Shown piece by piece: positions 1 through 44,644 of a DNA stretch of 44,644 nucleotides; within the stretch, counting starts at the first letter, position 1, and each line of letters begins with the position of its first letter. The notes beneath the pieces are model-generated. The model ran no database searches. It was not told the origin of the DNA and worked only from the letters and a program-made list of their open reading frames with translations. Made by a program: the position numbers and the translations under genes. The stretch is from an uncultured bacterium (lineage in GTDB: Bacteria > Patescibacteriota > Minisyncoccia > Phycocordibacterales > CAIZLB01), in NCBI GenBank assembly GCA_903864515.1, contig CAIPFZ010000027.1, positions 1-44,644 of the forward strand, read 5' to 3'.

Positions 1-58
1 AATTCTTTGGAATTCTTACCCCAAAACTATTGCCCCATTTTTTAATCTTAGTATTCAT
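1..58 (-). CDS. AbrB/MazE-family DNA-binding protein (antitoxin-like), 5' part only, runs off window start
   Basis: Manual translation from ATG at 58: MNTKIKKWGNSFGVRIPKN, the KWGNSxGxRIP signature of AbrB/MazE; TATACT 7 nt upstream of ATG. Confidence 0.8.
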   Translation of the reverse strand, partial: MNTKIKKWGNSFGVRIPKN

Positions 59-204
59 ATTATCAAGTATATACATAGTATAGCCATTGTCAATCTGGAA
101 ATTATACTAAAACAAATTTACAATGTTTTAAAACTATAACAAACAGTCTTAAAGTTTCTATAAAGATTATATAAAGAATTCCTAAATATTTTATATACAA
201 AGAC

Positions 205-1038
205 CTAAACCCTCTCCATCACCCCTCGTATTGCCTTATTGTGATCAATTTTCCTACCACCCATCTTAACAAACTCAAACATATCAGAGAGAAATAACGC
301 CATACTCTTGTTCGTAATTTCAATTGCAACCTCCTCATGCCAGTTTATGAGTAGCGCAGTGTTTTTAAATAGCCAAACCTCACAATTGTGATTGAAGAAA
401 TTATTTGGAAAAACCGTATAGTCTGCCATTCTACCGCTCAAACTCTCCACCGTTTCTTTATTTTTTCTTGGGTCTTTCTTTATTTCTTGCAAATATGAGT
501 CATAAGCAGATTCATTAAGCATTCCATCCAATATTAAATGATTCTTAACAATAGATCTATTGAAATCAACCAGCTGGTCCTTGCTAACCTTATCTTGCAG
601 TTCAAGCCATGACTTGTGGTGTTGAATTGCTTTAATACGTTCATTCTTATTTACCGATGCAATTCTTTGATACGCCGGAACAATTTCCTTGGCACCAACG
701 TGAATAATAAACTCATTTTCTTTGGACGTTTTAATTCTTGCACCACGGAGTTCTCCAGAACTTTTTGATTCAATATTAATTTCATCAAACACATCTTTAA
801 ACTTTGATGATAATTCTTTTTTACCAATCGCAATATAGACAGATCTTTTTCCAACCTTAACACACTCAACAAGACCCTTGTCCATCAACTTCTCCAGTAC
901 ATATAAAATACCCGTACGAGATAATCCCGTGAGTCTTTTGATATCCTGAGGGCTCTTTGCTAGGTCCAAGGCCTTAAGCACCTCAATTTCAGTCTCGGTC
1001 AATCCAAGTATTTTGAATGTTTTACTATACCAATTCAT
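205..1038 (-). CDS. TrmB-family winged-HTH regulator (pair 1)
   Basis: N-terminal LGLTETEIEV...LSRTGILYVLEKLMDKGLV wHTH plus TrmB-like C-terminal effector domain. Confidence 0.8.
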   Translation of the reverse strand: MNWYSKTFKILGLTETEIEVLKALDLAKSPQDIKRLTGLSRTGILYVLEKLMDKGLVECVKVGKRSVYIAIGKKELSSKFKDVFDEINIESKSSGELRGARIKTSKENEFIIHVGAKEIVPAYQRIASVNKNERIKAIQHHKSWLELQDKVSKDQLVDFNRSIVKNHLILDGMLNESAYDSYLQEIKKDPRKNKETVESLSGRMADYTVFPNNFFNHNCEVWLFKNTALLINWHEEVAIEITNKSMALFLSDMFEFVKMGGRKIDHNKAIRGVMERV

Positions 1039-1044
1039 ATGTTA

Positions 1045-1073
1045 AATATATCAAATAACTAATTTTTAGTCAA
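1045..1073 (-). promoter_or_regulatory. sigma70-type promoter of TrmB 1 (leaderless)
   Basis: TTGACT-17 nt-TATATT with TG extension, 6 nt before ATG. Confidence 0.65.
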
Positions 1074-1225
1074 TTGTATATAATAAAATACAGCCTTGTA
1101 AAGCCGTAATTATGTAAAATAATCTTAATGACACATTTTTATAGACCATGTCAAATCAATCCCCTATAATTAACCCATTATCAATTAACCAAACCGCGAT
1201 ACAAAAGCGGAATAAATTAAAAATT

Positions 1226-2332
1226 ATGAATAAAAAAAATATTGGAATACTGGCGATCATAGTCATCGTAATTATCGCGGCAATAGGTTTTAACAACAGA
1301 AATACCGCGCATAATCCAGAAACTCTAAAGATTGGGGTTATCGCTCCCCTATCTGGCGACTTTGGTGCTGTTGGTGAAAACTTCGTCAATGGAATCAAAA
1401 CCGCAAAAGTTGCATACGAGAAGAAAACTGGAAATACAGTTGAACTCGTAATTGAAAATGATGGAGGTGAGGCAACCAAAGGACTTAGCGCTTTCAAGAA
1501 GCTGAGTGAGGTTGATAAGGTTGATGGAATGATAAATACATTCACAAGTACAATGGATGCAATTTATACTCCCAGTCAAACTCTTCCCTACCCAATCATG
1601 ATGGGATTCTTTCAGGCAAACAATTCACTAGATGACAACGTATTTCAAATCACCCTCAGAAATGATGGGGTTTGGAACAAGTACGCTGACTATCTCAAGA
1701 AGACTGATTTTGATAAAAGTAATCTCGTAATTGTTCGTTCAATAGATTCTGCACAAGATTCAATGGCAAAAGATTTTGAAAAGAATTATGGCGATAAGTT
1801 CACAGAAGTAACAGCATCATCTGACAAAGAAGCGCTTAAAACTGATGCTGCAAAGATTGCGGGATTGAAGCCGACAGCAATTGTCTTCTTCATGACACCT
1901 GAGAATGGTGCAATACTTACAAAGGAACTATTACAGCTCATTCCAAAAAATACTCAATTGATTTATGACATTCAAATCAATACAGGTATTCAGTATTACA
2001 AAGATCAACTTGGAGATTTGAATAAGATAAACGGCGCAATAACAATTGTTCCTGAAGCTGAAGCAAATCAAAAGTTTATTAGCGAATACAAGGCGGTGAT
2101 TGGAAAGGATCCTGGATTCACATCAGACTTTGGATATGATGCCTTCATGGTATACATGGAGAATTACAACAAAGATAAAGGCGCTTGGATTTCAAGTCTT
2201 AAGGAGACTGACAAGGCAGGAGCAAGTGGTCAACTTAAGTTTGATAGTAAAGGTGTGGTAATTCCAAACCTAACAATTAAGAAAGTTGAAGGAGGAGAAA
2301 TGAAGGTGGTGGAGAGATTGCCTTTTAACTAA
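1226..2332 (+). CDS. LivJ/LivK-like ABC substrate-binding protein, N-terminal membrane anchor (SBP1)
   Basis: KIGVIAPLSGDFGAVG, FGYDA, GASGQLKFDSKG motifs; start moved to MNKKN before the hydrophobic segment. Confidence 0.88.
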   Translation: MNKKNIGILAIIVIVIIAAIGFNNRNTAHNPETLKIGVIAPLSGDFGAVGENFVNGIKTAKVAYEKKTGNTVELVIENDGGEATKGLSAFKKLSEVDKVDGMINTFTSTMDAIYTPSQTLPYPIMMGFFQANNSLDDNVFQITLRNDGVWNKYADYLKKTDFDKSNLVIVRSIDSAQDSMAKDFEKNYGDKFTEVTASSDKEALKTDAAKIAGLKPTAIVFFMTPENGAILTKELLQLIPKNTQLIYDIQINTGIQYYKDQLGDLNKINGAITIVPEAEANQKFISEYKAVIGKDPGFTSDFGYDAFMVYMENYNKDKGAWISSLKETDKAGASGQLKFDSKGVVIPNLTIKKVEGGEMKVVERLPFN

Positions 2333-2396
2333 TCCCCTTTATTGAGTCATTGAAAAGTATGGTATAATCTCAAAGTTAAAAGTAAAATATAAAAAT

Positions 2397-2798
2397 ATGA
2401 TTAATTTTGATAAAGATTTTCTCGGTAGAGACAATACTGAAATTAAACCAAGAGTTTTAAACTCTGAGGAGAATAGGCCCAACAAGGATGCCTTAGATGC
2501 TCAACGAATAAAGTATATAATTCAAGCCATAGATGAATGTGAAGATGAGATTAAGAAGATGCAGCAAAATGATGTAAACGATGCGAATCGCTATATCGCA
2601 GTAATCAGAAACCAACTTAATCTTGATCATCTAAAATCTTTTAGTGGTAAAGATGAAAGTGAGTCAAAAGAAGTCACATATGAAGTATATACTACATATG
2701 ATGATAAAATTATAGGAAAACGTTTATTAGCACACTCTCTGTCTCACGGATTTTCTGTGGAAGCGAAGAATTCATTAAGAAGAGAGTCTGGTATATAA
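2397..2798 (+). CDS. hypothetical protein
   Basis: 133-aa ORF with upstream TGgTATAAT and downstream terminator. Confidence 0.65.
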   Translation: MINFDKDFLGRDNTEIKPRVLNSEENRPNKDALDAQRIKYIIQAIDECEDEIKKMQQNDVNDANRYIAVIRNQLNLDHLKSFSGKDESESKEVTYEVYTTYDDKIIGKRLLAHSLSHGFSVEAKNSLRRESGI

Positions 2799-2826
2799 AA
2801 CACTTGATTAGTTTATGTCACCAACA

Positions 2827-2866
2827 CAATGACAAAACCCCGAGACATCTCGGGGTTTTGTCATTG
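2827..2866. terminator. bidirectional intrinsic terminator
   Basis: perfect 19-bp inverted repeat caatgacaaaaccccgaga/tctcggggttttgtcattg between convergent genes. Confidence 0.85.
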
Positions 2867-2882
2867 ATCTAGTAGAAGTTTA

Positions 2883-3962
2883 TTACTTCACAACCTCAAA
2901 CTCAGCACCAACAATCTTAAATAGAGTATTGTCTCTCAACTTTATTTCCTGATTATTATCAATACTTATTTTACCAACATATGTTCCTCTGTCGCGTACT
3001 TGCCTTAATTTATCAGATACACACTTCACAGTATTTTTAGAACATTCTTTCTGGTTCTCATACATCATCTTTACCATTTCATATCCAACCAAAGCAAAAT
3101 CATTTGGGTATCTGTTATATTTAGCAAAATATCTATTAGTAAAAGTTTTATCTGGATAAATAGATGTTGAAGAAAATACAACTAGCTTTTTCTGATTATC
3201 ACTCAAACTGTTTGCAACATCCTTGTTTACTGAATATGATGTTGTGTAAACCTTTGGAGAGATTCCTTGCTCAATCATTTGATTCATGAATCCTTTAAAG
3301 TAATTACTTTTTATTTCAATAAATATACAATCTGGATTATGTGACTTAACTTTAGTAACAACATCTTTAAAGTCATTTTTATCTGTTAAGAAAGTATCAT
3401 TCATTACAATCTTATCCACCCCTAAAGCCTGTGTAAAACCTTTAACTTTATCCAAACCACCGTCTGTATTTTCAGTTAAAGTAACAACCTTAGAGCATTG
3501 TTTACTTGCATTTGTACCATCTGCAAAACCGTTTTGTATCATTTCAGCACCTATTGCAAAGAAATTCTTTCCATAACTACCTATTGGTTTAACATCAGAT
3601 GTAGCGGTTGTAGAGAAAACAATTACATCGTCTTTGTTTTTAAAATTTGATGCGACAGAAATACTTGCACCTCTAAACGCTGTCATGATTATATTATTAC
3701 CATCATTGTATAATTGAAGAGCTGCATTTAAACTATCAGTAGGATTTGCTTTTCCATCTTGATAATTCAATTTAACTCCATAATCTTCTGCGGCCATATC
3801 CATTCCCCTTTTATAATCTTCCCCAACCGCTGAGACAGGACCTGTAAGTGGCAATACAACACCAACTTTTATTCCATTATCATTTATAGTTGATTTACTG
3901 ATCATAAAGACTATTATAACAATGACCACAACAACTGAAATTATTTTAATTATTTTTTTCAT
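2883..3962 (-). CDS. LivJ/LivK-like substrate-binding protein (SBP2)
   Basis: KVGVVLPLTGPVSAVG, DFKDVVTKVK..NPD, LVGYE motifs; N-terminal TM anchor. Confidence 0.88.
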   Translation of the reverse strand: MKKIIKIISVVVVIVIIVFMISKSTINDNGIKVGVVLPLTGPVSAVGEDYKRGMDMAAEDYGVKLNYQDGKANPTDSLNAALQLYNDGNNIIMTAFRGASISVASNFKNKDDVIVFSTTATSDVKPIGSYGKNFFAIGAEMIQNGFADGTNASKQCSKVVTLTENTDGGLDKVKGFTQALGVDKIVMNDTFLTDKNDFKDVVTKVKSHNPDCIFIEIKSNYFKGFMNQMIEQGISPKVYTTSYSVNKDVANSLSDNQKKLVVFSSTSIYPDKTFTNRYFAKYNRYPNDFALVGYEMVKMMYENQKECSKNTVKCVSDKLRQVRDRGTYVGKISIDNNQEIKLRDNTLFKIVGAEFEVVK

Positions 3963-4152
3963 ATTTTATTCAGCAGGACGATTCTAATGAATCACCCACT
4001 GCGTTTATTTAATATTTAACTATGTAAATTATAAGACACTTTTATATTGCTGTCAGTAATTTTAATGATATATTTCTATTTTGCATTTAGAGCTTAAGAT
4101 TAGGCTTTAAACACTCGTTTACTGTTGTCCCGTTTTGTGACAGAATATTAGC

Positions 4153-4893
4153 ATGACCAATTTAGCAAAAAACCTTGAATTATTTGGATTTGATTCAAGA
4201 GAAATTAAAATATATATCTTCCTATTATCAAACAAGGATTTACCTGTTTATAAGATAGCTACGGAAATAGGATTACCAAGAACTACTGTATACAAAATTC
4301 TCGAATCACTGAGAAAGCAAGGATTTGTATCAAGCTGGATTAAAAATGGCGTTAAATACTTCTCTGCTGAAAGTCCTGAAAGACTAAATGATTTAATACA
4401 AAAGAAACAAGAGGCGCTAAAAGAGGCAATGCCTGAAATGCTGAGTATGTTTGATTCCAAATCCATTTATCCCAAAGCAAAGCTTTATTTTGGGAAAGAA
4501 GGTGTTAAACACGCATTTGAAATGTTATTAGACAATCTAAAGACAAACAAAACTCCAATCATCTATGCATATACAGACAATATGCTAACAAAACAATTTC
4601 CAGTTTTTTTTAAGGAGTGGCGAGAAAGAAAAAACAAAGCAACAAATGCTTTTACCCAACTTATCGTTCCATTTGGAACTTCAATGGATAAAGATTATTT
4701 AACCGATCAGCACAGAGAGACTCGAGTGATGCCAAAAGATTTTTCCTTCACTGGTGCAGTAGATATATGTGATGGACTAGTTCTATTCTTTTCCTTTCAT
4801 GAGAAGGAAGTCTATTCAATAGTTATCGAATCTCCCATCGTTTCAGACATGCTAACAAAATTGTTTAAATATATTTGGAAGACGTTGGAATAA
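4153..4893 (+). CDS. TrmB-family regulator (pair 2)
   Basis: GFDSREIKIYIFLL...IGLPRTTVYKILESLRKQGFV...FSAESPE; YFGKEGVK. Confidence 0.88.
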   Translation: MTNLAKNLELFGFDSREIKIYIFLLSNKDLPVYKIATEIGLPRTTVYKILESLRKQGFVSSWIKNGVKYFSAESPERLNDLIQKKQEALKEAMPEMLSMFDSKSIYPKAKLYFGKEGVKHAFEMLLDNLKTNKTPIIYAYTDNMLTKQFPVFFKEWRERKNKATNAFTQLIVPFGTSMDKDYLTDQHRETRVMPKDFSFTGAVDICDGLVLFFSFHEKEVYSIVIESPIVSDMLTKLFKYIWKTLE

Positions 4894-4934
4894 ATAATTC
4901 GTAAACAAATAAATCATTTGATATAATAAATTTA

Positions 4935-5129
4935 ATGAATAAAACAAAAGAAGGTTTCATTATAGGAATCGCCATCTCAGTAATTATAATCATGGGTACA
5001 TTTTCATTGTGTAGTCAAAGTGGTAGTGGATGTGGCGAAAATCCTATTCAAATTTTTGCAATATTCGGGTCAATGATTGTTATCTTTATAAGCGGAGCAA
5101 TCGGATCATTGATTAAAACTAAACAGTGA
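4935..5129 (+). CDS. small two-TM membrane protein
   Basis: 64 aa, two hydrophobic segments; TGaTATAAT 7 nt before ATG. Confidence 0.6.
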   Translation: MNKTKEGFIIGIAISVIIIMGTFSLCSQSGSGCGENPIQIFAIFGSMIVIFISGAIGSLIKTKQ

Positions 5130-5156
5130 TTTATTTGATAAATTCAACAGTAAAAG

Positions 5157-5186
5157 AAATCGGTAGCCTTATATGGTTACCGATTT
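5157..5186. terminator. intrinsic terminator (convergent junction)
   Basis: aaatcggtagcc-ttatat-ggttaccgattt hairpin. Confidence 0.65.
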
Positions 5187-5234
5187 GTTTTATTTTTATA
5201 ATGTAGAAGTAAATAATAATTCTATTACTCCCTA

Positions 5235-6326
5235 TCATCTCTCAAACTTCACAAACTTTCCATCCTTAAAGATATGTAGCTCACTTACAAGTGTCCTTGA
5301 ACCAGTCTTATCAAAGGTTATCTTTCCAGACATTCCTTCAATTGATAGTCCATCTTTCTCAAGTGTAGCCTTCCAATCTTTTTTATCTTTGCCAGCAAGA
5401 ACCTTTCCGATAACTTGCACCGCATCATACCCATAAACTCCAAGGAAGTTTGGTTCTGAATTGTAGGCCGCCTTGTATCTTTGTAGATAATCTTTACTTG
5501 TGTTATCAGCAATCATTGTTGATAGACATCCTTCAAAAGCACTGTTAGTCAAACCTTTTTTAAGATAGTCACCAATTGAAAGCTCAATGTTTCCATCGCA
5601 AATTATTTGAGGCTTCACACCTTTTGATTGCTTGTTGACCTCATTGATAAACTTAACACCTTGATCAACTCCCAAGAAAACTGTGTATGAATCGACTCCT
5701 TGATCGAGCATCTTTGAAACTTCTGTTCTAACGTCTGAGTTTGATGACACAGGTACCTCAATATATTCTTGATTACTTAGTCCTTGAATCATCATATTCT
5801 TGTTTGTCATGAAGAGCTGTGAGTCTGATGCATAAACAATCGCAACCTTTTTATACTTTCCAGAAACTTCTTTTCCTAATGTCTTAAACAACTCCGTTGC
5901 CCAAGGAATCACTTCAAAGACATTGTCTTTCTCAACCGTAGATTCATTACCAACCGTCAACATCAATTCATCTGTTTGATTAATCTTTGGTTTAAGAACC
6001 TCAAGTGTTGGGCTATCAAGACCCACAACAATATCCACATTATCAACTGATTGTAATTTGTTGTATGCAGAAAGTCCTTTTGCTGAATCGAATTGACCAT
6101 CTTCAAATATAATTTCTATATTATTATTTTGTAAATCCTTCAAACTCATCTCCATTGAATTTTTTACACTTTCACCAAACGATGCGTATTGTCCTGAAAG
6201 TGGTATAACAACTCCAACCTTTATTTTATTGTTTGTTACCGGCTTGTTGCCGTTACTGTATGATACAGCTCCCACAACAATCAGTATCAGAACCACAACC
6301 GCAATAATTATTTTTTTGTTTTTCAT
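5235..6326 (-). CDS. LivJ/LivK-like substrate-binding protein (SBP3)
   Basis: KVGVVIPLSGQYASFG, YGYDAV, GMSGKITFDKTG; start at MKNKK. Confidence 0.88.
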   Translation of the reverse strand: MKNKKIIIAVVVLILIVVGAVSYSNGNKPVTNNKIKVGVVIPLSGQYASFGESVKNSMEMSLKDLQNNNIEIIFEDGQFDSAKGLSAYNKLQSVDNVDIVVGLDSPTLEVLKPKINQTDELMLTVGNESTVEKDNVFEVIPWATELFKTLGKEVSGKYKKVAIVYASDSQLFMTNKNMMIQGLSNQEYIEVPVSSNSDVRTEVSKMLDQGVDSYTVFLGVDQGVKFINEVNKQSKGVKPQIICDGNIELSIGDYLKKGLTNSAFEGCLSTMIADNTSKDYLQRYKAAYNSEPNFLGVYGYDAVQVIGKVLAGKDKKDWKATLEKDGLSIEGMSGKITFDKTGSRTLVSELHIFKDGKFVKFER

Positions 6327-6491
6327 GTGATTTTGCGAAATCATGTCGCGCCTCCGTCCATATGGCGAGACTCTGATTGATTAATTTTTAATAACTAAAT
6401 TATGTAACAATTATAGGGTGTTGTAAAATATGGTATTTTCCAAAACTACCCCCATTTTAATCTATGTTTACAGCCATATACTCCCTATCGC

Positions 6492-6521
6492 TTGACGGAA
6501 TTTCCGACAAAGTGGTATAGT
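6492..6521 (+). promoter_or_regulatory. sigma70-type promoter of TrmB 3 (leaderless)
   Basis: TTGACG-18 nt-TATAGT with TG extension, 6 nt before ATG. Confidence 0.65.
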
Positions 6522-6527
6522 TAAGGC

Positions 6528-7373
6528 ATGAAATTAACCAAAGACTTGGTAAAAATACTTGGTTTAACTGATTATGAAGTTACAATCCTAAAGGCTCTGA
6601 AGGAGAAAGAACTTATAATTCAAGATCTCGCTGTATATACCGACATACCTAGAACCTCCCTATACTATGCCCTACCCCATCTTGTGGATCGTGGCTTTAT
6701 TGAATCTTTCAGAAGAAACAAAAAGACATACTGGAGAAATACATACAAAGAGACAATTGATGATTTATTTGAGAAGCATAAATTAGATGAGGATGAAAAA
6801 GAGACAGGCGACACCTCTAATACTGAAGATAATTTTATTAAGAAAATTTCTCCAAAAACAAAAGTATATTTTTACAATGGAAAAAACCAAGCGGTTAATG
6901 TTTTTAGAGATATAGAAAAGTTACCACCACATAGTAGGTTTTATGGAATTCAACCTGAGGCATCCATTGTTGGCGCGATAACAGAAAATAGATTAGAAGA
7001 TATAATTGAATTTAATAAAAAAGTTAAATCATCAAAACTAATTGTTGAAGGAATAATTCATGAGAGAGGAACAGAGAGTATGGTTCAGTCACTCTCCCCG
7101 TCTGATAAAAAGAGACTTCTTGATAGTTTTTCAGGAAGATCAGCAGATACTTCAAAACTACCAGAGGGATTTCTTAATGATACTAAAGCTGAAATATATT
7201 TTTATGATGATAAAAAGATAGCAATAGTTAACTGGTATGAAGATTTTGCCATCATTATTGAGAACAAAGATGTCTTTGATTTGTTAATTGAGATGTTCAA
7301 ATCAACAAAGTATATGTTGAAAAAGTATGACCAGAATGAAAAGATTGCAAGGAAGTTGGTGGAGTTGGGATAG
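6528..7373 (+). CDS. TrmB-family regulator (pair 3), same subfamily as TrmB 1
   Basis: LGLTDYEV...IPRTSLYYALPHLVDRGFI; shares SxSGRxAD and NWxExxAI motifs with 205..1038. Confidence 0.82.
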   Translation: MKLTKDLVKILGLTDYEVTILKALKEKELIIQDLAVYTDIPRTSLYYALPHLVDRGFIESFRRNKKTYWRNTYKETIDDLFEKHKLDEDEKETGDTSNTEDNFIKKISPKTKVYFYNGKNQAVNVFRDIEKLPPHSRFYGIQPEASIVGAITENRLEDIIEFNKKVKSSKLIVEGIIHERGTESMVQSLSPSDKKRLLDSFSGRSADTSKLPEGFLNDTKAEIYFYDDKKIAIVNWYEDFAIIIENKDVFDLLIEMFKSTKYMLKKYDQNEKIARKLVELG

Positions 7374-7393
7374 ATGATAAATTTTAGATAATT

Positions 7394-7579
7394 TTATTTT
7401 ATAGAGTTTAACCATCTTATTGCATCTTTTGAGTTTTTGAACGTAGGAGATTTATCTGATTTCTTTTCTAAGTTGGTAGCTTTTATTATAGACTCCAAAT
7501 GTTTCGTCATCTTATACTCAGAAGGTGTATGTGATTTTTTATTTGCCACGTATTTTTTAGATACAGCTCTCTTGTTCAT
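7394..7579 (-). CDS. small hypothetical protein, possibly antitoxin-like
   Basis: 61 aa from MNKRAV; C-terminal PTFKNSKDAIRWLN resembles tails of small type II antitoxins. Confidence 0.45.
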   Translation of the reverse strand: MNKRAVSKKYVANKKSHTPSEYKMTKHLESIIKATNLEKKSDKSPTFKNSKDAIRWLNSIK

Positions 7580-7774
7580 ACCAATATAGTATATACCAAA
7601 ATCCATACGATGTGGAACATCAAGAATGTGTGTTGATGGATAAGATGTTTTAGTTTTGCAAAAAAAACAAAAGAAAAAGCCCCACGTTTTCACGCAGAGG
7701 CTATTTTATGATTTAGGGAATTGAACCCACGGCCATTCAACCGAGTGGAGAATACCACTATGAGACAACTGGGG

Positions 7775-8227
7775 CTACGCGCCGTTATGACGCGCAACAC
7801 TCCTGATTCCGAACTTCCGCCATGGGACGGTGCGGATTTCTCCGCTTGAGAGGACTTGCCTCTCAAAGTATCGGATGAGGGTGACATTATCCCCTCGCGA
7901 CCCCTGCCCCTCTAGGAAGAGCGTGACCGGCCCAGGGCCGACCAGATAGCTGAGGTCATAGGAGGTCATCGGCCTCCCGCGCCACGGTGCGGCGGTGAGG
8001 AGAACCTCTTTGTCCGCCGCAATGGAGTGGATCTTGATCTCGGCCGGAACCGAGACCTCCTTCCACACCAGGTCGCGCTTAACGACCGAGGCTTCCTTGC
8101 CTCCCTGCTTTTGACCACAGGAAGTGAAGGTGCAGGCGATGAATCCTGCAAGGGCGAATAGACAGATTAAGCTGCCCACTTTCACGATTTTGGCCGTGAT
8201 GCCGTTGGTGCTGGTGTTGTTAGCCAT
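7775..8227 (-). CDS. hypothetical exported or lipoprotein-like protein, GC-rich (foreign)
   Basis: hydrophobic segment ending ACTFTSCG; base composition much richer in GC than the flanks. Confidence 0.65.
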   Translation of the reverse strand: MANNTSTNGITAKIVKVGSLICLFALAGFIACTFTSCGQKQGGKEASVVKRDLVWKEVSVPAEIKIHSIAADKEVLLTAAPWRGRPMTSYDLSYLVGPGPVTLFLEGQGSRGDNVTLIRYFERQVLSSGEIRTVPWRKFGIRSVARHNGA

Positions 8228-8309
8228 AAGCAAGGATCTAAAGATACATAAGCTTTAAATCTTTAATTATGACTAACAAGCACAACGTTTTTAAAGATCT
8301 ATATCTGCA

Positions 8310-8376
8310 GTATAATATCAGACAATACGCATATGTCAAGCATATATTTGACATATTTATAGTTATGTTCTAAAAT
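8310..8376. promoter_or_regulatory. back-to-back divergent sigma70-type promoters
   Basis: inverted repeat atatgtcaa(8331-8339)/ttgacatat(8348-8356); + strand TTGACA-17-TAAAAT; - strand TTGACA-16-TATTAT. Confidence 0.6.
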
Positions 8377-8457
8377 CTCAGTAGAGTTCCCTAGCCACAA
8401 CGGCAATTGATGAATCTCTATCTTTGACAACAAACCAAGCACCAAACCAATACAGAA

Positions 8458-8922
8458 ATGAAAGTTAAACTCACAGCAATTGTAACCATCCCCCGTTGCC
8501 ACCCTTACGAACTGACTGTCACACTCCACGAGAGCCATACCACAAATGACCGGCTTGTGAGTGGGAATGCACTCTACCGCCACGCCAGATCGGATTTGTA
8601 TCCAGACGGCACTCATTTTGAGATGGAGCTTAGCAATGATACAGTCTCCACCTTAGCAATTCCAAAGCCTTCAATCATTCACGCTGTCTTAGGGGAAAAC
8701 GGCAAATACTTTGTCTGCTACCCCAACAAGATTGAGACCCAAGGTGCCGCTGAGGATATTTTCAAAATCTGGGCAACAGGCTCTGTCGCCAGTCTGGATG
8801 AAGAGAAGGATCTACTACGACAACACTTCAACCCTGAGATCAGCACGGAGGGATTCCTGAAAATCATGAAGATTCGTTACGGGGTTACCTTGGCTAATTT
8901 CAAGATTACGGTTGAGGAGTAA
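8458..8922 (+). CDS. hypothetical protein
   Basis: 154-aa ORF with own promoter and terminator, elevated GC. Confidence 0.7.
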   Translation: MKVKLTAIVTIPRCHPYELTVTLHESHTTNDRLVSGNALYRHARSDLYPDGTHFEMELSNDTVSTLAIPKPSIIHAVLGENGKYFVCYPNKIETQGAAEDIFKIWATGSVASLDEEKDLLRQHFNPEISTEGFLKIMKIRYGVTLANFKITVEE

Positions 8923-8940
8923 AATACGGAGAGGAGATTC

Positions 8941-8977
8941 ATCAAAACCGCCCAGCGCAATCTGGGCGGCTTTTGAT
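8941..8977. terminator. bidirectional intrinsic terminator
   Basis: atcaaaaccgcccag-cgcaat-ctgggcggcttttgat. Confidence 0.8.
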
Positions 8978-8986
8978 TTGATTATT

Positions 8987-10144
8987 TTATTTTGCTTCCA
9001 CAAACTCTCCACCCCTAACCCCCTTCAAAACAAACGCATCATCCTTGGTGATCACAAAACCCATCTTATCAAAGACAATCTCCGGCATTGAAGATCCTTT
9101 GGTAAATTTTATTTTTGTAATCTCATTCATTATTCCTTCCCTACTCAATTCCCTACCACTAACCACCGTCTTCCTCATCGCCTCAACTGTAACAAGCATT
9201 GCATCGTATGATGTGACGGCACTTGGCGAAAGTGGTTTGGAGCCAAATCGTGCTATATAAGCTTTTTCAAATTCTGCATATTTAGAATCTTGTCCTGGTG
9301 TACTGTAATATAGTGAACCTTCAAGAGTTCCTGTACAATTTGCCAATGCTTTAGGTGTTCCAGCAGATTCTGTTGAAAGAAGTGGAACGTTTAATCCCTG
9401 ATTCTTTGCTTGTTGAATGAGCAAGCATTCTAAATCTGCATAAGATCCAAAGACAGCATCTGGTTTTGTCTGCTTTGCTTTTGCAATCAAAGTCTTGTAA
9501 TCAGTATTTGCTAAATCATTTCCATACTCCTCACTAACAATTTCAACACCATAATCTTTTGCATGATTCTTCATCAGGTCCGATGTATATTTCCAAAATC
9601 CAAATCCAGCAGGTTGCACAATCGCAACCCTTTTATACCCCTTCTTTTTTGCAAATTTGAGTATAGTTTTGATTCCAACTTCATCAGAGTAAAATGTTCC
9701 AAAGAAATATGGAGAAGAAACTTTTTCTTCAACTTGAGGAGATGAGTTGGGACTGATTATTGGAATTTTTAAGTCCAATGATAACGGAACCGCAATTGAT
9801 GCAGAGTCATCCCATTGTGGACCAACTATTGCTAAGACCTTATCAACATTCACAAGTTTTTGTATTGCTGATGAAGTGACCTTCAATTTATCAATTGATA
9901 CATCTTCACTTATCATCTCAATTTTTCTCCCCTCTACCCCACCATTTTTATTGATATATTCAACTGCAAGCAAGGCTCCATTTCGCTCTTCTTGGCCGAC
10001 GTCTGATCCAAAGCCACTTAAAGCCGATATTTGCCCCACCTTGATGACCTTACCCTCCATTTCACCTTTATTACCAGAGAGGTACAAATACCCTCCCAAA
10101 ACCCCTATTAATACAATTGCGGCTATAATATTTATTTTTTTCAT
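8987..10144 (-). CDS. LivJ/LivK-like substrate-binding protein (SBP4)
   Basis: KVGQISALSG, INKNGGVEGRKIE, DYKTLIAK..KPD, SYDA. Confidence 0.9.
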   Translation of the reverse strand: MKKINIIAAIVLIGVLGGYLYLSGNKGEMEGKVIKVGQISALSGFGSDVGQEERNGALLAVEYINKNGGVEGRKIEMISEDVSIDKLKVTSSAIQKLVNVDKVLAIVGPQWDDSASIAVPLSLDLKIPIISPNSSPQVEEKVSSPYFFGTFYSDEVGIKTILKFAKKKGYKRVAIVQPAGFGFWKYTSDLMKNHAKDYGVEIVSEEYGNDLANTDYKTLIAKAKQTKPDAVFGSYADLECLLIQQAKNQGLNVPLLSTESAGTPKALANCTGTLEGSLYYSTPGQDSKYAEFEKAYIARFGSKPLSPSAVTSYDAMLVTVEAMRKTVVSGRELSREGIMNEITKIKFTKGSSMPEIVFDKMGFVITKDDAFVLKGVRGGEFVEAK

Positions 10145-10188
10145 GAATACTATTGTTTAATTATTAATGTTGTTGTATTATATTGGGT

Positions 10189-10962
10189 ATGGAAAATAAA
10201 ACAAACTCTCCACTTCTGGAGAAGAACATAGGTACAATCTTAAAGAGACAAGGATTTACTAATAATGAAGTTTTGATTTATGAATATCTATTAAAGAACG
10301 GTCGATCAAAATCCGGACCAATTATTAAACATACAAAAGTAGCCAGCTCTGCATTTTATGAAGCGGTCTCTTCCCTAACAAACAAGGGGTTCATTTCTTA
10401 TGAGGTAATAAACAATATAAAATTCTATAATCCAGAAACACCCGAGAGACAAATCAATCAATTACAAAATGACATTGGAGATTTAAAAGCAATCTCTGAG
10501 ATGTTAGGAGAAATTACTTCTGCACAGCGCGATAGAAATATGATAAATGTCTATGAAGGTAATTACGGATTCAAAAGAGCGTTTGAAGAATTTACAAAGA
10601 AAGTTAATAATAAAGATCAAGTTAAAATAATTTCATATAATACAGAATATGAAAAACAATATGATTTCAGAAAGTTCTTCGTTAATCTTGATAAAGGCAT
10701 ACAAGAGCGAGGTGGTGTTGCAAAGGTGTTAATGCAAAAGGAACTTCAGGGGTTATTCAAGAAAGAAAGAGCTGGAATAAATATTTACGATATAAAAACC
10801 CTCCCCTCCAAATACTTTGGACCCTGGGCAATAGACACAACCCCGCATGAGGTTCTCATCTCCATCATTTCAGATAATCCAGTTGCAATTAGTATTAAGC
10901 ACCCAATCATTGTTGAGTCATTTAATAAGAACTTTGACTATTTGTGGGGTTCAGCGAAGTAG
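10189..10962 (+). CDS. TrmB-family regulator (pair 4)
   Basis: GFTNNEVLIYEYLL...SAFYEAVSSLTNKGFI; VYEGNYGFK; FDYLW terminus. Confidence 0.85.
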   Translation: MENKTNSPLLEKNIGTILKRQGFTNNEVLIYEYLLKNGRSKSGPIIKHTKVASSAFYEAVSSLTNKGFISYEVINNIKFYNPETPERQINQLQNDIGDLKAISEMLGEITSAQRDRNMINVYEGNYGFKRAFEEFTKKVNNKDQVKIISYNTEYEKQYDFRKFFVNLDKGIQERGGVAKVLMQKELQGLFKKERAGINIYDIKTLPSKYFGPWAIDTTPHEVLISIISDNPVAISIKHPIIVESFNKNFDYLWGSAK

Positions 10963-10976
10963 CAAAAGAGGCAACA

Positions 10977-11014
10977 TAAAATACCCAACATTTTGTATGA
11001 TGTTGGGTATTTTA
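10977..11014. terminator. bidirectional intrinsic terminator
   Basis: taaaatacccaacat...atgttgggtatttta inverted repeat. Confidence 0.8.
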
Positions 11015-11031
11015 ATTTACTGAACAGCTAA

Positions 11032-11823
11032 TTAAACCTTCACCGCACTCACTGTAATCACTAGATCATATCTCTTTCCCCATTCAACATCTGTAAAACC
11101 AAGTTTTTCAAACATTTCTATTTGCTCATTAACTGTTATCTTAACCTTTTCATCTTCCCACATGTGATTTATCCACTCTTCTCTTACCTGTCTAAAGTGA
11201 TCCGCTCTAACCAAACCCTCTGTCTTTGAAACTTCATCAGCAACGTCATCAAATTTATCATAGCTTTTTAATTCCCCATCTAAATCTTTCTTATGTGCTT
11301 CCTCATCATCTTCAGCATATTTGTCGCCGTTAATAAACACACCACCCTTTTTTAATTTTTTGGAAATAAGTTCAATAACTTTATTTCTGAAATCTGGAGT
11401 GAAGTTATGTAATGTATATACAGATGCAAATACGTCAAAACTCTCGTCTAGGCATGATTCAAGAAAGGCTAAGATATCGGCCATAACAAATTCAACCCTA
11501 CTTTTTAATTCTTCTATTGTTGCAAATCTTCCTTTAACAACATCAAGCATTTTAGGTTCATTATCAACAGCAACAACCTTGACTCTAGGATCTGCTTTAA
11601 TTAATTCAAGAGTTGTTATTCCAGTTCCAGGGCCAGCCTCTAATACTTTAATCTCTGTTGCATCAATACAATGATTTTGAAGATATTTTTTTAAAGCCAA
11701 ACCGGTTTGTGATTCAAATTCATTATACCAATCTAGTGCAAGTAATAATTCATCGTATTCTGCCCCTCCTAGAATACTTGAAAATCTGGCGTCGTAGGAG
11801 CTTATGTTTTGTTGTGTTGTCAT
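11032..11823 (-). CDS. class I SAM-dependent methyltransferase
   Basis: motif I VLEAGPGTG, VAVDNEPKML, YTLHNF, LKKGGVFINGD. Confidence 0.88.
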   Translation of the reverse strand: MTTQQNISSYDARFSSILGGAEYDELLLALDWYNEFESQTGLALKKYLQNHCIDATEIKVLEAGPGTGITTLELIKADPRVKVVAVDNEPKMLDVVKGRFATIEELKSRVEFVMADILAFLESCLDESFDVFASVYTLHNFTPDFRNKVIELISKKLKKGGVFINGDKYAEDDEEAHKKDLDGELKSYDKFDDVADEVSKTEGLVRADHFRQVREEWINHMWEDEKVKITVNEQIEMFEKLGFTDVEWGKRYDLVITVSAVKV

Positions 11824-11889
11824 AATATAATTGTATCATACAATAAAAATCATCCGGAATGAATGATTTTTATTTATTTTTACTTATTT

Positions 11890-12999
11890 TTATTTAAGTT
11901 CTACAGGTATTCCAGACTTAATGATCATTGTCTTAAAATCTTTTGTGAAAGCCCCCTTTCCATCGGAATTCAAAATACCAGATTGTCCGTCATATGTCTT
12001 AATGTTATTAAGATATTTTTGCACAACGTTTGTGTCCAGAGACTTTGTTTCCTTTATACCTTTAGCAATCAACATAACAGCATCGTAAGCTGAATCAGAT
12101 CCAATTTCCACTTCTCTATTGTAAATACTTTTATATTTTGCTGAGAAATCTGCTTTAGGAGTAAGGGCGGTTAAAAACTCCCAACCGTTACATGTTCCCT
12201 CACAATTCTTTATAACTGTATTATCTAGTGTTATGGAATATGTTGGCATCTTAATCCCCAAATCTCTCATTTGTTTTCCATATACAGAGGTTAATCCGTA
12301 ACCATCTGAAGTAACAACAATTGCTTGCAGATCTTTTATTTGCTTAAGTTTCAATAAATCTGTTCTTACGTCTCTCTGATCTGTTGTTGGTTCGTAAACA
12401 AAACTCACAACACCACCCAATTTTTCAAATCTTTCCTTGAAAGCCATAGTCTGCGCCTTACACCAAACTTCATTAGCTCCAAGTATCGCTACGTTTTTAA
12501 CACCTTTAGCAAGCACGTAATCAGCAAGCTTTGCAGAAAGAATGTAATCATGAGGCCATGTGTTGAATATGAATTTACTTGTTTCGTTAAAGTTAGCATT
12601 TCCAAGACTTGGAGAAATGACGATTTCATTAGTAATTAAATCCTTTATAGGATCGCCGTTCTTTGACCAAGATGGACCAACGATAAATTTAACACCATCT
12701 GTTTGAGTTAGCTTTCTAAACGCACCAACTGTTTTAGCTGGGTCTCCTGCATCATCTTCATGTATGGCAACAACCTTCTTACCAAGTATTCCACCTTGAT
12801 CGTTTATTTCTTTGATTGCCAAATCCATTCCATTTCTAGCAGCTTCTCCCCATGAAGCACCGTCCCCTGATTCAATCAAGATGCTACCAATTTTTATTTC
12901 ATTAATTGCAGATAAATTGTTTTGATTCTTGTTACTGACCCAAACTCCCAAGACAATCAAAATGATTATCACTATTCCAATTATTATTTTTTTATTCAT
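11890..12999 (-). CDS. LivJ/LivK-like substrate-binding protein (SBP5)
   Basis: INDQGGILGKKV, SAYDAV, GQSG..DGKG; start moved to MNKKII because the longer ORF runs through ribozyme copy 1. Confidence 0.9.
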   Translation of the reverse strand: MNKKIIIGIVIIILIVLGVWVSNKNQNNLSAINEIKIGSILIESGDGASWGEAARNGMDLAIKEINDQGGILGKKVVAIHEDDAGDPAKTVGAFRKLTQTDGVKFIVGPSWSKNGDPIKDLITNEIVISPSLGNANFNETSKFIFNTWPHDYILSAKLADYVLAKGVKNVAILGANEVWCKAQTMAFKERFEKLGGVVSFVYEPTTDQRDVRTDLLKLKQIKDLQAIVVTSDGYGLTSVYGKQMRDLGIKMPTYSITLDNTVIKNCEGTCNGWEFLTALTPKADFSAKYKSIYNREVEIGSDSAYDAVMLIAKGIKETKSLDTNVVQKYLNNIKTYDGQSGILNSDGKGAFTKDFKTMIIKSGIPVELK

Positions 13000-13041
13000 A
13001 TTATTTATATATTTGTTTAATTTTACCCCTCGAAAATATGT

Positions 13042-13124
13042 CAATTTGTTTCGTCCTTTTAGACTCATCAGGCAAGATACACATCTTGCGACAGTGGAAG
13101 TTTTAGGAGAAACTTCCAAACCGA
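13042..13124 (-). ncRNA. type III hammerhead ribozyme, copy 1, with upstream hairpin
   Basis: minus strand: UGUC^GCAAGAU-GUGU-AUCUUGC-CUGAUGA-GUCU-AAAA-GGAC-GAAACA; predicted cleavage between 13090 and 13089. Confidence 0.88.
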
Positions 13125-13134
13125 TTTGAAAAAT

Positions 13135-13623
13135 CTAGTGCCAACAATACTTAGAAGATGAATATCCCCCGATTTCACCAAATACTTCACAAGGCTTGGA
13201 CTTCTTTCCAATCATCAAAGTAAGAATTATCGGATTTTCTTCACCTCCAGTAAAAACTTGTTTGAGAATACTTTTCCAGATAGCAACATCTTCCTTTGTG
13301 CCGTAAAAAATCTTACCGATATCTCCGACACTCACGCATTCCTTTCCATGGCCAAACCCTCCACTTACGATAATGGTTGGAACCATCCAGCTCCAACACA
13401 GGCAAGCTACCTTGAACCCAGAATGTTTTTCCTCCATATTCATGTCAGAAATGACAAAATCAAATTTTGGACAATCATTTCCGACCTCATTGAAGAAATC
13501 AGCTGCGGAATTAAAAGTTGATATGTTGGCGTTTGGTAGAAATTCATTAATAGCAATAACTGCTGCTTTGAGATTTTCTGGAGTATCATCAACTATCGCA
13601 ATATTTTTGATATTGTTTTTCAT
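13135..13623 (-). CDS. stand-alone response-regulator receiver (REC)-like protein
   Basis: IAIVDD, DFVISDMNME (phospho-Asp), PTIIVSG. Confidence 0.75.
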   Translation of the reverse strand: MKNNIKNIAIVDDTPENLKAAVIAINEFLPNANISTFNSAADFFNEVGNDCPKFDFVISDMNMEEKHSGFKVACLCWSWMVPTIIVSGGFGHGKECVSVGDIGKIFYGTKEDVAIWKSILKQVFTGGEENPIILTLMIGKKSKPCEVFGEIGGYSSSKYCWH

Positions 13624-13657
13624 TTTTCTATACTTTCTACTTTTGTTTTAAAGATCT

Positions 13658-13743
13658 GGTTTCTGTTTCGTCCTTTTGGACTCATCAGGCAAGATACATA
13701 TCTTGCGACAGTGGAAGTTTTAGGAGAAACTTCCAAACCGATT
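13658..13743 (-). ncRNA. type III hammerhead ribozyme, copy 2, with upstream hairpin
   Basis: CUGUC^GCAAGAU-AUGU-AUCUUGC-CUGAUGA-GUCC-AAAA-GGAC-GAAACAG; predicted cleavage between 13707 and 13706. Confidence 0.95.
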
Positions 13744-13761
13744 ACAGTAGATACCAGTTAA

Positions 13762-14217
13762 TCATTGAAGCCTGCGAATAAACGCAAACTCAATACCGCT
13801 ACCGTATGGGACATTCATTGCGTAATCGAAACCATGGAAATGGTGAACCGCAAGAAAGACGTTACTTACAGACCTTTCTTGTCCAGGCTGTTGTGCCCTT
13901 CTAGACTCAGATGCAAAGACAAAACATTCTTCATTTCCCAACCCCTCCTGAATGACGTAATGAAATGGCAAGTAAGATGGACAAAGATCAAAGCCATCAG
14001 CAAGCGCTAAGTCAAAGAACTCCTTGCAAGGCACTACACCGGTGAGTTTGTATTTACAGCACCTCAACCCAACAAGCTCAACGGTTTCAATCTGAGGAAC
14101 TTGTCCAGGTAAAAAATGTCTTGCAATGTTTGGATATTTATTAACAGCCTTTTCTTGAAGTTGACGTCCGCTAATTCCACCAATTTGAAGACGTGGAACA
14201 ATTATTCTTTGGCACAT
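13762..14217 (-). CDS. hypothetical protein (ribozyme-flanked cargo)
   Basis: 151-aa ORF filling the interval between ribozymes 3 and 2; shared leader motif. Confidence 0.7.
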   Translation of the reverse strand: MCQRIIVPRLQIGGISGRQLQEKAVNKYPNIARHFLPGQVPQIETVELVGLRCCKYKLTGVVPCKEFFDLALADGFDLCPSYLPFHYVIQEGLGNEECFVFASESRRAQQPGQERSVSNVFLAVHHFHGFDYAMNVPYGSGIEFAFIRRLQ

Positions 14218-14246
14218 AATTTTTCTCTACTTGTTTTAATGACCAT

Positions 14247-14329
14247 GTTTCTGTTTCGTCTTTTCAGACTCATCAGGCAAGATACACATCTTGCAACAGT
14301 GGAAGTTTTAGGAGAAACTTCCAAACCGA
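14247..14329 (-). ncRNA. type III hammerhead ribozyme, copy 3, with upstream hairpin
   Basis: CUGUU^GCAAGAU-GUGU-AUCUUGC-CUGAUGA-GUCU-GAAA-AGAC-GAAACAG; GUU triplet; predicted cleavage between 14295 and 14294. Confidence 0.9.
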
Positions 14330-14336
14330 GTGTCAA

Positions 14337-14549
14337 TCAATAATCATCATCATAGTTAGGCATACGTCCGCCATTGAACCTTACATCCCTAACAATTGAT
14401 TCCATACCAGGGCCAATCTTTTTTGCCTCTTCCATTGCCTGACAGTAAAGATCCCCTGCAAGCCGATGATCATCAATTCGGCGGTCTTCTTTGAGACATT
14501 GCTTCATCAAATCATCAATCTTCTTCAGTTTTTCTCTTATATTACTCAT
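14337..14549 (-). CDS. small helical hypothetical protein (first gene of ribozyme array)
   Basis: 70-aa ORF; AAGTAGAAAGGA upstream of ATG; stop codon 7 nt before repeat copy 3. Confidence 0.65.
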   Translation of the reverse strand: MSNIREKLKKIDDLMKQCLKEDRRIDDHRLAGDLYCQAMEEAKKIGPGMESIVRDVRFNGGRMPNYDDDY

Positions 14550-14673
14550 ATTTATTCCTTTCTACTTGGTGTGCTTTATCACCAGGTTCTGACATAAATA
14601 TATTCCTAAATTACATATTGTGTTGAGAAATAGAGCTTAAATGTAATAGAATACCCATATTTCCCAATATATA

Positions 14674-14701
14674 TTGACATTCAAGGATGTGCTGTTATAA
14701 T
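14674..14701 (+). promoter_or_regulatory. sigma70-type promoter of TrmB 5
   Basis: TTGACA-16 nt-TATAAT with TG extension. Confidence 0.7.
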
Positions 14702-14737
14702 TATAGTGTAATAAATAGTTACAATTTAAATAAATAT

Positions 14738-15457
14738 ATGAATTATCCAATATTAAAAAACCTTGGCTTAGACCAAAATGAAGAAAAGACTTATTTGTTT
14801 TTGCTAGAAAACGGAGCTTCCTCCCCTACTGACATTGAAAAGAAGATAGATATTCACAGACCAATAGTTTATAAATCACTTGAGTCCTTAAAGAATAAAA
14901 ATCTAGTAACTATTTCCCCTAAAGGAAAAAGAACTCTTTACATTGCTGAGTCACCAGAAAAGCTGGAATATATTTTTAGAGAATTAGAAAAAAACTTCTT
15001 TAATGATGTAGAAGATTTACATAACCTATATGAATTAGGACAAAAGAATAAACCAAAAATTACCTACAGTGAAGGAAAACAAGCTATTCAGGATTCATAT
15101 ATGGATATACCAAACACATTAGATAAAGATGCGGAGTATTATAGGTACATGTCTGTGCAAAATTCCAATCGTGAGAAGTTTCTTCCAAAAGGATACAGAG
15201 AATTACGAGACAAGAAGGGTCTTGAGAGTATGATTATCACAAACAAGTCTTCAAAGAAGGACAAGGTAAGGCTTGGTTCTAGAGTTAAGGTATTACCAGA
15301 TTCTTGTGGACTATTTGAATATAACATTGGGCAAGTGGTATATGGAGACAAGGTAGCGATAGTTGATTATGATTCTCAATCCGTAATCACAATCAATCAC
15401 CCTAAATTTGCAGAATTTCAAAAGAAGCTTTTTAAATTGTTATTTGAGAAGATCTAA
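14738..15457 (+). CDS. TrmB-family regulator (pair 5)
   Basis: LGLDQNEEKTYLFLLENG...IHRPIVYKSLESL; YIAESPEKL; VYGDKVAIV. Confidence 0.88.
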   Translation: MNYPILKNLGLDQNEEKTYLFLLENGASSPTDIEKKIDIHRPIVYKSLESLKNKNLVTISPKGKRTLYIAESPEKLEYIFRELEKNFFNDVEDLHNLYELGQKNKPKITYSEGKQAIQDSYMDIPNTLDKDAEYYRYMSVQNSNREKFLPKGYRELRDKKGLESMIITNKSSKKDKVRLGSRVKVLPDSCGLFEYNIGQVVYGDKVAIVDYDSQSVITINHPKFAEFQKKLFKLLFEKI

Positions 15458-15961
15458 TTACTTCAACACCAATGCAATAGAGGATGCTATAATCCCTAAA
15501 ACTAAAATATTTCTGGCTAATAAAAATAGTTTTCTCTTTGGAGTGTAATAAAATTTATATATCCCAAAAATATAACTAGCTACATTTTTTACCGTCTTAT
15601 CTCTATCCTTAAGAGTTTCCAACAGCTTATTTGCATACTCTTCTGAAGAATCAAAATTTACAATGTTACCGTTAGATATTAGGTTATGCTCTTTATTTTT
15701 ATTGTTTCTTGGTGGATATATAGAATAGATACTCACTATCGCAGAAAGACCAGCAAAAAAAGCCAGTATACCAAATACAGTATTATCGCCAGAACTTTTA
15801 ATTTGAGTTGCTGAAAATGCAAATATAGCCATGCTTATACCAATTAATATATTAGCCTGACTATCAAAATGCCTGACGGATTGAACACTTTTATTCATTA
15901 TAGCCGCAGTCATTCTAATAATTGAACTATTATCCATTTCATTTGAATTATTATTTTCCAT
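15458..15961 (-). CDS. Pycsar effector (PycTM/DUF5706)-like membrane protein
   Basis: FDSQANILIG (cf. ADxKAxxLL), two TMs ending IYPP, NLI..GNI...EEY, basic KRK then third TM. Confidence 0.65.
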   Translation of the reverse strand: MENNNSNEMDNSSIIRMTAAIMNKSVQSVRHFDSQANILIGISMAIFAFSATQIKSSGDNTVFGILAFFAGLSAIVSIYSIYPPRNNKNKEHNLISNGNIVNFDSSEEYANKLLETLKDRDKTVKNVASYIFGIYKFYYTPKRKLFLLARNILVLGIIASSIALVLK

Positions 15962-16040
15962 ATTCGTATATTTTACCACAAATCACAAGACAAAAGTACA
16001 CACCTCTTTAGAAAATATGTAATCCAAGAACACTTTATAC

Positions 16041-16074
16041 AAAAAAAGACCCGCCGCCCTGTGAAGGACGGCGG
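16041..16074 (-). terminator. intrinsic terminator
   Basis: CCGCCGUCCU-UCAC-AGGGCGGCGG then GUC and U7. Confidence 0.75.
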
Positions 16075-16147
16075 TAACATCTGATACCTAATATATTATT
16101 CCTTTTTTATTTTTTGTCAATCAAAAGATGTAGATAATTTACCAAAC

Positions 16148-16172
16148 AAAAAACGAGCACTTTCATGCCCGC
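16148..16172 (-). terminator. intrinsic terminator of SBP6
   Basis: GCGGGCAU-GAAA-GUGCUCGU followed by U-tract. Confidence 0.75.
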
Positions 16173-16198
16173 CTTTTATCTTTTAATACATGAATCTA

Positions 16199-17287
16199 TT
16201 ATTTCACAAACTCCGCTTGCTTATTCTTCATAACCTTAACAGATGCTTCTGTTATAAACAGACCATCCTTATCAATCTTAGTCTTTCCAAACAAAACAGA
16301 ATTGTATTCACCGTCTTTGTTTAGCATCTTAGCAAAATCCTCAGATGACAACTTATTTTTAGAATTCTCTTGAGACTTAATCATAAGAGTAACCAAGTCA
16401 TAAACATAAGCCGATCCAGGTTTTGGAGTATGACCATAAGTTTTTACAAACTTATCTGTAAACTCTTGAGGAACAACAGAGTCTCCAACAAACCACATCC
16501 CTTCATAAAGCTCAGGCTCGTTACTCCACTCAAATGACTCAGCAGATGTAATCTTAAACTTAGCACCTAAATCCTTCGCTTGTTTTGTAAACAACTCTAT
16601 TTCTGGTGAAAACAAAACTAGTGCAACTATTTCTGGATTTTCACCCTTAAGTTTTGTAATCAATGTTCTGAAATCTTTATCACCAACATTTGTTAAATTA
16701 TATGAAGTCAATTTAACATTAGAAGTTTCTAGTGCTTTTTTAATGCCACCAGAAACTGCCATTGTACCTGGATGATTTGCGTCTACGATAGCAACTGTTT
16801 TATGAGCTCTTTTATCTATTTCTTTAACTAACAAATCACCTTCTTTATACGCTGGAGTCCAGTGTATAAAGTTGTATTCCCCTATCGCAGAAGTTGGATC
16901 AGAAGCAAGACCAAATCTTGGTATTTTTGCATTCTCATTTACAGGGGCTGATGCGTTACTTGTACCAGATCCGAAAGTAATTATTGACCAAACCTTATCT
17001 ACATTAATAAACTTTGTAATAGCTGTTACAGTTTTTGTTGGATTGAAAGCATCATCTTCAAACACAAGACTGTAATTATATTTTGTATTTCCTGCGTCTT
17101 TCAAAGCTAGCTCAGCAGCTTGTTTTGCAGACTCACCTAGAAAAGCAGCTCCACCAGTTAACGGAAGAGACAGACCAATTTTAACAGGTTCATTTGTATC
17201 AGACTTTTTACTGAATACACCAGAAAGTGTGGACATCAACAGAATGGCTACTATAACGACAATTCCTATAATAATTTTCTTTTTCAT
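16199..17287 (-). CDS. LivJ/LivK-like substrate-binding protein (SBP6)
   Basis: KIGLSLPLTGGAAFLG, DFRTLITKLK..NPE, YVYD. Confidence 0.9.
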   Translation of the reverse strand: MKKKIIIGIVVIVAILLMSTLSGVFSKKSDTNEPVKIGLSLPLTGGAAFLGESAKQAAELALKDAGNTKYNYSLVFEDDAFNPTKTVTAITKFINVDKVWSIITFGSGTSNASAPVNENAKIPRFGLASDPTSAIGEYNFIHWTPAYKEGDLLVKEIDKRAHKTVAIVDANHPGTMAVSGGIKKALETSNVKLTSYNLTNVGDKDFRTLITKLKGENPEIVALVLFSPEIELFTKQAKDLGAKFKITSAESFEWSNEPELYEGMWFVGDSVVPQEFTDKFVKTYGHTPKPGSAYVYDLVTLMIKSQENSKNKLSSEDFAKMLNKDGEYNSVLFGKTKIDKDGLFITEASVKVMKNKQAEFVK

Positions 17288-17445
17288 ATTTTAAGTAAGT
17301 AATTTAATTTATAAATAACCCCCTTGAGTTATGTTAAGATTATGACACGTATATTAGTTTTGTGTAATCATGTTATCAACATGTATCATAAATATTCATA
17401 TTTTAGGCTATATTTTAGCCTTCCGCTGGCTTTTGTTCGTAAAAA

Positions 17446-17474
17446 TTGACAGAAATTAGGCCTCCTGCGATAAT
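17446..17474 (+). promoter_or_regulatory. sigma70-type promoter of TrmB 6 (leaderless)
   Basis: TTGACA-17 nt-GATAAT with TG extension, 6 nt before ATG. Confidence 0.65.
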
Positions 17475-17480
17475 ATAATC

Positions 17481-18308
17481 ATGTTAGAAATTGACCAATT
17501 ACAAGCTCGCCTAGAAAAGACCGGGCTGACGGATAAAGAATCTATCGTTTACTCTGCCCTACTAGAGCATGGCGGTGCATATCCTTCTAAGATTGCAGAA
17601 GAAACAAAGTTGAATAGAAGTACAGTTTATAAGATTCTTCTTGACCTCTCTGTAAAAGGATTGATAAGTGAAATACAAAAGAAGGGAAAATTATTTTATC
17701 AAGTAGAAAATCCCGAGAAACTCACTAGATATCTTAAAGATAAAGTAACTATTGCAAATGATCATTTGGAGAAGGCAAATAAATTGATTCCGGAAATTGA
17801 AGGTCTATACAGTCTTTTTGCCGATAAGCCGAAGATTTCATATTTTGAAGGGCAAGAGAATGTTATGCAAATTTATGCAGATCATTTGAATGTTAAAAAA
17901 CCATATGAGATGCTTGCTTGGGCAAACACAACATACTTAAAAGATTTATTAAAATCTGACTTCTTCCTACACTACAGGACAACAAAAGAGAAACTTGGAA
18001 TAACGACAAGAGGTATTGTTCCTGATACAGAATACGATGTGGATTTTGTTAAAAATACATATACAAAAATTGGTATTGCAGAAAAGTACTGGCCCAACAT
18101 GAAATACATCTCACATAAAGATTTCTCATTTGAAGGAGAGATTACAATTTACGGAGAGGATAAAGTTTCTATTGTTAATCTAAACAAGAATCACTTTACG
18201 GGGACTGTCATACAAGATAAAACTATTCACAATATGATGCGAATGATTTTTGAGTTGTCTTGGAAGGGTGCGGATTCTTATGACCTTCTGGCTAAAAAGT
18301 CCCCATAG
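17481..18308 (+). CDS. TrmB-family regulator (pair 6)
   Basis: GLTDKESIVYSALLEHG...LNRSTVYKILLDLSVKGLI; EITIYGEDKVSIV; IFELSW. Confidence 0.9.
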   Translation: MLEIDQLQARLEKTGLTDKESIVYSALLEHGGAYPSKIAEETKLNRSTVYKILLDLSVKGLISEIQKKGKLFYQVENPEKLTRYLKDKVTIANDHLEKANKLIPEIEGLYSLFADKPKISYFEGQENVMQIYADHLNVKKPYEMLAWANTTYLKDLLKSDFFLHYRTTKEKLGITTRGIVPDTEYDVDFVKNTYTKIGIAEKYWPNMKYISHKDFSFEGEITIYGEDKVSIVNLNKNHFTGTVIQDKTIHNMMRMIFELSWKGADSYDLLAKKSP

Positions 18309-18314
18309 TGTATT

Positions 18315-19202
18315 TTATTTCCAAACTCTAATATTCTTATTTTGTAATGATAATTCTTTTAGCCCCCTAGTAATTGAGCTATCTTCGTCTTTTAAATTAA
18401 TAGTTAATTTAAAGTTTTCTAGTACGAAATCCATTTCAGGCTTACTCAGCATATAATCTACATTCACAATATCCATATTAAGAAGTTTTTTCCAAAACAA
18501 ATTCTCTAATTCAAAATTTCTCAAGTCATTCTTATACACAGAGCTACCTGACACACCTGATATTTTATTCATCCCCTCTTTTATTATCTCATTATCTTGA
18601 AATTCAGGGTGGTTTCTAAGTGTGTCGTCCAACATAAATATACTACCGTTTGCACTCATGAGAGGTTTAATAAAATTTGATATTTTAGATTTTAAATCAT
18701 CATCAAAATATTGAGATACAACACCTTCGCTAAAAATCAGAACGGGGTTATCTAAATTCAATTCACCTTCTATTCTCTTCCAAGTCTCTTCTTCTGCTAA
18801 ATCGCCCGAGATGAACTTTAGATTATCGATCTCACCTTTTGTTTCACTAATAATATCTCTTTTTAAATCTGAATTTTCCTTGAATTCAACCTCAATATAT
18901 TTTCCAATCCTGCAATCTAAATTCAAAAAGTGTGGAGTAAAACCAGCTCCTAATTCAACTATCTGCAATCTTTCACCGAACTCCTTTGCCATAAAGTTCA
19001 AAATTGATTGATTTGTATGAAATCTAGCAACTGGAAAAGCAGAGAAATTATCACTTGACATTTTAGACCAGATTTTAGGCCACATCTCGCCAATTCTATT
19101 TTTTAAAGCATTGATTATTTCTTCACTGTATTTAACATCTGCATGGTCATTTAAATCAAGTATTGTACTTGAAGTTTTCTGTATTTTTTCTTTATCTATC
19201 AT
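18315..19202 (-). CDS. class I SAM-dependent methyltransferase (leucine carboxyl methyltransferase-like)
   Basis: QIVELGAGFT, YIEVE, FISGDL, PVLIFSEGVV.QY. Confidence 0.8.
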   Translation of the reverse strand: MIDKEKIQKTSSTILDLNDHADVKYSEEIINALKNRIGEMWPKIWSKMSSDNFSAFPVARFHTNQSILNFMAKEFGERLQIVELGAGFTPHFLNLDCRIGKYIEVEFKENSDLKRDIISETKGEIDNLKFISGDLAEEETWKRIEGELNLDNPVLIFSEGVVSQYFDDDLKSKISNFIKPLMSANGSIFMLDDTLRNHPEFQDNEIIKEGMNKISGVSGSSVYKNDLRNFELENLFWKKLLNMDIVNVDYMLSKPEMDFVLENFKLTINLKDEDSSITRGLKELSLQNKNIRVWK

Positions 19203-19207
19203 AATAT

Positions 19208-20095
19208 TTAATTATTTTTATTTGACCATCTCAAGAAATGATCTGGTGCGTAACCTATTATATAATCTGTACCACATCTTTTAAAGGCAGAATGTACTTC
19301 ATCGAAAGCTTCATTTTCATCAACTACCCCCACCCTTCCAGCCTCCTTAAGCATAGAGTATTCACCACTTACATGGTAGATAGAAATAGGTAATTTAGTT
19401 TGCTGTCTTGCTCTATAAATTATATCTAAATACATCATGGCTGGTTTTACCATAACAATATCCGCACCCTGCTTTTCATCCTCAGAAATATGATTCAATG
19501 CTTCCTCGGCATTCAATGGAGAAATATGAAATTCATAAGGCATCTTTCCATCTTTAGGAGACTGAATTGTCTTAAAATATGGACCATAGAGAGATGAAGA
19601 GAACTTTGCACTATACCCCATTATTTTTGTAGAAGTTAAACCAGATTCATTTAAAACTTTTTTAACCTCACGAACTTGGTTCTCTAATGGTAGACATGGA
19701 CAAACATAATCAGCGCCAGCATTTGCAAATGCAACAGCAAGCTTTCCGGCAAGCTCATAACTCTTTTCATAATCAACTTTCTCATCTTTTATAATCAAGC
19801 TATGCCCATCTGCAGAATATGGTGACAATCCAACATCAGCATGAATTACAATATCTGTACCAAATTTTTCTTTGGCAATTTTAATAAAGTTCTTAATCAA
19901 ACCATCAGTACAAGCAAATTCTACAGATTTATTATCAGTTGAACCAAATACTAGGAAATCTGTTATTCCTTGATCTAGATAAGTTTTTATGAATTCTAAT
20001 CCTGATTCAAGAGTGTGATAATAGACATCAACCATTGGTGAGTCTTGTCTATCAGTTATTCCTTCCTTTAGGAAAATGCAAGCTATGTATTTCAT
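19208..20095 (-). CDS. hemB: divergent porphobilinogen synthase (delta-aminolevulinate dehydratase)-like protein
   Basis: YSAKFSSSLYGP and GADIVMVKPA (both Schiff-base Lys), YHVSGEYSMLK; metal site and lid residues altered. Confidence 0.8.
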   Translation of the reverse strand: MKYIACIFLKEGITDRQDSPMVDVYYHTLESGLEFIKTYLDQGITDFLVFGSTDNKSVEFACTDGLIKNFIKIAKEKFGTDIVIHADVGLSPYSADGHSLIIKDEKVDYEKSYELAGKLAVAFANAGADYVCPCLPLENQVREVKKVLNESGLTSTKIMGYSAKFSSSLYGPYFKTIQSPKDGKMPYEFHISPLNAEEALNHISEDEKQGADIVMVKPAMMYLDIIYRARQQTKLPISIYHVSGEYSMLKEAGRVGVVDENEAFDEVHSAFKRCGTDYIIGYAPDHFLRWSNKNN

Positions 20096-20120
20096 GTTAG
20101 TGTTTATTTCTATATTATTT

Positions 20121-21233
20121 TTACAGATTCGCAAAAGTTCCGTCTGTATTAACCTTTCTCCAAACCAACTTCTTATTTATATTCTGACATGATCCGTCAA
20201 AAGATACGTCACCAGTAATACCCTTAAACTCTGCCATTTTTGGTAAGTACTCAGCAATCTTTTTTGGATTTCCTCCAACTTCATTTATTGCCTTGCTTAA
20301 AATATTGTATGAATCGTAGGTTAATGCACCGAGGAGTATAGGCGAAGCGTTATAATTTGATGTGTATGTATTTGAATAATTTACAGCATCTGAATTTGCA
20401 TTAAGATCCGCCTGTGGAGAATACATGTAGTCAACAAATTTTACATCCTTAGCGATAGTTCTATTTTTAAGATTAGGACTTGTAATTGTCCAGATATCGG
20501 AAACGATAGGCTTAGACCAACCCATTTCTTTTAACTGATTAAACATTGGCTCTGGTGTAATATTATTAATTACAACCAGTGCATCTATATCTTTTTGTTT
20601 TTCAGTTAACTTTAAGATATTGGATCTTAGGTCTCCTGATGCCTGATCGTATATTTCAACACCCACAACTTCTCCACCAAGTTCCACAAATGATGCTTTG
20701 ACTTGCTCAATCATCACTTTTCCATATTCATTATTTGGAGACAGCATCGCAATCTTTTTATATTTCAATGTATTATTTACATACTCCGAAATAGAACCGC
20801 CTAATATATCTGCGGTTAATCCGATTCTACATGTTAATGGACTATCATCAGTAAAAGCTGGTGTTGTTGCCGATTGTGCGAAGATCATGATTCCATCCTG
20901 TACAGCTTTTTCTCTCACTGCGGCAACCACAGGACTTCCATCGGCAATGATTATTTTTACCCCCTTCATCTTAAGTGCTTCGTATCCCGAAACAGATGTC
21001 TTTGGATCATATCTTGAGTCCTCATAAATTAGTTCGATTTTTTCATTTGGATTGTCTTTTACCACCATGGCAAGCGCATTCTTTTGAACTTCCCCCGCAA
21101 TTGCAAGTGGGCCAGAAAGAGGAGTTAGAACTCCAATCTTAATTTTTCCATTATCATCTTCCTTATTAACACCAAGAACTACTAAAATAATCACTACAAT
21201 AATAATGATTGCCCAAATAATTTTCTTTTTCAT
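20121..21233 (-). CDS. LivJ/LivK-like substrate-binding protein (SBP7)
   Basis: KIGVLTPLSGPLAIAG, NNEYG, TYDS, FKGITGDVSFD. Confidence 0.9.
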   Translation of the reverse strand: MKKKIIWAIIIIVVIILVVLGVNKEDDNGKIKIGVLTPLSGPLAIAGEVQKNALAMVVKDNPNEKIELIYEDSRYDPKTSVSGYEALKMKGVKIIIADGSPVVAAVREKAVQDGIMIFAQSATTPAFTDDSPLTCRIGLTADILGGSISEYVNNTLKYKKIAMLSPNNEYGKVMIEQVKASFVELGGEVVGVEIYDQASGDLRSNILKLTEKQKDIDALVVINNITPEPMFNQLKEMGWSKPIVSDIWTITSPNLKNRTIAKDVKFVDYMYSPQADLNANSDAVNYSNTYTSNYNASPILLGALTYDSYNILSKAINEVGGNPKKIAEYLPKMAEFKGITGDVSFDGSCQNINKKLVWRKVNTDGTFANL

Positions 21234-21316
21234 ATATAACAATTTTACTCTTTATCGCCTTAAAATACAACACAAATACAGATTAAAATGTATTTCTATT
21301 ACATATTATCTAGGCA

Positions 21317-21345
21317 TTGACAGCAATGTTTTCTTATATTATAAT
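21317..21345 (+). promoter_or_regulatory. consensus sigma70 promoter
   Basis: TTGACA-17 nt-TATAAT. Confidence 0.75.
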
Positions 21346-21419
21346 ACTAAACAGATCTTTCCAATTAAGGACAGACACTTTTCATTAAACCAACAAACAA
21401 TTAGGAACAAGAACACATA

Positions 21420-22046
21420 GTGAAAACAAACACTGGACTAGTTATTATTACCACCATTCTGTCAGCCATCCAGATCGCAGCCGGCGCCACCACCGCATTC
21501 TTCTACAAGTCAGGACCCATCGGAAGCTATATTGCTCAAAATGGACTGGATTACATTGTAGACAATCAGGGCGGTTGGACATTCCAAACCCCTGGTGGCG
21601 TTGATTTCGGAGACCAGAAGATGTGGACCTCCCTCACCAATATTAACGGCCAATATTGGCATCTGTATCTAACTGCGCCCAATGGAAAATCTTTGTCCGC
21701 AGGACTGTATCAGACAGTGGGCTGGGGTCAAAACCCCAATGGATACACTTTCACGTGGCTAGGTAATGGCCGAGGTGGCTCATCGATTTGCTGGGTGAAT
21801 ATTTTGGAATTTGTGTACGATCCTAAAACAAATATCGTGACAAATTTGGCGATTGATTTCATTCAAAGCGAAGGAACATCTTTTGATCCTAGCATGCAAC
21901 CATCAGCCTACGGATCATTTCGTAGCAATTCCAACTATTCGATCAACATGTCCTCGGATGCAATCAATCTTGTCATCCCTGAGCCGTCAAGCTTTCTGCT
22001 TGCAGGCATCGGGACATGCATTATGTTCATCCGGCGTCGGCGATAA
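21420..22046 (+). CDS. PEP-CTERM sorting-domain protein
   Basis: signal peptide plus C-terminal VIPEPSSFLLAGIGTCIMFIRRRR; GTG start; elevated GC. Confidence 0.9.
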   Translation: MKTNTGLVIITTILSAIQIAAGATTAFFYKSGPIGSYIAQNGLDYIVDNQGGWTFQTPGGVDFGDQKMWTSLTNINGQYWHLYLTAPNGKSLSAGLYQTVGWGQNPNGYTFTWLGNGRGGSSICWVNILEFVYDPKTNIVTNLAIDFIQSEGTSFDPSMQPSAYGSFRSNSNYSINMSSDAINLVIPEPSSFLLAGIGTCIMFIRRRR

Positions 22047-22087
22047 AAAGCTGACACTTCAAGTTACTCTTTCAATCTAAAAGAGAA

Positions 22088-22114
22088 GACCCCGTGGCGC
22101 AAGCCAGCGGGGTC
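22088..22114. terminator. intrinsic terminator-like hairpin
   Basis: gacccc-g-tggc-gcaa-gcca-gc-ggggtc between convergent genes. Confidence 0.6.
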
Positions 22115-22153
22115 AAACTTTTGCTTATTTTTTAATTTCGATCCCAAATAAAC

Positions 22154-23284
22154 CTACTTCACCTCCTTAACCACCACCATCTCCCCTCCCTTAATATTAT
22201 AAATATTTATTGGAGTATCTTTTGCGGAATGTTTTGAAGTGAATGAGGTATCTCCATTTACTGTCTTGAATGTGTTGCCTTCTATATACTTTGGTATTTC
22301 TTCAGCCGTTTTTGATTTTGCAATGGATTCTGCAAGAATATAAATTGCATCATAACTTTTATTAGCTCCTCTTCTTGGTTTTTCTCCATATTTTTTCTCA
22401 AATCTTTTTACAAACTCATCAGAAGGGACTTCCCAATCAATCATTATTACACCTTCAATCTTACTCTTATCTACCTTTTGATTATTGAACACATCTCTCA
22501 TTGTCGTATAAGCAATTAATTGTGGTTTGAAATTTAAATTCTCCGCCACCTCAAGATATTTTACAATATCAAAATCTAACATATCCAAGAAAACTGCCGT
22601 AGGTTTCTTATCAACCAATTTAAGGATATTTGTCCTAAAATCGCTTGATCCAATAGCGGTATAAGATTCAACATTAAAAGAACCTTTGTCTTTCATAATA
22701 TTTGCAAGCGTATGTTCGATAGATTCACCAAACCCTGACTTATATCTAATCATCGCAAGATTATTAATTTTATTATCCGCAATTACAGAATCCAATTGAG
22801 AAATAACCTGATTGAATTTTGGGTACAAAACAAAACTATAATCATTCATTTCAAATGACCCGTCTATTTGAAAATTTACAGGAGAAATAAATACCTTCTT
22901 ATCCTTTTGTGCAAGTGCAAAAATTGGTTGCGCGGTAAAATCAAAAATCCCACCAATCACAGCATCAGCATTTTGAATTCCAACAAGTTTCTGATATGCA
23001 GAGACAGACCCTTGTGGTGTTGTTTGATCGTCCTCTATGTAGAGCTCAACAGGCCTACCATCTATACCACCGTTTTTGTTTATCTCCTCAACTGCCAAAT
23101 CCATTGCCTTCTTAGACATATTCCCAAAATCAGCTGCTACCCCCGTTAGTGAAATCATCGCTCCAATTTTTATAGGCTTTGCGCTCTTTGACAGAGTGCC
23201 GCCCTGCTTATTACCTACATTAAATATTAATACCAAACCCAAAGCCACAGCTATTAGTATTACCAAATATATTATTTTCTTCAT
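22154..23284 (-). CDS. LivJ/LivK-like substrate-binding protein (SBP8)
   Basis: KIGAMISLTG, INKNGGIDGRPVEL, DFRTNILKL, SYDAI. Confidence 0.9.
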   Translation of the reverse strand: MKKIIYLVILIAVALGLVLIFNVGNKQGGTLSKSAKPIKIGAMISLTGVAADFGNMSKKAMDLAVEEINKNGGIDGRPVELYIEDDQTTPQGSVSAYQKLVGIQNADAVIGGIFDFTAQPIFALAQKDKKVFISPVNFQIDGSFEMNDYSFVLYPKFNQVISQLDSVIADNKINNLAMIRYKSGFGESIEHTLANIMKDKGSFNVESYTAIGSSDFRTNILKLVDKKPTAVFLDMLDFDIVKYLEVAENLNFKPQLIAYTTMRDVFNNQKVDKSKIEGVIMIDWEVPSDEFVKRFEKKYGEKPRRGANKSYDAIYILAESIAKSKTAEEIPKYIEGNTFKTVNGDTSFTSKHSAKDTPINIYNIKGGEMVVVKEVK

Positions 23285-23354
23285 ATTGGACAATAGTATA
23301 TATTATGTGTTATTATTGTTAACAGTTCGGCGAATTACGAATAACAATGAAAAT

Positions 23355-24128
23355 ATGACCCAAAAGACTAGTACTGAAAATCTATTTAAGACACTTCAAA
23401 TAAAACCTAACGCTCAGCTTGTTTTAGACTATTTAATCAAACACGGCCTATCCCCTGTTAAAGACATAGCTCACTCTTTAAATATACCTAAATCAACTGT
23501 ATACGATTCCCTAGACGAGCTAGTCACACAAAGTTTAGTCATAGAATACTCTGAAGAAAGAGGTCGTATTTTTGGAATTGCGGACAAAGAACAAATTGCC
23601 AAAATTAGTGAACAGAAGATTAAGGAACTCCAAGATAATCAAAATAAATTAATCGAATATATCAAAAACACGGAGCGTGAAGATCCTACTTCAAAACCTA
23701 AGATAAAATTTTATTTTGGCAAGGAAGGAATTAAGCAAGCCTTTAGAGATACAATGTGGAATGAGAAATGCAAACAAACATATCTAATGTGGTCCACAAA
23801 GGACATGTTAGATATCCTTGGACCAGAGTTTAGCGAGTGGCATAGCTCAATGAGACTCAGACATAAAATTGTATTGAATGTAATCAGAAAGAAAGAAGAC
23901 AAGAAATTTGATAAAACCGAAGGTCTTAAAGAAGGATGGAACAGTTTTAGAGACATTAGACAAGCACCCAAAAATATTGATTGGAACATGAGTTATTGGA
24001 TATATGACAATAGAGTCTTATTTTCCGGTGGAGGAAGTGATAAATTTGCCTTTGTTGTGCATGACAAAGAATTTGCAAATCTAATGACAACTTTATGGAA
24101 GCAGGTCTGGGAAATTAGTGAGAAGTAG
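23355..24128 (+). CDS. TrmB-family regulator (pair 8)
   Basis: IPKSTVYDSLDELVTQSLV; KIKFYFGKEGIK; WIYDNRV; start moved to MTQK. Confidence 0.88.
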   Translation: MTQKTSTENLFKTLQIKPNAQLVLDYLIKHGLSPVKDIAHSLNIPKSTVYDSLDELVTQSLVIEYSEERGRIFGIADKEQIAKISEQKIKELQDNQNKLIEYIKNTEREDPTSKPKIKFYFGKEGIKQAFRDTMWNEKCKQTYLMWSTKDMLDILGPEFSEWHSSMRLRHKIVLNVIRKKEDKKFDKTEGLKEGWNSFRDIRQAPKNIDWNMSYWIYDNRVLFSGGGSDKFAFVVHDKEFANLMTTLWKQVWEISEK

Positions 24129-24154
24129 AACCAGTGTGTTAAGTTGAGGTAAAT

Positions 24155-25021
24155 CTACAACTTATACTCCCCCATGAACCCCTGCGGTCTATACATCATC
24201 AAGAACAATAGAAGCAATCCATATACGACTTGTCTCATTTGAGCAGCCACATCTGTTGGAAAGCCAACAAAGCGTAACGCCTCAGGCAACAACATCAAGA
24301 ACACTGTTCCCCAGAACACTCCCTTATTACTTGCAAGCCCTCCTAATATAACAATTGATAGAATAAAGATTGATTCATTCAATGAGAAACTTGATGGATC
24401 AATGAAGGTAATGTAAGAAGCAAAGAGTGCACCAGCGACAGCCGCCATTCCTGCGGCTAACACAAAAACAATCATTTTGTATATTTTTGTATTATACCCA
24501 AAGACAGAAATTGCTTGCTCATCCTCTCTGATTGCCTTTATTACTCGTCCAAAGCTAGAGCCAACAATATATTGTGATAATAAATAGACAAGAAGAGCGA
24601 GAACGGCCGAGAGAATTAAAAAATGCAAATTTGATTTAAATATAAAATCAAATATTTGCGGCCTCCCTATTCCTGGAATTCCGAGTGGTCCTCTTGTTAG
24701 ACTTTGCCAATTCAACATTATACTGAATGCGATAATATTAAAACCAAAAGATGCTAGTGCATAATAGTCCCCCTTAAACTTCCCGAGTATTGCACCAAGA
24801 ACCAAGGAGACAATCATGGCAATTATCATACCCACAATCATCGCCAAGAAAAAGTTCCATCCATATGAAGTCATTAGTATCGCCGTTCCATACGCCCCCA
24901 CCCCAAAGAATGTTGCGTGTGTGATTGAAAGTAACCCTGTATATCCCACAACAAGATTTAAACTAATTCCTAGTATTGACCAAATCGAAATTAAAACCAA
25001 AAGGTGAATTATATATTCCAT
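24155..25021 (-). CDS. livM: branched-chain amino acid ABC transporter permease (LivM-type)
   Basis: LNLVVGYTGLLS, GDYYALAS, LTRGPLGI, SSFGRVIKAIREDE, LGGL. Confidence 0.9.
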   Translation of the reverse strand: MEYIIHLLVLISIWSILGISLNLVVGYTGLLSITHATFFGVGAYGTAILMTSYGWNFFLAMIVGMIIAMIVSLVLGAILGKFKGDYYALASFGFNIIAFSIMLNWQSLTRGPLGIPGIGRPQIFDFIFKSNLHFLILSAVLALLVYLLSQYIVGSSFGRVIKAIREDEQAISVFGYNTKIYKMIVFVLAAGMAAVAGALFASYITFIDPSSFSLNESIFILSIVILGGLASNKGVFWGTVFLMLLPEALRFVGFPTDVAAQMRQVVYGLLLLFLMMYRPQGFMGEYKL

Positions 25022-25068
25022 ATTTAAATAATATCAAAAAAGAAGGCGGGTGGCGAATTTCCTAATAG

Positions 25069-25117
25069 AAAAAAACCGCCCATTTAGGGTCGGCAGGAGG
25101 ACGACGAGATCATCCTC
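25069..25117 (-). terminator. hairpin plus intrinsic terminator
   Basis: GAGGAUGA-UCUCG-UCGUCCUC then CCGACCC-UAAAU-GGGCGG-U7. Confidence 0.7.
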
Positions 25118-25132
25118 AATAAAAATGAAAGC

Positions 25133-25399
25133 GGGTGCGGAAACCCTTGATAAGCTAATATGCTAAGTACGAGAAGTGTTCCCTCTCGGATTATCACATC
25201 TACATGACTACGAAGAAAAAGACGCGTAACCGAAAACCATTAACCGCGCCACAAACAATACAATCGTAGACAGTATACCTTTTGAATATTAGCTCACTCA
25301 ATGTACAAACAGAACTCTCGTGCCTTACCGGCATTGAACAGGAATTGCATCAATCTCACAACCTGAAGAGGCAACTACCCGCAAGGATGTTCCGCACCC
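25133..25399 (-). ncRNA. putative structured non-coding RNA, class unassigned
   Basis: nested helices with 10+5-bp closing stem; TGcTATATT at 25414-25406 places the start at the closing stem; no ORF of 60 aa or more. Confidence 0.65.
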
Positions 25400-25864
25400 A
25401 CAGATAATATAGCATACAAATTTAAAGTTAAACAGTCTTAAACAACATACAAGAAGCTAGTATTTCACATTATTAATAAAATAATTTAACACTCAAATGG
25501 TTTCAATAATTAGGGACAAGTCAGCAAGTGTGTCATAGTACACAATTTAGCTTGACACATGTCAAGGGTAGGAACATACTTACTAAGTCGCAAGGATGTC
25601 TCATCAAGAATAAATAATTAGAGCTCGGAATTTTCATTTAAAAATCGACTGCGGTAACTTCTCCCCTCCCGCATTGAAAAGTATCTAATTATTTATTCAA
25701 ATTAAAGTTTAATCACAAAGGATCACAAGTCCAAAGTTTTTTCCTTTTCTAGATATTTTTACTTCTTAATAATATTAGATAAATAGCAGCAATATTATCA
25801 GACCATTAATTGTTTACATTTAATTGGAAAAATAAAGTTGTACGCTAAATAATAAAATAAAATT

Positions 25865-26539
25865 ATGAATAAAATAATAAATTCTCTTAAGACTACAAAA
25901 AGTTTTATAATCGCATTAGGTTTAACAACAGCAGTATTATTTACTGTAATAATGCCTTCAATCACAAGTGCTGATGTACTTTATCGTCAATTACAATTAG
26001 GATCACGTGGTGCTGATGTTACATCACTCCAATCTTTCCTAGCAGAGGATTCCACAATTTACCCACAAGGTAAAGTAACTGGATACTTTGGATCACTTAC
26101 AAAGTCAGCTGTTTCAAATTTCCAAGCACGTAATGGTATTGCAACAGTAGGACGTGTTGGACCATCAACTCTTCCTGTGATAAATGAGCAAATGTTGAAT
26201 GGAGTAGATGCCGGTGCAAATATTTCAGCTCCAATCATAACTAGTGCAGGAGTTAATAATATCAGTAGAAATTCAGCAACAATCAATTGGTATACAAATG
26301 AGAATGCAAAAGGTTTAGTTTATTACAGTACAACCCCACTTAGTTTAGGAGAACACTTAAACTCAGTTGACGTATCAGGAAACACAGCGATGGTTGATTC
26401 AAACTATCGTACAAATCAATCTGTTACACTACAAAACTTACAGCCAAATACAACCTATTACTACCTAGCGTATGTAACAGGTCTATCAGGTAGAGTTAGT
26501 ATCACATGGCCTGCAACATTCACAACTTCAAGCTACTAG
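25865..26539 (+). CDS. secreted peptidoglycan-binding domain + fibronectin type III protein
   Basis: LQLGSRGADVTSLQ...TGYFGSLTKSAVSNFQ...GRVGP; ATINW...LQPNTTYYY. Confidence 0.88.
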   Translation: MNKIINSLKTTKSFIIALGLTTAVLFTVIMPSITSADVLYRQLQLGSRGADVTSLQSFLAEDSTIYPQGKVTGYFGSLTKSAVSNFQARNGIATVGRVGPSTLPVINEQMLNGVDAGANISAPIITSAGVNNISRNSATINWYTNENAKGLVYYSTTPLSLGEHLNSVDVSGNTAMVDSNYRTNQSVTLQNLQPNTTYYYLAYVTGLSGRVSITWPATFTTSSY

Positions 26540-26615
26540 TCAGTCAAATAAAATTAGACCCGCAAAGGTTGGAGTAGAATTGAAGAAAATACTTAGTCTA
26601 ATCTAAGTAACAAGG

Positions 26616-26640
26616 ACCGTCATTAATTTGGCGGTTTTTT
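26616..26640 (+). terminator. intrinsic terminator
   Basis: accgtca-ttaatt-tggcggt followed by T-tract. Confidence 0.6.
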
Positions 26641-26694
26641 GTTATCATATATTTTCTTTTACCTTTTTTTCAGAAAAAATGCTAATATACCCCA

Positions 26695-27960
26695 ATGGAA
26701 ACAAGTACTAAATGGGACACAATCATTGTTGGAGGAGGACCAGCTGGAATGATTTCAGCAGGAAAGGCAGCAGAGAATGGTGCCCGCGTTCTTCTAATTG
26801 AGAAAAATGAAACTCTTGGTAAAAAGTTATTAATCACTGGTGGAGGGAGATGTAATGTCACAAATTCTGAATTTGATGTAAGAAAATTTTTAGAGAGATT
26901 TAAAGATGATGGTAAATTTCTTTTCTCTGCTTTTTCACAACATAGTGTAAAAGACTCCTTAGATTTCTTTCACAAAAGAGGAATGGAAACTAAGGTGGAA
27001 AATGAATTACGTACCTTCCCTGTCTCTGATAGATCACAATCCGTCTTAGATGTTCTCTTGGACTACATGAGAGAAGGTGGAGTTGAAATACTTTCCAATT
27101 CTCCAGTTGTTGGAATTGCAATGGAAGAAAATAAAGTGATTGGTGTTATTCTAAAAAATAAGAAGGTTTTACATGCAGACAATGTGATAATAGCAACGGG
27201 TGGAGCATCTCTTCCAGAAACTGGTTCAACAGGAGACGGCTTTGCGTGGCTTAATAACATTGGCCACACAATAATTCCCCCTACCCCATCCCTTGTACCT
27301 GTTGCCATAAAAGATAAATGGATAGAAAGTCTTGCTGGCATTAGCTTAACTGATATAAAAATTTCAATATTTCAAAATGATAAGAAACAATTATCCAAAA
27401 AAGGAAAGATTCTCTTCACTCATGTTGGATTAAGTGGACCAACAATATTAAACATGAGTAAGGACATTGGTGATTTATTGAAGTATGGGCCAGTCATTGT
27501 CAGTCTTGATATTCTACCATCGGAAGACAATGGAACACTAAACACAAAACTGCAAGAATTATTTAAAGAGCATGATAAAAAGAAATTTAGAAATGCTATC
27601 GCAAATATTGTTCCGGCAAAACTCGCTCCAATAATTGTAGACCTATCATTAATTGATCCTGAAAAGGAATGCAATAGCATCACACGTGAAGAGCGAATTA
27701 AATTAATCAATCTTCTTAAGGGTATTCCCATGCAAGTAGATAAATTGCTTGGAGTAGACAAGGCAATAATCACAAGCGGAGGAGTATCACTTGATGAAGT
27801 TGATTTTAAGACAATGTCCTCTCGTCTATTTCCTAATCTATATCTAGTTGGTGATATTTTAAACATAGATCGCCCTTCTGGTGGATTCAGTCTTCAACTC
27901 TGCTGGACAACTGGAATTGTTGCTGGAGATTCTTCTACGAAATCCTTGAAAAAATCTTAA
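26695..27960 (+). CDS. HI0933/BaiN/YhiN-family flavoprotein
   Basis: GGGPAG, GKKLLITGGGRCNVTN, ATGG..TGSTGDG, LFTHVGLSGP, GGFSLQ. Confidence 0.93.
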   Translation: METSTKWDTIIVGGGPAGMISAGKAAENGARVLLIEKNETLGKKLLITGGGRCNVTNSEFDVRKFLERFKDDGKFLFSAFSQHSVKDSLDFFHKRGMETKVENELRTFPVSDRSQSVLDVLLDYMREGGVEILSNSPVVGIAMEENKVIGVILKNKKVLHADNVIIATGGASLPETGSTGDGFAWLNNIGHTIIPPTPSLVPVAIKDKWIESLAGISLTDIKISIFQNDKKQLSKKGKILFTHVGLSGPTILNMSKDIGDLLKYGPVIVSLDILPSEDNGTLNTKLQELFKEHDKKKFRNAIANIVPAKLAPIIVDLSLIDPEKECNSITREERIKLINLLKGIPMQVDKLLGVDKAIITSGGVSLDEVDFKTMSSRLFPNLYLVGDILNIDRPSGGFSLQLCWTTGIVAGDSSTKSLKKS

Positions 27961-28990
27961 ATATTGGAGATATAATATAATCAAACCACTTCATTTTGTA
28001 TGACTTTGCATCAAAGAGTACAGAGTCTCTTTTCCATCCATTTGTAATATTTGCAATTCTATTTATTGCCACCCTATCGTTAAAGAAAATACCAATTTCT
28101 GAATTCAATTCAAAAGACAAAAAATCAAGATTATTAGATCCAACAATTGCTTCCTTAAAATCAATCATCATAATCTTTGCATGATTCATTTGAGGTCCAA
28201 GAAAGAAATCAACCCCCAGCCTTGATAGTTTATTCATATAAAAATAGTTTACTCTATCAACAAAATGATGATCTGCTGTCTCTGGTACTAATATATGAAT
28301 ATTAACACCCCTTAGGTGTGCTTGGTGCAACAGACCCATAAACCAACGCCTTGGCATAAAATATGGCGTGACAAGAGTTATGTTTTCCTTTGCCATAGAT
28401 ATGTGTGTTGTGTAAATCTTTCTTAATCTATAATTATTCTTAACTGGAGAATGTTCAATGAGCCAATCTTTAACTCTTCTCTTCTCCTTTTTGTTTTTAT
28501 GTACCTTATTTTTCTTTATACTCTTTAAAACTATTTCAGGATCCTTCCCTCCGCATTCAATATAAGTCTTTGCAAATGATCTGATTATTGAATGAACCAA
28601 TTTCCCTCTAACCCTCACAACCAAGTCATTCCACAAGGATGAACTTTGATGAAAATTAACACCACCAATAAAGGCAATCTTACCATCAATAGCTAATATT
28701 TTACGATGAGTTCTGTGTAAGAAATAACTCAAGAACAACAGCTCAGCACCTGATTCCCTTATATCGGAAATAGCTTTTTTACTTAATCCAAAACTTCCAA
28801 AGGAATCCAATATAATTTTAACCTTAATACCTGACATTGCCTTTTCCTTTAATAAAGTTAAAAAATCAAATTCAACCATGTCATCTTGAAAAATATAAAC
28901 CTCCAAATAAATAGACTCCCTTGCAGAGGAAATAGCCTCAAACATTGCCTGCCAAGTTTTTTGTGAATTAGCAAAGAATTTATAAATCAT
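27935..28990 (-). CDS. cls: cardiolipin synthase-like phospholipase D family protein
   Basis: two HKD motifs HRKILAID and HAKIMMID; TPYF; GSNNLD. Confidence 0.88.
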   Translation of the reverse strand: MIYKFFANSQKTWQAMFEAISSARESIYLEVYIFQDDMVEFDFLTLLKEKAMSGIKVKIILDSFGSFGLSKKAISDIRESGAELLFLSYFLHRTHRKILAIDGKIAFIGGVNFHQSSSLWNDLVVRVRGKLVHSIIRSFAKTYIECGGKDPEIVLKSIKKNKVHKNKKEKRRVKDWLIEHSPVKNNYRLRKIYTTHISMAKENITLVTPYFMPRRWFMGLLHQAHLRGVNIHILVPETADHHFVDRVNYFYMNKLSRLGVDFFLGPQMNHAKIMMIDFKEAIVGSNNLDFLSFELNSEIGIFFNDRVAINRIANITNGWKRDSVLFDAKSYKMKWFDYIISPIFKIFSRIS

Positions 28991-29059
28991 ATGGTTATTA
29001 CCTCTCTATTATACACCAAATTATGCATATATAGTACGAGATGTTACAATGGGATTACT

Positions 29060-29461
29060 ATGAAAAAAGGATATAAACAAAATATTGAGAAAGAGACTTT
29101 AGCGAATACAAATTTCAGAAAGGTACTCTACACCGGAGAGCATATGCAACTGGTTCTTATGTCTCTTAAGCCAAATGAGGATATAGGATCAGAAATTCAC
29201 ACTGAGAATGATCAATTTTTTAGATTTGAAAAAGGTAACGGAAAAGTAATAATCGGAGAGGCAGAATATGAAGTTGAAGACGGTGACGCTGTTGTTGTAC
29301 CATCAGGCACGCAACATAACATTATAAACACATCTTTTACTGAAGATTTGAAGATGTATACAATCTACTCCCCTGCACATCACAAAGACGGAATAATAAG
29401 AGAAACAAAAGAAGAGGCTGAGAAAGATTCTCCTGAATTTGATGGGATATTAACTGAATAA
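29060..29461 (+). CDS. cupin domain protein
   Basis: FRKVLYTG.HMQLVLM, E.H..DQF, VPSGTQHNIIN. Confidence 0.88.
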   Translation: MKKGYKQNIEKETLANTNFRKVLYTGEHMQLVLMSLKPNEDIGSEIHTENDQFFRFEKGNGKVIIGEAEYEVEDGDAVVVPSGTQHNIINTSFTEDLKMYTIYSPAHHKDGIIRETKEEAEKDSPEFDGILTE

Positions 29462-29471
29462 AACCTCCAGT

Positions 29472-30659
29472 ATGACCAGTAGCAAGCCGGTGTATTTTGA
29501 AAATCTTGATGGTCTACGTTTCTTTGCGTTCCTTGCAGTGTTTATTTCTCACGCTTCACTTTTTTTAGGATATAACAATGAATCAAATCTCTGGCTCGGT
29601 ATAAAAAAATATATATTAATCAATGGAGATGTTGGCGTATCCTTTTTCTTTGTATTATCTGGATTTTTGATAACCTATCTATTATTTAGAGAAAAGGATA
29701 ATCATGGAAAGATATCTCTGAAGAATTTCTATTTACGAAGAATATTAAGAATTTGGCCAGTGTACTTTATAACGCTAATTGTTGGATTTTTTATATTGCC
29801 GATCGTAGCAAAGCTACTACTTGAGAATGGTTCATTCATATTTTCATTAACACCAACATTCTCCATACTACCTTATTATCTATTTTTCCTAGCAAACTTC
29901 AATCTTGCATTTTACGGTGGAGGAAGCGTTCCCGTGGATGTTTTATGGTCAATATCAGTTGAAGAACAATTCTATTTGATTTGGCCATGGGTAATTGCAT
30001 TTCTTCCAAGAAAACATCTTTTGAAATTTCTAGGTAGCATAGTTCTAGTATCATGTATTTACAGATATACCTATGCACTTTCACCTAATGTAATAGCCTA
30101 TTCAACTTTTTCTGTTATGTCAGATTTAGCGATAGGTTCAATGCTCGCCTTCTTTGTCTACACTAAAAATTATACAGCAGGTAAGATACGCGGTGCTATT
30201 CTATCCATTCCAAAAAAAGGAATTGCAATAATTTATGCAGTCATGTTTCTTTTAATATTTGGAAGGCATCTAATTACAGACCTACTGATTCAAAACAACT
30301 CAATTGGTCATTCAATTTTTTACAATTTATTTGTTGCAATTTTACCACTGATTCTTGCTCTTCTTTTTGCTTTTGTAATTTTTGAACAAAATGAATCTTC
30401 AAAATCCCTCTTTAAGATTGGTAGATCAAAGACAACCACGCTCTTGGGTAAGATATCATATGGACTATACTCATATCACATGTTTGCATTTGTTATTGTA
30501 TTGCTAACAATATCATCTCTGGGATTTAGTCTAGAATACACATCATTCTTTCAATGGTTAATTATATCTCTCTTGTCTCTGATTTCTGTATTAATCCTAG
30601 CTTTTATTTCCTATTACGGCATAGAAAAATGGTTCTTAAAGATGAAACCGAAGGATTAG
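29472..30659 (+). CDS. acyltransferase family 3 (OafA/YrhL-like) membrane protein
   Basis: LDGLRFFA, FFVLSGFLIT, FYLRRILRIWP, WSISVEEQFY. Confidence 0.92.
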   Translation: MTSSKPVYFENLDGLRFFAFLAVFISHASLFLGYNNESNLWLGIKKYILINGDVGVSFFFVLSGFLITYLLFREKDNHGKISLKNFYLRRILRIWPVYFITLIVGFFILPIVAKLLLENGSFIFSLTPTFSILPYYLFFLANFNLAFYGGGSVPVDVLWSISVEEQFYLIWPWVIAFLPRKHLLKFLGSIVLVSCIYRYTYALSPNVIAYSTFSVMSDLAIGSMLAFFVYTKNYTAGKIRGAILSIPKKGIAIIYAVMFLLIFGRHLITDLLIQNNSIGHSIFYNLFVAILPLILALLFAFVIFEQNESSKSLFKIGRSKTTTLLGKISYGLYSYHMFAFVIVLLTISSLGFSLEYTSFFQWLIISLLSLISVLILAFISYYGIEKWFLKMKPKD

Positions 30660-30741
30660 TCGCGACTCTATCTTTTTTCATAACTCGTGGTATTATTACA
30701 AACGGTCTTAGACCAGAAACCCACAAAGAAAGGAGTTCTTT

Positions 30742-31143
30742 ATGCCAAATAGAATGCCGGAATTTGATCATCGTGGATACACGATGGAGCAAGTCATTGA
30801 AGCCCTGACCTGCCCCGTAAACAGACACGCAACGAGAGTTAAGCATAGTTGCACTGATTACGATCTATTTAAAAATCCACAATGGCTTCTAGACAACTAT
30901 ATCGAAAATGGCGGAGCTGAAGGTTTCGCCAAGAGAAGAGAGGAGTACAAGAGTCTATGCGAATACGTGGAGACATGTTGGTTCGGAGAAGTTTGTGAGC
31001 TTGCTCTTGCTCGTTCAAGATATAGTATGTGTCCAATCAGGTACATAAGTAACAAATACGGTCGATTCATTTGTGGCCGTTGCTGTGCTAAAAAAGCACT
31101 ATTGTTGGCAGAAAAAGCCAAATCACCAGAGGATCAAAAATAA
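30742..31143 (+). CDS. Cys-rich hypothetical protein
   Basis: 133 aa, nine Cys, AAGGAG upstream, own terminator. Confidence 0.65.
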   Translation: MPNRMPEFDHRGYTMEQVIEALTCPVNRHATRVKHSCTDYDLFKNPQWLLDNYIENGGAEGFAKRREEYKSLCEYVETCWFGEVCELALARSRYSMCPIRYISNKYGRFICGRCCAKKALLLAEKAKSPEDQK

Positions 31144-31152
31144 ACAATCTTG

Positions 31153-31180
31153 TGCCGCCCTATCGGGCGGCATGTTTTTT
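31153..31180 (+). terminator. intrinsic terminator
   Basis: tgccgccc-tatc-gggcggca then T-tract. Confidence 0.8.
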
Positions 31181-31207
31181 AATTAATGTTATAATATTAT
31201 CAATACA

Positions 31208-31891
31208 ATGAGAGTCTCAATAATCATACCTGCATATAATGAAGAACCAAACATAAAAGATACTCTTCAGTCTGTCTTGAAACAAAACTATGCAGATTTT
31301 GAAGTTATTGTAGTAGATAATAATAGTACTGATAAAACAGCTGAAATTGCAAAGAGTATGGGGGTTACAGTTTTACATGAAAGTAGAAAAGGAACTCAAT
31401 GGGCCAGAGAGTGCGGGAGAAAAATTGCAACAGGAGAAATTATAGCAAACCTAGATGCGGACTGCCTACCTGAACCTCTATGGCTCAAGAGTGGAGTTAA
31501 ACACTTTACCAACAAGAAAGTTATCGCTGTTGGTGGGCCTTATGATTATTACGATGGAAGATGGTCATTCAGAATTTTTTCCTTAATTTTTCAGAAGACT
31601 ATTTATCGCCTATTTAATTTCTTAATGCAAAAATCTAACAAAGGTGCAGTTCTTATTGGAGGAAACGTTTTCTTAAGAGCAGAAACACTTGAAAAAATTG
31701 GCGGGTATAATACTGACATAGTATTCTATGGCGATGATACTGATACAGCAAAAAGAATGTCAAAGGAAGGTTTGGTGATATTTGATACAAAATTAATTGT
31801 AAAAACCTCAGCAAGAAGACTTAAGTCCCATGGGTCATTTAAAATATCTGTTATCTATATTTATCACTTTTTCAAGACTATCTTTTCTTAA
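31208..31891 (+). CDS. glycosyltransferase family 2
   Basis: SIIIPAYNEE, VVDNNSTD, LDAD, SARR. Confidence 0.92.
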   Translation: MRVSIIIPAYNEEPNIKDTLQSVLKQNYADFEVIVVDNNSTDKTAEIAKSMGVTVLHESRKGTQWARECGRKIATGEIIANLDADCLPEPLWLKSGVKHFTNKKVIAVGGPYDYYDGRWSFRIFSLIFQKTIYRLFNFLMQKSNKGAVLIGGNVFLRAETLEKIGGYNTDIVFYGDDTDTAKRMSKEGLVIFDTKLIVKTSARRLKSHGSFKISVIYIYHFFKTIFS

Positions 31892-31960
31892 TACCTAACC
31901 CTGATTATCGGTAGAATTTCTAAATTTTAATATAACAATAAAGCATGTTAATATTTAAAT

Positions 31961-32422
31961 ATGTCTAAAATACAAAAGATGCCATATGCAGAATTTAAGG
32001 ATATTTACAGTAAGGTTCCAAAACTATCAGTTGAAGTCATAGTATTTAAGGAAGGTAAAATACTACTAACAAGAAGAGCTATTACGCCTGGGATTGGAGA
32101 ATGGCACACACCAGGAGGAACTGTTCTAAAGGGAGAAAAATTGAATCAAACAGTCAAGAGGGTTGCAAAGGAAGAACTTGGACTATCTGTTGATATTGTA
32201 AAGTTTTTGGGAATAATTGAATATGATAAATTCATTAATAAATATGAACAAGGAATAAGCCTGGCTTTTCTTGTTTCCCCAAAAGATAAAGGTAAAATTA
32301 CCCTAGATAGACAGTCAGATAAATATGAATATTTTCAAGAACTACCTAAAAATACAATTCGTAAGCAAAGAGACTTCTGCGTTGAAGTTTTAAGCATGAA
32401 AGTGTCAGAGAAGAAAGTTTAA
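31961..32422 (+). CDS. NUDIX hydrolase
   Basis: PGGTVLKGE...KRVAKEELG Nudix box. Confidence 0.88.
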   Translation: MSKIQKMPYAEFKDIYSKVPKLSVEVIVFKEGKILLTRRAITPGIGEWHTPGGTVLKGEKLNQTVKRVAKEELGLSVDIVKFLGIIEYDKFINKYEQGISLAFLVSPKDKGKITLDRQSDKYEYFQELPKNTIRKQRDFCVEVLSMKVSEKKV

Positions 32423-32475
32423 AGATAATTGATTGAAATAATAATCAAACTTTTGTTTTAATTCTATAAAAATAC

Positions 32476-33051
32476 ATGATTTACTTACTCCTTAAGAAAA
32501 TAATAAAAATTACAATATCTTTATTTATCATCATCTTTGCACTGACTGTAATAATTATTGTAACTGACGGCTTAATTGATAATGTAAAGAAAAGCGATGT
32601 AATAGTAATATTAGGAAACAAAGTTGAATTAGATGGATCTCCTTCACCTAGGCTCAAAAGCAGACTTGATAAGGGTCTTGAACTCTATAAAAAGAATCTC
32701 GCACCACTTGTCATAGTAAGTGGTGGAACTGGAGTGGAAGGATACGATGAAGCCTTGACTATGAAAAACTATTTGATTAATCAAGGAATACCTTCAGAAA
32801 ATATAATACAAGACAGCGCCGGCATAGACAGTTTTAATACTGCAAGAAACGCAAAAAAGATAATTAGTGAAATGAAATTATCCTCCGCACTAGTTGTCAG
32901 TAATTATTATCACATATCAAGAACAAGGCTAGCGTTTAACAAACTTGGTGTAGAGAAAGTTTATTCAGCACATGCGGATTATTTTGAGACTAGAGACTTT
33001 TATTCTATCGCAAGAGAAGTTGCTGGATACTATTATCATCTTATCAGATAG
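32476..33051 (+). CDS. YdcF/DUF218 (ElyC/SanA-like) protein
   Basis: DVIVILG, IVSGG..EA..M, VSNYYHISR, RE. Confidence 0.88.
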   Translation: MIYLLLKKIIKITISLFIIIFALTVIIIVTDGLIDNVKKSDVIVILGNKVELDGSPSPRLKSRLDKGLELYKKNLAPLVIVSGGTGVEGYDEALTMKNYLINQGIPSENIIQDSAGIDSFNTARNAKKIISEMKLSSALVVSNYYHISRTRLAFNKLGVEKVYSAHADYFETRDFYSIAREVAGYYYHLIR

Positions 33052-33123
33052 TTTTCATTTGAATGATATGAATTATAATATTACCAGGCAGAACACTAAT
33101 TACATGCTCCCGATAAGACATTA

Positions 33124-33639
33124 CTACTCGCACTTAATTTCTTGAAAGAAAATCATCTTAGGTGCCCCTACTCTGTCTGGTGTTAAAACTCCATCCTTAT
33201 CAGACAACAACCAATGCATCTTAACTAAGGTATCATTTTGAAATTTATAGACCTCCAATTCCTTCCCCTTTGAGCCCTCAACAATATAGGAATAAGTAAG
33301 CTCTAAATCTTCACCTTTTATAAATCCGGCTAAGTCACCGGTATACCCATTTGTCATATCAGGTCCATTCTGAGTTCCATTTTTAGATCCCACAACTCCG
33401 CCATCCTTAATATTTAGAACAACCTTCTCTTCCACTCTGTATGGCTCTTTTGCTGTAGCTAACTGTAAACGATGAAAACAATATTTTCCATTTTCTTTTA
33501 CAAACTCCTTAGGTTCAACAACCTTTTTTGCCTCTGTTGTTACCTTCACCCCTGAAGATGAGTCATTTTTGATATATAAAATACTCACAATAACAAGTAT
33601 TGCGATTCCAATCATTATCATTACCCTCTTCATATTCAT
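33124..33639 (-). CDS. hypothetical membrane-anchored protein
   Basis: N-terminal TM; extended -10 6 nt before ATG. Confidence 0.75.
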   Translation of the reverse strand: MNMKRVMIMIGIAILVIVSILYIKNDSSSGVKVTTEAKKVVEPKEFVKENGKYCFHRLQLATAKEPYRVEEKVVLNIKDGGVVGSKNGTQNGPDMTNGYTGDLAGFIKGEDLELTYSYIVEGSKGKELEVYKFQNDTLVKMHWLLSDKDGVLTPDRVGAPKMIFFQEIKCE

Positions 33640-33684
33640 ATCTATATCATATCACAAATTTAAGTATTCATTTTGACAGATACT

Positions 33685-33909
33685 CTATTCCTCCATATAT
33701 CTTCGGCTATTTTGTTCAATTAAATTCTTTGCATTATCAGCTTGATTAATCATCTCTCTTCCCTCTTCAATTGTATTTTTCCCATCTTTTTTATCCTTGA
33801 ATAAATCAGATCTCATTATTATAAAAGAAATGATCGCAACACCAATTAAAAGTGACACTAATCCAATGTAGCCATTATTAAATTTATTTTTTCTCAGGTT
33901 TTCCTTCAT
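33685..33909 (-). CDS. small protein with type IV pilin-like N-terminus
   Basis: basic leader, NG|YIGL then hydrophobic helix; lacks Glu5. Confidence 0.55.
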   Translation of the reverse strand: MKENLRKNKFNNGYIGLVSLLIGVAIISFIIMRSDLFKDKKDGKNTIEEGREMINQADNAKNLIEQNSRRYMEE

Positions 33910-34240
33910 GTTTTTTGTCTTTATATTTAGCTAATATTCTGCCCGATACAAGATTGAACGATTTTGTAACATCCACATCAAGTTGATTAGCAAGTCTACA
34001 TAAACCAAAAAATAAATCACCTATTCCATCTTCAAATGAATCCTTATCTGCCTTTATCACAGATTTCATTTCAGATGAATTCTTGTATCTAAGTAATTTG
34101 GACATTTCAATCAATTCTTCATGAAGGTGATCAAATTTATCAATATTTGGTTCATCGGACCATTTATTGTCTTTAGCAAAACTCCTGACTAAGTCCTGGG
34201 CTTCTGATATCTTTATTATCTTTTTAGATGTTTGTCTCAT
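33884..34240 (-). CDS. MazG-like nucleotide pyrophosphohydrolase
   Basis: HLHEELIEM...DGIGDLFF..LANQLDVD. Confidence 0.8.
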   Translation of the reverse strand: MRQTSKKIIKISEAQDLVRSFAKDNKWSDEPNIDKFDHLHEELIEMSKLLRYKNSSEMKSVIKADKDSFEDGIGDLFFGLCRLANQLDVDVTKSFNLVSGRILAKYKDKKHEGKPEKK

Positions 34241-34342
34241 ATCATAAATTATAACATATCTGACCAAGTTAAAAACCAGACGTTAAATCGCCCATTGAAT
34301 TAGCCGCGGTATTCAAAAAGTAAAAGTAAAAGTGACTCAACA

Positions 34343-34900
34343 CTAAACTCCAAGTGACCCTAGAGCCTCTAGAACCTCTGGGAACTCAATATAACCATCA
34401 TCGCTAGTTAAATGACCACCCCTATGAATTATCACAAATTTTCCACCCAAATTCTTATGTAAATGTCTACCTGTTTCATTTAATACATATTTATCATTAT
34501 CAGAATGTATCATCACAACCCTATCTGAAATTATTTTCTTGATTTTTATAAAATCAACATCGCTTTGACAAAATCCATCCGGATATGAATAACCAACAGG
34601 TAATGCAAATGAAGCAACGAGAACAATACCACCCACCCTAGTATCCTCTGGTAGACCTTCAAGATATCTAAGTATGCTTATTCCACCAAGGCTGTGTCCA
34701 ACAAAAAAAGTATCTTCATCAACATCCTTAATATTTTCATTGAGATAATCAATCCAAACATTTTGAATTGGATGTTTTGAATCTGGCATGGTCAAGTCCA
34801 ACACTTTAACACCTCGTACCTCCAATTCCGATTTAAGCCAAGGAAACCAATTTGATGTTGGATTGCCGGCCCAACCGTGAACAATAATTACTCTTTTCAT
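34343..34900 (-). CDS. RBBP9/YdeN-family alpha/beta hydrolase
   Basis: IVHGW..NWFPWL, GHSLGG, HSDND, GGH. Confidence 0.92.
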   Translation of the reverse strand: MKRVIIVHGWAGNPTSNWFPWLKSELEVRGVKVLDLTMPDSKHPIQNVWIDYLNENIKDVDEDTFFVGHSLGGISILRYLEGLPEDTRVGGIVLVASFALPVGYSYPDGFCQSDVDFIKIKKIISDRVVMIHSDNDKYVLNETGRHLHKNLGGKFVIIHRGGHLTSDDGYIEFPEVLEALGSLGV

Positions 34901-34902
34901 AT

Positions 34903-35169
34903 CTACTTAATATTATTTAGATTTTTATACAGAGTACCTGTAAACAAAAGAGCGATAATTCCAATTATCATCAAAAGAGATGGGTATCTTTGAAATACCT
35001 CTATTTTTTCTATCCATATATTAAATCCTCCTAAAATTGCAGCAAAACTGAAAACCGACAAGAAAGAGAATAGTAATGGATAACGTCTCAATACAGGCTG
35101 GGTATATTTACCAGCACCGTCGTTTACTCCTCTAACTATATCTTCAGCTTTTTTAATTGGATCTTTCAT
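34903..35169 (-). CDS. small membrane protein
   Basis: 88 aa, two TMs, ends TGTLYKNL; abuts hydrolase start. Confidence 0.7.
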   Translation of the reverse strand: MKDPIKKAEDIVRGVNDGAGKYTQPVLRRYPLLFSFLSVFSFAAILGGFNIWIEKIEVFQRYPSLLMIIGIIALLFTGTLYKNLNNIK

Positions 35170-35212
35170 TAATTATTTGTTTAAATTTTCGCCACTATAT
35201 TATTTTACTAAC

Positions 35213-35380
35213 TTATTGTGGCAAGAATGTACTAATTAGTACACCTATAAAATACGGCCACAGAATTATTGCCAATACCCCTTTCCAAAAAGATAACTTA
35301 AGAAAGCCGATCGTAAAAAGCCAACCTATCATCCAAACACCTCCCAAGAAACTGTTTTGTTCTACTTTTACTATACTCAT
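35213..35380 (-). CDS. 55-aa membrane protein absent from the ORF track
   Basis: manual translation MSIVKVEQNSFLGGVWMIGWLFTIGFLKLSFWKGVLAIILWPYFIGVLISTFLPQ; TATAAT upstream. Confidence 0.75.
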   Translation of the reverse strand: MSIVKVEQNSFLGGVWMIGWLFTIGFLKLSFWKGVLAIILWPYFIGVLISTFLPQ

Positions 35381-35502
35381 GATTTTATATTATAGTTGTT
35401 AATTTATACATTGCACCCAGCAACGTTTTACCCATTATAACAGATTTGAATGGTCATTAAAACAGTTATTCAAAAGATAATTGAATGTGCTACAATATAA
35501 AT

Positions 35503-35913
35503 ATGTCAGACTATATATCAAGAGTTAAAGCCCTTAATCTACCCGAAGATGAATTCTTTGTTTGTGGAAGTGCAATTATGGACGTACTTGGAATACGCAA
35601 AGCAGCGGACATAGATATACTAGTTTCCCCTCGCCTGTATGAAAAACTTGAAAGAGAAGACGGCTGGAAAAAGCACCCCAAATACAATATCCTTCAAGAT
35701 AAAGATAAAATATGTGGAGCAAAAGTTACGCTAGACTTCATGAAAGAGAATTATGCCCTTGAAGACGTCTTGCCTCTCGCTACTTTCATAGAAGGTGTAC
35801 CATTCATGAGTTTAGAAATGTTAATAAATGCAAAAGAACAAATGGGCAGAGATAAGGATTTTGCAGATATTAAGTTGATAGAGGAATATTTGGATAAAAA
35901 TAGGATAAACTAA
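35503..35913 (+). CDS. nucleotidyltransferase-fold hypothetical protein
   Basis: GS...GIR..DID motif; GRDKD..DI. Confidence 0.7.
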   Translation: MSDYISRVKALNLPEDEFFVCGSAIMDVLGIRKAADIDILVSPRLYEKLEREDGWKKHPKYNILQDKDKICGAKVTLDFMKENYALEDVLPLATFIEGVPFMSLEMLINAKEQMGRDKDFADIKLIEEYLDKNRIN

Positions 35914-35978
35914 TACTTAATGTGTATTTTAATATTCAAAAGAACTACAATTACTAGTAGTTATTGAATGAATTAATT

Positions 35979-36425
35979 CTATATCACCGCCTCCCTTATA
36001 ATACCTATAGTCTTAAGATACAGAAGCGTTGAATCTGATAGATATTTAATATTTTTAATTTCATCAATAGATAGGAATTTCTGCTGTTTATGTTTTTCTG
36101 GCTCATTATTTTTAACCTCTCCTGTGTATTTTAGAACTTTGAACAAATGCAGAAGTACTTCAACATCTACCCCGTCTCTATTATAGGAATAATTATTAGC
36201 TTCAATTTCCTCTGCAGATTCAATAATAATTCCACACTCCTCCAATACTTCCTGCTTTAAGCCGTCCTCTATACTCTGTTGAGGCAAGACCTTCCCCACT
36301 GGAATAGTCCAGAATCCATATTTAACATGCTCTTGCATTAACACCTCCCCCTCTTCATTGGTTATAATAGCAGCAATTCCGTGATGATTAGATATATCCT
36401 CTTGATTGTATTTAACTTTATTCAT
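35979..36425 (-). CDS. NUDIX hydrolase
   Basis: WTIPVGK...QEVLEECG, NNEPEKH. Confidence 0.82.
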   Translation of the reverse strand: MNKVKYNQEDISNHHGIAAIITNEEGEVLMQEHVKYGFWTIPVGKVLPQQSIEDGLKQEVLEECGIIIESAEEIEANNYSYNRDGVDVEVLLHLFKVLKYTGEVKNNEPEKHKQQKFLSIDEIKNIKYLSDSTLLYLKTIGIIREAVI

Positions 36426-36584
36426 TATCTGTAAATAGTATCATTAATTTCTGAATACAATCAATGTCAAAAAAATGGCAATCTTAAGATGGTCGCCTTT
36501 AGATGGCATTAATTATAACATTTGTGATATCATATATATTGACATACTTAGAGTATTATAATTACTAAATAATATAAAAATAAA

Positions 36585-36794
36585 ATGACATTTAAAATTT
36601 CAAAAAATGAAGGTAACATGGACAGATTAATTCGCGTGCTTATTGCCATAGCACTCGCTCTATTTGCATACTTTTGGCTTGGTGGAATATGGCAGATTGT
36701 ATTCTATATAATTAGTGGTATCAGTCTTTTCACGGCAATAACAGGTTTTTGTACACTGTACAAAATACTTGGAATAAATACATGTAGAATTTAG
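36585..36794 (+). CDS. DUF2892 (YgaP-like) membrane protein
   Basis: KNEG..DR.IR...TAITGFC.LY..LGINTC. Confidence 0.88.
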   Translation: MTFKISKNEGNMDRLIRVLIAIALALFAYFWLGGIWQIVFYIISGISLFTAITGFCTLYKILGINTCRI

Positions 36795-36962
36795 TATTTG
36801 TCATATCGTACTAACAGATAGCATGGGGTGAAATTCCTTTTGTTAAAGTATACATCAAAACAGGACGATGAAAGAAAAAGGAGTGTTGTGTTGTATTAGA
36901 GGTAGGAAGGCTGAAATCAATTAAATCAATCTTTCTTTATCAATCTATACAACACAATCATC

Positions 36963-37346
36963 ATGAAAAATACAACATTAAGAATAGGAATTTTAGCTCT
37001 CATTTTGGGAATAACAGCCATTTCCGTAGAATCAGCCTTTGCATACAAAGGAGATCCTGCTACAAAGGGTCCAAATTATTCAGTGGAGCGCCACACAGCA
37101 ATGTTAAAGGCTTTTGAAAATAAAGACTACACTGCTTGGAAGAATCTTATGCAAAGCAAAGGTAAGGTAACTCAAGTAATTACTGAAGCAAATTTTCCAA
37201 AGTTTGTAGAGGCCCACAATCTTGCATTGCAAGGTAAGACTGTGGAAGCACAAAAGATACGCCAAGAACTTGGACTGGGCTTAAAAAATGGGACAGGTAG
37301 ACATGGAGGCGGCATGGGAATGAATAAAAATCCAAAAAACAAGTAA
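36963..37346 (+). CDS. secreted hypothetical protein
   Basis: signal peptide ending AFA; DY.AWK; Gly-rich tail. Confidence 0.75.
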   Translation: MKNTTLRIGILALILGITAISVESAFAYKGDPATKGPNYSVERHTAMLKAFENKDYTAWKNLMQSKGKVTQVITEANFPKFVEAHNLALQGKTVEAQKIRQELGLGLKNGTGRHGGGMGMNKNPKNK

Positions 37347-37429
37347 TATTTTCAATTAATACTCCCTGAATCAAACTCCGACATTTGCCGGAGTTTGATG
37401 TATAATTCCAATATGACATCAATATAGAT

Positions 37430-37972
37430 ATGCAAGAATCTTTAAATTTAACCGATGAAGAGATAGTGGAAAAAATTCGCTTAAACGATAGGGATCTTTA
37501 TGCTGTCATAATTGATAGATATAAGAATAAGCTTTTGAGATATGCTGGTAATTTAGTTCATGATGAAGATAAAGCAAGTCACATTGTCCAAGACTCATTA
37601 GTAAAAGCCTACATAAATCTTAATGGTTTTAATACAAAATATAAATTTTCAAGTTGGATATACAGAATTGTACACAATGAAGCGATAAACATCATAAAGA
37701 AACATAAAAAGGAAATTCCGCTATTAGATGATTTTGATTTTGAAAGCGAGGAAGATATTGCAAAAGACTTTGATAAAAAAGAAATGATAATATATTTAGA
37801 GAAATGTTTGGATTCAATACCACTCATGTATTCTGAACCACTCACTTTATATTATTTAGAAGAAAAATCATATGAAGAAATAAGTGATATTCTGAGAATT
37901 CCAACAGGTACAGTAGCTACAAGAATTAATAGAGCCAAGAAATTAATGAAAAAAACATGTCAAAAGAATTAG
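37430..37972 (+). CDS. ECF RNA polymerase sigma factor
   Basis: region 2 IVQD...KFSSWIYRIVHN; region 4 SYEEISDILRIPTGTVATRINRAK. Confidence 0.92.
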   Translation: MQESLNLTDEEIVEKIRLNDRDLYAVIIDRYKNKLLRYAGNLVHDEDKASHIVQDSLVKAYINLNGFNTKYKFSSWIYRIVHNEAINIIKKHKKEIPLLDDFDFESEEDIAKDFDKKEMIIYLEKCLDSIPLMYSEPLTLYYLEEKSYEEISDILRIPTGTVATRINRAKKLMKKTCQKN

Positions 37973-38478
37973 ATAAAATCAATAAAATTGAAGACAATAT
38001 CATGAATCAAATTCATGATGGTAAAATAAAGATGCGCCCTAAATCATATTTTATATTTGGATCAATACTTACTTTTATAGGACTTGTATCGTCCGTAATA
38101 GCATCAGTCTTCTTATTTGGCTTAATACGATTCTCCATACGATCTCACGGGCCAATGGGTAGTTATAAATTTGAAAAGATGCTATCAAATTTCCCCTGGT
38201 GGGCATTACTACTTGCAATTGTAGGTCTAATAGCTGGTATATGGCTACTTCGTAAATATGACTTTTCATTTAAAGTCAATTTCAAAGCGATTATTGTATT
38301 ATTTATTCTAGCCATAATGATTGGTGGCTGGATAATTGATAGCACAGGACTAAATGATAAGTTAATTCAACGTGGTCCAATGCGAGGCGTTATGAGACAG
38401 TATATGCAGGAGCCTAATTTACAGATGGACAATAATGCAGGCCGAGGCTGGGGTAAAGTAAACAAAGATTCAAATTAG
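37957..38478 (+). CDS. membrane protein, candidate anti-sigma factor
   Basis: overlaps the sigma stop codon; three TMs. Confidence 0.6.
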   Translation: MSKELDKINKIEDNIMNQIHDGKIKMRPKSYFIFGSILTFIGLVSSVIASVFLFGLIRFSIRSHGPMGSYKFEKMLSNFPWWALLLAIVGLIAGIWLLRKYDFSFKVNFKAIIVLFILAIMIGGWIIDSTGLNDKLIQRGPMRGVMRQYMQEPNLQMDNNAGRGWGKVNKDSN

Positions 38479-38549
38479 ATATAAGGATATTTACTGTTTT
38501 TATACTTATCACATTACTACATTTGCCTAAAGATGGTAAAATAATATCT

Positions 38550-39152
38550 ATGAACAAAACAATTATAGCAACATTAGTCATTGGGATTCTAGCTGGTGGA
38601 ATTTCAATAAGTATCGCATCAAATTATAATAAGAAAGAATCAGATGTATCTCTGTTGGGTATGCAGACAAGTAGACAAAACAATAGTATCAACAAGGAAA
38701 ACTGTTTAGCTGATGAATGTTTATTAATTAATAATTTAGATTATCCAGTTGGAAAATTGAATGATAATATCAAAAAATCACTAGACAAAGCTATTCAAGA
38801 TGAATATAAAGCCAGATCAACATATGAGGCAGTAATTAAAAAGTTTGGATCTGTTAGACCATTCTCTATGATAATCAGAGCAGAAGAACAGCATATTAAT
38901 TCATTAAAAGCTATTTACGATAAATATGGAGTAGATATCCCAGAAGAGAAGAAACAACAAATTGTCTTACCAGAAACATTAAAAGAAGTGTGCTCAATCG
39001 GAGTTAAAGCAGAAATTGATAATGTAAAACTTTATAAGGAAGAATTATTACAAAATGTTTCTACTCATGAAGATATAGTATTTGTATTTACAAACCTTAT
39101 GAATGCTTCTCAAGATAAGCACCTACCTGCTTTTGAGAGATGTGCTAGATAG
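38550..39152 (+). CDS. membrane-anchored ferritin-like (DUF2202-type) protein
   Basis: DEYKA..TY, AEEQH, AEIDN..LY, AS..KHL.AF. Confidence 0.75.
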   Translation: MNKTIIATLVIGILAGGISISIASNYNKKESDVSLLGMQTSRQNNSINKENCLADECLLINNLDYPVGKLNDNIKKSLDKAIQDEYKARSTYEAVIKKFGSVRPFSMIIRAEEQHINSLKAIYDKYGVDIPEEKKQQIVLPETLKEVCSIGVKAEIDNVKLYKEELLQNVSTHEDIVFVFTNLMNASQDKHLPAFERCAR

Positions 39153-39199
39153 CTTTTTACTGGGTATAATACACCAAGACTCCGATTAATTACGGGGAC

Positions 39200-39583
39200 T
39201 TACAGTCTTGGAATAATACCTCCATTATAAATTACAAATGAAATTGATAGGATGATTGTCAAAATATTAATCACCACAAAGAGTGTGTATATTTTATGAT
39301 CATACATTTTTGAGTGATCTGTTTTATCAGCCCTCCTAATTAATATGGATGATTTTATAGAAACAAAAATAGCAACAATACAATAAATTGAGAATAATCC
39401 CCAAAATATATTACCCTCATGTGTCATAGAAAAATTAAGGCCGCCTCCTTCAAAAACACCTTCTATCCAAAAATAGTAGAACGATGCTATTACAGCAGAC
39501 CACCACATGGGATTAAAGACCTGAGCTAAAAGAGAGGTTATGGTTATTGTTTTTAATATTAATTTATTGGAATTTTTTTGCAT
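39200..39583 (-). CDS. hypothetical membrane protein
   Basis: 127 aa, about three TMs. Confidence 0.65.
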   Translation of the reverse strand: MQKNSNKLILKTITITSLLAQVFNPMWWSAVIASFYYFWIEGVFEGGGLNFSMTHEGNIFWGLFSIYCIVAIFVSIKSSILIRRADKTDHSKMYDHKIYTLFVVINILTIILSISFVIYNGGIIPRL

Positions 39584-39845
39584 ATTTCTAAGATTATTTA
39601 ATTAGTTATCATATACCTTTTTCTTACAATATAACTTAATATTAGAAATACAGCATCATATTTTTCACCATTACCAGCTAAACTTCTCCAACTCTGAACT
39701 TCTTGATTAAACTCGTATGGAGATGTTTGCATAAAAGCATTATATTCACGACTTTCCATGTGGAGATTGTATCATAATTTAGTGAAAATTAAGAGGACAA
39801 TTTTATTGAATTGATTACATTCAACAATCATGATAATATACAATT

Positions 39846-39947
39846 ATGAAAACAAATAACACATGTCTGAATTCTCAGAGCCTCCTCAAGGGGTGTGTTA
39901 TTGTTGGCTCTATTTCTTTTTGTTCTACTTTTAATTTTGCTGCATAG
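39846..39947 (+). CDS. putative 33-aa leader peptide upstream of PheRS-like gene
   Basis: MKTNNTCLNSQSLLKGCVIVGSISFCSTFNFAA; TGaTAATAT 6 nt before ATG; hairpin over the stop codon. Confidence 0.5.
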   Translation: MKTNNTCLNSQSLLKGCVIVGSISFCSTFNFAA

Positions 39948-40021
39948 CGCAGCAAATATATTTAATTTTAACCTATATTATTAGACACAATTAATGTCCA
40001 AAACGGACAAGTTTTAAACAT

Positions 40022-41149
40022 ATGAAAATGTATATAAAGCCTCTCACGAAGGAGGCCCTAAATGAATATTTAGAGGTAAAGGACCTCACGGAATCACAAA
40101 ATCCACATGCTATAAAAATGGTCTATGAAAAAATCAGGGACTATATATACTCTGTACATAAACAAAGTGATGTTAGAGTACACAGGAAGGATCCCATAGT
40201 AACAGTTGCAGATAACTTTGATAATTTACTATTCCCTGTAGATAACATTGGTCGATCTTCAACATACACTCACTACATAGACGATACACACATATTACGT
40301 ACCCACACCACAGCTAATATGCCAGGCATATTACGAGATCTAGCAGAAAGTGACGACTGGGAAGATGTCGTGATTCTTTTGCCTGGATTAGTTTACAGAA
40401 GAGATGTATCCGATAAAAAACACGTCGGTGAAGTTCACATGCTTGAAATGTGGAGAATTGTCAAAAATATATCACGTAAAGTTATATCCAAGGATGATTT
40501 ATTAGATGTCGTTAGAGGAGTTGCAGAAACAGCGGCACCAGGATGGAAGCTTCGCATAGAAGACTCTCCCCACCCCTACACAAAGGAGGGTGTTGAAGTT
40601 AATGCAATGAAGGATGATCATGACATAGAGATATTAGAGTGTGGTCTCATAAAGGACGAAATACTTTCACAGGCCGGGATTGATCCTGTGAACTATTCAG
40701 GATGGGCGCTCGGTATAGGTCTTGATCGTCTTGTTATGACTCTCAAGGAGATACCTGATATCAGATACCTTAGATCTACCAATCTAAAAATTGCGGAACA
40801 AATGGTAAATCTTGAAACTTATCACGAAGTCTCAAACCAGCCAGCCATCAGACGTGATATGTCATATGTTGTACCAGAGGAGTATGTGGATGAAGATATA
40901 AGTGAAGATATCAGAAGATCACTCGGTGACAAGGTGGACACGCTAGAGAGTGTGGAGATATTAGATCAAACACCATATTCAAAACTTCCGGATAAAATAA
41001 GAGAAAGACTAGGTTGTGATGCGTCACAGAAGAATGTCTTGGTTAGAATAACACTCAGACATCTTGAAAGAAGTATTACAAATGAAGAGGCTAATCAAAT
41101 TTATGATGAGATTTATGGAAGAATAAATAAAGGAACTGGAGGTTATTAG
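40022..41149 (+). CDS. single-chain (mitochondrial-type) phenylalanyl-tRNA synthetase-like protein with FDX-ACB domain
   Basis: LRTHTT, PGLVYRRD, EILECG, GWALGIGLDRLVM..IPDIR; C-terminal PAIRRDMS..T.EEAN. Confidence 0.85.
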   Translation: MKMYIKPLTKEALNEYLEVKDLTESQNPHAIKMVYEKIRDYIYSVHKQSDVRVHRKDPIVTVADNFDNLLFPVDNIGRSSTYTHYIDDTHILRTHTTANMPGILRDLAESDDWEDVVILLPGLVYRRDVSDKKHVGEVHMLEMWRIVKNISRKVISKDDLLDVVRGVAETAAPGWKLRIEDSPHPYTKEGVEVNAMKDDHDIEILECGLIKDEILSQAGIDPVNYSGWALGIGLDRLVMTLKEIPDIRYLRSTNLKIAEQMVNLETYHEVSNQPAIRRDMSYVVPEEYVDEDISEDIRRSLGDKVDTLESVEILDQTPYSKLPDKIRERLGCDASQKNVLVRITLRHLERSITNEEANQIYDEIYGRINKGTGGY

Positions 41150-41165
41150 TCCGCAATATATTACG

Positions 41166-41642
41166 TTATCTTAATTGAGAAAACTCGCTCACTCGTTCCC
41201 AATCGTAATACGTAGATGAAGCATTAGGAAGCGCCTCTTCAAATAGCTTTCGCTCAATAGAGTATACTTTTTCTCCAGCCACAATACGGTACTGTTGTCC
41301 AAGACCTGCAGAGTAACACTGAATCTTTCCAGCGTTTGATGTATCACCCTCATACTTTCCAGGAAGTTTTGAGCAACTTCCATCTACTGTATCAATTAGC
41401 TTGCGGTCTGATAAATTGCTCTTATACGTTGCCAAAAGATACACGCTTGTTTGAGGTTGACCATCCAGATTAAGAGTTGAATCTTCTTCAAAGTCCCAGT
41501 TGAATGATGATATGGGTGTAAGAACACCATCTTGTTTTGTAGACACCGCAGGGGTTTCAACTCCCCTGTCTTTTGCAATAAAAATCAAAGAAATTATCAC
41601 TACTGCAATTATAATAAGTATGTAGATGAGAGTTTTTTTCAT
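41166..41642 (-). CDS. hypothetical membrane-anchored protein
   Basis: N-terminal TM, two Cys; TGgTATAAT 6 nt before ATG. Confidence 0.75.
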   Translation of the reverse strand: MKKTLIYILIIIAVVIISLIFIAKDRGVETPAVSTKQDGVLTPISSFNWDFEEDSTLNLDGQPQTSVYLLATYKSNLSDRKLIDTVDGSCSKLPGKYEGDTSNAGKIQCYSAGLGQQYRIVAGEKVYSIERKLFEEALPNASSTYYDWERVSEFSQLR

Positions 41643-41722
41643 ACCTTAATTATACCATACAACAGAAGAGTTAGAGTTTGGTAGTCCACGGGCAATTTAA
41701 TATTAAATTGAAATATGCCAAA

Positions 41723-42151
41723 TTACTTCTCAGCCAATGATTTTAAGACATCTAGCGCCTTGGGCCACATTTCATTCATCATTTACTCATAACATTCAGG
41801 AATATTAACAAGCTCAATATCCAGTTGTGTACCACCTTCTTTTTCTGTAAGGATATAATTTTCAAAACCATCTCCATCTTCTTCGGAAAGTTTTTCAACC
41901 CCACCTTCTATAACGCCCAGATGTTAGATAGAGATATATTTGAAAGGTATATTCTTTTCTATACGACTAACCATACCTCCGTCACTACTACCAAGAAAAA
42001 GCATTTTTGATCCTTCACTCCAATCGCCCTGATAATGTGAATCTCCATCGAACGGTTTTGTCAATTCTCTATAGGTTACATCATCGAGCTGTGTACTCCA
42101 CACCTTTTCTTTTGATGCTTTTACATAAGTTGAAAATTTTAAAGTATTCAT
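41723..42151 (-). pseudogene. SRPBCC/AHSA1-family pseudogene with two in-frame TAA stops
   Basis: frame continues past TAA 41926-41924 (HLG...FENY) and TAA 41785-41783 to WPKALDVLKSLAEK. Confidence 0.8.
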
Positions 42152-42286
42152 ATGATTGATTATTATTTACCTGCAAATATATTTTACATAAATTGCAGTG
42201 TGTTATTTTGATAATAGTAAGATCTAACTATGTATATTTTATCATTTTATGTTTACTATATAGTGCTAACTTACAAAGCAAGCAGT

Positions 42287-42610
42287 CTATCCAGGCCAGC
42301 GAGTATTAAATAGGATTAAAATATAAGACATCAAAAATGCACCCATCGCTAATATTGAGACGATGCATATCATGACAATATCTTTCCATACTTTAGAATA
42401 GTCTTCATTTAAAATATCTTTTGATACTACAATTAATAATAAAACCATGTGGATTACAAAGAAAGTAATTTGCACACAAAATGAATTTGATGGATGCACA
42501 AATAAATTTCCCAAATTTTCCCGTCCAGGCCAATCGGCAAGATATAAAGGGAACTGGATTAAGGAGTAACAAATGGCAATTATTGAATTATAAAGTACGT
42601 TCTTAGTCAT
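42287..42610 (-). CDS. hypothetical membrane protein
   Basis: 107 aa hydrophobic; extended -10 7 nt before ATG. Confidence 0.6.
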   Translation of the reverse strand: MTKNVLYNSIIAICYSLIQFPLYLADWPGRENLGNLFVHPSNSFCVQITFFVIHMVLLLIVVSKDILNEDYSKVWKDIVMICIVSILAMGAFLMSYILILFNTRWPG

Positions 42611-42665
42611 TTGTTTAATATTAACAATATATTCAAAAAAAACAATCCATTAACACAACTAGAAA

Positions 42666-43949
42666 TTACAAAAACAGCAAGTTCTTGTCTAAATCCTCAG
42701 ATTCCGTTCCACCATCTTGAGACCTATAATCAAGTGCGTTTTTGGTTGATCCAAGGTATATAACTATTTTGCCAAATTTCTCTTCCAGTGAGTCAATTTG
42801 CTTATGTATTGTGTCAAACTTTAATGCTTTTGCATTACTCTCAAATAAGTCATTTTGTGGTACAAAATTAGCTGTTAAATCCAGAAGGGTCACTCCTGTT
42901 GTTCTGTATAATACTCCTCTTTTATGTATTCCTTCAAATTCTTTATGAACTAGTGGGAGTAAAATCTCAGGAGAGTTTGAAGGTGAAGGTAATAAAATTA
43001 AAGCTGTTATAAATTCAAAATCTTTTGTTTTAAGAAAAATTGAAAGCTTTTTGGGAACAAGATTGAAATGTCTCGCCTTCCTGCACGCTTCCTCAATATG
43101 TTTTGAAATTTGAGACCAAAGAAAATTTTTGTCATTTGTTGATGGATGAAATGAGCGAGTCTTTTGTAGTGATGAGTAAACTGTCTTTGATTCAGAATTT
43201 ATCTCCATTACAGAAATACCATGAAGCTCCTTCCAAATTGTCTCATACGGCTTTGATAGAATTAATTTAATCCATGCGATGTCTTTATCGTAAAAATCTT
43301 TTGCTGTTATTATATCCTTCTTATTCAATTGCTCTGCAGTTCTTGGGCCTATGCCCCAGATTTTTTTGACGGGAACTTTTTCTAAAAAATCTGGGGCTGA
43401 CTCCCTATCAATCACCGTCAATCCATTTGGCTTAACCCAATTTGATGCAACCTTTGCAAGAACTTTTGTTGGAGCAAGACCAATTGAAACTGACAAATCC
43501 AATTCTTCATTAACCTCTTTTTTAATTCTTTCAGCAATTTGTCTATAAGTCATACCAAGCGGTTTATCAAGACCAGTTAATTCTCCAAAACATTCATCTA
43601 TACTATACTCCTCAACATCGTCAACGTATCTCCTGACTATATCAAACATCTTAGTGGAATATTTTACATACGCCTTGTAGTCACCTGATAAAATTATAAC
43701 GTTTGGAAATTCTCTTTTAACTTTAAAAATAGGCATTCCTCTAGTTATTCCAAGTGCCTTAGCTTCATATGAAAGTGCAGAAACAATCCCTCGCTCTTCT
43801 CCTGTAACAACAGGGAGTCCCCGTAGTTTTGGATTCTTTGCAATTTCAACACCAACAAAAAAGGCATCCCCATCTATGTGGAGTATGACTTTTTCTTTCT
43901 TGGCATTAGCTGTACCAGATTCAATTATGTTCATATTACATGAGCTCAC
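42666..43949 (-). CDS. dinB: Y-family DNA polymerase (DinB/Pol IV-like)
   Basis: HIDGDAFF, SYEAK, YSIDE, LAKVAS..KPNG, IWGIG. Confidence 0.92.
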   Translation of the reverse strand: MSSCNMNIIESGTANAKKEKVILHIDGDAFFVGVEIAKNPKLRGLPVVTGEERGIVSALSYEAKALGITRGMPIFKVKREFPNVIILSGDYKAYVKYSTKMFDIVRRYVDDVEEYSIDECFGELTGLDKPLGMTYRQIAERIKKEVNEELDLSVSIGLAPTKVLAKVASNWVKPNGLTVIDRESAPDFLEKVPVKKIWGIGPRTAEQLNKKDIITAKDFYDKDIAWIKLILSKPYETIWKELHGISVMEINSESKTVYSSLQKTRSFHPSTNDKNFLWSQISKHIEEACRKARHFNLVPKKLSIFLKTKDFEFITALILLPSPSNSPEILLPLVHKEFEGIHKRGVLYRTTGVTLLDLTANFVPQNDLFESNAKALKFDTIHKQIDSLEEKFGKIVIYLGSTKNALDYRSQDGGTESEDLDKNLLFL

Positions 43950-44016
43950 ATCGATATTGTATCACAACAAGAGCATGTCAATATCTTGAATTTTAAAGGC
44001 TCCGATAAACGCTAGT

Positions 44017-44644
44017 TTATTTTAGGAATTTAATAGTTGAAAGGAATTTATCAAAATTAGATACGTCATATAACAATACTTCATTTCTGGTGTCAAACGT
44101 GGGACTTGTAAAAGTTATACTTATGTATTTTCCGTCTTCTTTCTGTAAACCAACCATAACAACCTTCTGATATCCAATTACTAAATAAGTATCACCGACT
44201 TTATAATCAGAGAATACAGGACGAGCTTCTGTAGAATAAATAGCATTACTATTGCCTATTTTCTTCTTGATATAGGGATGTATTATGTATTGAGAATTAT
44301 TAGTATTTTTAACAAACTGATCAAGTAGACCTTCTCCTGTTTGACTAAAAATCTCAACATCTGGATCTATTTTACATTTAGCTGTTAAATTATAAGTTCC
44401 GTCTGGGCACACTTCAGGCATATGAGTATCTATTCTAAGCATAAAAGGTTTACCATATTGAAATACATCACCCCACTTTTCAGGATATTTAAAATAAATT
44501 TCACCTCTTTTGTCTAAATACTCCTTCCAAGTAGAATCTGTTCCAGTATTTAAATATTGATTGATATATAAATAGGACCCTAATCCAACCACAGAAATAG
44601 TAACAAATATTATAAAGGCATATATTCTAAATCTTTTCCTTTTA
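44017..44644 (-). CDS. hypothetical membrane-anchored protein, 5' end beyond window
   Basis: frame is open to the window end, adding a basic and hydrophobic segment upstream of the track ORF. Confidence 0.7.
   Translation of the reverse strand, partial: KRKRFRIYAFIIFVTISVVGLGSYLYINQYLNTGTDSTWKEYLDKRGEIYFKYPEKWGDVFQYGKPFMLRIDTHMPEVCPDGTYNLTAKCKIDPDVEIFSQTGEGLLDQFVKNTNNSQYIIHPYIKKKIGNSNAIYSTEARPVFSDYKVGDTYLVIGYQKVVMVGLQKEDGKYISITFTSPTFDTRNEVLLYDVSNFDKFLSTIKFLK

Follow-up and report, generated by a model that had tools for sequence, protein, structure and literature searches.

Type III hammerhead ribozymes preceded by a conserved 5′ hairpin separate the genes of a Patescibacteria operon leader and may cut its transcript into individual mRNAs

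The window, a stretch of 44,644 nucleotides of DNA from an uncultured bacterium, carries on its minus strand a series of small genes separated by repeats. The first gene, ORF70 (14337..14549), belongs to no Pfam family and has a 54%-identical homologue at the same place in G002, a sister genome of the same genus. It is followed by ORF151 (13762..14217), a cassette gene that has no Pfam match and is missing from the sister genome, and by ORF162 (13135..13623), whose homologue at the same place in G002 is 47.5% identical. The REC label previously given to ORF162 stands insofar as a match to Response_reg exists; this match is weak (E = 4.1e-4, 20.9 bits versus a cut-off of 30.2), and the product is best called a stand-alone, possibly receiver-like protein. 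The last unit, downstream of the third repeat, had been taken for an SBP_bac_5-type gene (SBP5) and matches Peripla_BP_6 instead (11890..12999, minus strand; Pfam E = 7.5e-45). This solute-binding protein shares 88% identity with its G002 orthologue. Further downstream on the same strand, a SAM-methyltransferase gene (11032..11823; Pfam Methyltransf_25, E = 2.4e-14) is probably part of the same transcript as the repeats. A TrmB-family regulator gene diverges on the plus strand (14674..15457; Pfam TrmB, E = 1e-14), with a promoter at 14674-14701 that fits the consensus perfectly (12 of 12 positions, plus TG). On the minus strand, a weak promoter-like site upstream of ORF70 (14597..14626; 9 of 12 consensus positions) is only a candidate for the start of the polycistronic transcript; matches as good as this one are no commoner here than in shuffles. 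Between 10900 and 14800, neither a terminator-like site nor a strong internal minus-strand promoter was detected.

ORF151 is a near-orphan. Among 1.84 billion representatives just two are related to it in sequence, a word-indexed search for relatives returned only ORF151 itself, and in the Atlas its fold family is made up of hypothetical proteins. Within the window, the cargo genes have no paralogues. The G002 locus is syntenic, with a DNA identity of 77% for TrmB and 78% for the binding protein, and it contains two ribozymes and no ORF151. The outer ribozymes are kept in G002 and are 80-84% conserved, more than the surrounding genes. The absence of the ORF151 cassette from this sister genome shows that the cargo varies and supports in part the variable cargo that had been postulated for the array. 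Synteny could not be followed past G002 because the Peripla_BP_6 matches in the other genomes of the genus are too distant (57% identity at best in G003, 49% in G005 and 38% in G004) or absent (none at E <= 1e-40 in G001 or G006).

The genes are separated by three minus-strand direct repeats with start-to-start spacings of 617 and 588 nt and a per-column identity of 92% over 96 nt. The earlier note had rightly recognized them as direct repeats and had given them a length of about 80 nt, which is too short for a conserved unit of about 96-108 nt. Their position just after stop codons was confirmed, the elements beginning 4-17 nt past the stops of ORF70, ORF151 and ORF162. The ribozymes themselves occupy positions 14251..14299 (ribozyme 1), 13663..13711 (ribozyme 2) and 13046..13094 (ribozyme 3), all on the minus strand. 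As described before, the full hammerhead core can be read in each copy (CUGAUGA, GAA and A15.1/U16.1), and all three cores are intact. The triplet is GUU in ribozyme 1 (the 14295 copy) and GUC in ribozymes 2 and 3 (the 13707 and 13090 copies). All three copies share a stem I of 7 bp, and the last of the 4 bp of stem II is U-A, C-G and U-G in the three copies, the same pair types as in the earlier note. Cuts are predicted at 14295/14294, 13707/13706 and 13090/13089, from which units of 588 nt (14294-13707) and 617 nt (13706-13090) follow, again in agreement with the earlier description. A point absent from that description is that stem III has 4 bp and, in the 13090 copy, 3 bp and a C-A mismatch. 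Among 51 copies from related genomes, the 13090 copy is the sole one in which the outer pair of stem III is unpaired, and it may cut poorly because of this short, mismatched stem. GUU is a slower cleavage triplet than GUC.

The Rfam Hammerhead_3 model (RF00008), proposed as a check on the ribozymes, matched all three copies, none of which reached the gathering score of 48.5 bits. The matches surface in E-value mode only (E = 3.6e-7 to 4.3e-4), with 38.0 bits for ribozyme 1 (E = 3.5e-6), 41.5 bits for ribozyme 2 (E = 3.6e-7) and 30.6 bits for ribozyme 3 (E = 4.3e-4, a local match from 5 to 50). Model R1 gave 118.4, 120.2 and 114.4 bits for the same copies. Compared with the Rfam consensus, the copies have a shorter loop II (4 nt) and a longer stem I, which explains why their scores fall under gathering; the gathering score itself is a curation rule rather than a biological property. 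The topology in the Rfam alignment is that of type III, stems I and II being closed by loops and stem III open. A genome-wide search for more copies had also been proposed; over the 934 kb of the genome, RF00008 returned only these three matches.

The hammerhead call was settled by homologues with compensatory changes, 51 copies from 30 loci in related genomes and 115 copies from viral contigs. In the related genomes, 96.5% of the pair cells are paired, against 70.5% in shuffles and 34-52% with slid partners, and both-sided changes occur at 21 of the 23 pairs. In the viral copies, the pairing reaches 96.9% versus 64.4% in shuffles, with both-sided changes at 20 of 23 pairs. When MAFFT was combined with RNAalifold and no model was used, the three hammerhead stems and nothing else were recovered, with 15 predicted pairs, of which 12 show compensatory changes. 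Across both sets of copies, the core is constant apart from N7, which is U, C or A, and at H17 C, U and A occur, but G in no copy. The loops of the family are conserved as well, loop I being close to UGUGU and loop II AAAA or GAAA. The covariation, the independent RNAalifold fold and a core variable only at N7 and H17 bear out the type III assignment and the cut sites, and the three repeats are very probably genuine hammerheads.

We also found a conserved hairpin of 8 bp before each ribozyme, ending 1 nt ahead of stem III, which the earlier note had missed. It lies at 14301..14322 for ribozyme 1, where GGAAGUUU and AAACUUCC enclose a CUCCUA loop, at 13713..13734 for ribozyme 2 and at 13096..13117 for ribozyme 3, all on the minus strand; at the three sites it is identified by sequence, folding and covariation, and it is formed in every minimum-free-energy structure. 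Its cells are paired at 90.9% in the related genomes and 93.8% in the viral copies, with covariation at all 8 pairs. In viral copies collected with a pattern for the core only, a stable fold ending at most 4 nt before stem III was present in 43 of 57 cases, versus 8 of 57 control windows; the same free-energy test on genome copies gave 90 of 117 versus 50 of 117 controls, a high control rate. MAFFT with RNAalifold did not recover the hairpin, since its sequences are too variable to be aligned without a model, and the support for it comes from the model-fitted alignments and the free-energy tests.

Two additional pairings were considered and set aside. An extension of stem III across the hairpin, between the 5′ flank GGUUU and the tail AAAC (UCGGUU and AAUUGA in the 13090 copy), is no feature of the family. 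The mean best helix in the related-genome copies was 4.28 versus 4.03 in shuffled sequences, a value reached by 12 of 500 shuffles and by 161 of 500 partner permutations, and the viral copies showed no excess. A pseudoknot between the 5′ flank and the hairpin loop showed a small excess in the related genomes (3.56 versus 3.05-3.19, with 0 of 500 shuffles reaching the observed value) and none in the viral copies, and the copies of the window would pair over just 2 bp.

The element is frequent among the relatives of the window's genome. It was detected in 46 of the 151 genomes of the same order (45 of 150 without the window's own genome), in 17 of 150 genomes across the phylum, and in none of 150 sampled genomes from the phylum of G300, the record of which is titled Pseudomonadota. 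Among the exact-core matches listed in named genomes, 55 of 80 bear Patescibacteria names, a count that favours relatives because the pattern was derived from the window's own copies. Some of these matches are in records titled Candidatus Nanosynbacter, a group with members that can be cultivated. Within the order, 56 of 98 copies sit in arrays (19 arrays in 18 genomes, with a median spacing of 576 nt). When 51 elements were examined, the element started at −10 to +20 nt of a stop codon in 28 of the 41 cases with an upstream ORF called. The flanking ORFs are mostly without a known family, at most 8 of 64 having any Pfam match and at most 5 of 64 a PHROG match, all weak. In viral contigs, 122 matches to the element, hairpin included, were obtained at E <= 0.01 from 80 loci with up to six per locus; model R2 also matches viroid-like records of 366-457 nt in the viral collection. 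The viral context gave no clue to function, because only 1 of 10 scanned ORFs in the viral array L074 matched any PHROG or Pfam family. One ribozyme per gene had been considered unusual; the arrays of the order and the prophage precedent of 2011 (PMC3088659) speak against this. The layout of hammerheads flanking individual genes is thus known from phages and common in the bacterial group of the window. Our literature search found no relevant paper linking hammerheads with Patescibacteria, the candidate phyla radiation or Saccharibacteria. The new points are the enrichment of the element in Patescibacteria and its 5′ hairpin.

We propose that a single minus-strand transcript starting near 14600 would carry ORF70, ORF151, ORF162, the Peripla_BP_6 gene and the methyltransferase gene, and that in the cell each ribozyme would cut it after the GUH triplet during transcription. 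The upstream pieces would close with a stable hairpin and 6 further nt that carry a terminal 2′,3′-cyclic phosphate, and the downstream pieces would start at a 5′-OH guanosine that takes part in stem I, with stem II and an A-rich leader behind it. The operon would in this way yield separate mRNAs of 588 and 617 nt and two end pieces, and the structured ends could make the stability and translation of each mRNA independent of its neighbours. In Bacillus subtilis, structured 5′ and 3′ ends protect against RNase J, RNase Y and exonucleases. The genome of the window encodes RNase J, RNase Y and a pair of RNB exonucleases, and no RNase E/G was detected; both end structures may be protective here. 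In organisms with RNase J, decay can start from a 5′-OH end, the glmS ribozyme being an example, so that cleavage could reduce the expression of the downstream genes instead of raising it. We assign a probability of roughly 0.6 to the whole proposal, that is, to active type III hammerheads with 5′ hairpins by which the operon transcript is cut into hairpin-ended mRNAs. For the role of the ribozymes in processing and stabilizing we consider the odds even, and the differential stabilization suggested before would be the best reading of that role. The weak minus-strand promoter candidate, the short stem III, the GUU triplet, the scores under gathering and the high control rate of the hairpin test on genome copies are points that weigh against the proposal.

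The variation of the cargo can also be read at the level of DNA. The units would then be moron-like cassettes, in which an orphan gene and its ribozyme are gained, lost or duplicated through recombination between repeats, the ribozyme serving mainly to let the inserted gene be expressed without disturbing the operon. The syntenic G002 locus with its two ribozymes and no ORF151 fits this reading, as does the diversity of the mostly family-less cargo. One contig of run X4 joins 13707 to 14296, skipping exactly 588 nt, and a different X4 contig covers ORF151; the joint falls inside a stretch of 34 nt common to both repeats, just above the 31-letter words of the assembly, and may therefore be an assembly artefact. 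The three copies of the window are 83-88% identical, compared with a median of 50% within arrays and a mean of 47% between loci, which suggests recent duplication or gene conversion in the window, and at another locus (L030) two 97%-identical ribozymes flank paralogous ORFs, a tandem duplication. In most arrays, however, the copies differ as much as copies from different genomes, which argues against frequent shuffling mediated by the repeats. Furthermore, no recombinase is encoded nearby, the only tyrosine recombinase of the genome being on contig C18; one indel between two genomes amounts to a single event; and viral contigs, searched with a method sensitive to close relatives only, yielded no relative of ORF151 or ORF162. 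We regard this explanation as rather unlikely.

A lower probability still, though not a trivial one, is given to the array being leftover phage DNA, with ribozymes that serve phages and have no selected role in this host. Prophages were the first described home of hammerhead clusters (PMC3088659), the element with its hairpin is abundant in viral contigs, and ORF151 has hardly any relatives. On the other hand, the window otherwise contains ordinary chromosomal material, with no phage or integrase family among the 25 listed of its 39 matched Pfam families, and the PHROG matches of the flanking ORFs are few and weak. The locus with both outer ribozymes is kept in the sister genome, the ribozymes better than nearby genes, and the three cores are intact. 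The array does not appear to lie in a prophage; the genome's one tyrosine recombinase is on another contig (C18).

That the repeats are hammerhead look-alikes without cleavage, an ordinary intergenic repeat, is very unlikely. The Rfam scores under gathering and the short stem III would agree with it, but the catalytic core is kept across 166 homologues, with changes only where hammerheads tolerate them, and compensatory changes occur in every stem. Moreover, G-U pairs are found on one strand only, in the related-genome and the viral copies alike, which points to a structure formed by the sense RNA.

Least probable of all, and already weak, is the suggestion that the excised units of 588 and 617 nt become circular RNAs by ligation, or are turned into DNA again, in a retrozyme-like manner. 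Double cleavage would leave the 5′-OH and 2′,3′-cyclic phosphate ends that RtcB-type ligases join, and the genome has one RVT_1 gene; but RtcB was not found in this 83%-complete genome, and the RVT_1 gene, its only reverse transcriptase, is unlinked (it adjoins EF-G on contig C29), so that both RtcB-type circularization and retrozyme-like capture, as raised in the earlier note, are unsupported. RtcB was found in 3 of the 151 genomes of the order, of which only G068 has the element, as a single copy, and in none of the 18 genomes with arrays. The units are protein-coding, with leaders and start codons, and PMC3088659 reports that circular or spliced products of such arrays were sought and none detected. 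Retrozymes and integron cassette arrays resemble the locus in that repeated structured elements separate short variable units. Retrozymes, however, are non-coding eukaryotic elements mobilized by reverse transcriptase, and none is linked here; integron cassettes depend on an IntI integrase together with attC sites, whereas no integrase is nearby and Phage_integrase had no match on the window's contig. In the present repeats it is an RNA structure with G-U pairs that is conserved, rather than a recombination site in DNA.

The processing of an operon transcript by tandem hammerheads has precedents. Tandem hammerheads in polycistronic RNAs of three bacteria gave the predicted cleavage in vitro, and a role in the processing of mRNA has been put forward for them (PMC3088659, PMC6765202). 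In prophages, hammerheads flank individual variable genes (Perreault et al. 2011, PMC3088659). A review of 2019 called the roles of bacterial hammerheads "largely elusive" (PMC6765202). The arrays reported by Perreault et al. resemble the present one in having several hammerheads per transcription unit, placed between small genes of inconstant identity, and a long transcript was proposed to yield gene-length mRNAs, with fragments of the expected sizes in vitro. Those arrays belong to prophages, whereas the present one lies in a 0.9-Mb genome of the Patescibacteria type, in a chromosomal operon leader between TrmB and Peripla_BP_6. All copies are here of type III and carry the 5′ hairpin; the text passages of PMC3088659 consulted here mention no such hairpin, which its supplementary figures and alignments may show. 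The Hammerhead_3 family of plant viroids and satellite RNAs shares the core, the three-stem topology and the open stem III, but the viroid type of RF00008 acts in a replicating circular RNA, while the present copies are embedded in mRNA between genes. In glmS and in insulators of the RiboJ type, a self-cleaving RNA within an mRNA likewise defines where the downstream message begins and thereby its fate. The glmS ribozyme needs a ligand and leaves a 5′-OH end that favours degradation by RNase J1; RiboJ is a synthetic design with its hairpin placed 3′. In contrast, no ligand domain is evident here, and the extra hairpin is 5′ and would stay with the upstream product.

A broader idea, which we find doubtful and offer tentatively, is that the hairpin and the type III hammerhead together form a portable operon punctuation in Patescibacteria and their phages, in cells devoid of RNase E. 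If this were true, orphan genes could be slotted in, duplicated or dropped without new promoters or terminators, and the window would be a recent example, in which the leader of a binding-protein operon has received one extra cassette (ORF151) and bears three marks that hardly differ. The locus leaves the concept of the hammerhead unchanged and makes the question of its role in bacteria easier to test. The element family is concentrated in one bacterial group, and effects on the host can be separated from phage biology because the array lies in a plain chromosomal operon. The conserved hairpin on the upstream product offers a definite hypothesis that is open to testing by mutagenesis.

Three direct repeats occupy positions 13017-14329 of the minus strand, with starts 617 and 588 nt apart and an identity of 92% per column over a 96-nt core. 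Read 5′ to 3′ on that strand, each copy has an 8-bp hairpin (GGAAGUUU, loop CUCCUA, AAACUUCC) and then a single A. Next come CUGU, which is the 5′ side of stem III, the cleavage nucleotide, and stem I, which has 7 bp and a loop of 4 nt. CUGAUGA follows, then stem II (4 bp, with AAAA or GAAA as its loop), GAA, and ACAG as the 3′ side of stem III. Stem III has only 4 bp, and in the copy at 13090 3 bp and a C-A mismatch. At its last pair, stem II differs among the three copies (U-A, C-G and U-G), as the earlier note had recorded. The cleavage triplets are GUU (14297-14295), GUC (13709-13707) and GUC (13092-13090), and the predicted cuts at 14295/14294, 13707/13706 and 13090/13089 would therefore yield units of 588 and 617 nt, the values obtained before. 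The three direct copies were also described correctly; the length of about 80 nt given to them was not, because the upstream hairpin belongs to the conserved unit, which measures about 96-108 nt. Each repeat starts 4-17 nt past the stop codon of one of the small genes ORF70, ORF151 and ORF162, and the cut sites lie 42-55 nt after the stop codons. The repeats behind ORF70 and ORF151 end 21-27 nt ahead of the next start codon, and the one behind ORF162 about 33 nt ahead of the binding-protein ATG at 12999.

At gathering scores, Rfam gave no match in the window. In E-value mode, the Hammerhead_3 model RF00008 matched exactly the three repeat sites (41.5, 38.0 and 30.6 bits; E = 3.6e-7, 3.5e-6 and 4.3e-4), so that this comparison, suggested previously, supports all three by E-value and none by the gathering score of 48.5. 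A genome-wide search for more copies had been proposed, and RF00008 found only these three in its 934,535 bases (77 contigs, 83% complete). A covariance model built on the 96-nt unit (R1) gave full-length matches in 46 of the 151 genomes of the window's order, its own genome counted. In 51 copies from 30 of the matched loci, standard pairs filled 96.5% of the pair cells, against 70.5% after shuffling and 34-52% with slid partners, and 21 of the 23 pairs had changes on both sides. Since this alignment was fitted to the model, MAFFT and RNAalifold were run as a model-free check on 25 copies, one per locus; the predicted structure comprised exactly the three hammerhead stems, with compensatory changes in 12 of the 15 pairs. 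The core CUGAUGA was intact in 44 of the 51 related-genome copies and 102 of 115 viral copies, and nearly all remaining variants differed solely at position 7. Across both sets GAA was essentially invariant and the cleavage nucleotide was C, U or A, never G. Hammerhead biochemistry has established two core positions as free, namely position 7 and the cleavage nucleotide. At the level of sequence, the homologues settle the hammerhead identity of the window repeats, and we estimate at roughly nine in ten the probability that all three are genuine hammerheads.

The hairpin directly upstream of stem III was absent from the earlier description. Its cells were paired in 90.9% of cases in related-genome copies and 93.8% in viral copies, and all eight pairs showed changes on both sides in the two alignments. 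Because these alignments lean towards the model, an independent folding test was performed on copies found by a pattern covering the core and stem II only. The 45 nt preceding stem III were folded, a stable fold being one of −8 kcal/mol or lower that ended at most 4 nt before stem III, and windows 120 nt further upstream served as the control. On viral contigs, 43 of 57 copies gave a stable fold against 8 of 57 controls (mean free energy −14.6 versus −6.1 kcal/mol), and on genome contigs 90 of 117 against 50 of 117 (−11.7 versus −9.1 kcal/mol). The excess in the genome-contig set is real, though weaker. A helix between the 5′ flank and the 3′ tail and a pseudoknot between the 5′ flank and the hairpin loop did not hold up as family features.

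Other elements surround the ribozymes in related genomes. The tails after stem III of many copies conserve a AAGTTCTTT or AAGATCTTT motif (loci L013, L015, L016, L018, L020, L021, L023, L030, L031 and L032), and the middle copy of the window has GATCTTT. One sub-family bears an extra small hairpin that takes in the upstream gene's stop codon (TAGTGG, 5 nt, CCACTA; L006:1456-1552, L009:1501-1595, L016, L030 and L011), with a covarying TAGTAG/CTACTA version at L011:2159. Many relatives also have long hairpins, 15-25 bp and nearly perfect, in the interval from the ribozyme to the next start codon; they lie 30-70 nt past the ribozyme in L016, L017, L018, L019, L020, L022, L023, L027 and L028; the window has none.

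In the sampled genomes of the window's order, 98 matches at E ≤ 0.01 were obtained in 46 genomes. When an array was defined as at least two same-strand copies within 2 kb, 56 of the 98 fell in 19 arrays from 18 genomes, with up to five copies each and a spacing of 228 to 1323 nt (median 576 nt), for which the 588 and 617 nt of the window are typical. Among 51 elements examined, 41 had an upstream ORF called, and 28 of these started between −10 and +20 nt of its stop codon. The neighboring genes are small and mostly without assigned family: out of 64 flanking ORFs, three match Response_reg, five match one Pfam family each, and at most five have PHROG matches, all weak. A direct repeat about 100 nt long (L170, 3962-4060 and 7503-7600), which includes the 5′ hairpin of the ribozyme, brackets a five-ribozyme array in genome G054; an intrinsic terminator near 7690 closes this array.

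Even sampling of the window's own phylum detected the element in 17 of 150 other genomes, and sampling of the phylum of G300, a genome titled Pseudomonadota, in 0 of 150 others, weak matches being liable to loss in such large runs because 27 candidates per genome were scored. An exact-core pattern, searched in one genome per prokaryote species, matched at least 119 stretches; among the 80 matches listed, 55 have Patescibacteria-type names (24 of them Saccharibacteria), seven carry names of other phyla and 18 are without name, and the pattern favours relatives because it was derived from the window's own copies. Two to three copies within about 1 kb were seen on each of G301:C221, G300:C196, G302:C50 and G303:C21, in genomes titled Bacteroidales, Pseudomonadota, Polynucleobacter and delta proteobacterium; these contigs may be phage fragments binned with the genomes, since at least two are only a few kb long. 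In IMG/VR, more than 120 stretches of contigs matched a core pattern. Model R2, applied to the 80 loci listed, gave 122 matches with E ≤ 0.01, up to six of them in a single locus (L108) and five in L074, and the family is therefore common to phages and these small-genome bacteria. The viral elements abut stop codons very tightly, and in one viral array one of ten scanned ORFs matches a known family. Three very short "viral contigs", L090 (366 nt), L114 (377 nt) and L097 (457 nt), match the model at 36-55 bits and resemble circular RNAs of the viroid or satellite type that carry classical type III hammerheads.

The window is ordinary chromosomal DNA, whose products include a tRNA synthetase, permeases, glycosyltransferases, a sigma factor and a Y-family polymerase, and no tyrosine recombinase was found on the contig. 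Several times in the window, a TrmB-family regulator and an operon headed by a Peripla_BP_6 gene form a divergent pair. These modules are repeated over 205-21242, with binding-protein genes at 5235-6344, 8987-10144, 11890-12999, 16199-17287 and 20121-21242, and only one module has ribozymes; a Pfam scan detected three further binding-protein genes elsewhere in the window. The three small genes with their ribozymes belong to the pair at 11890-15457, on the stretch from the divergent promoter region to the binding-protein gene. That gene, previously assigned to the SBP5 type, encodes a Peripla_BP_6 protein (E = 7.5e-45) and not SBP_bac_5. Towards the regulator gene there is a promoter of perfect consensus, and towards ORF70 only a weak candidate. 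Co-transcription from ORF70 through the methyltransferase gene (11032-11823) is plausible, because no terminator-like site was found in 10900-14800. The receiver domain attributed to ORF162 was matched, but weakly (20.9 bits, the cut-off being 30.2), and ORF70 and ORF151 matched no Pfam family. Among 1.84 billion representatives, two are sequence relatives of ORF151 (45% and 36% identity), and the Atlas model of ORF151 resembles families of hypothetical proteins, the few named members being mostly Minisyncoccota. At 15458-15979, a 173-aa membrane protein gave a weak, sub-threshold match to PycTM (Pycsar effector transmembrane; 24.2 versus 27.2 bits).

The orthologous locus of a same-genus sister genome (DNA identity 77% for TrmB and 78% for the binding protein) has two ribozymes and homologues of ORF70 and ORF162 (54% and 47.5% protein identity), and ORF151 is absent from it. 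The variable cargo proposed in the earlier note is thus real, but thin. One contig of sequencing run X4 joins 13707 to 14296 and omits the 588-nt unit, a joint that may be an assembly artefact because it falls within a 34-nt stretch common to the repeats; another X4 contig covers ORF151. The three window copies are 83-88% identical, against a within-array median of 50% and a between-locus mean of 47%, which points to recent duplication or gene conversion here; arrays are not usually built of near-identical repeats. A clear tandem duplication is seen in L030, where paralogous ORFs are flanked by two copies 97% identical to each other.

Retrozyme-like capture of the genes and circularisation by an RtcB-type ligase, both raised before, found no support: the sole RVT_1 gene of the window's genome lies on contig C29 beside EF-G, RtcB was not found in that 83%-complete genome, and among the three of the order's 151 genomes in which RtcB was found, the element also occurs in G068 alone, as one copy. 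The RVT_1 gene (G000:C29:2039-2461; L034 1027-2439), which adjoins EF-G, encodes a 470-aa reverse transcriptase. Perreault et al. (2011), in the portion of the article available, report hammerheads on either side of individual genes in prophages, and state that these genes are not constant, that long transcripts are possibly processed to gene-length mRNAs, that in vitro cleavage of three such arrangements went as expected, and that spliced or circular products were not detected (PMC3088659). According to the accessible part of a 2019 review, bacterial self-cleaving ribozymes cluster near one another and near certain genes, a suggestion has been made that polycistronic transcripts are processed into mRNAs that differ in stability, and the roles of these ribozymes are still largely elusive (PMC6765202). 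One ribozyme per gene can therefore not be called unusual, as these texts already describe the layout and the clustering; the observation itself is true and well read. The 5′ hairpin is the one structural addition to the known arrangement as these excerpts present it: it goes unmentioned in them, and the 2011 supplementary alignments might show it. Our searches found no relevant paper linking hammerheads with Patescibacteria, the candidate phyla radiation or Saccharibacteria. Compared with the clustered hammerheads in the portion of PMC3088659 available, this is a known kind of arrangement in a host group new to the searched literature.

Beyond the anatomy, conservation and gene placement of the ribozymes, which the sequences show, we infer that the array is transcribed and cleaved in the cell, the ribozymes probably cutting the nascent operon transcript, with consequences for its stability. 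The upstream product would retain the conserved hairpin, with 6 nt between it and the 3′ end, and the downstream product would begin with a guanosine that is already part of a stem I pair, stem II and an A-rich leader coming after it. RNase J, RNase Y and two RNB-type 3′ exonucleases are encoded in the window's genome, and RNase E/G was not found there. In Bacillus subtilis, a stem-loop at the very 5′ end blocks RNase J and a 3′ hairpin blocks 3′ exonucleases. The sign of the cleavage effect is uncertain, because an exposed 5′-OH can promote decay in that bacterium, as with glmS. A terminating ribosome covers some 12-15 nt beyond the stop codon, and in a second role the hairpin may stop it from unwinding stem III.

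Follow-up and report, generated by a model that had tools for sequence, protein, structure and literature searches.

A candidate stem-closed small RNA gene with a fast-changing body in one genus of Patescibacteria

Among the structured RNAs of bacteria, SRP RNA, RNase P RNA, tmRNA and 6S RNA carry universally conserved motifs; 6S RNA, a rod with a central bubble, has low sequence conservation and a conserved shape, and large SRP RNAs approach the size of the RNA considered here. Retron msr-msd RNAs pair their ends in a terminal stem, and RNase III processing stalks, such as those of rRNA precursors or of the phage T7 R1.1 type, are bulged duplexes flanking a structured body. Bacterial genes for amino-acid transporters often have leaders. 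The genomes of Patescibacteria are tiny and leave little space for dispensable DNA, and the regulatory RNAs of this group are almost undescribed; as judged from listings of the literature on Patescibacteria non-coding RNAs, we found no description. Here we analyse a locus in a member of this group at which a stem-closed RNA gene appears to have kept its outline while its interior was rewritten between species.

The locus and its versions in related genomes

The window, which is the whole 44,644-nt stretch of DNA analysed, is contig C27 of a 0.93-Mb genome (G000; 83% complete, 36% GC); the genomes of its relatives span 0.5-1.1 Mb, and bacterial markers are an ECF sigma factor encoded in the window and a tRNA-Tyr of the long-arm bacterial type (86 nt). 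The RNA locus is an 843-nt ORF-free gap (25022-25864) between a permease gene resembling livM, which we take to be a branched-chain amino-acid permease gene, and a divergently oriented PG_binding_1/FN3-like gene (Table 1); a TrmB-like protein is encoded nearby, at 23076-24128. In this gap an earlier note had described an unassigned multibranched RNA of about 270 nt with a promoter and a terminator. Its extended -10 is directly legible in the sequence and, as proposed there, puts the predicted +1 at about 25399 (G25399, 6 nt after the extended -10); the promoter scan of the window reports a neighbouring hexamer pair (TTAACT-16-TATTAT, 25431..25404, 9/12). The predicted core measures 267 nt (25399-25133) and the predicted primary transcript, on the minus strand from 25399 to 25069, about 331 nt; the terminal helix P1 pairs the 5' end of this transcript with a segment that lies about 65 nt short of its 3' end. 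Of the hairpin and terminator said to follow the core, both appear in the fold, but the terminator scan of the window returned 0 sites and left the 25069-25094 stem unflagged.

Table 1. Coordinates of features at the RNA locus, in positions of the window
Feature	Position	Strand	Basis or remark
Permease gene (BPD_transp_2), livM-like	24155-25021	-	flanks the gap
livM extended -10 promoter, TGATATTAT; not part of the RNA	25028..25036	-	promoter scan row 25056..25028, with TG ahead of the second hexamer; 6 nt before the ATG at 25021
Intrinsic-terminator-like stem, GCCGACCC-UAAAU-GGGCGGU, then U7	25069..25094	-	fold
3' hairpin A, GAGGAUGAU-CUC-GUCGUCCUC, 9 bp, 15 nt past P1	25097..25117	-	fold
P1, 3' strand (RNA positions 251-267), with invariant UUCC	25133..25149	-	folds and covariation
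Predicted long arm H4 (RNA positions 103-250), with internal three-way branch	25150..25297	-	minimum-free-energy prediction; inner branches unsupported beyond the fold
Predicted hairpin H3 (RNA positions 63-102)	25298..25337	-	minimum-free-energy prediction only
Hairpin H2 (RNA positions 19-61)	25339..25381	-	fold; fastest-changing part between close strains
P1, 5' strand (RNA positions 1-18), with invariant GGAA	25382..25399	-	folds and covariation
Predicted promoter of the RNA gene: extended -10 TGcTATATT (25414-25406), weak -35 (~25426-25434)	25406..25434	-	read from sequence
Operator-like conserved block, upstream of the RNA gene	25529..25565	.	two palindromes, read from sequence
Palindrome TGTGT-N6-ACACA	25529-25544	.	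part of the operator-like block
Palindrome TTGACA-CA-TGTCAA	25552-25565	.	part of the operator-like block
Promoter-like site of the divergent PG_binding_1 gene, TTGACA-17-CATACT	25552-25580	+	promoter scan
PG_binding_1/FN3-like gene	25865-26539	+	other flank of the gap, divergent from the RNA

The collection of homologues that the earlier note had suggested came up empty by sequence search, a BLAST of the window RNA against 61 genomes (60 of them relatives) returning only itself and one 24-nt chance match, but synteny yielded versions in three species of the same genus and on one metagenome contig. In the genus-mates G003 and G004, LivM is 99% identical and the DNA flanks are 83-87% identical; the flank alignment ends at about 25061 and resumes at about 25508-25525, and the 446-464 nt between do not align. 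A fourth version, in G006, was found by BLAST with the G003 RNA, and a fifth, on metagenome contig L084, by a pattern scan for the palindrome block, which across the metagenomes gave 37 loci: this one new member, one operator without the RNA (contig L076) and 35 unrelated sites.

On reading, the versions have a common layout of promoter, P1, body, P1 3' strand, a linker of 10-15 nt, a hairpin, and a terminator with its U run, with bodies of 167-234 nt (about 170-235) in cores of 267 nt in the window, 274 in G003, 250 in G004, 230 in G006 and 211 in L084. The homologues carry a TG-extended TATATT that ends 5-7 nt before the helix (5-9 nt on reading), and the promoter scan flags a TG-extended promoter in three of these four (G003, G006 and L084), leaving that of G004 unflagged. 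An equivalent of hairpin A occupies the same place with another sequence (AAGGUAA...UUACCUU) in all four. Terminators are flagged by the scan in two of the five versions (G006, L084), and the terminator stem is visible in folds that include the tails of the remaining three (the window, G003, G004).

The RNA is present in four of the seven species genomes of the genus. In G005 the palindrome block is fused straight to the livM promoter; in G002 the flanking genes are separated by 1.6 kb of other DNA that contains no long-range stem; and G001 lacks the locus altogether. Since two species, G005 and G002, both represented by 98% complete genomes, do not have the RNA at this site, it appears to be dispensable. 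Upstream of 24 PG_binding orthologues in five other genera we found no comparable stem-closed element, the one match being a tRNA pair, and phage and plasmid collections gave no match to the RNA. Short BLAST matches of the G003 and G004 RNAs in 50 family genomes, beyond G003, G004 and G006, were rejected as unrelated coding or AT-rich DNA, and a search of G000 for paralogues by long-range stems found none, its one candidate lying within smpB.

A covariance model built from G006 and L084 recovers G003 with 48 bits (E 1e-10), gives G004 no more than 7.5 bits (E 0.07, filters off) and misses the window RNA entirely; run over 150 relatives it found only G006 and G003, and its silence in the other 148 is weak evidence of absence, because the known members G000 and G004 are missed too. 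As far as searched, the family is confined to one Patescibacteria genus. Membership of the window RNA is suggested by its position, its layout and the likeness of its P1 (GGGUGCGGAA compared with GGGCGUGGAA), without a significant alignment.

The operator-like block is common to the RNA gene and the divergent PG_binding_1 gene, and is kept in G003, G004, G005 and G006 and on contigs L084 and L076; its palindromes may be bound by a protein. The palindromes of the relatives lie directly next to the -35 of the RNA promoter. The window has a renewed RNA promoter about 100 nt further from the operator, so expression appears to have survived the replacement of its promoter, probably under the control of a regulator that binds the palindromes.

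The terminal helix and the body

The minus strand of 25040-25420 folds at -119.3 kcal/mol (z = -3.87), a value reached by 0 of 100 dinucleotide shuffles, as against z = -0.84 and 17 of 100 for the plus strand of the same region. All five versions fold with z between -3.35 and -5.5; since the opposite strand folds about equally well in three of them (G004, G006 and L084), the strand is assigned from the promoter, terminator and G-U pairs. The minimum-free-energy fold contains five of the seven helices drawn in the earlier note (25133-42/25390-99, 25145-49/25382-86, 25153-61/25286-94, 25170-74/25184-88 and 25208-13/25264-69); from this fold 25321-25/25369-73 and 25339-42/25362-65 are absent, their bases forming instead the hairpin 25339-25381 (H2), which fits the substitutions seen in a close strain better. 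Nearly all of the fold signal of the window comes from the terminal helix: the interior alone scores z = -1.08, with 15 of 100 shuffles as good, and the five bodies without P1 fold no better than shuffles (z -0.01 to -1.73). The multibranched shape claimed for the RNA is thus predicted by the fold, but without its terminal helix the interior is no more stable than shuffled sequence, and we treat it as a weakly supported prediction. In all five minimum-free-energy folds P1 is predicted to close a junction of two short hairpins and one long branched arm. The GC content of the core is 0.45-0.52, whereas intergenic regions average 0.33 and the genome as a whole has 0.36, and G+U makes up 55-62% across the RNAs, with A low; this base composition supports constraint at the level of RNA.

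P1 is 17-22 bp long across the versions (in the window, 10 bp, one bulged base and 7 bp). In an alignment of the five sequences, 15 pairs were counted and 98.7% of cells are paired; six of the 15 pairs have changed on both sides, a number reached in 0 of 500 shuffles and set against 0-1 in slid controls, with the five sequences all from one genus and the events correspondingly few. A GGAA/UUCC block is invariant in all five. Where cells are not Watson-Crick they are G-U (four) or U-U (one), and A-C does not occur on the transcribed strand; every version carries a one-base bulge, which lies in the 3' strand of G004 and in the 5' strand of the other four. The structure of P1 is under selection. 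Covariation, on which the earlier note made its proposal depend, is thus found in the terminal helix over five syntenic versions.

Contigs of one sequencing run (X5), 95-99% identical to the window, provide a second signal of structure, independent of the covariation in P1. Thirteen substitutions fall in the core, of which eight keep their pair (one pair being changed on both sides), four are unpaired and one breaks a pair. Among them are A36-U42 to G-C, several changes of A-U or G-C to G-U that are tolerated on the minus strand only, and, at the base of the H4 arm, an A>G at position 239 that is tolerated as G-U. When the substitutions were placed at random, the energy was as good in 0.45% of 2000 trials (p about 0.005); the contigs have a depth of 2-3.4, and the differences are drawn from more than one of them. 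H2, only 43 nt long, holds nine of the 13 (six keeping pairs, two in the loop, one breaking a pair), and such fast, compensated change could mean that selection is diversifying, or that constraint on the sequence of a structural arm is relaxed.

Between species the body changes too fast for orthologues to align. No word of six or more bases is common to all five versions, and the only 6-mers found in four of them at matching positions, TGGAAG and CTTCCA, both lie in P1 and are both missing from the window. Plain MAFFT alignments of the bodies are unreliable. Applied to G006 and L084, the closest pair of versions, RNAalifold retains 63 pairs, of which 12 have changed on both sides, and a hairpin at the place equivalent to H3 stays paired although both of its strands have changed; because the method rewards covariation and was given two sequences, this body pairing is suggestive only. 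That promoter, terminal helix and terminator are kept while the body is rewritten points to selection on shape and not on sequence, or to diversifying pressure on the body.

We looked for content in the body on several other grounds. The versions have no small ORF in common, and base-pairing targets in the genome, sense or antisense, reach at best 13-14-mers, which is chance level; a recurring 14-mer was rejected as a target, belonging to a repeated coding sequence. A DGR template was ruled out by the lack of a second copy in the genome. GGA motifs number 1-5 per RNA, at or below shuffled expectation, with 0-1 in predicted loops, and a sequestering RNA of the CsrB/RsmZ type was set aside for this lack of enrichment and of loop exposure. 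Two of the 20 runs are labelled as RNA: the metatranscriptome contig of one, X20, covers 25525-25700, outside the RNA, and the other, X9, is probably DNA, which bears neither way on transcription. Among the runs that contain this DNA, X1-X4 come from one study of lake water.

Known families and rival explanations

Rfam 15 (4227 models) gives 0 matches at gathering score over the whole window. Relaxing E to 10 adds one match in 24900-25900, outside the RNA and to RF02857 (16.5 bits; gathering score 197), and six at the loci of G003, G004 and G006, all far below gathering. The cmscan that the earlier note had called for therefore assigns no family at threshold to the window RNA or to the three homologous loci, in agreement with that note's view, formed by eye, that signatures of tmRNA, RNase P, SRP, T-box and common riboswitches were missing. 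ARAGORN reports no tRNA or tmRNA in the window. A bacterial Y RNA was rejected, no TROVE (Ro60) match being found in G000 (83% complete) and none among the window ORFs.

The suggestion that the RNA might be a highly diverged version of a housekeeping RNA (SRP RNA, RNase P RNA, tmRNA or 6S RNA) draws on its size, which recalls the large SRP RNAs, on the lack of any RNase P, SRP or tmRNA match at threshold in G000, and on SRP models that match none of the seven genomes of the genus anywhere. It fared poorly. RNase P RNA (RF00010) lies on other contigs in five of six genus relatives, at 89-106 bits, including G003, G004 and G006, which all carry the RNA (the best match in G000, 7.6 bits, is away from the locus); the tmRNA matches in G000 (RF00023) are all elsewhere and below cut-off, and the RNA has no conserved ORF; on the four loci, E up to 10 brings no match to SRP RNA (RF00169, RF01854, RF01857), RNase P RNA, tmRNA or 6S RNA. 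With its sequence unconserved outside P1, unlike RNAs that carry universal motifs, and with two nearly complete genomes lacking it at the site, a housekeeping identity is very improbable. The earlier note had also considered a leader, and a cis-acting RNA that senses a signal and sets read-through of its terminator into livM would fit the general frequency of such leaders, the position of the RNA upstream of livM and in the same orientation in four of the five versions, and the terminator between the two. But livM has a promoter of its own, a TGnTATTAT that stands 6-7 nt ahead of the ATG in each of the six versions read (the window, G002, G003, G004, G005 and L084), two of which have no RNA. 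The livM mRNA is accordingly predicted to have no leader or almost none; livM has no visible Shine-Dalgarno sequence, and a transcript reading through would hold the start codon internally. A small ORF with its own promoter and terminator, matching no Pfam or meaningful PADLOC family, stands between RNA and livM in G003 and L084, and in G006 the RNA precedes a 47-aa ORF and an S30AE/HPF gene in place of livM. Nor did reading the five 3' tails reveal a conserved pairing that competes with the terminator, and a T-box or riboswitch leader was rejected on this count together with the varying downstream gene, the separate livM promoter and the lack of an Rfam match. A leader for livM is accordingly unlikely. 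Because its constant partner across versions is the palindrome block with the divergent PG_binding gene, and not livM, we read the RNA as an independent unit, and it probably stands alone.

Two further readings were considered. In one, the 17-22-bp inverted repeats matter as DNA: recombination keeps them alike as the two ends of an inverton or of a miniature transposon that has decayed. It can point to a significant fold that comes almost wholly from those repeats, to comparable folding of the opposite strand in three versions, to a hypervariable body, and to the absence of the element from the same site in two species. Yet the element is single-copy in G000, with no second copy of either arm and, on reading, no target-site duplication at its junctions, where the earlier note had looked to many copies with duplications as the mark of a MITE; a miniature transposon or repeat element was rejected on these grounds despite the inverted repeats. 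No recombinase or transposase family occurs among the 50 window ORFs scanned, and assembled contigs from four runs, in which minority forms would be hidden, contain no strand-changing joints, which is weak evidence against an inverton; the body also has the same orientation in the three versions that can be aligned. The arm mismatches are G-U and never A-C on the transcribed strand, the bulge occurs in all five versions, a promoter abuts one arm while a hairpin and terminator lie past the other, and substitutions between close strains keep pairing in the body as well, which leaves a DNA-level element with a low probability. The other reading is a remnant that is selectively near-neutral, a spacer still transcribed or a cassette in decay, placed between livM and a promoter under operator control, in which only hairpin and terminator insulation is maintained. 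An interior with neither conserved sequence nor significant extra stability would be expected of it, as would loss without replacement in G005 and G002 and the gain and loss of a small ORF at the same locus. It does not sit easily with a helix kept through six two-sided changes, a promoter renewed in the window rather than lost, a GC content held well above that of intergenic DNA, or compensated hairpin substitutions between close strains, and we consider it improbable.

A proposed role and the comparison with described systems

The earlier proposal of a novel non-coding RNA holds up best, given the lack of an Rfam match, the RNA's own promoter and terminator, the covariation of P1 and the structure-preserving substitutions of a close strain. 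Beside a detected transcript, the general marks of a stand-alone sRNA gene are its own promoter, an intrinsic terminator, the absence of an ORF and a conserved structure; of these, a predicted promoter and terminator, the lack of a shared ORF and covariation in P1 are seen here. That the locus holds a real RNA gene under selection is likely; on balance we favour the fuller reading of a stand-alone non-coding RNA gene that founds a new family in one genus of Patescibacteria.

Under this preferred reading, the extended -10 promoter would start transcription at the first bases of P1, and a short hairpin and an intrinsic terminator would close the unit, with synthesis controlled from the conserved palindromic operator shared with the divergent gene for a cell-wall-binding protein. 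The RNA may then act in trans, protein-bound or processed, P1 serving as a handle for a double-strand-RNA-binding protein or RNase III and the body as a lineage-specific working or cargo part. We read P1 in this way because the only element visibly selected in both sequence and structure is a bulged duplex of about 20 bp and because the genome encodes RNase III, on contig C73. As a whole, the picture of a trans-acting, non-essential, lineage-specific RNA bound or processed through its terminal helix is tentative. More speculative still, and a long shot, would be a class of stem-clamped RNAs with hypervariable bodies in ultra-small bacteria, in which P1 is the protein handle and the compensated hairpins determine specificity, whether in guiding, in immunity or recognition, or as a decoy; if true, this would account for both the diversification between close strains and the presence or absence of the RNA among species.

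The wider weight of the finding is modest, since it concerns one genus on present evidence and a function that would be assigned by inference. Even so, BLAST and a covariance model missed orthologues that synteny alone revealed, and genes of this kind are therefore likely to be under-counted.

Set beside described systems, the RNA resembles 6S RNA (RF00013) in being a stand-alone gene of the abundant-RNA type with a long closing stem. It differs in that RF00013 fails to match it even with E relaxed to 10, in being dispensable within the genus and in its predicted shape, a four-way junction that has about 85-100 nt on its 5' side and next to nothing on its 3' side where 6S RNA has its bubble within a rod. 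Retron msr-msd RNAs share the ends paired in a terminal stem and a body hypervariable between relatives, but no reverse transcriptase is found among the 50 window ORFs scanned or beside the RNA in the loci read, and no retron family of Rfam matches it. With RNase III stalks it shares a bulged duplex of about 20 bp around a structured body; the body here is no known mature RNA, and the resemblance is one of geometry only. The kind of RNA, a small RNA gene closed by a stem, is familiar, and what is new is a family whose body changes unusually fast.

A small open reading frame and strain variation beside the predicted RNA

Between the predicted RNA and livM, the permease gene downstream of it, a small open reading frame is found in the genus relative G003 and the metagenome contig L084, and in a further relative, G002, a member of the same family is present without the RNA. 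Members of this fast-evolving family encode 102–113 amino acids ending in GHEDD[IL] or GHDPDDI and carry their own promoter and their own terminator; Pfam holds no family for those of the G003, L084 and G002 loci. The window retains just the 3′ half of the small-ORF terminator. The lake-water sample of run X1 also contains a second strain, seen as a joint in the assembled contigs at which the 468-nt RNA region is swapped for 880 other letters. In length this matches the G003-type insert, which comprises an RNA and the small ORF.

Features of the locus, its relatives and the host genome G000
Feature	Position	Detail
Small ORF	L016:2510-2851	
Small ORF	L084:796-1104	
Small ORF	L017:2493-2819	
Small-ORF terminator, 3′ half	window ~25038-25058	
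Joint in run X1	window 25056 to 25525	
Peripla_BP_6 array	window 205-24128	ten genes
livM-like permease	window 24155-25021	
livM TG-extended −10	window 25028-25036	6-7 nt upstream of ATG (25019-25021)
Leader hairpin, PG_binding_1 gene	window 25650-25673 (+)	UGCGG-UAACUUCUCCCCUC-CCGCA
tRNA-Ser with 907-nt intron	13655-14658, one G000 contig	ARAGORN
tRNA-Gly with 501-nt intron	12575-13162, another G000 contig	ARAGORN

The permease and the binding-protein array

The livM-like permease is solitary, with no livH, livG or livF adjoining. Its TG-extended −10 element lies so close to the ATG, ahead of which no Shine-Dalgarno sequence is visible, that livM appears, from sequence, to be leaderless; this arrangement is kept across six genomes or contigs. 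Also in the window is an array of ten genes for Peripla_BP_6 (LivJ/K-like) binding proteins, and most have a TrmB-type helix-turn-helix gene as their head-to-head partner; for a genome of ~1 Mb this expansion is unusual.

Housekeeping RNAs and other features of the genome

None of the seven genus genomes matched the SRP RNA models RF00169 and RF01854; the genus SRP RNA may be too diverged for these models, or may have been missed by the first-look filter. RNase P RNA was detected in five of the six relatives of G000. Matches to RNase P, SRP and tmRNA in G000 itself all fell below threshold, and smpB lies on its contig C6 despite no tmRNA match reaching threshold. A near-identical ~150-nt coding stretch recurs at the end of contig C9, both ends of C20 and the start of C54; it probably represents a gene present in several copies, at which the assembly breaks off. 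In the two intron-containing tRNA calls, either introns of group I type interrupt the genes or the calls are spurious.

A hairpin in the neighbouring leader

The divergent PG_binding_1 gene has a long untranslated leader containing a hairpin whose 14-nt loop is C/U-rich. G002 and the metagenome contig L076 have a counterpart with a C-rich loop. Judged by its letters, the window's loop resembles an anti-Shine-Dalgarno sequence.
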